64,000 nucleotides of DNA from Curvularia clavata (Eukaryota): NCBI GenBank assembly GCA_023920165.1, contig CP089274.1, forward strand, positions 5,084,001 through 5,148,000, written 5' to 3'. Shown piece by piece: positions 1-64,000 of this stretch. A program made the translations under genes and the position numbers. Below the pieces are notes generated by a model. The model was not told where the DNA came from, ran no database searches, and saw nothing but the letters and a program-made list of their open reading frames with translations. Numbering within the stretch: position 1 is the first letter of the stretch; each line of letters begins with the position of its first letter.

Positions 1-1088
1 TCCCAGTATTTTCTCTCCTCCCATCCCTCTCCACTACATCAATCTCATCCTATCGTACACGAATACCAAAACATGTTAAAAAAAAAGGACCTCAAACAAC
101 GCTACGACCACGCCGCCTACGTCACGACTCCACCACGAACTTCTTTGAACTCCGCTCCGCTCTATTGTACTGCACTCCACTCCAGTCTACTGTGCTTCAG
201 ATGAGTGCTCTAGAAAAAGACCCAAGGGAGGTTTTCTAGGCACCCATTCAAGCCTGAACTTGTACTGTAACGTATAGCGCAGAGATGTCGTATTGGATAT
301 CCAAGACACTGACTTGTTGCGTTGCGTCGTCTCGTGTGTGTATATGAGTGTGTGAGTGGAGACACACCATGTGACGTATTTGCATAACCGCCGTGCCTTT
401 CTTCTCTACAGAGGTTTCGAGCCAGATGCAATCCTATGGTGCTAGTACTGGCACTATTACGCGGCGTCCTAGCGGTGGCGTAGCTGTGTCCTATCTACTC
501 AGGAGGGTAGGTCAGGTGTGTATTTTTTCGCTCTTTCTTGGCGGTGCAACGAGGCGGGAAAATGTGGCTTGAGGATGAGAACGTGACGGTTCGGTTTTGT
601 GGGCACGGAGTTGGGTTGGGGGCGTTGGTGGCGTAGTCGGACTTGCTCGGGGCAGCGAGAGTGTTGGTGGTACGGCGGGGTGGGTGGAGGGTGGAGGGGC
701 TGGGATAGACGAGAGTTATGCGGGTGAGGTGGTGGAGGCGGTGGAGGCGGTGGGCAGTATGATGGGGGGCGGAAAGAAGGTCATGCTTGGAAAGGGAGGG
801 AGTAGAAAGGGTAGGTAGAGGGAGTGTTGGAATGGATTCGTGGCGTGAGAGGGATAAGGCTGGAACGGAGAGTCTGATGCTACTGCTTGGGGAGACAACG
901 AATAGTAAATAAATACAATTGAAGAGACGACGATTGTACATAAGTATTCTGTGTTGCTAGGCATGCCACGACTAGAGACATGTCTAGCAAGTGACGAAGA
1001 ACAGCCATAAGCATCACCCAGACATTACATTTCTCCCCATTTCCCGTAGAATAGGCATATATAAAAAACATTTCCCAACCCACCCAAC

Positions 1089-2932
1089 TCATATAACATC
1101 CATGTGCATCTCACACGGACTCCCTTCCAATCGGTCTTTCCTTCTCTCTGCTCTAAAGCCCTCCTCTAAATCCAAACCCACAACTGTCGCCGGCCACTCG
1201 ATCAGGCCCCAGTTCTCACGACCAAGCGCCATCGCAACGGCTGTGACAATGTCTGCACCCAGCCCTTCCAGCCACCACACATTCCTCACTCTACCCGGCA
1301 GAATAGCGTAGTGTGCCAGAATGACTAGCGCATGTGCGTTCTTCGACTCGACGAGGCCGATAAATTCCCGCGGTATGCGCGTCGCCCAAACAAAGATTGC
1401 GCCGCGATCTGTAAGCGTAGAAATGGTGCTGTCGTCGATGGAGTAGGGAACGGCAGACATGGGAGGAAAGCGTTCGGGCAGCGTTAATTGACTGATCAAA
1501 CCGAAGCTTTGGCGGAGGTAGAGGAGTGCCTGGGAAAGGTAGACGGAGTGCGGCTCTAGGGGATCCTCGCTTTCCATCCATAACTTCTCAATCTCTTGCA
1601 GTCGTTCGTCTTCTAGGACTGCTCGCGGTGTGGCGGAAACATTGTATTCTGGCCACCATTCGCGTGAGGTTATAGGCTGCATCTTGCTTCCTAATACCCA
1701 GCTCCATCCGGATAGAAGGACGGTGAGAGGGCCGCGGAGACCCCATATTGTACGCAGTGCACATGATAGTATCTTGTCGACTATCTCTGGTGATGGTGTA
1801 GCTGTGTTTGGAGGAATCGAAGCGAGGAGATCTTCAATGTCAATGGCTGATGTGCGGAACAGGTACACAGCAGTGAAGGTCGAACTAGCAAAGAGCGCCG
1901 CAGCATTCCTCTCTGTGACATTTTCCAACTCCACTCTGTATCTTGTCAAGGCTTTATTCATTCGGGCAGCTGCGAGAGTGTTCATCTTCTTTTTCGCCTC
2001 CTGATTTTCGTGAAGCCGGGCGAGATGCAACGAAGCAACTGATAGCACACAGTTTGTGAGAAAGTCATGGCTCTGCGCCATCTCGGGGATATAAATCTGC
2101 CATGCTGTTTTTGCTAGATCGTTATTCGCGAGTGTAAGGGAAGTGGTGAATTCATAGTGGCACAGGACTTCCTGCAGTTGTGGCGGGAGCAGCTCCCGAA
2201 TGTCTTTCCAGGCATCGTATGGACGAATGGAGGGCGGTATGCTGACCTCGAAGAAGGAAGTAGGTGATGAAGAGTATTGTATCGGGATGGTCGAAAGGTC
2301 AAGGAATGAATCGTCTAATATTTCTTCATTTTGACGATGTAATTGTGTCGCCAGGGCTACTTCATTACTGAAAGCCACCAGGTTTGTCGGCGAGTGTATG
2401 GGCGTTGGTTGAGACTTTGGTGTCTCAGGCCCTGGTGATGGCGACACACTTTGCTGTTGCGTAGGGCTGGGTGATGTCGAGCTCGTTAGCAGACGCGAGG
2501 ACGGTGCAAGTGCCAAGAAGCTACACTTTTCGCCCTTTTTTTCGCAATTCGCACATGACGGATGCTTGACATCACACTAGCAGGCTGGTTAGTATACGGA
2601 AGTTGGTATACAGTGGCTTTCCTTGTGACAATCTTCTCATAGCATACTGTTATTTATGTGTTGGTTGCTTGCAAGTTTCCGAAACAGCAGACCTAACAAG
2701 TGTCCAAGGCTTTTCTCTTTTCGTTGCGGTGGTTCGACTAGAGATTCCAATCTTGTTATGGCGCTGGGAGGACACCCGCTACAAGGGGTATAGCACGAGT
2801 ACATGGTCTAGCGTGCCTGAGCACACTGGCTTTCCACCGGGGCCACGGTAAACGGATACTTACTTTAATTCTTCTCCTCTTGCACTGGTGGCATCCTAGC
2901 CTTGTCTTGTGATGTGCTCTCCTTGTCGCCAT
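1089..2932 (-). CDS. Zn(II)2Cys6 transcription factor, UPC2/sterol-uptake-control-like
   Basis: ATG at 2932 gives MATRRAHHKTRLGCHQCKRRRIK. An intron (2863-2577, GTAAGT..CTAG) follows, then CDVKHPSCANCEKKGEKC completes the 6-Cys cluster and runs into the 475-aa ORF with a fungal TF domain (HDFLTNCVLSVASLHL). Confidence 0.85.
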
Positions 2933-3478
2933 CTGGTCCTGCTGTGCGACCGAACGGCTATACGGGGAATACGGTGGTCGACGACCCGTGAAAACCACTT
3001 CCGTTGTTCAGACGCCAGGGTGTATGCAGACGCGTTGAGGTCGCAGGTGGTGTGATGTTACTAGAGTATACTAATGCTTACGCTGTTGAAGCATAAAAGC
3101 GAGGATGTTGAATTCGTGGAGAGAGGTGTGTCGTAAGTGTGCAGCTGTGAAGTTCCCACACGCGGTTTGAAGCTAGCCTCAGTGGGCAAATTTCGTACTG
3201 CGCATCGTCTGATTGGCGCGGGGAAACGACATGAGGCGCGCTACTCCGGACGAAGTTGCGGCTGACGCACCGTCAAATGGTCTCGTTGCCTCTCTCAAAC
3301 ATGTGATGCTGGACGTGTTTGCATTATCTAGTTTTTGTTTCTATTCTCGCTTTGGTTACGGCAGCTGAACGCCATGCAGATGCATACGCCTCTACCAAAC
3401 TTTGCTATCATGCACAACACATCATCCTAGCAGCCCGCTAGCTTTCCTTGAGGCAGTAATCACCAAAGAGTTTGCAGC

Positions 3479-6134
3479 TCAGTTCTTAAAAATAGTAGCT
3501 GCACTCCAGCGACCAGCAGCCTTCGCCCTGTAGTCGTCCTTGACCCCTTGTTCGCTCTTCCACTCGCTCAGCAATGACAGTCCAGCTTTCGCTTCTTCAA
3601 TCGTAATAGTTGGGAGATCCAATGTTTTCAGCAGGTCCTCTTCGTTCTGAGACTTGGAGCTATTTTCGAGAATGTAGCGGACGTTGTATCCGGATTGGAG
3701 ATGCAATGCACTCTCTGAGTGCTTCTTCAGGAACTCGTCGTTGTAAGCCTTGAGGTCTGCATCAGCAGGGGGTGTAGTGAAGGTCTCCTTGACGACATCT
3801 GATGCTTGAGCCGACAGAGGCTCTGCAGGTTTGCTGACTGCTGCATGTTAGCAACACACTGCATAGTGGTAACCTTATGTGACGTACTGGCTTGACGGAA
3901 GCGTATGCTCTGTTCATGTAGCTTCGGGTTCTCGGGGTCGATCTCCCGTGCTGCTTGCAAACACTTGAGGGCGAGGAGGTACTTATCTTGCAGGTTGTTA
4001 GCAAACTGTGACGAAACACGCAACAATCATCGCATACTTCTTCGGATGTAGACCTCGAAGCCCACATTCTGAGCCTTGATGTTCTTTGGAGCCAACTCGA
4101 GCATGGGCTGCAGGAATCGTAGGGCATCTTCCAGGGGTTGCTTGGTCTGAAGCAGTTTCTCGCCGTTTGGATCACTGTCCTCCTTCTTGGTCTCGCCATC
4201 GTCACCCTTGGCTGTTGCCTTCGCCGCGGCAGCTGCTTTCCGTTCTGCCTCGGCCTTTTCAGCCTTTTCTCTCTCCTTCTTTGCCTTCTTCTCAGCCTTC
4301 TTGCGCTCCGTAGGGTCCAGCTTCTCAAGTTCAGGGTCATCCGGATTTGTCATCTTTGGGTTGTCTGCCAGCTTGACGTACAGTTCGACTGCTTGAGTAG
4401 CTGCTCTGGTGAAGAAGGGGTGATCGCGCAGATGGTCTTCCCATCTGACCATATCAATGTAGGCACGGATCTGTCCCTTCCGCAATGAGAAGCTATGGAA
4501 GTCGAACTGGTCCTCATGCCAAACATCAAAGATGTCAGCGATAGCAGTGAAGCGCTTCAGTGCGAGGCCGTACTTTTCCTGTCGCAGATATGCCTCTCCG
4601 TCTTCAAGCAGATACCACATACACTGCATATCGTGGAGATCACCGAGCGGCCCGCCCACAGCCTCGTTGCGGGTGAACTTGCTCATCGTCTTGAGCGCAT
4701 TTTCGTTCTCGTTGTTCCGTAACTGATACTTGGCGCACTTGGTATTGATATACCGGTCCCTTTCGTCCAGCTCCCTTGCGTGGTTCATCATCTCCGATGC
4801 CTTCTGGATGTCGCCCATGTGCTTGTAAATCCGAGCCTTAGTCTGGTTATAGTCAGTCGATTTTGGATTCATCTCAATCAGTTCGTCAATGTATTCCATG
4901 GCTTTTTCGAGGTCGCGGCTTAGGATGTAATCGTAATGCTGGGCGAGGAAGTATAACACCGACTGTTCGAAACGATTGGATGTATCACCATTGCTCTCGC
5001 TGTCGGCAGAGCCATTTGCCTTCTTTTCAGATGCATAACCAAGTACGAGTTCCTCAATGATTGCTTTCTTCTCTTCGTCCCGATAGAGCGCCTTGATGTT
5101 CGGGAAGGTCGAGGGCACACCCTTGTTCAGCATTCGACGGAGGTACTGGTCGGCCTGTGTCTTGAAAGCCTCGCCCCGAAGGAAATCCAGCGGTATCCGC
5201 CTTGCAGCGTCGTTGCGCTCGTTCTTGTCGGCATAGGATTGGTACAGCTCGTTTATCTTCTCAATATCGGCATCGTTTGAACGGTCCAGGCCCAATGACT
5301 TCTCTAGCCCATCGAAGTATGCGCGGTATTCGCTGTTCCTGTTCAGCAAAATCCGGTATGCCTTTTCAGCCTCTTCCATGCGCCCGAGCTCAAGCAGGTA
5401 TTTCGCCTTCAGCTCCAATGCAGCGCGTCGATCGAGACTAACCCTGACAACCTCTTCTAGGTGATTCAGGGCACGCTCCACATCGCCCGACTCATAGATT
5501 ATCATATTCTTGTACAGGGTCGCTTCGGAGTGCTCGAGGTCGGCCTTGGGCGGGGGCTGCTTCAGCGTCTCTTCATAGGTCTTGAGGATGTTCTCTGCCT
5601 CAGCGTAGTTGCCTGCCAGGTGGTGGGCTATGGCCAAAGCGGTCCAATTCTGGCGCAGTTGTGGCCGCTCTTGCATCATCTTGCGCCGGCTCTCAATGTA
5701 TCCCTCGTAGTCTCGGACTTGGCATTGAAGGAGGGCGAGGTCGCGGAGGATGTTCAGGGAGCCTGGTTCTAACCGCAGAGCCATCTTGTACGACTTGATG
5801 GCCTCTGGGTAGTTCTTGACGGAGCGCCACAATAAACCATAAACATGCCAGCAGATGTGTGACTTCATGTCGTTGCGGAGGGCCTCCTTGCAGAGGGCGA
5901 ACGCCTCATCTCCCTGGTTTATGGAATTGAGGATCAGGGCTTTCATAGCCTGGGTATCGCCATGGGTGGGGTGCTTCTTCAAGATCTGTTCGGCAGCTTT
6001 GAGGCCTGGCGGGGTCAGCAGTGTTGTGCATTGTCCCTGCACTGGAGCCTACCCTTCTTGTACTGCTTGCTCTCGTAGTACTTGACAAGCGAGCGGAAGA
6101 GCGTCTGCTCCTTGCTGGGCAATGGTTGCGGCAT
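3479..6134 (-). CDS. NAT1: N-terminal acetyltransferase A auxiliary subunit (Nat1/Naa15)
   Basis: MPQPLPSKEQTLFRSLVKYYESKQYKKG spliced to the 671-aa TPR-rich ORF (SHICWHVYGLLWR, DRYINTKCAKYQLRN, EDQFDFHSFSLRKG), plus 3' exons ending at TGA 3479. Confidence 0.95.
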
Positions 6135-6570
6135 AGTGACGGCTGTGTATGGTGTGCGCAGAGCGTGGAGAGGCCACCTGCGAGGAGCGTCCGTTTAGAA
6201 TTAAGCAGTCGTTCGACCTCGCGACCAGGCTGAGGGGGGTTGGGATGGGAGTCGGAGATGTTTAATTGACACAATGTGTCATTGCGACAAGATCCCTTCG
6301 GCAAGGAACTGTGGCACTGGCGGCTGGAATGCGCTACGTTACAATGTGGGGAGCTCTGAAATTCAATGTCCGAGTGCTTATGACCGCTAGCGCACCGCGA
6401 CCTGGAACTGCACGTGCGCACCTTTACACCCCGCTTATGGGGTTTTGGCACAGATATTTTGATGAGCATCTTCAAGCCTTGCCAATTTGTAATAACTCAG
6501 AGTCTAACGCGTCTTCCACTATCTTACAGTCGAATAAAATCAAGAAACATCCAAACATGCTGTATTCGCC

Positions 6571-8070
6571 TCATTTTGACAAGCGCCCTGATCGTCGCTT
6601 CCCCGTTGTGTCTTCACTCTTCTCGTCTTTGGCGGAAGCCTTGCTCTGTTTCGCTGTGCCATTAGCAGCTGTCTTAGGCTTCTTTGCCGGCTGCTTTTCT
6701 TCCACAACTTCATCACTAACCTCCCCTCCAGACTCCTCCTTGATTTCTTCTTTGACCTTCTTGCTCCCACGCTTTGGTCTTGCCGGCGATTTTTCTTCAG
6801 CAGCATCTTTTATCTCTTCTCTCACCCCCTTGGCCTGTTTAGCGCCAGCCCGTGACTTGGCAGGTGCCTTCTCTTCAGCCTCTTCTTCTTCTTCTTCTTC
6901 TTTGACATCCTGAGCCTTCCTCTTGTTGCCCTTCTTAGGCTTCGCGTCCTCTTCAGCGTCTTCGGCCTCTGCATCAGAAATATCGCCAGCAACTGCTGCC
7001 GTCTTCTTCTGAACGCTTGGCACGATAGCAGAAGTCCGTCCACCGACCTTGAGAAACGTGATCTTCTCACCAGTCGGTAGTTTGCTTGCCTCTTTCTTTC
7101 CTTTTCCCCAACGATGGTTCATGAGCCAATCCTTGGGAAGGCTCTCGGAGTCTCCATTGACTGCCACAGCGGTGTCGCAAACATACATCATCGCATCATG
7201 CAGTCGCTTCACCTGCTCATCGCTGAAAGTGTTGCTGTATTGCTCGGGGTGCAATTTGGCTTGGTACATAATCTCGTCACTGACAGTGTTAGTGTCGCTT
7301 CAAGTTTAGCCTTCAACTAACATACCCAACCCAGTTTCCTATACCCGAGATGTTGGCTGTGCAAAGTCAGCTGACGCGATATTTCAAAGAACTGACAAGG
7401 AGCTGCGAACCTTGATCCAACAGCAGAGCCTTCACAGGCACTCTCTTGCTCTTCAGCTTCTTGTTTAGCCACTCTACGGTTAGAATGTCCTTGTCGATGA
7501 CGGGATCCGGGCCATTTTCTTTGAGTGGACTTGTCTTTCTCATATTCTCTGCGGCAGCGTCTACGAGCCTAATACGAGCCAGCCGTCGTGCATCCACAAA
7601 GGCCACCTCGTTCTTCGGCTCTTCTTGTAACGTCAAGATGAACTTCCAATATTTTGGCGGCCACTCTGCTTCTCCAGCCTTGGATGGACGGTAGTAGGCT
7701 GTCTCGTCATTGCTGAACTTCATCCAGCCAGACATGCCAAAATGCATCAGTGGATGTGGTGCCTTATCCATGACTAGCCAGAAGTATTTGCCCTGCTGGC
7801 GCGCATCCAGAATCTTCCTGCCGGACATGGCTTTTTCAAAGGCAGCTGCAGAGGTTCCAACCTTTCCGTAGACAATCTGGATGGAGCCGTTAGATGACTT
7901 CTTATACACAGGACACGAGGCGCACATTGTCTTCCTGGGTTTCCACCGATTGTATAGTCTTTCCGACAGCATGTTTCTTCAAGAAGTGCACGATGCGTGC
8001 CACTTCTGCAATCTGATCAGTGTCAGCTACCGTCGTGTACGCGCAACTGACGCGTCCCTACCTCGGGCAT
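6571..8070 (-). CDS. Formamidopyrimidine-DNA glycosylase (Fpg/Nei family) with a K/E-rich C-terminal tail
   Basis: N-terminal MPE (catalytic Pro-Glu) is spliced to IAEVARIVHFL. Motifs QQGKYFW, MHFGMSG, FVDARRLARI and KALLLDQ..ISGIGNW (H2TH) are present; multi-exon. Confidence 0.9.
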
Positions 8071-8553
8071 CCTGACAGATGGACAGAGTGCTTTTGTACT
8101 GGTAGGTAGATTACGGTGAGAGACACAGCGACACGGACGCAACGCGTACACAATGAATACCTAGAACGTAGCCGTGGGTTAGGTTGGATAGCTCCGGAAT
8201 GGAGAGGGTAAGGGCTTAGCGCCACACGCGAAGGCGCGTCCTCACGGGACAAGCGTTGCACAACGTCATCACATCAGTCCCGAATCGTATTGCCGCGAAG
8301 ATTGCACTGTTGCTTTCGCCGCCTGCACTTTCCATTCAGCTTTCCTGGCAATCACAATTGCGAGGTCGATAGTCCCATCTCCAAGGGACTAAGGATGGAC
8401 TTGCCTTTCTAGGCTGCCCCGCAATGCCGTTGGCACCATGCCACTGTCCGACGATAACGCGTTTTACATAATTATCCGCGATACACGCCGGTTGAGAAGT
8501 ATTTGAACTCAATGGCTGCCGTTTAGTCTCGAGTGTGTTACACAGTGCTCATC

Positions 8554-9860
8554 ATGCGGTGGAACTGGACTACTCTGTTTGCCTGTATAGCCCATGTCTC
8601 CGCACATGGAGCCCACCATGCTGGAGAGGACTCGTTCTCTCAGGAACGGCTAGATGAGCTCGAGAAGAAGTGGGGTACAGATGTGAGTCCTGCCTAGAGC
8701 AATGCTCGGATACAGCTGATTGTTGTTTAGTGGGGCTTCTCTGGTATTTCGACCTTTGCTCATTTACCCCACACACGCTGCTTGACACATCCTGAGACTA
8801 CATACGATATTGCTATCCTCGGTGCACCCTTTGATACGGCAGTGTCATACCGACCCGGTGCTCGATTTGGGCCTCGAGCTATCCGCGCTGGCTCGGCGCG
8901 CCAGACCTCTTTCCGAGGCTTCAACCCACGCGCAGGCTTGAATCCATATACGTCGTGGGCAAAGGTCGTGGACTGCGGAGATATTCCCATCACGCCTTTC
9001 GACAATGCGCTGGCGCTGCGGCAGATGAGCGAGGCTTTTGACGAGCTAGCGAATCGACCAGCGACCGAGAAGAGCACCGCGAGTGGAGTGCAGTATTTTA
9101 AGAAGCCAAAGTTACTTACGCTTGGCGGAGATCACAGTATTGCCTTGCCAGCGCTGAGAGCATTGAAGAAGGCGTACAAGCAACCAATTGCGGTGGTGCA
9201 CTTTGATGCCCACCTCGACACTTGGCACCCAGGTTAGTCATTGCCCTCCATATGAACTCAGGAGCGTTAAGTTGACATTATTTAGCGAAATACCCCAGCG
9301 CATGGATAGATGCAGACGACTTATCCACACAATCCTTCTTTAACCATGGAAGCATGTTTTGGTATGCGTCGACAGAGGGCTTGATCGCAAACGGCTCGAG
9401 TGTGCATGCAGGATTGAGGACGCGGCTTTCAGGCGATGACGATGCCGACCACGTCGATGACTCGAAGCAAGGCTGGCATCGCATCTCCACAGACGATATC
9501 GATGAGATTGGAGTAAAGGGAGTCATTGCATCCATCATGGACCGTGTTGGCACCGAGATGCCCGTCTATCTCAGCATCGATATCGACGTCATCGACCCCG
9601 GGATGGCCCCAGGTACCGGTACACCAGAGCCTGGCGGCTGGAGCACTCGCGAGGTTCTTCGGATTCTACGAGGCATTCAGGACATGAACGTGGTTGGTGC
9701 GGACATTGTCGAAGTCAGCCCCGCATATGATGGCTCGGCAGAGACGACGGGCATGGTTGCAGCGCAGGTTGCTTATGAAGTGTTGACGAGCATGGTGCAC
9801 AAAGGTCTTGTTGAACAGGCAAGGACAAAAGCAGGTTCCCAGGAGAAGGATGAGTTGTGA
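8554..9860 (+). CDS. Agmatinase/guanidinobutyrase (arginase family) with an N-terminal signal-like peptide
   Basis: [18 protein letters not shown] start; motifs [46 protein letters not shown] and DIVEVSP; introns near 8683-8729 and 9233-9284. Confidence 0.92.
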
Positions 9861-11579
9861 GCTCGCCCGTGTTTGAATGGTAGTAGAGAAGATCTAGCGT
9901 CCGATTCGCCAGGCAAGCGAGGCTGCCGCACCTACTCGAATGTCATGTCATGGATTGGAGAAGCGAATGTATTCTACTCTCGCAGCACATACGGAGAATA
10001 ATCTCTTTCTGTTGGAAAGCACTTGAATAAGCAAGTGCAATACAACCCACACTCTGGGAGTCGCTGAGCCCACAAGCAAGATATCCCCGTAGATCTGACA
10101 GCCTGCCTGGCGTTTGCCATTGCACCACTATGAAGTGATAGCATCATGTATTCGTCACAGGCGCAGAGGCCACAGAAAAGAAGTTGAGTGATCGAACGAA
10201 TGTATGTTGCAACAACATTTTGGTGAGGGAGCCAGTAGGCTCGGATTGCCCGTTACATGGTGAGGCCCAAGGTGTCAAATCCGAATGGGCAGAGCCATGA
10301 TTGTCCGCCATAAGAAAAAATGTGAGCGCAGAAGGAAATACGGACGCTGGTTGTTCATGCCGAGCTGGAAGGGCGCGAACGTTGGCATACGCGTACACTG
10401 CTTCGCGAGCAATTCCAAGCACCAAAAGCGCCTCAACTACACTATCAATCGAGTCTTCTGTCTCTTTTGATCCGTTCAATCACTTGGAAAGAAAATGCCC
10501 CTACCACAATAGTGCAGCCGCTCCCTTGCACTGGTAAAAACGCACTTTACTGGTTCCAAAATGAGATATAGGTGCTACTCCATATCGCGAAGGGCTTTAT
10601 GACAGTTATATGATTCTTCAACATGTATTGGATGCTGTTTATAGTCGTTTTGGCTGTGGGCTATGTTATCGTTCGTAGGGTAGTTTTTTATCAGACTTTT
10701 TCACCGCATCCAGAAACTAGTCAAATCACGGTGCATCCTGGAGATCTTGAGCAGTTCTCTTGGAAGATTGTGCTTAATGCAATAAATTCTAGTGTTTTTG
10801 CGAACCTCAAGCAAGTCTGGCAAGTTTATATTAGATGGCCGAAGATGTATAAAACCCAGCTCTTTTCCTGTCGAGACTCCTCACCTCCATCACCTCGCAG
10901 ACTCTAGTCCTAACAGTCTACTCCACGCAGTACATCAGGATCTCTGTACCACACACACACATGCACAATGCGTTTCAAGGCATTTCCCTCGCACTCATTT
11001 CCATGGTTTCTCTACCAGCTCCTGCTCTGCAAATGAAGAAAAGGTAGCGGCAGAGATCGTCATTGCGGTGTCCTGAATGCGCTGGTAGATTGTGTGTAGC
11101 CGAGAAACAGTGCTTACTAGATTGTAGGTTGGAAGAAAGTGTGAAGAAGATCGAGAGATGATTCTCTCCTGCCAATCCCAACAGCTACTCGATCTCTTAT
11201 ATAATCTCGGACACCTTAGCCCCTCTTCTCCTCAGGGGGCTCAGTTTTATTATCGCGCCACGCGTACTTCTCCTGCAATACTGTAAGTAGCTAATTACCT
11301 GCATAGCGCTGCCAGCTAAAATTGCCACAGACTGCGACCAGTTTTATTCCATTTTGTGTAAGCTTGCCAAGCTATACGAAGTTAAATAAAGATAAATCCC
11401 CGAGCAAGCTACTGCCACCCATCCTGTATGAAACACTGCTTCAACACAACTACAAGAGACTCGGCGTGTCAGCGAATCACAACAGTGCGGCTATTGAGGC
11501 TATTGAGACTATGCCGCGCGCCGTCGAGGAAACGGACGTGACGACGTGTCTTGCTGCCCAACCTCATGGCTACCGACTT

Positions 11580-13739
11580 TCACATTATCTCTTCTATCAC
11601 TGCTTGCAAATCTCGTCGGGCAGACCGCACTACCTTTGAGCTGTCTGGCAGCTTTTCAAGAGCCGCGACTAAAATTGACGACAAATGAACGAAAGCGCCC
11701 TCGCTCAACGCTGCCTTTTGACGTCTTTGCAGAATGATCTCGCACAATAGTTGTGTGAGCGTTACCAGGTGGTGCGGAAACATGTACAGGCCTACAAATG
11801 CTATGTCCATAGGCTCAGCAGGTATCGGAGACGTGCCATCCGGAGCAAAGTTTTGACCGCACTTCAGAACGTGGAACGCGTTCTCCGTGCCGAATTTAAG
11901 GATAGCAAACGCCTCGTGCTCCACCTCTTCTTGCACTTCGACAAGTTGCTGCACAAAGTCAGAGCGTCTCGCTACTTCGAGCATCTCAAGAAGAACCATC
12001 ACTCCCACACAATGGTTCAGGCCTGTCTCAAACCATCCAAATCGATTTTCTTGGCTTAGAAAGTGGATGTGTTTCTCACACAAAGTGAGTAGTGGCCGGA
12101 TCGATTTTCGAAATAGCGTCAATGACTCAAGAAGCGGCCCCCAAACCCAGAGCACCATTTCTTCATCCGCTCCTTCTCGCAGGGCCTCCTTCAAGGATGT
12201 GACAATCTTCCAGGTATAAATGTTGCAAACGGATGCTGCCCCAATAACTCGCGAGGCAGAGTCATCGTCTACTTTGAAACCGTCTGCCAACCAAATCTTG
12301 GTAGCAGGCAGGAAGGAGCCAAAAAGAAACGCTCTCGTCAACCGCCATGCAGACTCTGCACAGGCACCGTTCAGCCCTGATGTCAGCGATGTGCGCATGT
12401 CACTGCTCAGCGCATCTACAACATCCCAAGCTACGGCGGCCCAGTATGCTCTATTCTCGACACCTACAACCACTTGAGTCAGGCTCGGGGAGAATTTCCG
12501 TACTACATGACCAATAAGCTCAAGTTGTTCGAGCGAACAAAGATAGCCCACCTGGATTACACTGCTGCCGGAGCTTCTGGACGTGCATCAGAGCTGTATG
12601 CATACATATTGGCGCGCTTAGGCCGTCTAATTCTTCCTCTTCGCCTACACCTACCGGCACAGGTGTGTGCGCGAAGAGACATAATGCAAGAACCGACCGA
12701 TACGATACTCGATTTAGCAGCATAAGCATATCAGACCTCGAAGATCGCCAACAACTGGTCGTCAGTGCCTCAAAGTCGAGTGTTGAAGAATTCAGCGGTA
12801 GCCAACGAGCGGTGAAAGCTAAGATTGCCCGATCCAGACACCGTTCGATCAAATCATCTGTCGCTAGTGATACAAGATCAGATTGGGGTATACCCAATGA
12901 TAGTTGTGTTCGTGTGTCTTTGCATGTCTTGGCGTCAAGCGTCCGGACTAATGTGGACACGGGGACAACGATGTCGCTGTGTGGGTCATCTCTGTTCGGC
13001 TTGAGTTCATTTCATAGTCTTATATAAAAGCTCATTCAACCTACACGAACGGACAACCATATCGGCCAAGGAGTGTCCCAAATGTCATTTCGAAACCTTG
13101 ACAAAACACTTTCTTTGCCAAAAGCATCAGCAGGTCTTCTGGGTACTGCGAAAGCGGGGATTGACCCTCGGAACGGTGTGCGGTTCCGGTTTTGGCACCT
13201 GAACCCGTTAACAAAGAGCTGCTCGGACGTGTCTCGCTGGACCCAGTAGTACGCGGGGTACTTTGCGTGTCGGCAGACTCGTATTCTCTTCGTCCATTTC
13301 GACCGTGACTCTTCTTTGTCAGATTTGCATGTGCTGGAGAGCTTGTATGCGCTTCAGCAGAATGTTCATCTTCCAATGTTTCCGCTTGTGTAGACTCGCT
13401 TTCGGTTTGTGACAGAGAAAAAGCTCGTGCCTTTCTATGCTTCATCCACTGTAATGCTTAAGCAACTCCACCTTACTACATTTGAGCCACAACAGCATTT
13501 TTAGGATACTTCAAGTAGAATCGAGAAGCAGCACAATTATGTTGTTTCGAAAAAACATTAGAGAGACTCACTTCGAAGGTACAGCTCTCTTTCCTTCGGC
13601 GACACCTGGAGCACGAGTCACTCGAGCCTTGTCCATGTGGTCTGCTTCCACCCTTGGATGCGTCGCAGGCTACGCGTGAAAGGCGACAGGCATCGCAACT
13701 GGAGAATTGTGTTCGTTTCGGAGCCGGCTGTCGAGACAT
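11580..13739 (-). CDS. Zn(II)2Cys6 transcription factor, AlcR-like
   Basis: SCDACRLSRVACD-(long loop)-CSRCRRRKESCTFE|W cluster with the extended C3-C4 loop typical of AlcR; motifs AILAFTARW and ENRAYWAA. Three introns; the last (about 49 nt, GTGGGC..TGTAG near 12551-12503) joins the 146-aa and 323-aa ORFs in frame. Confidence 0.8.
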
Positions 13740-13788
13740 CTTCTGTGCTTCATTGGGGGATAAGTTGAAAGAAACAAGGACATTGATC

Positions 13789-14365
13789 TCGGATCCGAGG
13801 AAACAATTAGTGTATTGGTAAGCAGCGGTGTGCAGCCCCACTTTTCCATCACTACTCCAACCAATTCACCTATACCAAACGCTGGACTAATGTCCGCCTA
13901 TCCACCTCGCTCATCTCCTTGATACCCAATAGCTCATTGTCCGTATGTCCTGGGTAGTCACAGCCATACTCCGTATCCGAACAGCCCAAAATAGCACTCA
14001 CACCGTATGCAACTTCGAAAGCTCTTTTCCCAATGCTTCCTTGATTTCCCCAAGAATCTCTTCAATCCCCTTACCATCGTGACCCACTCTCCGCTGTGCT
14101 TCTCTATTGCATGTACGCGTACTGTGACCCTCTTTGCTGAACTATCGCTGCGTACCCCCGATGCAAATCCATCGGATCCGAGCTCCACCCCTGCCTCTAC
14201 CTTACCTCTACCACAACACACGCATGCGCATTGCGCATCACGCACCACTTATCGCCTCGCGCCATTTCTTATATCACCTTACTTAATCTCATTCAATCCA
14301 TTCATACCCATGTTTTTCCTTTTCTGTCTCGGTTCCGAAGCATGTTCTAGCTATCTCGGCTCCGA
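13789..14365. promoter_or_regulatory. Four TCGGNTCCGA inverted CGG repeats in the divergent TF/SDR promoter
   Basis: TCGGATCCGA at 13789, TCGGATCCGA at 14172, TCGGTTCCGA at 14329 and TCGGCTCCGA at 14356. CGG-N2-CCG is a typical Zn2Cys6 site geometry. Confidence 0.55.
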
Positions 14366-14668
14366 CCTCGTCCCAATCTCGGATGGAGCATTCGGTTTGT
14401 TCAGAGCATTTCACTGGGGTGTTAGATTACCTATGTTAATAATCTTTATGCTACAGTACTCCTGAAACTCGGTGAGACACGGTCAAATACTCAGCCAAGA
14501 CAGACTTCTTATCCCGATCCTTCGATTGGTCATGAATCTAATTAGGCATCTTGGGAATTAGAGCGCATATATAAAGGCTATGGGATCTCTTCTACAAGAA
14601 TATCATCAACTTGATACCTTTCATACAACTCAGTTCAACGTTTTACTACATCTATCAGCCAATTAGTT

Positions 14669-15703
14669 ATGGCTACTAACAAATCTTTCACCAAAGAAAC
14701 CGGCGGCTTGGAAATTGCCAAATTCCACTCATCCCAAATTGCTGGCAAAACGGTGCTTATTACTGGTGTCTCCCCTGGAGGCATTGGAGAGGCTACTGCG
14801 CGCGCATTTGCCCATGGAGGTGCATCTACTATCATCGCAACTGGCCGCAGTATGGCACGAGTTGAAGGCCTTACCAAAGAAATCGCCGCAAAATACCCAT
14901 CCACAAAGTTCTATAACATTATTCTCGATCTTGCTTCTCTTAAAGATGTATACCGCGCTGCAAACGAAATCCTCAACAACAAATCTATCGAGAAAATCGA
15001 CATCCTTATCAACAACGCTGGTACCCAATTTGGGAACGCTGAGCGTGAACTGACAGTTGACGGTATTGAGACGCACCTCGCCGCCAACTACCTAGGCCAC
15101 TTTCTTTTCACCAAGCTACTCCTCCCACGACTACTTACCGCCGCTAAAATCAACCCTCCTGGCGCGACCCGTATTATTTCTTTGAGTAGTGAAGTTACTC
15201 AATTTACCCCCTTCCGCTTCAGTGACTGGAACTTCGACCACAAGGAAGTCCCCGCTGATGAGAGGCCCAACTGGAACGCTATTACTAGCGTCGTTGGAAT
15301 CCCTGAGCACACGAACTTTGAGGCGTTTGTTGCGTACGCCCAGAGCAAGACCGCCACGTCACTTCTCGCGGTCCACCTCAACACATTGTTTGCTAAAAAA
15401 GACGGGATCTTTTCGTTCGTAGTTCATCCGGGTGGGGTCATGAGTACATCGGGGATTAGGACAATAGCTGATGCGCCTGAAAATCTGAAAGCGATGTATG
15501 CGCAGATACTTTGGAAGAGTATTGATCAGGGGAGTTCGACGACTTTAGTGGCGGCTACAGATCCTGAATTGAACCCTGAGAAGGGTGTATGGCTAGAGGA
15601 CAACCAGCTTGGGGAGCCGGTTGAGTGGGCGGTGGATAAGAAAAAGGCTGAGAGGCTGTGGAAGTGGTCTGAGGAGATTGTTGCTGAGAAATTAGGGATT
15701 TAA
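14669..15703 (+). CDS. Short-chain dehydrogenase/reductase (retinol dehydrogenase/WWOX-like)
   Basis: Intronless 344-aa ORF with ITGVSPGGIG, ILINNAG, NYLGHFLFT, YAQSK (YxxxK) and VHPG; TATATAAA about 100 nt upstream. Confidence 0.92.
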   Translation: MATNKSFTKETGGLEIAKFHSSQIAGKTVLITGVSPGGIGEATARAFAHGGASTIIATGRSMARVEGLTKEIAAKYPSTKFYNIILDLASLKDVYRAANEILNNKSIEKIDILINNAGTQFGNAERELTVDGIETHLAANYLGHFLFTKLLLPRLLTAAKINPPGATRIISLSSEVTQFTPFRFSDWNFDHKEVPADERPNWNAITSVVGIPEHTNFEAFVAYAQSKTATSLLAVHLNTLFAKKDGIFSFVVHPGGVMSTSGIRTIADAPENLKAMYAQILWKSIDQGSSTTLVAATDPELNPEKGVWLEDNQLGEPVEWAVDKKKAERLWKWSEEIVAEKLGI

Positions 15704-16049
15704 GCTCGCTGAACTGCGCTGTTAGAGTTCGACCATAGTTGAATTCAGTCAATTTTAGTGTCCAGTTGAGCTATACCAAATTCGAACGCGAACCGGACAG
15801 CTATCAGTCACCAGTTCTAGTTCGCTAGTGAGCTGATGTCGTCTTCTCGTTCTTCCCTATATCCTGTTAATCAATATTCTTAAATGGATCAAGCATTCCT
15901 CCCACCTTCCGCGCACATGCACACCGCGATTACCCAGAGATCCCTGTCAGTTGTCCCGTCGTCGCCGGCGCCAACGCGGTCGCAGTTTTCCTGGTAGCTG
16001 ACACCTCCATTGTATCCCGGTGCTTCAGGTGTTGCGTTCTGATCGCGAG

Positions 16050-16640
16050 ATGTTTGGATGACGGCTATGGAAGATAATTTAATTACTTTCGCTCTTGGAA
16101 TCGATTACGGCGGGTCTAAGGGCGGATAGTTCTTTCAAAAAGTTGACTTAGGTTTCTGTAAGAGCGGCTATACAAACTGTTATCCTAACTAAAGTTATAG
16201 TAAAGAATTGTTAAACTGAAATTTGATACCCTCAAAAAAGACTGGAAGCTGTGGAACGTTTTAGCACCTTAGTCGGGCTTTACCTTCGACAAAGCTGGTC
16301 GTGTTATCGGCGACGAAGGCGCACTAGATAACTGCTTTAGGATACACCCTCTCGCTGTAAAGTTTAGGTGTTAACCGCTGCGGGCAGTAGATAGTCTCTA
16401 CTAATTGTTTAGTGGTTATACGGCAACGGGTAGCCACGTTGTAACACCAGAAGAGCTTTCGGCAGCAGAGCCAGCAGAACAGTCAACGGGTGAGGTCAGT
16501 GAGGATCGTCGTCGTCGGTCGCAGTCAGGGTTGGATTCAGAGTCGTCGCCGGGGCGGAAAAGTCATGTAAGTGCAGATTTTGGTGGACCCGATCTTGAAA
16601 GTCAGCTATTAGATTCTTTGTCTAGACTGGTAGGGTAGCT
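16050..16640 (+). mobile_element. PIF/Harbinger Myb/SANT-like ORF, RIP-degraded
   Basis: Translation across stops and frameshifts gives W..AMEDNLI..GLRADSSFKK..FDTLKKDWKLWNVLA.*SGFTFD..HPLAVKFR..LFSGYTATG, the pattern of Harbinger Myb_DNA-bind_3-type proteins; TpA-rich. Confidence 0.7.
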
Positions 16641-17214
16641 TATCTCAATTGCTATAAAGATACTGCTTGACTATAAGCGAGAAGTAGTAGATATACTATA
16701 GTTAAGTATAGTAATCTTTATAATGAGTTTTAGTTTGTTACTCTTCCCTATCATAAAAAAGTGCGACAGGCGCGATTTTTTATTGTTTATTCTCTGGAAA
16801 TGAGACAAAGTTAAGTGGAGCGGACGCTGAGGCAGACGCAGGAGGAAATACTAGATAGTAGGGTATTAACGGGGAAGAATTTTGATATAGAAATTGGGAG
16901 AGTTTGAGTGATAGTATTGGATTGATTTACGACAAACTGGCTGATTAATCCGCACCGGCCACTGTCGTGAGGCTTGGCATGGTGTTATAGTTTGATACTT
17001 TCACTACTACTATCCACCACCACCAATTTCAGCTTTTTGCTATATCTGCGTCACCTACTCTGCCCGCTACCTCTGCCGCCGAGTCTTGAGATAATTTCTC
17101 CGCAGCTTTTCTGCAATTTACTCCCTCCGTGTGTCATTGCTAAATGAATCTTCTAAGAGATCTCCTACCTCTTCTACTACTTTAGATAAGTCTATATCCT
17201 TCTCTATAGGATAG

Positions 17215-17630
17215 TGCTAGCTAATAAAGTTATATATATCAGTAAAAATATATAAAATCTTTGCGTACGACTTAACTAAGAACTTATAAGAACGATCGAA
17301 GATCCGCTAGTAATACTTAAAGATACTAAAGGTACGCTTTATTATACTATATAGGCCTAAGTACTAGAGGCCAAATATTTCTTGCTAACTGTATAGTGTG
17401 CGATCTGTAGCTCTAGACTCTTGTGAATAACAGCGCACGCTTTGATATAGCAAGGGTAATATACCGCTATTAGTATATGTAGTATTAGCGAGAGAGTATT
17501 TACTGTTAGTAGGTACCCTAAAGCGTCTCTCAACTATGTCTGATCTACTCTGCTATTATAGGTTAAGCCCTCCTAACCCGCTAGTAAGTAAGTAAACTTC
17601 ATATCGAATTCTACACCCGCCAATACGTTT
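17215..17630 (-). mobile_element. PIF/Harbinger DDE transposase (DDE_Tnp_4) remnant, RIP-degraded
   Basis: NVLAGVEFDMKFTYLLAG*EGLTYNSRV (consensus-like ..LAGWEGSAHDSRV), VPTNSKYSLANTTY and EIFGL*YLGLYSIIKRTFSIFKYY*RIF. Stops are TAG at expected TGG positions; convergent with the Myb ORF. Confidence 0.8.
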
Positions 17631-18289
17631 TAAGTTCCCTCCTACAATTGCAGAAGCGTGCCTGCTGACTAGTTGATCCATATAGAGGGAGATTTGTCTG
17701 AGCGGATCGCTCCCCTCTATTATCCGCTAGAAGCGAGCGAGGTTATTGGCTTTGGGTCGTCGAGCTTCAGCAGCCTTCTCGATGATGACAATGTATTGAA
17801 TTGCCCACACATGAAGGAAGAGCAGTAGGACAGATCTGATATCGAGACACGGGCTTACAAAGCGTTAAGACACCAAGACCATCGGATTGCGCAATAGCCA
17901 TCAAGCCATAAGAAGGTCTCAATTAGTCCGCAGAAAATATCGACACTTGTTTAACTTGCTTATTGTGGTCATTTCACTAGTCCTTCCACTCCGAAACGGC
18001 TGTGTTCCTTTCTTTGTAGTGAACGTCAAAGGCCATCAGACTACAAAGCTGTTGCACATACGTGCTGGTGTACAAAGTTATAGAAGTTTTCAACCGTGGG
18101 TTTCTTTTCTTAGCACGCGCCCTTCATGAGTCAACGCACCGCCTCAATGAGAGGGTTGCTCAGCGACAGTTCCATCTGTCCTCTCCGAGAATGAAGGCTC
18201 TATATCTCATTGCTAGTATATATGGATGGAGCCAGCCATCCATCAGCTAAAGGCGTTCCTGATGGCATGCCCCGGTCATACTGTTCCCT

Positions 18290-18440
18290 CAAAGAAATAC
18301 TATGGCGTCTCCTCTTCAACCCTTCGATGCCGCTAAGCTGGTGGACAATTAATGGAAGACAAATCCGAGAACCAACTGTGTTTCTGGCTATCCGAAGCGG
18401 AAGCAGTGATTGATTTCGCGCTACGAATAGCTGACATTGG
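18290..18440 (+). mobile_element. Fot1/pogo-like transposase N-terminal HTH fragment
   Basis: KYYGVSSSTLRCR*AGGQ..SEAEAVIDFALRIADIG resembles the psq-HTH/CENP-B start of fungal pogo transposases; it is followed by TpA-rich coiled-coil-like relic sequence. Confidence 0.45.
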
Positions 18441-18596
18441 GAAAAACCTTCGAATGAATAGCGTTTTTGTTGCTATATTCTTTACTACTGCTTCTCAATA
18501 ATAGCTATTTCTCGCTTTCTCTAGCCTAGCTCTAGCATTACTCTGTTGTAACCTCTTTTGCCTATAGCATCGCATTAGAAATGCTTTTAAGCTTTC

Positions 18597-20306
18597 TTAT
18601 GTTGTATAGAGCTTAACATCCCGTCCAACAGACTCTGCCTCAGCTAGCAGCTTCTTGTTGTCTTTTTTTAGAAGGTATTTCATAAGCATTGAAGCTATGA
18701 TACTTATCACTGAAAATGCCATCATGAGCAGCATCGCCATAACATAGCGAGGTCCGTCTGTCGATGGAAAGAAATAGGGACTCCAGATGTTACCAAGTTG
18801 TGAGAGCAGGTTGATAATCGCTGTTGCGCATGCGCGCTTCTCCGGTGTTTGGTTGAGTGCACCTGCAGCCCAAGAATAGACGGCAGCATTAGCAGCAAAA
18901 GCTCCTGCGCAATACAAGAAGGAAGCGAAGTAGCGAGCAGGTTTATTGAGGGTTCCAGCAGAGATTGCAAACCCAGCAATAGCGACTACCATAGGGGCGC
19001 TAATGTGGTAACCGCGCTCGTTGAAGCGATCACTGGAGTAGGCAACCATGAAAGACACGAAGGCGCCGAAAAGATAAGGTGGTGCCGTGAGCAGTAGAGT
19101 GACGGTTCGGGACCCGAAATTCATGGATCTGACAATACTGGAGTGCTCTTAGTATGATCTCAATGGGTATCTTCATTAAAGCATACGCACGTTGGAAAAA
19201 AATTATTGAATCCGTAGGCGGTGTGATTAGCACACAAAATGATGACCTATGCATTGCGTTAGGTCCACACTGATGCTATCAGCATGCCAGTATGTATAGT
19301 GTCACTTACAAAAATCCACGTTCGTACGTCTTTAACCGCAAGGCTCAAACCATGCCAGACTGATCGATCAGCTTCGGGAAGTGATACACGGTCAATTGCA
19401 ATTCGTTTTTGGGCAAGCTCGCGTTCCTCTTCACTGAACAACCATTTTGCACTTCCTGTCTTAGTACCCGGAAAATCGGGTAGTAAGATGAATGCGGCAA
19501 GGGCGGCTACCACGCTCCCTGCACCCTCTAGAATAAACAGCCACTGCCATCCACGAAGTCCTCGCACGTCGGTAAGACCAGCGAATATACCAGCAGCGAT
19601 GAGACCAGAGAACGCAGTTGCCAATACAAGCCCAGAATACAAAACGGCAGTGCGTAGAGCAAGTTCTCTGCGAGTGTACCACGAAGAGAGCATAAAGAAG
19701 GCCTATGATAGGACGTAATCAGTATAAATATGCACCACCATCGAAAGTTCCAATAACCTACACCAGGGAAGAACGGTGCTTCCACAATTCCAAGAAAGAA
19801 TCGGACGGCGACAAGCCCTGCGAAGTTATGAACGCCAGCTGTCGCTGCTGATACGCAAGACCAGACCACAACACAGCATGGGAGATAGATACTGGGTCGG
19901 ACTCGGGTGAGGATCATGTTGGATGGTAGCTGTGCAAGCATGTAGCCAACGTTGAGAATTGATACTGCAATGTTGAACTGGTTGCCTACAAGGCCGAGAT
20001 CTTTTTCGAAGTTATCAAGTCGGGCCTGTCTAAACGCAAGTTCAGCTATTTAACCATCCAAGAGAACATAATTGAGTGAGGTACTAACGCGATGTTGTTT
20101 CTGTCCAGGTAGTTGAACATGTAGAGGATCCACACAATAGGCATTAGTGTTAGATCCAGTTTGCGGACAAGTCGACGTTCGGCTGCCTTCCACTCTGGAC
20201 TCTCGTTGTGACCAAGATTTCCATCGATGGAGACTTCTTTGTGCTCTGCAGCCTCCATAGACTTTTCGTTGTGAAGCGAATTTGCATCTTGCTTCTGAGT
20301 GGACAT
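18597..20306 (-). CDS. MFS transporter, anion:cation symporter (Dal5/allantoate-nicotinate permease) family
   Basis: ERRLVRKLD, NYLDRNNI, QLPSNMIL, RFFLGIVEAPFFPG, LSSWYTRRELA, GWQWLFILEG and LLTAPPY; five exons. Confidence 0.92.
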
Positions 20307-20875
20307 GTTGCCTCGGTACTGTGTAGGACGAACAGTTGGTATAAGAGCCCGGAATTGGAGTTCTCTGATCAGTGAAATATCTTCGGACTATCAGGGTAGG
20401 GTATTTAGATACTGAGACGTCCTCCACAGATATATGCGCATTTCAGCGCGCTGAACCAATTGAGTAACCTTTTTCCCCAGAAAATCGGACTCCGCAAAAT
20501 AATGGCAGCGGAACAGGAGGACTAGGTTTCCCCGCATAGATTACCCCACTAAAACCGCCGAACCGGGGTACTAGTTTTCCTGGGGAAACCGCACTTCTAC
20601 GAAAAGCACAAAAGGCATTGGTCAGGACGATGTGCATGGTTCTGACTAGCGCAAACCGATCGGAGCACCAAGCAAAGAATCAAGCCATGGAATCGGCAGT
20701 CAGCTATGTCCGATCGGCGCCGTGATCGCAATCGAGTGGTTCGAGGTCGCGCCTATAGAAGCCATGTCCAGGAGGTTGTCTGCTATATATAATCGTACTC
20801 TGAATAGTAATTGAGTCTGTTTGTCTTACTGTCACGACCATTAACAAAACACCAATACTACTATCGCAGTTAAAA

Positions 20876-21852
20876 ATGACGAATGGAAACGGAATCGCTG
20901 CGCTGCCAATGTCGCCAGCCACAAAATTGAGGCGTATGTTGGACAAGGATGACATCGTGGTGGCTCCCGGTGTATACGATGGGTTTGGCGCGCGCATTGC
21001 CCATGAAGTTGGCTTTGACGCTATTTACATGGTATGATGTGAACTCACCGAGCTCCGGAGATGAGAAACTGACCTCTGGATCTTTAGACTGGCGCTGGCA
21101 CGGTCGCCTCCAAATTAGGTCTGGCAGACCTTGGCTTCGCTTCGCTCAACGACATGCGCGAACATGCGGAGATGATTGCGAACCTTAATACTGGTGTGCC
21201 TTTGATTGCGGATGCAGATACAGGTTATGGAGGACCGAACATGGTCGCTCGCACTGTAGCTCAGTACCACCGCTCAGGCGTAGCAGCATTGCACATTGAG
21301 GATCAAATCCAGACCAAGCGCTGTGGACATTTGGGCGGGAAGGAGGTTGTCGACATCACAGTATTTTCCCAGCGTATCAAGGCCGCATATTTAAAAAGGG
21401 AGGAATTGTGCTCGGACATGATTATAATCGCTCGTACCGATGCGCTCCAGACACATGGCTTTGAAGAAGCGGTGCGAAGGTTGAAAGCTGCTGTTGAAGC
21501 TGGCGCGGATGTGGGATTCCTTGAGGGCGTCACCACGGCCGATGAAGCGCGCGAAGTGTGCAAACTTATGTGGCCAACCCCAATGCTGCTCAACATGGTC
21601 GAACATGGAGCTACGCCCTCGTGGACACCCGCAGAAGCAAAAGAACTCGGCTTCAAGATAATCATCTTTCCTTTCGCTTCCATCTTTCCAGCATACCAGG
21701 CAATCAAGGAAGCCTTCGTCAGGATTAAGAAGACGGGTAAGACAGGACTGGATGAGGGGTATACTCCGAAAACATTGTTCGAGATTGTTGGCTTGAAGGA
21801 CTCGATAGCCATGGATGCGGCAGTTGGTGGAAGTTTGTACAGCAAGGTTTAG
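20876..21852 (+). CDS. Isocitrate lyase/PEP mutase superfamily C-C lyase, 2,3-dimethylmalate lyase/oxaloacetate hydrolase-like
   Basis: VAPGVYDG, YM|TGAG (one intron, about 21032-21087), DADTGYGG, HIEDQ..KRCGHL, IIARTD and IIFPFA. Confidence 0.9.
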
Positions 21853-23204
21853 AGTCTAAGATAAATCTAGTCATTAAGGCCCACTCCTGACACGGGGAAT
21901 TTGGTATAAGCCTTCTTAGGCCAATTGACAACCTAGGAGATTGTGTGACTTATACCGGTAGGGTGCCTCCGGTCGCAATCATAACGTACATGCCCTTTAT
22001 CTGCCATACCCTCACTAGATATCCACAATTCAGTCTGGGTACGTTTGAAAAGCCCACCATAACAACGCACGAAACATCTCATACCCAGCTGCAAATAGTG
22101 CAAAAGGCCTTTGTTCCTACTTTTACAGGCCATTTCGTTCTCAGTGTACTTGAATAACCTTGATGACTACGTTGCGCAACGGGACTGGTGACACAGTAAG
22201 GGCCCACGCTAGGCTTCAATGATTGGAATAGTTTGAGAACGTACTGAAGTGACAAGATGATTGTTGAGTACTAGTTAAGCAAAGGGCTTGGTTGATAAGT
22301 TAGAATAACCACGAAGGAGTGTGAGCTATAAAGGAAGTCTTATCCCTAGATATATAAACGCCTTCGTCACAATTTGGTATTGCACTGTCTGCTTCATTCT
22401 GCTAAGACAGAGCAGTGGAAGTAAATCATGTGATCTTTATACGGTTTGACTGGTCGGCGGCTGTCATCCACTATCATCCAGATCATCCGTGCCTCAATTT
22501 ATTCGTGTCCGTGAGAGTTTAATATTAGTTTCAATTTGAAAAAAAAAAGATTTATTCTATCTTGAGTTCGGCTTCCGGGTGACGGGGTTTGATGATAGTA
22601 GAGTGGATATGTCTATACCAACTTATACCGTCTTTCTAGAGGTGACGAGGGATTAGGCCGATGGTTTGGCAAGGGTTGGGGTGGCAGGCTGTATGATGAT
22701 ATATTCTTGGATCACAAAGGATGTGGAGCAGAGCATTTGTGTAGAGCGAGGTATCTTGACAAGCTGTGGGGGGTTGTATATCTTCGTGACTATATGCTAC
22801 TAGCTAACGTGATTCGTGATTCGCGAAATGCTTCGCAGTCACGTGATCGAGAGGCTCCCCGCCTTTCGTGCAGCGCATCGATCCGAAGCAAGAGCACGAA
22901 CCAATCATACCACTGACGCTCCCCTCAAGGTGCGCTATTGCGTCGCCCGTATCGTCGTGGCCATGTGATGCTTCACAGCTGCGGTATATCGCAATGACAT
23001 GACTGCGACTGCGAGAGGAAGCTAGATAATATCGGTGCATGGAATCATCTACTAAGCAAGAGCCGACGTGCGGCCCGACAGGAAACACTCGCGCCGCATC
23101 GGACAAGGCTAACGAAGCTAACACTTGCACGCGGGTGCGATGCGGACTCCGGTGCCTGACGATTCGGCATCTACCCACCACCTGTCGTGCAAAGCAGCAG
23201 CAAC

Positions 23205-25395
23205 ATGGAGCACACGGCTGCACCGACCGGCCATAACAACGCTGAAAAAACTTCCGGTCGGCGCAAAGCTTGCAACGAGTGCAAACAGCAAAAGCTTCGA
23301 TGTGATCTTGCTAGCGAGGAAGCGACAGCACTTGCAACATGTGGTAGATGTGCCCGGCTCGGCCTCGAATGCAAAATTGATCACGATTTTCGAAGGAAGA
23401 GAAAGCGCAGACGCTCGGCCGATCTGGAGAAAGAAGTTCGAGAGCTACGTGAACAGCTGGAGTCTGGTCGAAATGCATCTGGTGCTTCTGGCATGAGGGG
23501 ATGGTCGATATTTTCGCCAACGCCACCCTCAGCCTCAGCGAATGAAGCCTTGTCCACCCACTTTGCGCCCTTATCCGTAACTCAACCAGTCTCTATCCCC
23601 ACCGATGGCTCGTCAGTGAAGAGTGCAGAGGGAATCATAGGGCCGGGTACGCATGTACCTGGCCTCACTACCAGGCCAAGCATTGAAGTGCCTACGCCTC
23701 GCGGATCCATCTGGAGCGCAGAAGCGCGCCCCAGAGCACTCGGGAACACAGTATTGTCGGTGGACGAGATTGACCATCTCTACCATATGTGAGTCTTCAT
23801 CCCGCTCCAGTCCTGTATTAGCGATGACGTGGTTTGGCTGACTCCGCTTCACTTCTTCCAGCTTCACGACAGTTTACCACCCCTTTCTGCCACTCATCAA
23901 TACAACAAAGTCTCCCCATGAGCACTTTGAGAGTTCCGAGCTCTTGTTCTGGACCATCATCTCGGTGGCGTCTAGGCGCGAGGTTTCTCAGCCAACCCTG
24001 CTACCCAAGCTTGCTCGAACTGTTACAGATCTGACCTGGAGAACTTTACGGTCCATCCCTCACAATCTGTCAACAGTCCAGGCCCTTGCCTTGCTTTGTA
24101 CCTGGCCATTTCCAACAAGTAGCAGTACTCAGGATCCCACCTTTATGTTCGTTGGTCTTATGCTGCAAATTGCAACACAGATGGGCCTCCACCGCGCTCG
24201 TGACGTGCAGGACTTCACCAAAAGACCAACAACGCTGGATGCCTCGGAGTACGCCGAATGGGTACATACCTGGGCATCTTGTAATTTGGTTGCCCAAAGG
24301 TTAGTCTATACCCCTTGGCTTATGAGCCTTATTGTGAGTGGGCATTGATTGTATCGCGACTCTCAGCGTAAGCTTTGGCTGTGGACTGCCACTTCTCATC
24401 CCGACACATGACTGGGCTCCAGCAGAATATGAAAAGCGTAAAGACATGGGGTCCTTGAATTCTGGATTCTCGTTTCGATCGCGCCTTCGTATAGAACACT
24501 TTCGGCATCGTGTATCATCTTATCTCTCGCCTCCTATGCTTCCAATCAGCCACACGGCAGCCATGCAGGAAAGGACAACCATATATCGCCTGCTCAACGC
24601 GGAATTCGCTGAAATAGAGCGTGACGAGAAAGATGCGGCTGGTAAGTCTTTGAATTCTACATGACGCCGGCTTGAGTCAGAAGATAATACTCATGCAGCC
24701 TTCACAAACTGGCATCTGGCAGCAGCAAAGCTACATCTCCATGCATTTTACCTCTTCGACGATGACACCACGAGAGACTACCACGATCGTATCATTAGGT
24801 TGTATCTGACAGCATCTTCGCTTATTAAGCTGAGCCTTGACTATGACATTAACGACGGCGGGTTTCTCCACCACTGTCCTTTCTCTTGTTGCCAAGTCTT
24901 TGTCTGCGCGGCATTTGTCGTTCTCAAGATCCTCATGAACAGCTTCTTCAGAACCATGCTGGATGTTGACTCTGGCACACAGACACTCGAAGCTGCCATT
25001 GCAGCGTTGCGGAAAATGAGTGTAGTGAACAATGACCTGCCGGCGAGACTGGGCGACGTCGTAAGCTACTTCTGTGCAGTGCCTGATCCGACGGTTGTTG
25101 GGGGTGCAACTAGTGGCGACCTACGACTGCGACAAGTGCAACATAGAATGAGCATGAGCGTAGTCTACGATTGCCTGTGGACATGGAGGAAAAACCTCCA
25201 GTCAGAGCACAATGAAGCTACCGATTCTAATCATGTCGGCACACGAGATGAGTCATGCTCCTATTGTACTCAAAACACGTGGTGCTGACGCATCAAGTAC
25301 AGGTCCCACATACTTCCTACGTAGCCCCGGATACTCATGAACTCGACATCACATCAATTTTGACTGATTTTGTAGACATGGACATGCTGTTTTGA
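23205..25395 (+). CDS. Zn(II)2Cys6 transcription factor, Leu3/Sef1-like
   Basis: ACNECKQQKLRCD..CGRCARLGLECKID..FRRKRKR; fungal TF domain (YHPFLP, LFWTII, QALALLCTWPFP, QMGLH). About four introns; the 3' end is uncertain (25288 or 25395). Confidence 0.85.
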
Positions 25396-25424
25396 AAGCT
25401 ACTAACGAGACCTAACATCTTGTA

Positions 25425-25848
25425 TTGGAGCAACCTGTACAGCGGACGATTTTTACTTTCTTCGACGTGGTCTCTCAACACTATATTACACAGATCTTGG
25501 CCCTTCTCGGTGCCATCACTGGACGAGATCTAGTCTCTTTGCACGCCAAATGTAATGTTAGCTTTCGAGTCATTGACTACACCACCGCGACTGCGTCTCC
25601 TGAGAGCCTAAATGGCTGCAGCGTGCATACCGACTACGGTACTTTTGGCATTTCAGTACAGAAATGCAGACCTCGAGATAGGGGCGCCCAAGACGCCCGG
25701 AACGTGGGCCCCTGTGCCTGGCAATGCGACGGTAATGCTATGTGGGTGGTGTGCAGTGGTGTTAAGTGGGGGTAATGTAATGGCAGCACGTCACCGTGTT
25801 CGACGCGTGCCTGGAGTACGACGCCTAATGCTTCAAATTCTAAAGTGA
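25425..25848 (+). pseudogene. 2OG-Fe(II) dioxygenase fragment
   Basis: NVSFRVIDY..CSVHTDYGTF (HxD), then a frameshift to WAPVP..AARHRVRR (distal His); no N-terminal domain or ATG. Confidence 0.6.
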
Positions 25849-25956
25849 TAATAGAAACCCGTTTTATCCAGCCTGAGCTTAAACCCCCGAAAGGGAACTC
25901 CATACAATGAACAAAACTCTCACAACCTATCCATAAGAAATGCTGTTGTATTCATT

Positions 25957-26932
25957 TTACTAAATATGTTTTTAGTAGAAATGACATATACATATCTTCT
26001 AGAGCGTAGAATTAAGGTAACTTACAAGCTACATCAGCAGCCATATCTTGTGTCTATCGCACAAAGACATCATATCAAATTAGCCCTACACGAGCAGCTG
26101 TTAGCGAAGTGTCTAGTTAGTCTATTGTTTAAGAATATTAAGTCTACTTACCCCCTACACCAGTAATTATTAGTAGAGTATCTATTTAGTCTATCGATAT
26201 TAAGTCTACTTACAATCTACATAAGCAGCTATTAGCCAAGTATCTAGTTAGTCTATCACGTAAAGATATTAAGTCTACTTACAGTCTACACCAGCAGACA
26301 TTAGTAGAGTATCTAGTTAGTCTATCGACATTAAGTCTACTTACATCCTACACCAGTAGCTATTAGCAAAATATCTAGTTAGTCATTATATAAAGATATC
26401 TATTCTACTTACCCCCTAAATAAGCAGCTGTCAGTAGAGTATCTACTTAGTCTATCGCGTAAAGATATCAAGTCTACTTACAATCTACATAAGCAGCTAT
26501 TAGTAGATTGTCTAGTTAGTCTATTGTGTAAAGATATTAATTCTACTTACAACCTATATGAGCAGCTATTAGCAAAGCATCTAGTAAGTCTATCACTCGG
26601 ATATATGAAGTCTACTTACATCCTACATAAGTAGCCATTAGCAAAGCGTCTAGTTAGTTTATCGTGCAAAAATATTGAGTCTACTTACCTCCTACACGAG
26701 TAGCCATTAGTATAGTATCTAGTTAGTCTGTTGCTTAGATATAACAAGTCTACTCACAACCTACATCATAATAGATATCAGTAACTACACTATGAATCGA
26801 AAGCCATATGCTAACTCAGCTTACCTGTCTCGCGCTCAGAGATTTCTTCTGGAAAGTCTCTATTTCTCGTGAAATTACGGCTGCGTATAGCAAAGATGGC
26901 AAGAACATAGTAACAAATACAAGAAATCTCAT
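25957..26932 (-). CDS. Small secreted prepro-peptide gene built from single-codon (3-nt) micro-exons
   Basis: Exon 1 (26932-26825) is MRFLVFVTMFLPSLLYAAVISREIETFQKKSLSARQ. The 3-nt exons are 26760-58 GTT, 26691-89 GAG, 26622-20 GAT, 26553-51 GTT, 26484-82 ATT, 26415-13 GGG, 26347-45 GAT, 26285-83 ACT, 26216-14 ATT and 26154-52 GGG, then GGC TAA at 26085-80. A further CTT exon lies at 26028-26 and a TAA exon at 25959-57. Introns 1-11 all have a GTRAG donor, RCTRAY branch and TAG acceptor. Confidence 0.8.
26086..26760. repeat. Tandem array of ~69-bp units (66-nt intron plus 3-nt exon), 10 copies
   Basis: The anchor CTACTYAC-NNN-CTA recurs with spacings 62, 69, 62, 68, 69, 69, 69, 69 and 69 bp. 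Minus-strand consensus: GTAAGTAGACTTAATATCTTTACNCGATAGACTAACTAGAYRCTYTRCTAATAGCTGCTTATGTAG-NNN. Confidence 0.95.
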
Positions 26933-27199
26933 GTTGATGTATGTCGATGTAAATAGTAACAAAGATACGTAGTCTGTGTCTAATAACTACTTTACGCTCT
27001 AGATGAAGTACATTTCTTATAATTGGAATAATGCTATCGTATCGTAGCAGTCTTGCGACAGATGGTTGACTACAGCCAAGATATAGCGGTGAGCTAGATG
27101 CTACATAAAATTGCGAGTGGTGTGTGGCGGTGAGATGAATATTTCATGCTATTGCGATTAGTGCGAGGATACTACATCTCAACAAGAAAAAGCATCTAT

Positions 27200-27495
27200 T
27201 AACGCATTCCAGGCCAGGAAACAAAGCTGTCGAACGGGCTTCCAAAGAGGCCACAGGATGGAAAGAGGACGACCGCAGCCACCCACTAGCAGATGCGCCG
27301 CCAATACTCTATCCGATTAGGTAGACCGTCAGGCCCTGCTAGTGCAGCTGCGTACTAAGAAGATAAGCATACTCGACTTTCTCTTCATCCAAAAATTCCT
27401 AGGTTTTACTAGCTCCCGCTGCTAGTGCCGGAAGAGATAACAAACTACCACCTACACCCTACTCTACTATAGGATCCTAAAGGACATCTAGAACT
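27200..27495 (+). mobile_element. Tad1-like LINE 3' fragment (RNase H end plus C-terminal Zn finger), degraded
   Basis: HSRPGNKAVERASKEATGW (RNase H tail resembling GNEAADRAAK) and ALLVQLRTKKISILDFLF..SRC*CRKR*QTTTYTLLYY (degenerate CxC..H...C finger). Confidence 0.65.
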
Positions 27496-27559
27496 AGACA
27501 CTCGTTACACGTGTTTGGGCCAGTTGAGCTTCCCAGTGAGATGTTTTCTCAAAACTATC

Positions 27560-27692
27560 GTAGCGCCCCAGTAGCGCTGAAGTTCATGAGATGGTGTTAA
27601 GCCGGGTGTCCCAAGTTACCCCTGGTTACGTGACAGCAAGTACAAGCCGGTAAAGCGACGTCAGGATACAGTCGCGGTGCCGCATCCTTACA
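27560..27692 (-). mobile_element. Possible LTR 5' end fragment
   Basis: The minus strand begins TGTAAGGATGCGGCACCGCG, a typical LTR terminus, and abuts other TE relics; no partner end or TSD was found. Confidence 0.3.
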
Positions 27693-28188
27693 GTATTCAT
27701 AACTATAGTTATTCAGTTAGTTAACCAGATTCGGTTTTTTAATAGAAATGAAATAGATGAACTGAAAACTCCAAGGCGGACTTAGATTAGAAAGTCGAGG
27801 ACATTTTCAACATTTCGTTGTGCGATAACTAGTTATCTACTTTTTCAGATATTCAGTATCTTGAAATGACCTTAACTTAGGTAGCCGACGGGTCCCACCA
27901 GTATTTCAGGCGGTTAATGTATGCAGATATTCTTTGAATGTATTACTCAGTCTGTATACAGAGGCAGCGCGTTTAGAATTTTGAATTTTTTGATTGTTAG
28001 TAGACAAGGAGGCAATAATAGGACCAGATCAGATTCAGTATAAGACGATGTAGGACGATAGAGCATGTAGTGGTGGAGCCATAGCGATGACAAGTTGGTA
28101 TGTTCATCAAAGTCAATGGAATAGTTGGCTCGCTTGTAAACTACGTTACCCTTGAGCAAAACACAAAGTTGCACCGTGTTGCAAGTCG

Positions 28189-28675
28189 CTATCTAAGTTG
28201 CACGATTGCACCTCTTCCTTGGAGCTTCTCTTCAAGTGCACGCTTTACGGCGTGCACAATAATTGAATCCACTCTCTCAAGCTCCCACTCTACCAAGGCT
28301 GCTAAAGATGACTCAAGATCGGGGTGATCAGCTTTTAGCACTCGCTGACGCTGCTCCACACACAGCCCCATCAAGACAATAGCCTATGCACTTCGACCCT
28401 GTGTTTTCCACGTGAAGGCTAGGTCGGTCATGCTGGTCAATGTGTTGGGATGGTCGGCTCCAAGCTTTGCTTTACGAATCTCCATTACTTGTATCTCTAG
28501 CTTTTCTGCATCGTCCCACCGGTCTTTATACCTATAATTCGACGCTAAGTTGCTCATGCTGGTCAGCGTATCAAGATGCTCTTCGCCGAGCACCTTGTTT
28601 CTCATCTCCATTACCTGCACAAGCAGCTCTTCAGCCTCCTTCCACCGACCCTCATCGAGATACAACATGCCGACT
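28189..28675 (-). pseudogene. TPR-repeat (kinesin-light-chain-like) C-terminus of a fungal NLR/HET-type gene, truncated
   Basis: GRWKEAEELLVQVMEMRNKVLGEEHLDTLTSMSNLA and LGADHPNTLTSM repeats; in-frame TAG at 28384-28386; no upstream NB-ARC/NACHT domain. Confidence 0.75.
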
Positions 28676-30303
28676 GTACGCTATAAAATATCTCTTCTCT
28701 TCTCTTATATTTCAAAGTCATCCAGATACGTCTTCTCTAGTGTAGGGACGTGTGCGGCTAATTCCCTTTGGATTTCTAGATTAAGTATCTCACTCAAGAG
28801 ATAACCCACTGGTGATAGAAAGATCAGCCACTTCATTGATTGGTCCTGCATGTGGTAAAGTGGCAGGTTGAGTAAATACAGGCTAAACAGCTTGGGCCAT
28901 GACGAGTGTAGATTAATTGCAGGACTGACTAACTCGTAGTCCCCTCAGAAATATCGATTGCGGTATTTTATCGATCAAGCATATCGAAGGGATCCTGCTT
29001 CATCATCGCTCTGCGGTCAGCGCAAAGGATATCTATTGCAAGTCACCCGACCCCTAGCCGTTCACCGGTCTAGAATTAGGTGAGCAGGCAGCTGACTTGA
29101 GGTTTTCAAGTCGTTGTAGTACCCCTGAAAATTGATTCTAAGCTACAGCATGAGTCAATAGGGCTGTGAAAGGATTTACGCCAGTATTGAATTAGTCAAA
29201 TAGATGCATCCTTACTCTAGTTGGCGCGCCTGAATGTCAGGCGAAAATTCCACACCAAGGCCATCCTACCAACACGATAAGACACGAGATTTTCTAACGG
29301 ACACGAACTTCTGTTGAAGAATACGAGCTTATTCCTATACTATTATTGGGATATATCATAGGCTAGGCCGCCAACATCTGACTTAAGGATGCACCAATCG
29401 ATTGGAAAGAATGCGAGGCCTTTTAGCGCCCCTCATTCGTACACTGGTACACTCTCATGTGCTTACCTCTTTTTTTTGCATGCTGTCCAGATTGCATATG
29501 ACGCCAAGCACCTCTCGCCCAACTATCATCTTACATGCTAGCCGTAACCGAACAACGCTAGCTTGTGTCAGCAGTACCGTATGCGAGAGTATTAGGATAT
29601 ACTTGAACCAATTACAGTCTGGCATTGACAGGACTAAGATATTTGAGGCAGGTACTTACGGGTTGAGAGAGAGGCTTGGCGTGAGGTGTAACCTATACTG
29701 CATGCAAAAAACGAGAACTGTAAGCGTATGAAAGCGTATGAGGATGCACGTGGGGCCGGGTTTACTCAAGACTGTGACCTCAACCAGGCCTGCAACAACG
29801 TCCACATCCACTTCGGTCCTTCTGCTGTTCCACTGGACATTTCCGTATAAGGGTTTGCATAATCCGTTCTGACCAATAGTCCATAACAAGTTCGAGTAAG
29901 CTCGTGATAGTAGCAAATCAGCCTTACCAGAATGAGTAGGAACCATTCTCGTGGACTTACTTCCTATACTAATATCAGTGTACATCCTAGGCCAGGCCAC
30001 CAATATCATATTTAGAAGTTGCCATAAACAATTGGAGAAAGGAAATATCTTGGCATGGCGGTTACGAAGAGTCCCTTAAGGATCAAGTATATTTAAGAAA
30101 CGTTCATTCCCGTCAAAGCTCTATCTCCAGTCTGCTCAATACATTCAGTCCTCATAGGCGGTATCAAAACATTGGTAAGTTACTGAAGCCCCCTCAACTA
30201 CCTTAGCTCAAGGATAATATAACCAATACGAGAAAAAAGACTTTTCACCAAGACCTCATCTCAAAATGCATTCAAAACCTTAAAAACTCAGCAATCCACC
30301 AAG

Positions 30304-30669
30304 ATGCAACTGCAGACGCTCTTCCTTGCTGGCCTTGCCCTAGCCACCGGCGCCACTGCCGATCGTCTTCTGACGACCACCGCTTTTCCCCTGATAGGTG
30401 CTTGCAACTCGCGGGGAGAATGGCAAGCCTCCAACGGGAATGTGTTCTACAATGTTGACGCCAACGAGGGTTGCCGCAACCCTGGTGTTCCATATGTATA
30501 CAATCTTTGCATGGATTGGGGCAAGGGCAGGGCGCACTGGAATGTTGACAACCAGCCTAACAAGAAGTGCTTTCTGGAGCAGGGATCGGATTTCGATGTG
30601 GGGCCATGCGCCGGTTCTGGTCTCAGCTGCTCCCGACAATGATGGAATGAGGTGGCTTGTTCTTGGTAA
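30304..30669 (+). CDS. Small secreted cysteine-rich effector-like protein with a premature stop near the C-terminus
   Basis: Signal peptide MQLQTLFLAGLALATGATA; six Cys in 112 aa; TGA at 30640-42 is followed in frame by WNEVACSW and TAA. Confidence 0.75.
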
Positions 30670-30983
30670 CGTTGCAGCAACGCAAATGCGATGACAGGGG
30701 TTGAATTATTCCTGAAAATGGTAGAAGTAATTAAACTGCGGGGCAAAAAAGGAAATAGATACTGCGTTTCCGTATAACAATCATATGCTTCGTGAAACCA
30801 GAACCACCTCAATTCCAGTTTCATTTTTAGAGGGTGTCTATTTGTCGCTAGCGAAGTTGCTCCTGCTTGATCCAACAGCATTATCATCGTCGTGATGTGA
30901 TATTTTTTAGGCTAGGGGTCACCGAGGCGGTTAAAGGTAGAGAGCGTGTCGAGTTTGTTTGAGCTTGTTATCTTCCTATTTAT

Positions 30984-31271
30984 GTGGATATGTTTCTTAC
31001 ACAAAGTGAGTAGTGGCTGGATCGATCTTCGAAATAGAGTCAGGGACTCCAGAAGCGACCCCCAAACCTAGAGCACTATTTCTTCATCTACTATTTCTCG
31101 CAGAGTTTTTTTTAAAAATGCGATAATCTTCTAGATATATATATTACAAACGGATGCTGCCCCAATGACGCGTAAGGCAGAGTTATTATCTATTTTGAAA
31201 CCGTCCGCCAACCAAATCTTGATAGCAGGCACGAAGGAGCCAAAAAGAAACGCTCTCGTCAACCGCCATGC
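30984..31271 (-). pseudogene. ~290-bp fragment of a paralog of the AlcR-like TF gene (matches 12063-12350), RIP-mutated
   Basis: Colinear match (for example aaggagccaaaaagaaacgctctcgtcaaccgccatgc is identical), with many C>T/G>A changes creating TAG stops at Trp codons. Confidence 0.9.
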
Positions 31272-32019
31272 CTACCAAGATGTTTTATATCCATGCCAGG
31301 CCAGTAATTTACTTGGATTTGACTTGGCAGCACTCAGATACAATGAGGCTTGCTGTATTGAAAAGCTAAGCTATAGCGCTACGCCACTTAACAAGCTGCA
31401 CTACTGGTGTGTTAGAAACACATAATCTATATATAATCGGGGTAACTCTTGTTGAGCGGACACAAAGTAAAGTGGAATGAATGATAAGATAAGCAGGACT
31501 ATGCGGTCACTGGTTACAACGAAGAGGTGGTCTATCAAGACGCTATTAGGTTCTATGGAACTCAAATAACCCTCCTGTAGTTGCTGCACTGGAAACTTTT
31601 AGTGAAAACAGTGTTAATGACTTACTAAAACGCCGTAGCCGCGGACTGTTACTTGGATCTATATCTCTTAAAATTTCAAAGTAGGATCTAGTATCTTATC
31701 ATTTGCGATTTCCCTGGTTTTGTTTTGTGTCTAACGATTCAGAACTTTGTTAAGGGTTTCTATTGTAACAACTTAGACGCGTCGCCTTTAGACAGAGCAG
31801 GATATATAGAGTTAAACATAAAGTGAGCGTGAATCTGGCTTTCGCTCGGGATGGAAGCGATAGAGTAACGGGAACTATCATGGCCTGCGTGTGCTCACAT
31901 GTCGAACGTTTCTTCTGTACACGTCGTGAAAAGTCACGATTTTGAAACTCGCAGAAACTTCCAATAGTACCATTGGAAATGTTAATGTATACACGAATAT
32001 GCTTTGTCGTCGCGCAAGT

Positions 32020-34394
32020 CTATAAATCATCCACAATCTCCAAATCCATCTCACATTTCTCGGCGACTTCACCAATAATCTCCTCGCTAGCCTCCTCTAC
32101 GCCATTCTTAATAGCAGAGATTATTCCCAGTTCATCATCTAGCTGTGGTAACTCCCCAATATCCGCTTCTATTTCGTTACATCGAATCTGAAGCTGCTGG
32201 TGATACTTGTTCATCTCTTCTTCTGCAAGTGCCTTGATGGCTTCAGCACTTTCGTCTGTTGCCTCTCGCAATTTTCTCTTTGCATGGCTTTGTTCGGCTG
32301 CACTAGCGCTCAAGGGCAGTAGCGCTGCCATGCGTAGGCATGGATTGATGTGGTTTGTTGCAATCTTTTGGTAAAGGTCAGCCGATGTGATTACAAAACT
32401 GAAATGTCCTCGGAGTGTCAGCATAGTTTCGCGAATCATGTTGATCTGAGACTGGTGGAATCCCATCTCGATACTATCGGCGCTCTCAGTTACACCGGCT
32501 TTAATCGTGTCCAGGAACTGTTGTGCTTGGGAGACGCCTACGATAGAGATAATATCTGCCAGCATTTCGAAAAAACCAGCAAGCGTCTTGATTTGGTCCT
32601 GCATGCTGGTCATGGAGTCAATGGATTGTCGGAGGATGCTCTTTGTCTGATCGATCGTCACAGTTTTGTTATCCAAGTCGTCCATCATTCTCACAAACTC
32701 GATCACTTTAGCCTGCGCCGCAAGTTGCATTTCTGTTGATCTCGCCAGGTTCTCTTGGGCATCCTTCATCGCAGTTCTCATTATGAGCAGCTTCTCGTGA
32801 CGAGCCTTCAAAACCTTGGTGTAACCCGAATTCTTGGAGCCGAGGTCAGCAAGAGGCTGATCCAGTGTACCACCAAAGCCTTGGCCTGGTTGAGCTGCTG
32901 CGAACGATCTTAGTTTGATCGCACTAGCAAGCAGAGTGTTCAAAGTATTTTGCCAGCGCTGCACTTTAACCTGCCACTCTGGTCCTGCTCTAGTCTGTGA
33001 ATCGACTGAATCTTTGTCTTTCATGATGGCCGATATTATGTCGATTCCGCCTTCAAGGATACTGTTCGCATTGATGGTGTGCCTACTTTTGAAATCTCCC
33101 AAGCCGTTCTTCAGAGTTCGGAGTTGTTTCGAGCATGCTATGATATCGAGTCCTCCTTCCTGGAGTATGCTAACCAGATCTTCCCGCAGAAGGTCCTGGA
33201 GGCGGAGCAATTGTCCCTCTATCTGCTCTGCAGCTAGAAGTGCAGGGTCGATGCCAACATCGAATGCTTTCTTCGTCATCGGTGGGGCTGACCCATTGTT
33301 CTCAGCATATGTGATGTTTATGTGTCCTTTGCCAACAATATGACCAACTGTGTGGCCAGCCGTTCGTACAATCTCTGTTGCCAGCTTTGGCGTCTCTTTC
33401 ACGATACCGATCGCGGCATGGAGGATGCTTGTGGCGGCGCCTTGAATATCTGAGACAGCTCCAAGTGCAAGAGCGGACCATTCTATTAAAAATTCAGTAT
33501 TGCCATCACAGACATCAGAGTTCGGCTCTCTAACCTCCTTTCTTCGCCGTTTTCTGAAACATCTCTCGGGCTTGTTCCATTTCTCTCCGGGATTCTTCAG
33601 CTCGACTCCGCAGAACATCTACAGCTTGTTGTTTTATCTCCTTCTCTGCTTTCGCCTTCCGTATGTCGAACTCTATAAGGTCTTGCTCCTTTTTTGCGTT
33701 GGCTGTCATGAGTCAGCATAATGTGTTATCATACTACTCTCTAGATCTTACTCAAATCGTTCGCCATGGCTTCGTTCAATTCCCTTGCGCAACTAATCAT
33801 TTTGTCGAAAGCAGATTCAATCTCTCGGGTCCTTTGGGCACAACGGTGCATTTCGCCTTTAAATTTCTTCATATTGTCCATTAGCGTCGCTTTAGCCAGC
33901 TTAGGGTTCTGTAGGGACATCAGGATTGCTTGAACCTGCAGAGGTTAGCCGTCGATTGAGTTGAATGTGAACGTGTTCACTGACATGGCCACTCGTTCCG
34001 AACATGATATTAGTCTGCAACCTGATTGCTGTCATATTTCTGCTAGCACAGTCGAAGGCATCGGACGCAAGATCGACTATTTGTACCATTCCGCTCGATA
34101 GACTTGGATAGCTACCAATAATTCAGCTGAGTTTCTCCTGCATGTTTTCCCGTAGATTTACCGGAGATGTTGAAATCCCTTCTGAGGCTCGGTCAACCGT
34201 ATGCGTAGGGCATGGTCTGTGAAGGCAAGCAATTTGATGTTCCCAAGCAGGTTGATAGCCAACGGCGCAGACATGAGCATGTCTGGCAAGCTTTGTGTCT
34301 GTCCAAGGCTCAGTCTGATATCCTGTTGGAGCTGAGCTGCCGCCGCTCTCCTCTGCGCGACCTCATTTTTAGGGCTTGACCCTTCGCCATCCAT
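32020..34394 (-). CDS. Large all-alpha coiled-coil protein with a central hydrophobic segment, function unknown
   Basis: ATG at 34394 (MDGEGSSPK). Four canonical introns join the ORF pieces in frame to the long last exon; heptad-rich, with hydrophobic WSALALGAVSDIQGAATSILHAAIGIV; no signal peptide. Confidence 0.75.
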
Positions 34395-35048
34395 ATCTGT
34401 TTTGGTGAATTTGTGATAAAATGGATTATACAGCAAAATCAGCGGGTGTGCAACTCATTTATCAACACTCAAAGCGACGAGGTCGCGGTGGACGCTGTCT
34501 TTGAAATATACCATCTGCAAAACAGTGGCGTTAGCAGCTTTCTGTTGTCAATGCGGTGATAGTTTTCCTATGGAGAGATTCGATCAAGACTCTACCCAAA
34601 AAGGAAAAAAAAAAACTTAATTTGGCCGCCAATTCTGGACTAGCTGCGCGGTTCAATAAAGCCACCACCTCAGCTGAAACTCAACAAATGCACTTGGCGG
34701 CTACATGACCAAAAGGAAACTATCTGATTGGAGATTCGAAAATCCACCTGCATACTCGGGAAGACTCTTGTCTCAGCTGCGACGTGAGAACATCGCTTCG
34801 TCGCAGCAAAAAGCAACCGAGGGTTCTTGATAGGCTACTCACGAATCTGCCTGAAGGCTGAGATGTCTGCCTTGGCGGATAGCAATAATGGCGTATCGCC
34901 GCAACAAATGCCTAGTGGCTGGACGCCACCGTAAGCCCATCGTAGACTTCTGGGATGTTGCGTGTGTACCTACTATTCACATCGTATTCATCCATACACA
35001 AAGCCTTAGCAATGTATTGGGCCCTCTTACACTACTCCGTTGACTTCT

Positions 35049-36329
35049 ATGGCGACTCATTCATCTTTTTTGAGCAAAGTCTCCGACTTGCTGGAATCGA
35101 ACGAGGGGCTCTCCAGGGAGCTCAAACATTTGGACACTCGACGAGCAGATTTGGAGCAGCAGTTGAACATACACGTTGCCTCACTCAACTTGGTCATCCG
35201 GTGCCTTCCCGAAGCAGTCGATACTCTTTTGCTCAATGAACATCCGGTGAGCAGTCTAAGATCCATACAAGGGATACGGCAGTCCTAACAAAGATTCTCT
35301 GTCATCTCAGGCCTCCAAGAAGAGCCTGGTAACGAGTCTTACAATGGCGTTTCTCTCATCCCTATCTCTGCAACCTGCCAAAGATACGTTGAGTACACTC
35401 GAAAAAAAAATCTCGGAGATAAGAACAATCGATACCGCACTGAGAAGCTCGGAACAGTTAGCGAAAGGTGACGCATATAAGGCAGCCGATCTAGCATCGA
35501 GATTGGCTGTTCAAAGCATTAATTGTTCCACCATTCTACGGCAGGTATCAGACGAGAGGTTGAAGAAAGACAAACAGCTTTCCAATGTCAATACCAGAAT
35601 CGGACAAGCGACGGAAAGTATTGAAAGGAGCAGGAGTCTTTCAAATCAGATGAGTGCTCAAGCTCGCCATCACGATCAGGAAGCTTCTCAATTTGACAAT
35701 GTTAGTATATCCAGAAATTATCGTGTATAGTTCTAATTACCGGAAGGTGGGAAGATGTACCTGGTTCATTCCAGGAATCAATCTCATTACAGTTCCCATT
35801 GCCTTAATCGGATCAAGGTACGATGTCTTAGACTTATTATAAGTTTCCTCGTTACTTACGGCATTGCAGTGTGCATGGAAATAAAGCTTCAGAATGTAGA
35901 GCTCTGCAATCTGCCTCTGAGTCTGAAATCAAGGACAACGAGTCACAAAAGGTTGTCCTCGAACAAGAAATGTCACAGCTAGATACGGCTCTTCGAGAAC
36001 TTAGTGAAGCCATCAGCCACTGTTCTGCGAGCGAGAGGCAAGCGTCGCAGTTCAAAGATGAAACCAAGATTCTCTTGGATCAATATGGGCGTATCAGCGA
36101 TCATCTGAAACAGGTGATCAAGTCACTGGATGTTGTTGCGAGCGATTTTACATCCAATCCGTTTGACTGGGATACCTCACGTTACATCGCCTTACACTCT
36201 ATCTTGCATATTGTCACAACGCTTCATGAAGGGGGTTTCTTGGAGGAATTTAACTATGCCTTGCTCAGAAGATTGAAGGTCATCAAAATGCCTGGCATGC
36301 AGACACCATTGATGGAGGTAGAATGGTGA
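35049..36329 (+). CDS. Coiled-coil hairpin protein with a central hydrophobic segment, function unknown
   Basis: Exons about 35049-35246, 35311-35700, 35747-35817 and 35870-36329 splice in frame; two long coiled coils flank TWFIPGINLITVPIALIGS; divergent from the 32020-34394 gene. Confidence 0.75.
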
Positions 36330-36586
36330 GTAAAGGAAGGCTATGATTTCTCAGCGCATGTGTTCTAGCCCAATAGGCATAAAAATAACAATCAAGACGG
36401 ATAGGCATATATGCATATTACGACTTACCTTGACGAACCCGGCTCTCGTTTAAACATTTGCCTAAGCTGTGCCCATAATATGCTAGCATCAACCCTTTTA
36501 CGCCTACAAACAACTGATTATTCTAATACAAAGTTAAGACACGGGTATGCTCTGAACTACTGATTGAAATAGCCTTTAGAAGGCCG

Positions 36587-37180
36587 TTAATAAAAGTCAC
36601 CCCAAGCGTACAAATCAGTCGAGAATACATGCCAACATAGGCAGATAAATGACCCCATCCATGTACATTTACCCAATCTCTTCTTGATCCTCATCCTCAT
36701 TGTCATCCTCTGACCCTTCCTTCGACCCTCCCTCGTCCAAATTCTTAGCCAGAATTTTGAGAGCTGGAAACTTTGAATCGAGCGAGAGCAAACATTCCTC
36801 GTCCACGAATACACAAAAATTGTACCGCGGAGGCAAAAGGTGCGCCATGCACTCCAGGATGTTGATAACTAGGCTAGCACCAATCTGCGTGGTCCCACCC
36901 AACTTGTCTGCGTCACAGAGTCATGGGGTTATATTCAGCAACCCACGTACAAAACACGCGCCGCAATGTGTGCGCATTTGTGTCGGAGAGCGTCGGACTA
37001 CGACGAAGCCCCATGGTCCACTGGGCAGGATGACAGGATTGGTGAGACTGTTCAGGATGTGGTGGTATTCCTTTTGAGGTTGCGATGCGAGAGGCGCCGG
37101 CTCCTCATGGAGATTTCTGTACCCTCGTGGGAGGCGCGGGGAGCCATCACATCTCGGCCTTTGGCGAGTGATGTGCATAG
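36587..37180 (-). pseudogene. Frameshifted remnant of a fungal hypothetical gene
   Basis: Protein-like pieces in different frames (PWGFVVVR; PPRYNFCVFVDEECLLSL; acidic tract) with stops and frameshifts. Confidence 0.4.
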
Positions 37181-38079
37181 GTCGGGGTGGGGCGCTCGGG
37201 GCGTTGGCTAGTCCGTCACAGTACAGCTAGCACGAACTACTAATCGATCTAGGATAACTCACCGGTAGGATGCCTCGCTGCGCTAAAATGCTCAGCCTGG
37301 TCTGTTTATAATTCATACACTCACTACCCCGCATCTCACACACTCTGCACTTGCTCAAACAGCACGTATATCTGGCTTCAAGCTCTTGGATCACAGTTAG
37401 CGTTAGCGCAAAAGAATTACCATCGAATCACATATAATTATATGAATTAGTTATCTAGTTTTAGGAGAGAATGTTCTAATTTCTACGAACCCATTTCCAT
37501 AAAGGCAGATATCATTTTCCATTTACAGGCAGTGCTGCGCCGTCCATGCCGTCAAAACCAAAACCCTCAAGTCCAGAGAACGATAATAAGCCCCCAGCGA
37601 CGACTGCGGCAGCGAAGAAGAAGCCTCGAAAGCTGGCGCCTAAGAACGACGATGCCACATCCAATACCAACTAAACGACTGCACCGAAGAAAGTGCCCAG
37701 AAAGCTTGAACCGCGGAAGCCTGATGCGGCTGCTCAACATTTCATCTCACGAACTTGCATTATTTTAGTGTAGCGATTGTTTGTGCGTTTAGACGTCATG
37801 CCTGGGGTTATAAGGCACGTTGTGGGGTGAAGATGCTACGCCACATGATGAGCCTCGGGGCTAACTATATGTAAGACGTTGGGAATCCTACGCAATCATG
37901 CTGCGCCACGCAATAAGCCTCGTTTCTAACCACAGACATGCTATTGAAAATCCTACACAATTATGCTGCGCCATATCTACATATATAACAAAAGGATAAA
38001 TCTCGTCATGCATAATGTTTCTCGCGCGACACTACGATATAGTGAGTGAGTGCGTGCTGTTGCCCAAGCAAAACCCGCC

Positions 38080-39151
38080 ATGCCTCGCCTCAAGAAAGTT
38101 GTTGATAAACCTGCTCCTCCTGGGCCAAAGTGGTCTGAAGTGCGTAATCTCTTTTCTTCTTCTCCTTTCAACAACAAGAATCAGACTTGAAGCTTACGCA
38201 TTCGATATAATTTAATAGTGGATCGTCCCGCCCGCTGTTCATGAGAAAACATGGAAATCTTGGACTATACGCGCAGCAGAAGCAGCAGCACGAACTACAC
38301 CCACCACCACCACCAGCTTCTCCACCCTCCCTCTCGAGCTGCGCAATAAAGTATACTTTTACGCAATCGACAAGGTACCGTGTCTTACCCTTGTCGGGAG
38401 CACGACAGCGTCAGAAGACGAGACGAGCCACAGCGCCAATGACGAATTACCCGTTGACCCAGGTCTAACCACCTGGCTATCTTCCCTTGCCACGCATCTT
38501 CCTAACCATTTAAATCTCAACAAGCAATACCGCGCCGAAGCACTAGCAGAACTGCACCACAGCGCACTCCTGCTCGTCACGCACCTGCGCGTCCCTCGTG
38601 CAGTGGATTTTCTCCGGCTCTTGCCTAACGCGAGAGGGAATAGGAATGGCAATGTGTGTGCAAGTAGAAACGCGAGTGCGAGTGCGACGATGTTACGTAT
38701 CGTCGATGTAACGCTTACAACACCCTTATCTTCATCTGCCTCTTCCCCTCTCTATACCTCTAGTCCAACACCTTGTCCCACGAATCAAACCTACATCCAC
38801 GCTCTATCTACCCTATCCCCTTCCCTCAAATCCCTTACCCTCCCCCTCTCCCCAGCCATCATGCGCGATCAAAGCCTCTACGAACCACTCCTCACGCCCC
38901 TCGTGGGTGCTAACAGGGCATTGACGAGTCTGCGCATCGAAGCGCTGGGCACGCATTTGGAGGACGCGCAGCGTGTGGAGAGGTGGGTTTTGGGGGAGGG
39001 AAGGAAGAAGAGGGGAGAGAGGGGAGGAGGAGGGAAAGATTTACGCGTTGTGATTGATTTGGCGCCAGGGAATGATGCGACTTGGTATGAGGATAGTGAA
39101 GTGTGGACCGGGGGAGTGAGATGGGTGCATAGTAGTGATTTTTTTGGGTGA
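38080..39151 (+). CDS. Hypothetical protein with an F-box-like motif
   Basis: MPRLKKVVDKPAPPGPKWSE, intron 38140-38218, then an open frame containing SFSTLPLELRNKVYFY and LNLNKQYRAEA that continues into the 182-aa ORF. Confidence 0.65.
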
Positions 39152-39358
39152 ATTGGAATTTCCAAAGGGTGGGATTCATAGGAGGACAATTTGTCGTTTG
39201 TGGGGAAGGGGTTGGGACGGGGGTGTATTAGGGACGGAATGATGAATTGTCGTGGTTGCGTGTAGTGGAGTGGGAGGACCTTTTACGAAGCGAATTTGTT
39301 TGTCTCCTACTCTAGTTCAAGACTTTTCTTTTTTATTCCTCATGTACTCTTTGTTTTC

Positions 39359-41978
39359 TTACCGCCTAGATCCATTTTTACGGCGCGTCTCTAACATTGC
39401 CGTTATCATTGCCATATGTACTGGCAAGGGTGAGGTACTAAACATATAGGACCGGCTGCTATATCGGAGTTCCTCAACTATTGCCCGATCGCCAGTAAGG
39501 TAGCCACCACTAGGACCACCAAGGCTACGATACGAGCCTGACAGAAGAACTCGAACTCCAAGGCTTCTTGTAGACTCGACCAAGGTCTGGATCATCTTCC
39601 GACTTCTGTTTGGAATGGATTCGGTGAAGGCAGACTCTCCACTGGTATCAATAATCAGCGTTATATGCTGCGGACAGATAGTCTGCGCACGCGCAAGTTC
39701 TATTATGGTTCCTTCTAAGCCTATTGTAGGGTCGTCGCCATGCCGCAGGGCAGTGACATATGCAGTGATGTAAGTCCTCTTGCCCGCAATCTTGATCATC
39801 TGAACCAAGCCTTGTTCATCATTATAACGCTGGACAGTAGTGCCAGAATTCCGGGGCGCAATACGAAGCCCGGATTCCACTGCCAAACTGGCATCTATAG
39901 GAACGAGAAAATTGTGTCTTTTGTGACCCCAAATTGGTCGGCACAGTGCCGCGATCGTAGACATCAAGCCTAAACCCGCATCGGCGTAGGTAATTGTAGC
40001 AGGCTGACGGAAGTATTCTGATGTTACGCGTTCTGCATCGAGATGAGGGGTGAATGTGCCCAGAATGAATCGGGATGAGCCAGCTCCAAGGCCATGCTTA
40101 GCCAAGGCATGGTACCCTGCCTGGAGAACACACTGATAGTGGGCTGTCTTGAGTCTTCGACGCGTTGATGTTTTCGCGATTTGCTCATTCATAAGAGCAC
40201 TCAGCTCTCGCAGTGCCCTTTCTGTTTCCAGTTGTTCCCCTAAAGTCGCCGATTTCGCGGAATTGAAGGAACGACGTGACCATCGAGATGCCTTCAGAAC
40301 TCCAATCTTCTTACTAGCGTCAATCACAGCGTTGACGAGGGTGTCAACATCTTTGTCGGTGAAACTTGGGGATAGGCCTATCCGCACACGACTCTCCCAT
40401 AGCTCCACGGCTGGCTGACTGATGGGCGGGCATACGAGCCCAAGGGTTCGGAGCAGGTATGAAAGCTCGGAGGCTTGGGTCGGGGAGCCAGCGTACACGG
40501 GAAGCATAGGCGTGGCGTCCTCTCCATACACAAACACACCTTGCCTTCTAAGCTCCTCGTGGCAGAATTTGGAAATACTTTGGAGTCTAACAAGGCCACG
40601 TGCCAGGTGCAGTGGCCGGCTCAAGGCCCAAAGGGCCTGCAGAACCGCTGCTGTCGGAATCGGGTCACACATGAAGGCAAGCTGAGTGTTCTGATGGCAA
40701 AGAGAAGATTCGAATCTAGAGGAAGCGCAGACAAAGCCGCCGATGGCACCTACTGCCTTTGACAAGGTCGCACTCCGAATATCGATAAGGTCCGCTGGAA
40801 GCCTTTTGGTGGGATGATGGTCGTTTCAGGCTTCTAGACAGCCCCTACCTGTCCTCCCAATGGAGAGGAACGAGTGCGCTTCGTCGCAGTACAGTACAAA
40901 GCCGTACCGCTGCTTTAGTTCGTGAAGCCGTGCGAGAGGTGGTAGAGTCCCATCCATGCTGCTATACATCAGAAACTGTGGAACCGCTTCAAGATTTATT
41001 GCGCTGAGCTGACTGACCTATACATGCCCTCTACAGCCACCATGATATGTGAAAATGTCTCCGAGACGGATATGAGAATAGCCTCCAGTTCATTCATGTC
41101 ATTATGCCTGAAGCGTTTCCGAGCACCGGCCTCCGACTGGAAGGCTCCAGAGAACATGGAATTGTGGCACTTTTCGTCCATTATAATCATCCAATCCTTG
41201 CTTGCAATCGCAGGGAACCCGAGAATATTTGACCCGAAGCCTGTGCTCGTCAAAAAGCAGCAATCGCTTTGGAAGAAAGCAGCCAAACGTCTTGCTAGCT
41301 CATCAGAAAGCTCTTGAACTTCTGAACCGGAATGTGGCAACTCTCTCAAGGCTTTCTGCTGCAGTTTCTCATACTCTGACGGCAGTTCGTACAGACCTGC
41401 GTAATTGAAACTCCCTCCATCTGTGTATTGAGAGATCCATCGTCAGCCAGTCCACTTTATAGGTAAAGTGTGATGCATATCCACTCACTAACGCATGTAT
41501 CAAGGTCTCCGAAACAATTTTGCAGAACAACCTGGTTCAGTCCAGACGTCGTCACCACACGTTGGTTGAGCCCAAACCAATGATAGTATGGCTCAAAAAC
41601 ATAGCAACTGAAGTGAGCTCTCGGGGAGATATAATCGAGCGGACTGAAACCGTTCTGCCAGCGCACCCATATCTCCGAAAAAGCCCATCGTAAGTATTCG
41701 TATAGTTTTGCCCAAGCAGGGATGGGGTATGGCCGTGATAAGCTCCGGGAATGTACTGCATAGCTGATGGCTCTCGTCTCTGGCGTTATCGATATTTCTT
41801 CGTGATGGGTTTGCCCAGAGCTCGTGCAAAGCGTTTTTGGATAACGAAAGGTCGCGAGTGGTGGCTTCATAGTCTGTTCGTATAAGCTCGATAGGATAAT
41901 TGATCCAAGGGATAATAGCCAAGTCACTAATTTGACAATCATTGCCATGACAGTAATGAACAAAACTTGAACGTTCAA
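39359..41978 (-). pseudogene. Two-domain PLP alpha-oxoamine synthase (serine-palmitoyltransferase-like, FUM8/ALT4-type) with a nonsense codon
   Basis: NGGSFNYAG, STGFGSN, DEKCHNSM, FRHND, VEGMYSMDG, YCDEAHSFLSIG and ATLSKAVG (PLP Lys), followed by a second degenerate LCB1-like half (GLGAGSSR, YMFSTS). In-frame TGA at 40826-40828 (CLEA*NDHHP); start uncertain. Confidence 0.8.
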
Positions 41979-42789
41979 GAGTAGAAAGATTCAATATTGG
42001 GAAAGCTCATTGCTGAAGGCAGATCTTTGTATCGCCCTGGAATAGATTCGCGTACTCTTTTTGCCATGCCCCTTGATAGTGCTGCTCATTGCAATGAGCA
42101 TTGTCCCCACTGTGTTGTACAACTGTCGCTTCCATATTCCACTTTTCCCGTAATTCATTATTGTATTGCTATCCTCGAGTTCACCTTTCTCGGAATAATC
42201 GCGCAAACGGGCATACCGCGGCGAATTCACTGCCTTTCAGTCAACCAAATAAACAAGAGTTGAAAATACCGCAGGTGGGTATTGGACTCGGCGGTATTCC
42301 TTTTTCTATCAAAATTTTTGCTGTCTATCGAAGCTGGACAGAAATTTCCTCATACTGGCTTAGTGAAAGCATGGCATATGACCATTGTAGCTGCAGCACT
42401 GGTGCGCCATTTAGTTAGGAAAAAACGCCTCACGTGGGGCAACCTATGAAATTCTTGCTATGTTTACATGGACTACTCATACCAATCAAGTATGGCAATT
42501 CACAGAAATATGGAATTGGTGTATACCTGAGCCATGCAAGGCGCGTCATAGATCTTTGCTGTGAGACATTTTTAGTGTCAGTAGCACCGTACACAAGAAG
42601 GTATTCCGCAGGTGTATTCTAGCAGATAAAGGATATCAGCTCGGGGCTTCGCCATTTGGTTAACGGTACCCGGCTTTGCTGCAGTTTCCATATGCCAAGT
42701 GTCTGCAAACTGAGAACGACTGCGTTTTTGACGATTATTGACAAAAGACTACTCAGATTGTTAGAACAGCCGTCGTTTGTCAGTATAAA

Positions 42790-44506
42790 ATGCTACAGGA
42801 GACTTTATGGCAAGCGAGTTGGCTGGAAATGATCGTGATCACGGTCGGCATACTGTTGGTATGCTTGATTCTACGAAAATGTCAGATCGAGAGTAAGCTC
42901 AACAAACTTGGTACACGAGCACCACAAATCCGTTCGTCCTGGCCTCTTAGTGAGTTCTTGGAATAAGACAGAAGTGCGCATTTGTATTAATTTGGCCCTT
43001 GGTCACAGGCATCGACTTTATTTACCGTTACGCAGTTGCAAGTGCTGAGAACCGGGAGGTGGCTTTCTTCGCCTCTTGTCTTGATTCTAAAAATCATAAG
43101 CGGCATATGCCATCAAGAATGCCATCACAGGGCACCAAATCCCAAGATCTGCTGCACCCATGTTTAACGGCCGAGCTGGCGAGCGGAATATCCGGGCGAA
43201 TGGTTCTCACGGCAGATCCGGAAAACATAAAGGCCCTTCTGAGCGACATCGATGCGTATGGCAAAGGCAAAAAATTCCAAAGCATCTGGTGGGATTTCAT
43301 CGGCAATAGTATATTCGCGATTGATGGCGAGCTCTGGGAGCGAACGAGAGCGAAGATGAAGCCCATCTTTTACAAGGAAACAGTCATCGATATAAGCATC
43401 TTTGAACACCACATTACTCATCTAATCAAACTGCTAAGTGAAAGCCATGGGAGCTCAGACCTTCACAGCTTATTCTTGAGGTATACGTTGGACGTGGCCA
43501 CGGACTTTCTTTTCGGACAAGGGACAGATTCCCTCATTCACCCCGAGTCCAGAGTCGCGGAGGCATTCAGAAATGTACTTCAGATGCAGAGCGATCTTGA
43601 TAATTTGGAGTAAGATGCCGTCTTGTCGTGCTTTGTTATTATGCTTAGCTAAGAACATACAGCGATTTCTCGTGGCTTATGCCGCGCACTAAGTTCCGGC
43701 AAGAAATTAAAGTTTTAGACGCATTCGTCTATCCATATGTTCACCAGTCCTTGGCGGTATCGCGACAAGAGTTAGAGGCCAAGATTGCAGCTCGTGATAA
43801 TCTTCTTAACTCTCTGACTCTCCACACACGGGATGCGAAATTCCTCCGTGATCAAATGATCACTATCCTTCTTGCAGGTCGTGATACAACAGCTGCGACC
43901 ATGTCGTTCCTGTTTTTAGAACTGAGTCGCAATCCCACCGTCCTCGAAATCCTTCGCATGGAAGTTTCAGATCGGCTAGGCGTGGGTAACACAGCGATGA
44001 TGCCCACGGCCAAAGATCTCAAAGCCATGAAATTCCTCAACGCCGTGGTCAACGAGACCTTGCGTCTCTATCCCCCGGTCCCCCTCAACTTCCGTTCCGC
44101 ACTCAAGGACGTTCTGCTCCCCACAGGGGGAGGTTGTGATGGCCTGCAGCCTGTGGCAGTCCTTAAAGACACGAAGATCATCTATTCTATCGGCTGCTTA
44201 CAGAAGAACGAGGATCTTTATCCTCTGGGTTCAGAACCACTCAAATGGAAGCCAGAGCGCTGGGTCGATGGGAGCTGGACGCCTGATTTATGGCACTTTT
44301 TACCTTTTCATCATGGGAAAAGGGCATGTCCAGGCCAGAAGATGGCCCAAGTAGAAATTGCATATACGACGGTACGGATTCTACAGTCATTCAAGGGACT
44401 GAGAATTCTGGGATGGGATGCTGTGGGAAGGAAGGAACGCGATATAAAGTGTAAAGTTGCAGTTACAATGACCCCTGCAGAGGAGTTAAAGTGTGAATTT
44501 TTCTAA
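42790..44506 (+). CDS. Cytochrome P450, CYP52-clan-like (alkane/fatty-acid hydroxylase type)
   Basis: N-terminal TM anchor; TADPENIKA, IFAIDGELW, LLAGRDTTA, ETLRLYPPVP, PERW and heme motif FHHGKRACPGQ; two introns splice in frame. Confidence 0.9.
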
Positions 44507-44779
44507 TAAGAGCTATTATGAATCAAATGGAAGGCTCGGCATGAAAAGTCGCTAGATCGGTATCAACAAGATGGAACTCACACCAATCAAGGACATTCGG
44601 TTCCCGGAGGGCAGGCTCCTGGTGGCTACAATGTGGTGCGGTTTCGAGAAGCATTTGAGATTTGCAACGGAAATGATTGCATGATAGTGTGCCAAACAAA
44701 AGGATGTTCAAGTCATCATAGGAACTGAGTTCTGCACGGTAGCCTAATGAGCTCTACCTTGCAGACCCGCGCACTGGAT

Positions 44780-45305
44780 TCATAGAACGACCGTCTGCTA
44801 AAATAGATCTCGGCAACGAGGTTGACATCAAGATATTCGAGAAAAGGTTTTGGCTGCTGTGGAACACGCTCTGGAAAGCTTCTTGGACCAGCAACAGTGT
44901 CATGGGTGGGGCGATGAGCAACATAACTGGAATCGGCATTCATGCAGGGCAAAGAGGACAACCTTACAACGTTACCACACTGAACCACACTACCTCACAC
45001 GAAGTCTTCCCATTGCCACCAGTCTACGCCATCAACCGCGCATGGCTCGCTCTCTACTTGATTTCGATATTTGTCATGTTACTTGTGGCTGTCTTCGCCC
45101 TCGTTATGCGCGCGCTCTGTCGTGCGCCAGTCCTGCTAGGCTTTGTGACTTGGCGACGAAAGGGTCCGTCGCGAAGTGTAGCTCTATACATAAAGCATAC
45201 CAACAACCTCGCTCAATTCAAGCAAAACACAAAGCAATATCATTCTTCCTCAAGCAACTGGAGCTAGCCAGAAGTCTCAATGAAAAAGTTCGCGTCGGCC
45301 TGAGA
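44780..45305 (+). pseudogene. 3' fragment of a membrane-protein gene
   Basis: VYAINRAWLALYLISIFVMLLVAVFALVMRALCRAPVLLGFV (TM helix) with frameshifts and no 5' part; ends beside LTR-like DNA. Confidence 0.4.
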
Positions 45306-45325
45306 TAGTGTGATACAGGCGACAC

Positions 45326-45930
45326 TGTGACCCGCCGTATGAGCAAGCCCAGGGACGGCGAGACGGGTTGCAAAAATAAGTATAATCGGAAATTCTCGCG
45401 TACGAGAGTTTCAGAGATTAAACTGAAAAGAACAGATACTACACTTGATCTAAGCCAAAAGGCAAAGAGAGCTAAGGAGCAAAACAGGGGACGGGGGGAG
45501 CGAGGGTTTATATACCTGCCAGGCAGGCGCTAAGCTAGCGCTACACGTGACCTTTGCCAGTGGCCTATGCGTAGGGCAAACGGACGGGTGGGCTGCTGCC
45601 TGCTCGAAAAGGTGGACTAAAGTGGAGCCGCAGGCCGACCGCCTACGGCAAACGGTGGTGGAGCACTGCAGAAACTAGTCGAAGCATCCTTGTGCTGGTA
45701 TGCGTATGGAATAATGTTATGCAAGCCGAATTGGGCAGAGTGAAGTAGCGGAATTGGCCGTCAGATAAGCACACGTGACTCTTGCCAGTAAGTGAAGGAC
45801 TGGTTGGCAAGAGCTGTGCTCCTTTATCCTGGTTTAGGTGATACATCCCCCATTTCTCTCAGTCAGACGTGCTTTGGAGGGAATGCAGAGCGCCAAATCA
45901 TGAGGCGTGACTCTTGCGCTGACCACAAAC
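45326..45930 (-). mobile_element. Possible solo LTR
   Basis: The minus strand has TATATAAA, then a pyrimidine-rich tract, ending GGGTCACA at 45326. Internal subrepeat CACGTGACYYTTGCCAGT occurs twice; the other end and a TSD were not resolved. Confidence 0.4.
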
Positions 45931-46242
45931 ACTGGCCCTGAGGCAATATATAGTTCATCATTAACTACCTCAAAAGCATGACTGATTGAAACGCTCTGGG
46001 CGTTCAGGTAGAGCATTTTATAGCGGGAGTAAATCGGTCCGCAGTACTACACGAAATCTGTGCCTAGAAGCGCCATCGCAAGTTGGTCAAGTTATAGCCA
46101 TGACCGAATTGCTCCTATCGGCTCTCCGCGCCAACACCTGAAAACACATTGCATGAACTCGATGTACTAATTTGTGCCATAAAATTGTGTTTGATTTGAG
46201 ATACGCGCACTAGTATTACTCAACTCCAGCAAGACTGACCTT

Positions 46243-47200
46243 TTACCAGGGTGCGTCAGTGCCGTCATACACATTCGGGCCCTTTGCGTGCTCCCAGCCC
46301 TTGACAAACACCTTGGGCATCTTGCCATTATACTCTTGACCCTCCTTGAATATGATATCAAGAGAAGCCCTCGCACCCTCCTCTGGAGTCAAGTCGGCCA
46401 TGTCGCCCCCGCCAAGGTCAGTCTTGAGCCACTGTGCAAAAAGCAAAGGTCAGCTCGTTCCCAAAGATCAACAAAAGATGCGAAACTTACTCCAGGGCAG
46501 AGAGCAATGAAGCTGAAGCCTTCCTTTTCGTATTCCAGAGCCCACTGAACTGTCAGTGCGTTGAGAGTAGCTTTGGATATTTTGTAGGCGGGAGCTGGGA
46601 AACCGGCAACACTGGCAGCCAGGGCGATGGAGCCCAGAGTGGTGGTCCTTGGGACCAATTAGTAAAAACAAGAAATACCCTGGTAAGGTAGGAATCTGCT
46701 CTTACATGTTGGCGACTTTTTTGAGGCCTCCTTTTTGCAGCAAAGGAAGGAAAGCCTTTGTGGTCCAATGAACACCCATAACATTGACTGTGAAGCTTTC
46801 CTCGAGATTGTCCCTGTGACAGCAGCGTTATCTTCAGAAATCTTCATTCATTCTTTTGGCCGTGCTTATGTGGTGAAAAAGAAGAGACATACATTGTTGA
46901 GATCCCGCCGGAAGCATACTGGCAGATACCCGCATTGTTGATCAAGACATCGAGGCCATGGTTGCCCAGGATCGACTCCGTCTCCATCACAGCCTGCTTG
47001 ATGGATTCTTGGTCTGTGACATCGAGCTTGACAACGGAGACACGGCCGGATGACGAAGATGCAATCTCGTTCAGAGCAGGTGCTTCTCCACGCACAGCAG
47101 CAATGATTTTGCTAACCTCCGAGGTTGGACGAGTAACAAGTTCTTTGACAAATGCAAGTCCGAGTCCGCGAGAGGCGCCGGTAATGAGAACAGATGCCAT
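46243..47200 (-). CDS. Short-chain dehydrogenase, C-factor (CsgA)-like
   Basis: VLITGASRGLG, LDVLINNAG, AYKISK, LCPG|WLKTDLGG and GTDAPW; about three introns. Confidence 0.88.
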
Positions 47201-47867
47201 CACTGTATGTTCAAGTGTCAAAATTCAATTTTATTTAATAGTGATTGTATTGCATGAGAGAACTATGACTTGACTGTGAATGGTAGATGCACGTAGTACC
47301 CGCCGAGGTACTTATACATGTTGGACTGAGGAATGGTTGTTTCTAGATTAATAAGATCAAGAATCAATAGCACCCAGGAGGTTTGTGAGACGCATCAACT
47401 GCTTCGGACTATAGGCACAAATTCCGATGAGCGGCGTTAAGATTTATAATCACGCGATGGTAATAGAACAAGAATGCGCTATTATCACACGGTCAAGTTT
47501 GGGTTGCTGGTTAGGCGCCCTGCCCCCGTGACTCGCCAGCGAAAGAGCTGACTACTGCCAACAAGCGATCTTGTTGGCTCAATCATGTATACTCACTACA
47601 TTGACCTGGTCGTAGGGCTAGAGCTAGCTCTCCCAGGGCGCAGATATTTTCGCTGTTAGTTTTGAGCCTAGATCGCAGGGCTTTACAAGTTCTGATAGGA
47701 GAGGTGTGGCTAGTGAGAATGTCTGATTCAATGTAATACAATATCTGGGTTGCCCCTGCGGCTCTTTTGTCTGGTCAACATCACGTATTTAAATGGTCCT
47801 CTCAGTGCAGCACTCCGGAAGACACCTTTCTTGACGCCGCTTCCCCAAGTACTCTTCTCACACGCAA

Positions 47868-48902
47868 TTAATCTTTCTTGTTCTCCCCCCTTTCAGGATA
47901 GTAACCCCCTGCAAACTCCAAGCTCGCGCCCTCCCACGTCTCCGTCTTTACCTCCTTCCACGCACTCCACGGCCACCACCCCTGCCTCTCCGATATTCGC
48001 ACCTCGATTGTCGCCAGAAAGCTCTCTCTGCAAAAATTTGGCCGATGGCCGTCTGGAAACGGGCTCGCGAGACCAAACCATCCCGGCTCCTTTGGCGCAT
48101 GCGCCTTCAGCTCCAGCTTATGCGTATAATTACTTACGGATAACGAAAACTTACGCGCATCCCAATCGTTTGTGACGCTCATAAAAGGCGAAAAGAGATT
48201 CAGATACGATATAGAAAATGGTGGGACAAAGTCGAGGTTGAGCGAGGGAGAGCGGTACCCTAGTAGGAAAGCGGTGTTGTAGAGGATCTTGCCACCGGCG
48301 AGACACACGCCGCGTTTCTCGTCGTTGTCCCATGCTTGAACCCACATGTGTGCGTCGGGGAAACTATTGGCCCAGTTCTTTTCCTGGTGAATTGTTGCGC
48401 GGCTCTTTCTATCTGCAGCTGGAAAACTGTCGCCGAGAGCCGGTATGTCGAGTTCGAAAGAAGCTGGCGAGCAGAGTGAATGCACGTGCCAGTGGAGTGG
48501 AAACGGGAGGTGAATCATCCAGCCTTCGGGTGTGCTCTTGTCTGCTCGCCATGCCATGTAGTCGTCACACTGTGCTTCTAGGCGCCAGCTTCCGTCGTCG
48601 GCTGCGAGTTTGTAGCTTGTGCGTCCGTCCGCGGAGGTCTTCATCACGCCTAGACCCGGGACTTGCAGCTCGAATGCCTTGCTCTTTTCGTCGGTGATGA
48701 CGCGCTTGATTTCCTTGACAAAGTGCTCGCGCTGGAATATCGGGTGCCCGGTTGACGGGTAGTAGGTAAAAGAAACCATATGTGGTCGTGAGGGCGCATC
48801 GGGTACAGAACAGATAATCAAGGCGATGTGAGAGCCAGATGCAAGGTCGAACTTGGAGTAGTAGCCCTCGAATTGTGAGGGATGAGGAGCGTAATGCTCC
48901 AT
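47868..48902 (-). CDS. Tocopherol cyclase-like protein
   Basis: Intronless 344 aa; FEGYY near the N-terminus, WHVHSL and HQEKNWANSFPDAHMWVQ (EKNWGxxFP-like motif), and LEFAGGY. Confidence 0.7.
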   Translation of the reverse strand: MEHYAPHPSQFEGYYSKFDLASGSHIALIICSVPDAPSRPHMVSFTYYPSTGHPIFQREHFVKEIKRVITDEKSKAFELQVPGLGVMKTSADGRTSYKLAADDGSWRLEAQCDDYMAWRADKSTPEGWMIHLPFPLHWHVHSLCSPASFELDIPALGDSFPAADRKSRATIHQEKNWANSFPDAHMWVQAWDNDEKRGVCLAGGKILYNTAFLLGYRSPSLNLDFVPPFSISYLNLFSPFMSVTNDWDARKFSLSVSNYTHKLELKAHAPKEPGWFGLASPFPDGHRPNFCRESFLATIEVRISERQGWWPWSAWKEVKTETWEGASLEFAGGYYPERGENKKD

Positions 48903-49473
48903 GATTATTCCTTTCTTCTTTTTCCGGCGTCGGCTGGGATAACGTGGAGGGTTTTGTGGTGTTGCGACTGAAGTGCTACACTGTTGGGGTAGACATCATG
49001 CGCTTGTGGAACTCATGACGTAGTTGGAAAGGTCGCGCTTCGCGTTGCCTACGTAGAGCAGCAAGGCTACTACAACTCACTATATTTCGTGCCTTTTCAA
49101 TGTATAATCCCTACTGGCACAGAACGTGCTTTGTAGTTGTCAAAAATTTGCGATGCCGTTTTCGTCATCCGTGTAACTACACGCGGCGCATATCCCTTCA
49201 TTCAGGTTAACCCTGTCCCTGGTTTCCCACAGCACGCGTCCTCTTTCCTTCACCTATTACTTATTCCCGAGTAACTATATCCCAATGGACCAGCACCGGC
49301 ATACACATGCCATTAATGGAATATTGACCGATTTATGAAAGCTGTAGTGTTCGCATAATCCAACTTTCCCTCCTGGGTGAACAGGGCAAGTCGACGTATG
49401 GCTAACCGTCTAGGTATTCGAGAGCGTTCATACTGGAAGTGGGGTTCTCACTCTTCTAAGCGTAGATATGGAA

Positions 49474-50439
49474 TCATCTTCTCCTTCTCTTCCTTTTCGC
49501 TTCGCCTCCTTTGTCGTTCTTCCAGCTTCCAGCATAGTGATGGGTCACCAGGGGCGGTGGTAGGAGCGCTTCCTGCTTCGGGGTGTAGGTATTTGATGAT
49601 GCTGCAAATGAGGGTCCAGGCATGATCAAAACATCTTCGACCAGGACCGGCTGCACAATTCCCTGTAGCTCGGTCAAGTCGATAGTCGCGTTGAGCTCCT
49701 TCTCCAAACTATGGAAGACGCCATTCGTCAGACGCCGAGGGCCCGTGAAATCGACAACGTCCCCCATCATCTCCAGTGTGATGCTGGAGACTGTGACGTT
49801 GTGTTCGGTCGTCTTTTTCCGCACTTCCTCGAGGATTTCATCTACAACATTCATCATGTGCGGCGATCGTGGTTTCGCCATAATAGTCCAGCTGGCAAAC
49901 TGACGTGGAAAAGGTTCCGGCCAGCCAGCGTCGAATTCCCATCCTGCTACAATCGAGGCATTTTGCTGGTATTCGGACGGCACCCATTCATCTATGGGGA
50001 TGCCCTCGCAGGAGACATCAAGGTCGGACCATATACCACCTTGGTCCCAGAGCAGCAGGTACCGTAGCATATCAGCTTTGTAGATAGGGACAGGAAACGA
50101 GAGATATGTGTCAACGATGTCCGGCCGAAACGCGAACGTCTTGCGAACATATTCATCCCCACTCTCGTCGGTCATGAAGGTCGCCTTGTATTCAGGATTA
50201 TTCTTGATGCAGGTATCGGTCCACTCTCGTGCCTCGTCGGAGAGACCCTTTGGGCCAAGCTTGTACCAGAGAAGTTTGGGAAATTCCTTTGAGATGTGTT
50301 GCGGAGTCCGGAGTGGGCCGGGTAAGCGGACGGTGAAGTCATTTTGGATAAAAAGAAAGTGGTACATCAACCCGATCACGCACAGCGCAATCAAGGTGTA
50401 ATAGTTGAAGATTTTGGCTAGCTGCGGTGGTCGCGGCAT
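49474..50439 (-). CDS. GT32 alpha-1,6-mannosyltransferase (Och1-like)
   Basis: Type II TM anchor; KADMLRYLLLWDQGGIWSDLD (DxD), QFASWTIMAKP, FTGP and HHYAGSWK. Confidence 0.9.
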   Translation of the reverse strand: MPRPPQLAKIFNYYTLIALCVIGLMYHFLFIQNDFTVRLPGPLRTPQHISKEFPKLLWYKLGPKGLSDEAREWTDTCIKNNPEYKATFMTDESGDEYVRKTFAFRPDIVDTYLSFPVPIYKADMLRYLLLWDQGGIWSDLDVSCEGIPIDEWVPSEYQQNASIVAGWEFDAGWPEPFPRQFASWTIMAKPRSPHMMNVVDEILEEVRKKTTEHNVTVSSITLEMMGDVVDFTGPRRLTNGVFHSLEKELNATIDLTELQGIVQPVLVEDVLIMPGPSFAASSNTYTPKQEALLPPPLVTHHYAGSWKNDKGGEAKRKRRRR

Positions 50440-51763
50440 TATGTTGGGCAAAAGGGTTTTGAAAGAGTGACTGAGAAGGGTGAGAAGAGTGAGAAAGGAG
50501 AGGACGCAACGTCGCGATACGAGCGCAACCCGTTTATTAGGTCTTATCGTATCCCTATTTCACCGAAGGTGCACCTTAAAGAAGACAGCCAATTGTGGCG
50601 GGGAGGCGGGGCGCTTACAAGAGCCTGCCCGTCGAGCATGCACGCTCTCAGACAATAGTGGGTCGCGAGTGACATTGGCGCGCAAATCCTCGTACTTCCT
50701 CCAAGCCAGCGCGATACCGCTAACTGACAAACGTTGAACAAACGCGTGCACGACCCTAAGACTAATTTCGAAGCCGGTGAAAACGTTGCCTTTGGGAAAG
50801 CCTAGAAAAGAAAGGGGAGCCCGCTAGCATGAGGCGGAGCTGCCGTGGCTTGTTGCTCTGGAATCTGTCAGCTGTTAGACGTTGACTAGCATGGCGTACC
50901 AGGGAAAGCGACCAACAGAACGATCGCTACTAATGTCAGGGCGTCCCCATTTGTCTGCTATCTTTAGCCCAACAATCCTTCGAAAGAGCGACCGTGCCTC
51001 TTCTCGTACTGAATCCTTCTATATTCTCTGAATCCATCTGCGTGCGCGGGTCCGCTAGCGGGTAAGTAGGTAGGGCTGCACACATCTTATTACAGGGGTT
51101 GTCACTAGTACAGGGTAAAAACGTTTGAGAGATTAAAGGCTAGCGTCAGAAATGTGAGAGCATAAGGCTGAGGGGCCAACCAATGGTTTAAGTTGGCCCG
51201 ACACATGGGAGCTTGTCTAGTCCACGCGTCGCGGGCCGTCTACCCTTGCGTTCGGAGTTGATGGTTAGCGACGCCGATGAGCTCACGTTAGCTTTGTCAC
51301 ATATTGATCAACCCATTGTGCCTAGTGTTTGTCTTCATAATCTCCTTGGAGAGGTTGTTACTGCCAAAAACGCGAGAGAAAGCTTGCATGTGCATGGTCT
51401 CTGAGGAGAGCGTGATGAAAGGAAAAGCAGTGTTAGCTTCCTTCTGAGTTATGGATAACTTTGGGCAAAAGGGATTTCGATTGATTGATCCTTTGTCGTC
51501 TGATCTTCCATATCAGTGAAACAATCAAACTGCCTGCTACTAGCCTGACCCCGTCTTGGTGACACGGTGATCAGCTGATACTTAACTAACTCAATGCCTT
51601 ATCAGATTTTGATTAGACTAATCTGACAACGAAAAGCTGTGGCGATTACAGCTACTTTTCAAAGTAGGATAGATTTGTAGGCCGACATTCTCCGGTTCCA
51701 CCAGCTGTGGGAGAGCTGAACCATGGACCAGATCAACTAACTTTGACTGAAAGAAAAGAAGTT

Positions 51764-53113
51764 CTACAACTTGGACTGCTTCTTTTGTCGTGGCTTGACG
51801 AGTGCGTCCAGCTCTTCATAGAACCGCTCCGGTAGTAGACTCCTCTCGACACCTTGTTTGCCCTCCCATTCCTCCTCCGTCTTACATTCCCAGTCCCAGT
51901 ACCTCTTCATTTCCTTGCCAACCCACTTGCTAATGAGGTCTGCGCTCTCTCCCACCTTCTCCATAGGTATTAGGTGTCCCGTGCCCTTTACCATGACGTT
52001 GTCTACACGGCCCTCTGCACGGCCTCCGCTGCCATTGGTGCCGCTGCCTGTTACCCGCATCTTCTCTTCGATGACTTGATCGTTAGTCAAGAAAGAGTGT
52101 TCACCAAAGATGTAGAAAACAGACGGACGGAGGGACGGTAACTGTTGGAAGACGATTGTGCTCTCGCCACGGTAAAAGGGTGTTTGGGGCTCCTCAAAAG
52201 GCGTCATGTCTGGGTGCGTCCTCCTGTTCAACTTGCGATTGCTCAGCGTAAACTCCGCAGATGACGGCTCCTTGTCTCCTGGCCTGGAGGTAAAGTTTGA
52301 ACGCAAAAATGTCAGGACTTCCTGGTGCTTCGTCGTCGTAAGCGTAACCTCGGGCTTCTTCGCGTCTGGGAACAAAATTGTTGGCACGTCTCTCAGTCCG
52401 TGCTGAACCCAACGCTCCAGCACACGTGGATCCCAGGCTTGGTAGAATTTGCTCTTTGCAAAGCTCTTTGCGGCTTCTTCGCGCGATGGCCAGCGCTCAC
52501 GACGCCGCGCTGATGAAGCGGCTGGAGAGATGTTGCCGCTGATAGAGAGGTTTCCTTGGATGACGGGATCGATGAGAATAAGTGTCTCGAAGAGTCTGGG
52601 GTGAAGAAGAGCGAGATTAGCCAGTTGGCAGCCGCCCATGCTGTGGCCGACGCCGATGATGGGGCGGGGCATTTGGTCGCGGAAGACGTTGACCATGTGG
52701 AGAAGATCTCTGCTGTGATCCAGCCACGCCGCTACACAAGTTAGCCTTTTGGTTAGTACAGTCGTCTGAGTTTACATACGATCATTGCCCAGTTTATCTT
52801 CGTTCAGCACACCACTCCAACCCTGGTGCACAACATCTGCGATCCAGATGCCGCGGATGCCAAAGCCATGCTGCTCGCATCGCTGGAGAAGATCGTCCCA
52901 TAGCGGTTCGTACAGCTCTTTTGCAAATCCATTCGCATGCGCAGCGATGATGGTAATGTCCCCGGATTTCGGGTTCGTGTTGCGGAGCGGCGTGTATTGC
53001 TTGATAGCCAAATGGAGCACCTCCTCTTGCTTTGTTGATGTTGATCGAGGAAATCCGCGGATATGTGATGCCTCTATCTTGTGTTCATCTATCCGGAAGT
53101 ATGTGGAAGACAT
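51764..53113 (-). CDS. Peroxisomal alpha/beta hydrolase (MpaH-like family)
   Basis: HANGFAKELYEPLW, GHSMG nucleophile elbow, GHLIPME and C-terminal PTS1 SKL; one intron at about 52779-52733. Confidence 0.88.
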
Positions 53114-53621
53114 GATTAGATAAGGGGTATTCGGGCGCGACCGACCCTGCTTTAGATAACAATAATAGTAAACGGAGTTGTTCAGTCAGACGGTAAAGGT
53201 GCGATCAAGATGAACAGAAGGTTGTCTCGGTGCACGCCCGAAGAAGATAAAGACAAGCGTTGGTTGATGCTCCAGGTGTCGTGACGAGTTGCCGGCATAA
53301 TCTGGGGGAGAATGCCGAGGTCCATCTGCAGCTTCTCCCCACCTTAACACAGCGACTCAGTCGATCAGTACGCTATGGATAGATTGGCGAATCCGAATTC
53401 AATCTGATTACTTACAACGGGATTTATGGAAGCATCATGCGAAGGCCTATGCATGTATGCGGTTTGCCAATGACGGATACAGCACCGGAAGTGTTTGTGT
53501 GGAGAGTCACGTGAACCATGTCGCGTTCGCGCCTCGCCATTGCGCCTGCCGATCGCGTCTTGGAGGAGAATATCGCCAGTGCTCGTTGACAACACAAGAT
53601 ACATGCCAGACATTCGCAACT

Positions 53622-56325
53622 ATGGAAGACACAACCATGCAAGATAGTTCCCCGGGACTCTTCGATGACCTGAACTTTACCATATACCCCAATGGACTGT
53701 CTCAAGACCGTATACACGAGGTACGCGACGCGTAGCGCCTCTCAGAAGCAAGTGGTGCTAATGTGCTGTCCAGGTTGAACAGGCTATTACTAGCGCACAT
53801 GGAACGGTCATACCATTCGATGCCCCCAAGGGCCGTATAGAGAACCTTGAGAGAATCAGTTACATCATTTCTGAGACGGCCGACTTCCCAGACTACCACC
53901 GCGCCCTCGATCTCATGATACACGTTGTGAAGCCAGCATGGGTGGATGCGTCCCTTCAGGCCATGAAGACTAAGAATCCACGAATGTACAGCCCGGATCC
54001 AGCGCTCTTCATGAATGACGTGGTCGTATGCTGTGGGGACCTACCGAGCGGAGACAAAGAGGCCATTGAAGGTGGCGTGCTGGCCTTGGGCGGGCAGGTT
54101 GCACCAAGTCTCTCCAAATTTGTAACGCATCTTATTGCGCTAGACATCAGTGAGCCGCGGTGCCAGCTCGCGACTAGCAAGCGCCTGCAGTGTGACATTG
54201 TCTTGCCCCACTGGTAAGGCTTTTGTTCGAGGTACAAACCACAGCCGGCACTGACATTCTTAGGTTTGATGACTGCCTCAAAGTTGGTCGGAGGATATCA
54301 GAACGCCCCTATGTGCTACCAAATCCCGAGATCCTTGCCGATGCCGACCCAGGCGCGATTCCTCCAACACGAACAAGCCAGCAGATTCGAGATGCGACCA
54401 CCCCAGATCCGCAGAACAAACCTGTGCCGCCGCCACCGCACTTGGAGCCGCCACGTGCAATCAAAGCTTTTGACGGGAAAAGCGTCAAGCTGGGAGAAGA
54501 TTTGAGCATTAGCAGCAAGCTCAGAGGTATTATAACGGGCATGATCAAGGCCGGAGGTGGCAGTGTGACAACAGATATAGACGAGGCGGATATGTACGTT
54601 TGCAACTACCGAGAAGGCACTGATTATGTCAAGGCCTCACAAGCACGGAAAGACGTTGGAAACCTGGCCTGGCTATACTATCTCATCACACATGGCATAT
54701 GGACGAACCCCATGCAGCGGATGTTGCATTACCCACGGCCTCCTCGAGGCATTCCAGGTTTCGACAGGTACAAGATCAGCATATCAAGCTACACCGGCGA
54801 AGCGCGAGTTTACCTAGAGAACTTGATCAAGGCTACGGGCGCGGAGTTCACCAAGACATTCAAACAGGACAACACGCATCTCATTGCCGCACATAGGAAT
54901 AGCGAAAAGTGCGAGGCAGCAGTCGAGTGGGGAGTAAACATTCTCAACCATCTTTGGCTTGAGGATAGCTACGCCAAATGTCGAGAGATGCCACTGACGG
55001 ACGGCCGCTACACATATTTCCCATCACGAATAAACCTCGGAGAGGTCTTGGGGCAGACTGAGATAGATAGAGAGGCCACCGAAAAGATGTTCTTTTCAAA
55101 ACAAACGAAACCGGTCAAAGCCGCAAAAGCCGCGCCTCAGACCAACAACGTCCCAGCATCGAGTGTCGCGCCGAGGGCGAGCGAACCCCCGGTAACACGC
55201 AGTCCGCCTCCAGCTGAGAAAGCTAAGCGTACCAAATCCGGGGGCAGTGTGCAGACCCCGGCACCTCCGCGCCAGACAGATGGAAAAGAGAATTATACAC
55301 CTGGTAGCCGTGGCGCCAAGGATCGTGCATTATCAAAGCTACACGACGCTGCGCCAGACATTGCCCAGTTTGAAAAAGAGATGAAGCGCAAGGGCGGTGT
55401 CATCCATGGAGGACGCCGGCGAACAGAAGACGAGGTTGAGGAACGAGCGAAGCAAGCAAAGGGCGGCCGTGATTCTGTCTCGAGTAAACGCTCGTTTGAC
55501 GAGGTCGATGAAGATGAAGAAACAGAGGATGAAGCGGCGGATGTACCAACAAAGGGGAAACGAGCGAAAAAGGATAAACTCACACCCATCAAGTTCCGCA
55601 TGTTGATTTCGAAAGACGACCGGTGGGCTAACAATGCGGACAAGGAGTCAAAAGACAAGGCGCGCCTACGCGAGCTTGGCCTCCTCATCACTGACGACTT
55701 CAAAAAAGTAGATCTTGTCTGTGCACCCCATCCAGTGCGAACAAAAAAGTTCATCGCTGCAATAGCGTGCGCGCCCACTCTTGTGTCAACAAGTTATCTC
55801 GACTTTGCGCTCAAGAACAACAAACTCCCGCCAACTGAGAAGCATCTTCTCGAAGCCAGAGACTTTGAAAAAGCCAACAATTTCAAATTCTCGGAGGCAC
55901 TCGAACGCGCCAAGCAAAACAAGCACCGCCTTCTCAAAGACTGGACCATTTTCTGCGCCGAGAAGGTCGCTGGCGGCTTCGACACTTACAAAGATATTAT
56001 CGAAGTCAATGGTGGCAAGTGCTCGCTCTGGAAAGGTCGCGCGGCAACTGTTACAGCCTCCAAACGCATTCTCAACACTTCAGATAAAGAAGTCAGTCAA
56101 AATCAAGTCGAGGACGAAGGCGACGTCTTGTATTTGATTTCTGATGCCGACAAGCGGGAATTCAGCAACTGGGCCAAATTCCGTGAGCTTGCGAAGAAAC
56201 ATGACATGGTTCCTCGCATCGTTAAGACGGAGTGGCTGTTGAGTGTCGCTATGGCACAGTATGTGCACTGGGACCCGGAGTGGGAGCTTAGTGAGGAGAT
56301 TGTGAATGCTGCGGGAAAAAAGTAG
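53622..56325 (+). CDS. RTT107: Multi-BRCT DNA repair scaffold Rtt107/Brc1
   Basis: Several BRCT repeats (VVKPAWV, YSPDP, VTHLI, HW|FDDCLK, YLENLI..GAEFTKT, NHLWLEDSYA, RTKKFIAA, KTEWLL); two introns. Confidence 0.88.
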
Positions 56326-57873
56326 TGATGTGTGTGCGTGTGTTTTAGCACATGTGGCTTCAATGAATGTAGCATAGTCATAGCGATAGGCGTTAGGTTG
56401 TGTGTACGCATAAGAGTAATTGTACTATATTGCTATGTCCGGTCTGGCGGGTAAATTCCATGGTCAAAAAAACCAGTTCTCGAATCGCGATAGCTCATGA
56501 TTAGGAATTCAAAACTAGACCTGCTGGTCAATCACGATGGAAACAAGAGACTTATGTGAGCGCACTTTCTGTGTAACATCCACTATTATATTTATAGCCC
56601 CCAACGATTTCAAATACCCGCATACGCCTGAGTACCTTGTGGCGCAAAATATCATCGCACATAAGATTCTCTTCTCACCTTTTCGGCATGACTTATTGCA
56701 AGTGAGGGAAATATGGACAAATGAACGCCCTGGGCAGAATGTATAGCCATAGTTCATGTTCCTAAAAACCAAGTTCGTATATTTTCCAACCCTTTCTGCT
56801 GCCATCCTCGTCTTCGGTGGCTTTGTCTTCCTGAACCGGCATTTCCTCTTGGAGCGAAGACGGGCTGGAGCGATGCTCGTTGACATACGATCGGTGAAGG
56901 CTTCTTCGATCCGAACGTGCCTCACTGGTCATCAATCGGATATCAGCATGCCTTGGTTGGAGTCTTTAAAGGCTAATGTAAAGTTCAGGAAAGGATTCAC
57001 ATTTTCTGCATTTGCTAAACATGGACCTTCAGGAACATGAAGTATACAGTGTAGGCGATAGACATGAGCTTGGCAAAACAGTTGCCAAGATGCTGGAGGA
57101 AGAGAAAGATGAGTTGGCTGAATAGGTAGCTTTGAAAAAGGGATCGGTTTGGTTTCTTCGTCATAGCCACCACTTTTGGAATCAGTCACATTATATTCTG
57201 ACGAGTAGGAGAATAATACTTTAGTAACGCAGTATCGATAGATTTCGTGTAACGATGGTACAAGCACTTCTGGTTAATCGTACAGATGGCTACTATGTAT
57301 ACGCACATGGATATGTAGTAGTGGGGCCGAAGAGAAAGATGCCGACAGCAAGTGGCGTAAGAGGATGCCTAGTGCTCACGCTCAGAATAATTCTCCGATA
57401 GGACAGGGGATCGGGTGAGTCTCCGATGCCTAGATATGCAAAATGGGCTGGTGCCTATTTTACGGGAGGTTATTTTGGGGCGCAGGAAGACGGGAGGTGG
57501 TGGGTAGGACAAGTGCTGTTGCTGTGGCCGGTGCTGATGAGTATCTATATCGGGATGCGAGACTTGTGGAGATTGAGGCTCAGTGGTGAGATGAGAGGTT
57601 TGGTGAGTTAAAAAGTTTCACGTATTTGACTGTTGCTGAGAGGTGTATGGAAGTGGAAAAATGATGAAGATGATTTATTTCTATGGTGAACATCTAGGTT
57701 GCGAGAGTTCGACAGCAGTGGATGGGGAAATGGGTATATTGATGTTGCAATGCCAATTCAGAATCGGCGAAGAAGAGAAGAAGAAAAAAGGCAAAAATAA
57801 GAAAGACAATCTTCCTGCAAACTATCATACTAACCCTCCAAAAATCCCCTCACACACCTCCCAACATCACCTT

Positions 57874-58488
57874 CTACGGCGACGGCGTATGCACAATCTT
57901 TGGAATCTCAGGCATATCGCCACTAATAGAAGTTCTCTCGTAGTATCTCGATCGCTGCGATGCGGTACTCACGCTGCGCGGCCGACCCGAAGGCCTAATT
58001 GAATTCGCATCATCTGTGCCCTGCAGAATGGGGCTCAACATGACGTTACTCTGGGCTCCCATGCTGAGTCTGCTCACGGAGCTGACGCCACTGCCCGCGC
58101 TTGGTGCCATCTCGGTAATCGGGTTTCGCGATTCCTCCACCGGTGTGATATGTAGTGGGATGAGGTTCATGGTGTCGGTGCTGTGGCGCTTGCTGCGGGC
58201 GCCGGCGTCCGTGTCGACGTACAGTGTGACGCTGCTGGCTCGGTCGCGGCTGAACATGCTGGTCTTGTCCTCGTTGGCAAGGAGGCCTGCTGTGTCAGAC
58301 CTACGCTTGGCGAGCTTCTTGTTTTCTTTACGCCGATAGAAAACGAAGGCGAGGGCGGCGGTCAAGATGGCGACGACTACGATGATGAAGACGGTGGTGG
58401 TGATGATGTTTGATTTTGTCCAGTAAGTGGTGCCTGACTTTGCTTTGTCGCCGTTGGAGTCGGCGTTGTTTGCTGGTAGAGGGGCCAT
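57874..58488 (-). CDS. Single-pass membrane protein with a Ser/Pro-rich cytoplasmic tail
   Basis: ATG at 58488; TM segment IITTTVFIIVVVAILTAALAFVFY followed by RRK; coding-like composition. Confidence 0.7.
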   Translation of the reverse strand: MAPLPANNADSNGDKAKSGTTYWTKSNIITTTVFIIVVVAILTAALAFVFYRRKENKKLAKRRSDTAGLLANEDKTSMFSRDRASSVTLYVDTDAGARSKRHSTDTMNLIPLHITPVEESRNPITEMAPSAGSGVSSVSRLSMGAQSNVMLSPILQGTDDANSIRPSGRPRSVSTASQRSRYYERTSISGDMPEIPKIVHTPSP

Positions 58489-60272
58489 GACGATGGTGTT
58501 TGCTGAAGTCTGAGAAGAATTATGTCCAGCAAGGCTTGAGTTGTACTCGGGGTAGCTGAGACAGCTGAGGTATACTGATGACTTTTGGGAAACGATATGG
58601 AAAGAGAAATCTGCAAGGATAGGTATGACTCTATAGTAAAGCAAGAGCAGTAGTATAGACTTGATGAACTCTTATTGCATAGCCAGTGATACCGGATACC
58701 GGGTACCAGGCAGACATATATCTGTTGGTAAAATGAAACACACAGTGCATGCGTTCAGACCATGGAATCATGGCGCCGAATCGGCGAGCAGGCGTCCACT
58801 ACGTTGTTCGTTCGTCCAAGCACAAAGACGCACAGCCTCAGCACGTGTGGGGAAAATAGGCCCTCCACCGAGGGAACAGCCATTGCGCTCTGGCATCTTG
58901 GCCGAGAGAGTGGAAGGCTTGACGAATGATAGGCGGTCAAAACGGCCGTCAAAGCTCCGACTCCCGTATCGAAAGGAGATACTGAGCAGTGCTGTGGAGC
59001 ACATGGCGGTGGCACAGGCTCATGGATTGAGGGTGCAAAACATGCATCTAGGGGCGCTTATGGTCGAGCCATGCATACGGTGACGCTGCGAGTAGATTAG
59101 GAATTCCATGCACGTGTGGGCAAAGAGTTTTGTGACCTTACTGTATTCATGTATGCAGCTGAAACTATAAGCTCAGCTCGCGGAACTGCTAGTATTAGAT
59201 GGCTTATTCCGCGAGCACTTCCCTAACACGTCACTTAGCTGATAAAGTGTTGACATACCCAAACTGCAGGATAAAAACCAACGCTGTGAGTGTTTCCAGG
59301 GGTCGCCGAAGTTGTTGTGTTGGATCAAGAGTTTCGAATTTCAGGCAAACACGGCCACCTGCGCTAGGAGAAATGAATCATGATTCGGTTGTGGGCACGA
59401 GGCTGAGTATTGCTGGATTTTGGTGTCCCTTAAAGTTTCCAACAAGTCTGCCTAGACCAAGCCAAAGTAGGACGAGATGGCTACGCGAGCGGATTGCGAA
59501 AACAGAGGCTAATGAACCTATTGCGACAAGCCACAATAAGCCATGATGCGATATGAAGGGCTCCCGCTGCGGCGCCACGCTGTTGGAATCATACTTTGCG
59601 TAAGAGATGCTAGGGCCAATGGGAAGGCTACGCTTGCCGAGCAGCGGGTCGGAATAAGACAGCTCATCGCGAGCGCGTGACGACTGGTGGGAAAGACTGT
59701 CACTAACCAGCCAGCAGTGGTGTTGAATGTTGGTGGGTCGTCCGACAACGGGGGCCAGGGCCTTGTGGTTGGCCCCCATTCTGCAGCGTGGCTAGCGTCT
59801 CGCTAACAGTTGCTGGTATGCTATTTTCGGGCCCCAGCATAGCTGCGCCGCAACTCGAACATCGTCATGATCTGTGCGAGTGTTGGAAAGCGGTATACAT
59901 CTATCCAGGTATTGGATCTGGATTCTGCTGTTTCATCGCATCTGACATGACTTCATCTTGCATGTTTCAAGAAGGCTATGTAGTTGGGCCAATACGAGAT
60001 AAACGAGCTACCTAGCTTGCCGTACATACAAACGTTAATTTTACTACGATGATATGCATATGCTTTACCTATTGGTTGGAGGATATAGATTTGTAGTTTG
60101 CATGACCAAGTCCAGCTTTGCCTAGGGGTTTGTTTTGTAGTTCAACGCGTGCAACTCAATTCCTTCTCAGCTCGTACTGAATAAGCTTGACAAAGAAAAA
60201 GAAGAGAAAGAATAAGAAAAAAGGACATGCATCCTATGCTCATACCCAACCAAACGTAAAAAACCAATCTCC

Positions 60273-61583
60273 CTACTCTCCAACCTCAAACCCCACCACA
60301 CCCAAGCCTGTAGGACTCCACCACTCATCATTCCTCTTCTCCCTCCCCAGCAACAACCCCTCTCTCCTCACAAAAAACCTCCACAACTTCCTCGCCTGCG
60401 CATCATCCCTGCCAAAACAATGCCAACTTACCAATCTAACCTCTTCCACTCCCACAACCTGAACCCTATACTTCGTCGAGCAAGACCGACAAGACCATAT
60501 CGGCACCCTTTGTGCCGCGGCCTCGGTCATATTCCTTTGCTCTGCAGTAGTGGGTTTGCGGAAGAGGTTCATTGGGGTACGAGATTGGCGGTGGGCGGGA
60601 AAAGCGGCGTTGACGGCGTGCGTGAAGAGTGGGCTGTTGCGGCCTTCACTTTTTATGTACCGTGATTTCTCGCGAGGAAGGGTGGTTGTGGCGCATTGAT
60701 GGGGACAGAGATAAAGCCTTAGAATGAGGATATCTTGCGCAGATATCTCTGGCTTGCGGAATGTGTACTCATGGCGCACAAGGAGATTGCCGTCGACGCG
60801 CCGGCCAGAGGAGACGAGGTACAGGTCGAGGTTTAGGTTGTGATAGCGGACGGAGTAGGAGTCGGAGAAGAGCGGGATCGGGGGACTGTAATGTCCTTTC
60901 TCCGAGTAAGAGGAGGTGGAGCGTAGGGCGGAGAGGATGTGCAAGAGGACAATACTATATCCTTTCTCTGACCCGTTGCCATCATTGTCGATTTGGACAA
61001 CTCCGGGGAAATGGTCGATGCATGCGTCTTGACCGAAACACGACTTCGTCAATGACGTTTTGCAGTGTAGACCTGGCGGTTTCAAGGCTGGGTGCAGAGT
61101 ATTGCATGCGGTGCAGAACTCGTAATCCACGTTGACACCGTTTTCGGACTGCCAGTCGCGAGATAGAGCGGAAAAGAAGTTCGTGCGGATGGGACTCCAG
61201 CGTTTCTCAAATTTAAAAGCAGCCCAGGACCAGGTGCCGAAAACAGAAAGGGCCTCTTTGCAGGTAAGGGAGAGACTTAGGGCGGATTCAAGGGGCAAGC
61301 ATTCGCTGGCAATCAGTTTGAGGAGTTCGGTGGGTAGCTGGAAGAGAGGAAGGCGACGGTTTGGATCTGAATTGATCTGAGAGGCCGAGCGCGTGTACAG
61401 GGGTTGGTTTTGTGTCTTCGGCTTGCTGCGATTGGGTTTGGATCTGGTGTGGTATTCACCTCGTATGTTTTCTGGCTTGCTGCATGTTGACTTCAGTCGG
61501 GTACTTCGGCGAGGTCGCTCGACAGGTACCACGTCAGGACTCGATGTTGCTGCTTTTCTGCTTCCACGCGGAGCCTTTGCCAT
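60273..61583 (-). CDS. F-box domain protein
   Basis: 436-aa ORF with LFQLPTELLKLIASECLPLESALSLSLTCK and Cys motifs CTACNTLH and CRSCSTKY. Confidence 0.8.
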   Translation of the reverse strand: MAKAPRGSRKAATSSPDVVPVERPRRSTRLKSTCSKPENIRGEYHTRSKPNRSKPKTQNQPLYTRSASQINSDPNRRLPLFQLPTELLKLIASECLPLESALSLSLTCKEALSVFGTWSWAAFKFEKRWSPIRTNFFSALSRDWQSENGVNVDYEFCTACNTLHPALKPPGLHCKTSLTKSCFGQDACIDHFPGVVQIDNDGNGSEKGYSIVLLHILSALRSTSSYSEKGHYSPPIPLFSDSYSVRYHNLNLDLYLVSSGRRVDGNLLVRHEYTFRKPEISAQDILILRLYLCPHQCATTTLPREKSRYIKSEGRNSPLFTHAVNAAFPAHRQSRTPMNLFRKPTTAEQRNMTEAAAQRVPIWSCRSCSTKYRVQVVGVEEVRLVSWHCFGRDDAQARKLWRFFVRREGLLLGREKRNDEWWSPTGLGVVGFEVGE

Positions 61584-62139
61584 TTTGTTTGAGCTTTGAG
61601 GGAATATCTTATTTGTCTCTTAAGAAAAGGACGGGCTGCCAAGTCCTTTTATGCCTAAACGGCATTGCCAGGCAGCAATCGCCTAAGGGGCACCCTAGCG
61701 CAATTCTCAGTGAACTTCGTAGTTAATCCACAAGCTGATAGAGGCTCCCCTTCAATTGTCGAAATCGGAGATGGCGGCCTGCAAAGCTACCCTTCCTTGC
61801 AAAAGTAACTGTAGTTGTCACAGTCATTTATTATTCGGTGTGTTGATAGCTTCAAATTTTTGCTTTTACTGATGCTGGAGAGGTTCGCGATGCCGACATT
61901 GGATGTGTTCATTTCAGTCCCTACTGGGAACTGCGCATCTGCGCTCATATTGTATATCCTGACATAGCGAGCTCGTCTTGTATAGATCAAAACAAGATGA
62001 AAAGAACCAAAGAAATAGACCATCACAGGCCATGCTTTATCATAAATAGCGCCAGTCCATGCAGATTGAACCCAGACAAAGGATGCATGCCAAACCACGA
62101 GAATCCCCAAAACAACTGTCTTCGGCATTTGCACATTTT

Positions 62140-63828
62140 CTAGTCCAGGGAAAAGTTCTCTCTCTTCCAATTTTCGTGTAGAACAGCAATGGTGCCTGCA
62201 GCGTCTTTGCAACGAGGAGGTGCACGAGCAGGGAGATCGACAATAGCGCGGCGTAACACAGCGCGGGCAGGGACGCCGTAGAAGGCAATGAACTTTTTGT
62301 GGTAGTCGCGGACCAGGCCGCCGAGAATGGCAAAGTGGCCGGGCCAGAGCTGGTCGGGTGGCGTGTTGCAGATGGAGACGATTGCTCGCCAGTACTCGGA
62401 AATGGCTATCGCTGGGGTCTTTGACGCGAACGAGCGGAGAGACATGGACGCATAACCAGCGCTGATACCACGCATGCGCTGAGCATATGATTCCGGGGTA
62501 GAGTCCGCCCTCCAGCCTAATTGCAACCGTCCTTCCTTTGTCTCCATTGTGCCACGGATGCCGAACAAAGGTGGGCAGGACTTGTGGAACTTGGCCATCG
62601 CAACGTCGATCAGAGGGAGGCCGTTCCACATGTATTTTTGGTCACCAAACAGACTGGCTGCGATGAGACCAATCTCTTGGATGATGCGACCGTCTGAATT
62701 TGCGGCCTCCTTTTCGAATTGCCTGATCAAAAACTTTTCGAAGCAAATCCAAACATAGAGTAGGAAGGCAGGGTATGCGGCGTCGCTTTCGTTGGCTAAT
62801 TGCGGGATTTGATGCGAGACAACGTATGGTCGGATATCAATCATGGGGCCTGGGGTTGTTAGGGCGACGTCGAAGCACTCCGTTCGGAGGCGCTTGATCG
62901 CCGCGACACTGTCCTTTCGTTCAGTGTTGATCTGCCCAAGTCGAGTACGTAGGGCGCGTCGAGCGTCGCCAACAGGGGCCTTGAGGGGCGAGGATGGCTT
63001 TTTGTGTTCTTCGAAAAATGCCTTGCGGAATTCCTTCATCCGTTGGTGGAGTTGGAGATATTGATTGTGTATTTGTTCGAAATCACCGGTGGGCGCTGGT
63101 GCACTGGTCGCTGGTTTGGGCGCAGCTTGTTGACTCGGAGCTGCTGTGGGCTGTGGCGCTGGTGGTTGCGCAGCTTGCTGGCGGGCTTTCTCGTCGGCAG
63201 CGGCAGCGGCTGCTGCTGCTGCTTCCGCAGACTTGCGATCGGCAGCTTCCTTTTCTTTCTTTTGGCGCTCCGCTGCGGCTTCCTGTTCTTTTTGCGCTTT
63301 GATCCTCGCCTCTGCCTCCTGAAGCTTCTTCTGGTGTTCAGCAGCCTGGCGAGCGGCCTCTTCCTCGCGCTGCTTTGCTTCTAGCGCTCTCCTTTGTGCC
63401 AGTTGCTCCTCGCGAGCCTTTTCTTCTCTGAGCCGCTCAATCTCCCTCCGCTGCTGTTCCTCGCGGCGAAGACGGGCCTGTTCCTCCTCCAAGGCCAGGC
63501 GCTCAATCTCGAGCTTAGCGGAGCGAAAGACGCGCTCATGTTCCTCGGCCGCGTAGGCGAGTTGTTCGGCATGTCGCTTTGCCCGCTGTGCTGCATCTTG
63601 GTCGAGCTTCTCGTTGAATTGACTGTCGGAGATGCTGAGCCTCAGATTGAACTCGAGGGCAAGTTTTCGATTCGGGCTCTCGTAGGGGTCGCGGGTAAGA
63701 GACTCGCGGTGAGGGCGAAGCGTGCTTCGGTTGGGTGATTGACGTGTCGGAGAGGCATCCATGAAACTCGACCCAAATGACGTCGCGGTATGCATACTGG
63801 AGGACGAGGTACCCGATCTTGCGGGCAT
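62140..63828 (-). CDS. GLE1: mRNA export factor Gle1
   Basis: 562 aa; E/R/Q coiled coil followed by a GLE1 domain (IRQFEKEAA, AKFHKSCPPLFG, YAQRMRGISAGYAS, YWRAIVSICN). Confidence 0.85.
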   Translation of the reverse strand: MPARSGTSSSSMHTATSFGSSFMDASPTRQSPNRSTLRPHRESLTRDPYESPNRKLALEFNLRLSISDSQFNEKLDQDAAQRAKRHAEQLAYAAEEHERVFRSAKLEIERLALEEEQARLRREEQQRREIERLREEKAREEQLAQRRALEAKQREEEAARQAAEHQKKLQEAEARIKAQKEQEAAAERQKKEKEAADRKSAEAAAAAAAAADEKARQQAAQPPAPQPTAAPSQQAAPKPATSAPAPTGDFEQIHNQYLQLHQRMKEFRKAFFEEHKKPSSPLKAPVGDARRALRTRLGQINTERKDSVAAIKRLRTECFDVALTTPGPMIDIRPYVVSHQIPQLANESDAAYPAFLLYVWICFEKFLIRQFEKEAANSDGRIIQEIGLIAASLFGDQKYMWNGLPLIDVAMAKFHKSCPPLFGIRGTMETKEGRLQLGWRADSTPESYAQRMRGISAGYASMSLRSFASKTPAIAISEYWRAIVSICNTPPDQLWPGHFAILGGLVRDYHKKFIAFYGVPARAVLRRAIVDLPARAPPRCKDAAGTIAVLHENWKRENFSLD

Positions 63829-64000
63829 TGTGGCGACGTAGGGAAGGTCGGGCAGGGGAAAGCGATTGGGAAAGGGTGGTTGGTGAAAAGAGGTGAGAGC
63901 GGTCGATCGGGGAGCTAGTACAATAGTTTGGCGTACACTTCAGCACCGGCGTCACGTGATGGCGCATATCTCTCCGCACATCCCTGTCGTAGCTGTCACC

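Follow-up and report, generated by a model that had tools for sequence, protein, structure and literature searches.

The minus-strand segment from 26932 to about 25900 of the window (here, the whole 64-kb stretch of DNA analysed) is read from its sequence as a small protein-coding gene with an array of codon-sized mini-exons, and this reading is given a probability of about 0.55. The gene would consist of a 108-nt first exon, 11 ordinary phase-0 spliceosomal introns spaced one codon apart, and a closing GGC TAA. A first-pass annotation had already read the locus as a codon-exon gene. The layout it described is borne out by splice-signal conservation, by the constraint on look-alike arrays, by arrays joined to HET genes and by a precedent in Tuber, whereas its claims of Kex2-type peptide release and of a novel gene family were not upheld.

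Architecture of the array locus

The locus opens on the minus strand with an ATG at 26932, which starts a 108-nt exon with a phase-0 end at GTAAGC (Table 1). Eleven intron-like units follow, with lengths of 64, 66, 66, 66, 66, 66, 65, 59, 66, 59, and 66 nt. Their donors were GTAAGT (nine units), GTAAGC (one unit), and GTGAGT (one unit), and their branch motifs were CTAAT, CTAAC, or CTGAC, lying about 16 nt 5' of the TAG acceptor. Exactly 3 nt came after every unit, reading in order GTT GAG GAT GTT ATT GGG GAT ACT ATT GGG GGC, and then TAA. All 11 junctions fit the form AG-NNN-GT(A/G)AG(T/C) and were accompanied by branch motifs. The triplet frame was continuous with exon 1, running from the phase-0 end through 11 sense triplets to TAA (11 triplets alone being a weak test), and the spliced-together frame comprised 47 codons. 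This layout matched letter for letter what had been reported before (exon, 11 units, triplets, and GGC TAA), and the sequence read also confirmed the earlier statement that 1-nt and 7-nt indels are confined to the unit interiors.

Table 1. Features of the array locus and its convergent neighbour, in window positions
Feature	Position	Strand	Basis
Zn2Cys6 transcription-factor gene, convergent neighbour (Zn_clus + Fungal_trans)	23187..25897	+	Pfam
Decayed repeat remnants, presumed 3' untranslated region	25919..26079	-	Sequence read
Start of last exon: GGC + stop TAA (TAA = 26082-26080)	26080..26085	-	Sequence read
Array of ten 69-bp units	26086..26760	-	Tandem Repeats Finder + unit alignment
Introns 7-11	26348-26412, 26286-26344, 26217-26282, 26155-26213, 26086-26151	-	
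Codon-sized exons 6-10	GGG 26413-26415, GAT 26345-26347, ACT 26283-26285, ATT 26214-26216, GGG 26152-26154	-	
Introns 2-6	26692-26757, 26623-26688, 26554-26619, 26485-26550, 26416-26481	-	
Codon-sized exons 1-5	GTT 26758-26760, GAG 26689-26691, GAT 26620-26622, GTT 26551-26553, ATT 26482-26484	-	
Intron 1, 64 nt, GTAAGC...CTGAT...TAG, weak resemblance to repeat unit	26761..26824	-	Sequence read
Exon 1, ATG + 35 codons, MRFLVFVTMFLPSLLYAAVISREIETFQKKSLSARQ, phase-0 end, signal-peptide-like hydrophobic N-terminus	26825..26932	-	Sequence read
TATAAG, possible TATA box, ~85-90 nt 5' of ATG	27016..27021	-	Motif search; function inferred

Tandem Repeats Finder returned periods of 69 and 138 for the array. 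Of 15 copies of the junction motif TAGNNNGTRAGT in the window (0.78 expected), 11 fell within the array, and a two-junction pattern occurred seven times in the window against 0.00 in shuffles. The probability that an ATG frame would end exactly at the fixed first donor by chance was about 0.013 in the local composition.

The TAA falls at the point at which the following copy is missing its first ~10 nt, the donor included. Because the stop codon of the array belongs to this truncated unit, decay may account for where the frame now ends. Further downstream, the remnant region contained a truncated unit without a donor that ends TAG CTT GTAAGT (26020-26031) and a second junction-like site, TAG GTT GTGAGA, near 25919-25930.

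Conservation and composition of the units

The ten repeated units were aligned and 14 columns were designated as signal columns, namely those of the donor, the branch motif, and the acceptor. Mismatches were found in four of 140 signal cells, in 97 of 520 cells of the other 52 intron columns, and in 14 of 30 triplet cells. Each of the four signal mismatches was a transition to a permitted variant, in agreement with the earlier remark that the splice signals vary only among such variants. Fourteen random intron columns would carry four or fewer mismatches with P = 0.001. The splice signals have thus been conserved selectively within the window array while the codons diverged, a conclusion that the alignment supports. 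A 9-column block within the unit varied as much as the triplets. The run of 10-11 triplets without a stop codon is by itself not significant.

The composition of the array was RIP-like, with a TpA/ApT ratio of 1.86, a (CpA+TpG)/(ApC+GpT) ratio of 0.57, and a GC content of 0.34. The corresponding values for the flanks were 0.83, 1.23, and 0.47.

Look-alike arrays in metagenome contigs

A scan for tandem arrays was run on metagenome contigs by architecture only, using the pattern GTAAGT, 40-70 nt, TAG NNN GTAAGT, 40-70 nt, TAG NNN GTAAGT, for which a rough estimate gives a few chance matches. At least 121 loci fit the pattern. Among the 121 matches listed, 33 were low complexity of the (GTAA)n type and were removed before counts were made, 33 lacked a six-junction chain, and 10 had few or invariant triplets. 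In the remaining 45 loci, the chains ran to six or more junctions and included four or more distinct triplets, so the scan yielded at least 45 variable arrays; among the matches listed, these belonged to 40 intron families. Several of the arrays begin alike, with GTAAGTAGAC(C/T)T. An nhmmer search of the window unit against the 121 listed loci gave nothing significant. Having no detectable homology to the listed arrays, the window unit and these arrays therefore represent independent instances of the layout. It follows from the same comparison that the class-level support for a coding gene comes from other, non-homologous arrays.

The 3-nt spacer was nearly invariant in these arrays as intron length varied, being kept at 37 of 37 junctions in L104, 34 of 34 in L045, 31 of 31 in L113, and 34 of 35 in L009. 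One array (L061) contained 19 repeated introns flanked by four and 12 introns at shuffle-level identity, with 3-nt exons separating all of them. Another (L018) contained 18 unrelated introns with a mean identity of 0.56, compared with 0.52 when shuffled, and 3-nt exons between all of them. The one-codon layout outlives repeat similarity in both cases. Two further arrays (L056 and L086) showed visible decay, with ATAAGT donors and TAG triplets.

Applied to prokaryote genomes, the same pattern matched 94 stretches, and the long arrays among them were CRISPR arrays of cyanobacteria, in which the "triplet" belongs to the repeat and does not vary. Within the metagenome set, L005 had an invariant GGA triplet as in CRISPR arrays and is probably CRISPR too, and L033 was bacterial.

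Coding-type constraint on the triplets

The 614 triplets of the variable arrays among the matches listed, a count that retains some overlapping loci, included two stop codons against 34.9 expected when positions were shuffled within each chain. When each different triplet was counted once per intron family, the 308 distinct triplets from the 40 families among the matches listed likewise included two stops where 14.5 were expected (binomial P = 4.6e-5), both of them in families with donors decayed to ATAAGT. TAA and TGA were absent from the array triplets, and GAA, CAA, AAA, and AGA were common. TAT was also common, despite creating an overlapping donor-like GTATGT, so competing splice sites fail to explain the missing TAA and TGA.

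Triplet columns exceeded the intron interior in variability in 36 of 38 chains. The cyanobacterial CRISPR control was reversed, with a triplet mismatch of 0-0.05 and an interior mismatch of 0.25-0.35. These observations support the conclusion that the look-alike arrays are under coding-type constraint.

Arrays joined to recognizable genes

Two arrays led into HET genes. L067 began with a 15-codon ATG exon and L062 with an 11-codon ATG exon; each was followed by codon exons (8-9 in the two loci) and then by a long HET frame (Pfam E = 1.1e-26 and 1.5e-25, respectively). The first ATG of the HET frame came no earlier than residue 177 in L067 and residue 170 in L062, well inside the domain, and the frames were closed five (L067) and zero (L062) codons 5' of the acceptor. 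Because of these late ATGs and the closure of the frames, the start codon of both genes must come via the array. Together with the stop depletion and the exact 3-nt spacing, these start-less HET frames indicate that the triplets of the look-alike class are read as codons.

A third locus (L106) resembled L067 and L062 at the motif level. In L023, the C-terminal end of a 436-residue ankyrin-repeat frame led into an array. L055 followed the plan of the window locus: a signal-peptide-like exon 1, then codon exons between unrelated introns. Pfam found no domains in 30 other flanking frames of array loci. When the L067 frame was used as a HMMER query, it gave 33,322 matches, of which the nearest (87% identity) was an unspliced ORF call, and ten N-termini taken from these matches were uninformative on splicing. 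In the 19-member cluster of the same frame, all 15 members listed were metagenome ORF calls.

Predicted product

The gene product would be a 47-residue precursor, of which about 30 residues would be left once the signal peptide had been removed. The exon-1 stretch FLVFVTMFLPSLLYA after MR is hydrophobic (mean Kyte-Doolittle value of 2.09 over residues 3-17), and the predicted tail of the precursor, VEDVIGDTIGG, would be acidic and hydrophobic. Extended to 56 aa, the exon-1 frame had no relative in the protein collection, and Pfam found no domain in exon 1.

Kex2 prefers dibasic KR or RR sites, and in Kex2-processed fungal repeat peptides such sites flank repeated peptide units. SAR/Q was the sole candidate cleavage site in the 47-residue frame, which contained neither KR nor RR and no repeated peptide. 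The frame therefore differs from that of Kex2-processed secreted repeat peptides in having neither dibasic flanking sites nor repeats. The 12-mer QVEDVIGDTIGG had been proposed as a Kex2-type product; its release is unsupported because the site, S-A-R/Q, is monobasic, and the peptide is unrepeated.

Genomic surroundings and read coverage

The array sits in a 1-kb gap by the 3' end of the Zn2Cys6 transcription-factor gene. The other genes of the window were of ordinary housekeeping types, with no HET, NACHT, or ankyrin genes among them. A conserved BRCT protein in the window had 88% identity to a protein of Bipolaris maydis and 86% to one of Alternaria alternata, which marks the host as a Pleosporaceae-like Dothideomycete.

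Four sequencing runs, none on record as RNA, were aligned to the locus. Runs X3 and X5, which are RNA by guess only, covered just 25500-25898, with contig ends at 25896 and 25898 and no coverage of the array; this stretch is the 3' end of the transcription-factor gene and is uninformative on expression of the array. Run X1 covered 26989-27157 only and was equally uninformative on expression. Run X2, which was DNA-like, covered the array in pieces, with one stretch replaced.

Relation to known systems

Tens to dozens of consecutive 3-bp mini-exons are described for the NACHT-ANK ("nank") genes of Tuber melanosporum in five papers (PMC4986451, PMC3689799, PMC10197012, PMC13449251, PMC9815663). 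According to the same papers (PMC4986451, PMC3689799, PMC10197012, PMC13449251, PMC9815663), these "codon-sized" mini-exons are alternatively spliced and have been proposed to diversify the protein, and the original description is that of Iotti et al. (2012, Fungal Biol 116:261-275), with transcript support stated. As far as their excerpts extend, the papers from 2022-2026 give 3-bp mini-exons for Tuber NACHT-ANK genes alone, and the 2026 paper speaks of a "lineage-specific strategy." A literature search on tandem or consecutive 3-nt exons found no arrays described; the Tuber work surfaced under HET/NLR genes. Going by these papers, the nank genes are a fungal family of the very kind that the first-pass annotation had held to be undescribed, and the exon skipping it suggested is the reading already published for them.

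What the window gene shares with the nank genes is a series of 3-bp exons within a nuclear gene of a fungus. It differs in having a 47-codon signal-peptide-like frame and neither NACHT nor ankyrin parts, and in its host, which is Pleosporaceae-like (Dothideomycetes), whereas the nank genes are those of a truffle (Pezizomycetes). Because the NACHT and ankyrin parts are absent, the window gene is placed outside the nank family, although the layout is the same. L023, in which ankyrin repeats precede the array, looks like the Tuber family. The one-codon-exon layout is thus already known from Tuber, and it is the gene type and the fungal group that differ here.

Schistosome micro-exon genes (MEGs) combine a signal-peptide exon with symmetric, phase-preserving micro-exons, the skipping of which gives secreted variants. 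Their micro-exons measure several to tens of nt, their introns are long and unrelated, and their hosts are animals. The window gene resembles them in its predicted signal-peptide exon followed by many phase-preserving tiny exons, and differs from them in that all of its internal exons are 3 nt, its introns are short tandem copies, and its host is a fungus.

Dothideomycete introner-like elements are near-identical introns dispersed in unrelated genes, and stable folds have been reported for them. Both they and the window array comprise many near-identical introns, and the fungal class (Dothideomycetes) is the same. Unlike introners, the window copies were strictly tandem, were found only in the array within the 64-kb window, and folded no better than shuffles (z +0.65 to +1.85). 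Intron gain by tandem duplication, with introns arising from tandem arrays, was reportedly described by Zhuo et al. in 2007. For the Micromonas introners, too, a single genome is described as carrying many spliceosomal introns that are nearly identical (PMC3488318). Duplication in tandem of a segment with splice signals has been described as giving new introns and leaving the protein nearly unchanged (PMC4974935, PMC2891723). Such published cases involve one or a few introns, unlike the window array, in which intron and codon are iterated at least ten times. Tandem duplication is the likely origin of the window array.

Very small exons are also mentioned in reports on other filamentous fungi: two 3-nt exons in lipS of Dactylellina haptotyla (PMC5639578), a 1-nt exon in Fusarium CYP621A (PMC12940212), and a functional microexon in Trichoderma Xlr2 (PMC11121469). 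These reports make tiny exons plausible in filamentous fungi. The micro-exons of lipS, CYP621A, and Xlr2 are isolated within ordinary genes, in contrast to the array of the window.

Origin of the array and alternative explanations

For the coding gene, the proposed origin is that a unit of one intron plus one codon was duplicated in tandem repeatedly. Selection would then have kept the donor, branch motif, and acceptor of each unit while the codons diverged. With an intron and a codon as the unit, copy number changes without a frameshift, one residue being gained or lost per copy. Since all introns are phase 0, any subset of codons could be skipped in frame, and a family of peptide variants is possible. 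One locus may in this way give rise to such a family, by analogy with the Tuber NACHT-ANK genes. Transcription, splicing, secretion, and exon skipping at the window locus are steps that we infer from the sequence. A few properties of the locus sit awkwardly with a coding gene: it has only 47 codons and no relative, its array is RIP-like, and its unit includes the variable 9-column block.

It is unlikely, though worth serious consideration, that the locus is instead a decaying relic of an intron-plus-codon repeat, perhaps from a former NLR/HET-type gene, that is unexpressed as a coding gene. The RIP-like composition is in keeping with a relic, as are the stop codon within a truncated unit, the degenerate units further downstream, the decayed donors and stop triplets of L056 and L086, and the 47-codon frame for which neither the protein collection nor Pfam offered a relative. 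Decay has nevertheless broken none of the 11 donors and none of the 11 acceptors, although 18.7% of the other intron cells are off consensus, and seven of the ten repeated-unit donors lie in a RIP-prone TpG context and are yet intact. A relic would also leave the phase-0 ATG frame, improbable by chance for the frame alone, to coincide with a hydrophobic N-terminus, and Pfam found no HET, NACHT, or ankyrin remnant in the scanned ORFs of at least 100 aa near the array.

Two other readings are less likely than a relic, given that no RNA family matches the units and that their folding is at shuffle level. In one of them, judged improbable, the array is transcribed and spliced and the triplets are irrelevant: the whole array would be spliced out in a single large intron or a few of them, or it would form a non-coding RNA, its function residing in the introns or in splicing itself (regulatory delay, spliceosome load, or an intron-derived RNA), as in snoRNA hosts. 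Conservation is higher in the intron interior than in the "exons," as in host genes with an intronic product, and the tandem introns of the SNORD115/116 snoRNA host genes offer a precedent. The only Rfam match of the units, however, lay on the opposite strand and was at chance level (E = 0.36; 21 bits, the gathering threshold being 65), the folds were no better than those of shuffles at the z values given above, and the stop depletion, the 3-nt spacing kept exact despite indels, and the start-less HET frames of the look-alike class would be left without explanation. A structured-RNA or snoRNA-host nature of the units was accordingly rejected, there being no Rfam family and only shuffle-level folding. 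It is very improbable that the array is a minisatellite acting at the DNA level, such as a regulatory or structural intergenic repeat, with a coincidental likeness to introns. Minisatellites are common, and the 1-kb gap that adjoins the transcription-factor gene at its 3' end would suit one; even so, donor, branch motif, acceptor, intron-like length, 3-nt spacer, phased ATG exon, and stop all coincide, and the layout is seen again, under coding-type constraint, in at least 40 unrelated families of repeats.

Implications

A wider reading, put forward tentatively and at somewhat less than even odds, is that arrays of codon-sized exons are a widespread eukaryotic layout, rather than a peculiarity of truffle NLR genes, that arises by recurrent tandem duplication and is held under coding selection, with the window gene encoding a secreted, combinatorially variable peptide. 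On this tentative reading, the layout would provide hypervariable peptide stretches in settings that include the N-termini of HET-domain cell-death proteins, the tails of proteins with ankyrin repeats, small genes with a signal peptide such as that of the window, and ciliate-like gene-sized chromosomes with 30-nt introns. Phase-0 codon skipping might then produce a population of peptides from each locus.

Should splicing at the locus follow this reading, the window gene would escape ordinary gene finders and aligners entirely, as would a whole class of genes, with at least 45 loci in at least 40 unrelated intron families. The arrays would also provide a clean natural test of the smallest exon that the spliceosome handles in series. 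Occurrence of the layout in a Dothideomycete, before HET domains, and in small signal-peptide genes would broaden it into a general route to variable peptide segments.

One-Codon Exons Outside the Array

Among the contig loci matching the architecture-only pattern AG-NNN-GTAAGT (L-numbers), three contained HET-domain genes (L062, L067, and L106) whose sole start codon lay in a short exon, followed downstream by 8–20 one-codon exons; within the HET frames of these loci no ATG was found ahead of the HET domain. In the passages on Tuber that were consulted, mini-exons of this kind are mentioned only with NACHT-ANK genes. Three further loci (L061, L018, and L055) contained runs of consecutive 3-nt exons in which all or part of the separating introns were unrelated (non-repeated). 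Several stretches encoded by these runs were cysteine-rich (e.g., L018 ...PCCYHECGYIWK), and no Pfam domains were found in the flanks of the runs.

Coordinates of one-codon exon features and isolated sites
Feature	Location	Strand
HET-domain gene with upstream one-codon exons	L062:1400-2665	+
HET-domain gene with upstream one-codon exons	L067, frame L067:412-1308	-
HET-domain gene with upstream one-codon exons	L106:1-1741	+
Run of 35 consecutive 3-nt exons	L061:650-3014	+
Run of about 20 consecutive 3-nt exons	L018:1000-2524	+
Run of 6 consecutive 3-nt exons	L055:1450-1810	+
Isolated TAGNNNGTRAGT site	window 29955-29966	-
Isolated TAGNNNGTRAGT site	window 51056-51067	+
Isolated TAGNNNGTRAGT site	window 38040-38051	+
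Isolated TAGNNNGTRAGT site	window 17582-17593	+

Other Signals in the Window

Outside the array, TAGNNNGTRAGT occurred at four isolated sites, compared with an expectation of 0.78 across the entire window, array included; some of these sites could be single 3-nt exons of other genes. One contig from X5, a run guessed to be RNA, skipped 94 nt at 25537-25630, within the 3′-terminal part of the transcription-factor gene, which lies on the plus strand. The skip ends in CT..AC on the plus strand (GT..AG on the minus), suggesting that an antisense transcript, sharing its strand with the mini-exon gene, is spliced here, and the unspliced contig outnumbered the skipped one at this position. The array differs between samples, since one contig from X2, a DNA-like run of another sample, carried 98 other letters in place of 91 nt of array at 26355-26447.

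Degraded Arrays and CRISPR Look-Alikes

Arrays in L056, L086, L098, and L108 had ATAAGT at many donors (G to A after T) and contained TAG triplets, with differences that were mostly transitions; they resemble mini-exon arrays that repeat-induced point mutation has degraded. A Nostocales CRISPR repeat (GTTTCAATCCCTAATAGGGAGTAAGTGAAATTTCAAC) with its variable spacers also fit the splice-like pattern (cyanobacterial records L126, L127, and L146), making it a source of false positives in any AG-NNN-GTAAGT array scan. L005, from the metagenome set, shared its invariant GGA triplet and its donor context with this repeat, and is probably an array of the same kind as those in the three cyanobacterial records.

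AT-Rich Contigs With Short Introns

Three records titled Mycoplasma sp. MAG (L163, L156, and L210; 2–3.5 kb contigs) were very AT-rich and contained about 25–30 near-identical introns of ~30 nt (GTAAGTGATTAATATTAATTCATTATTTAG), between which lay 3-nt exons that varied; one TGA occurred among the triplets of the group. L163 ended in GGGGATT repeats, telomere-like in appearance. The three contigs probably represent gene-sized ciliate chromosomes that were mis-binned, and if so, the 3-nt-exon layout would be present in a very different eukaryote.
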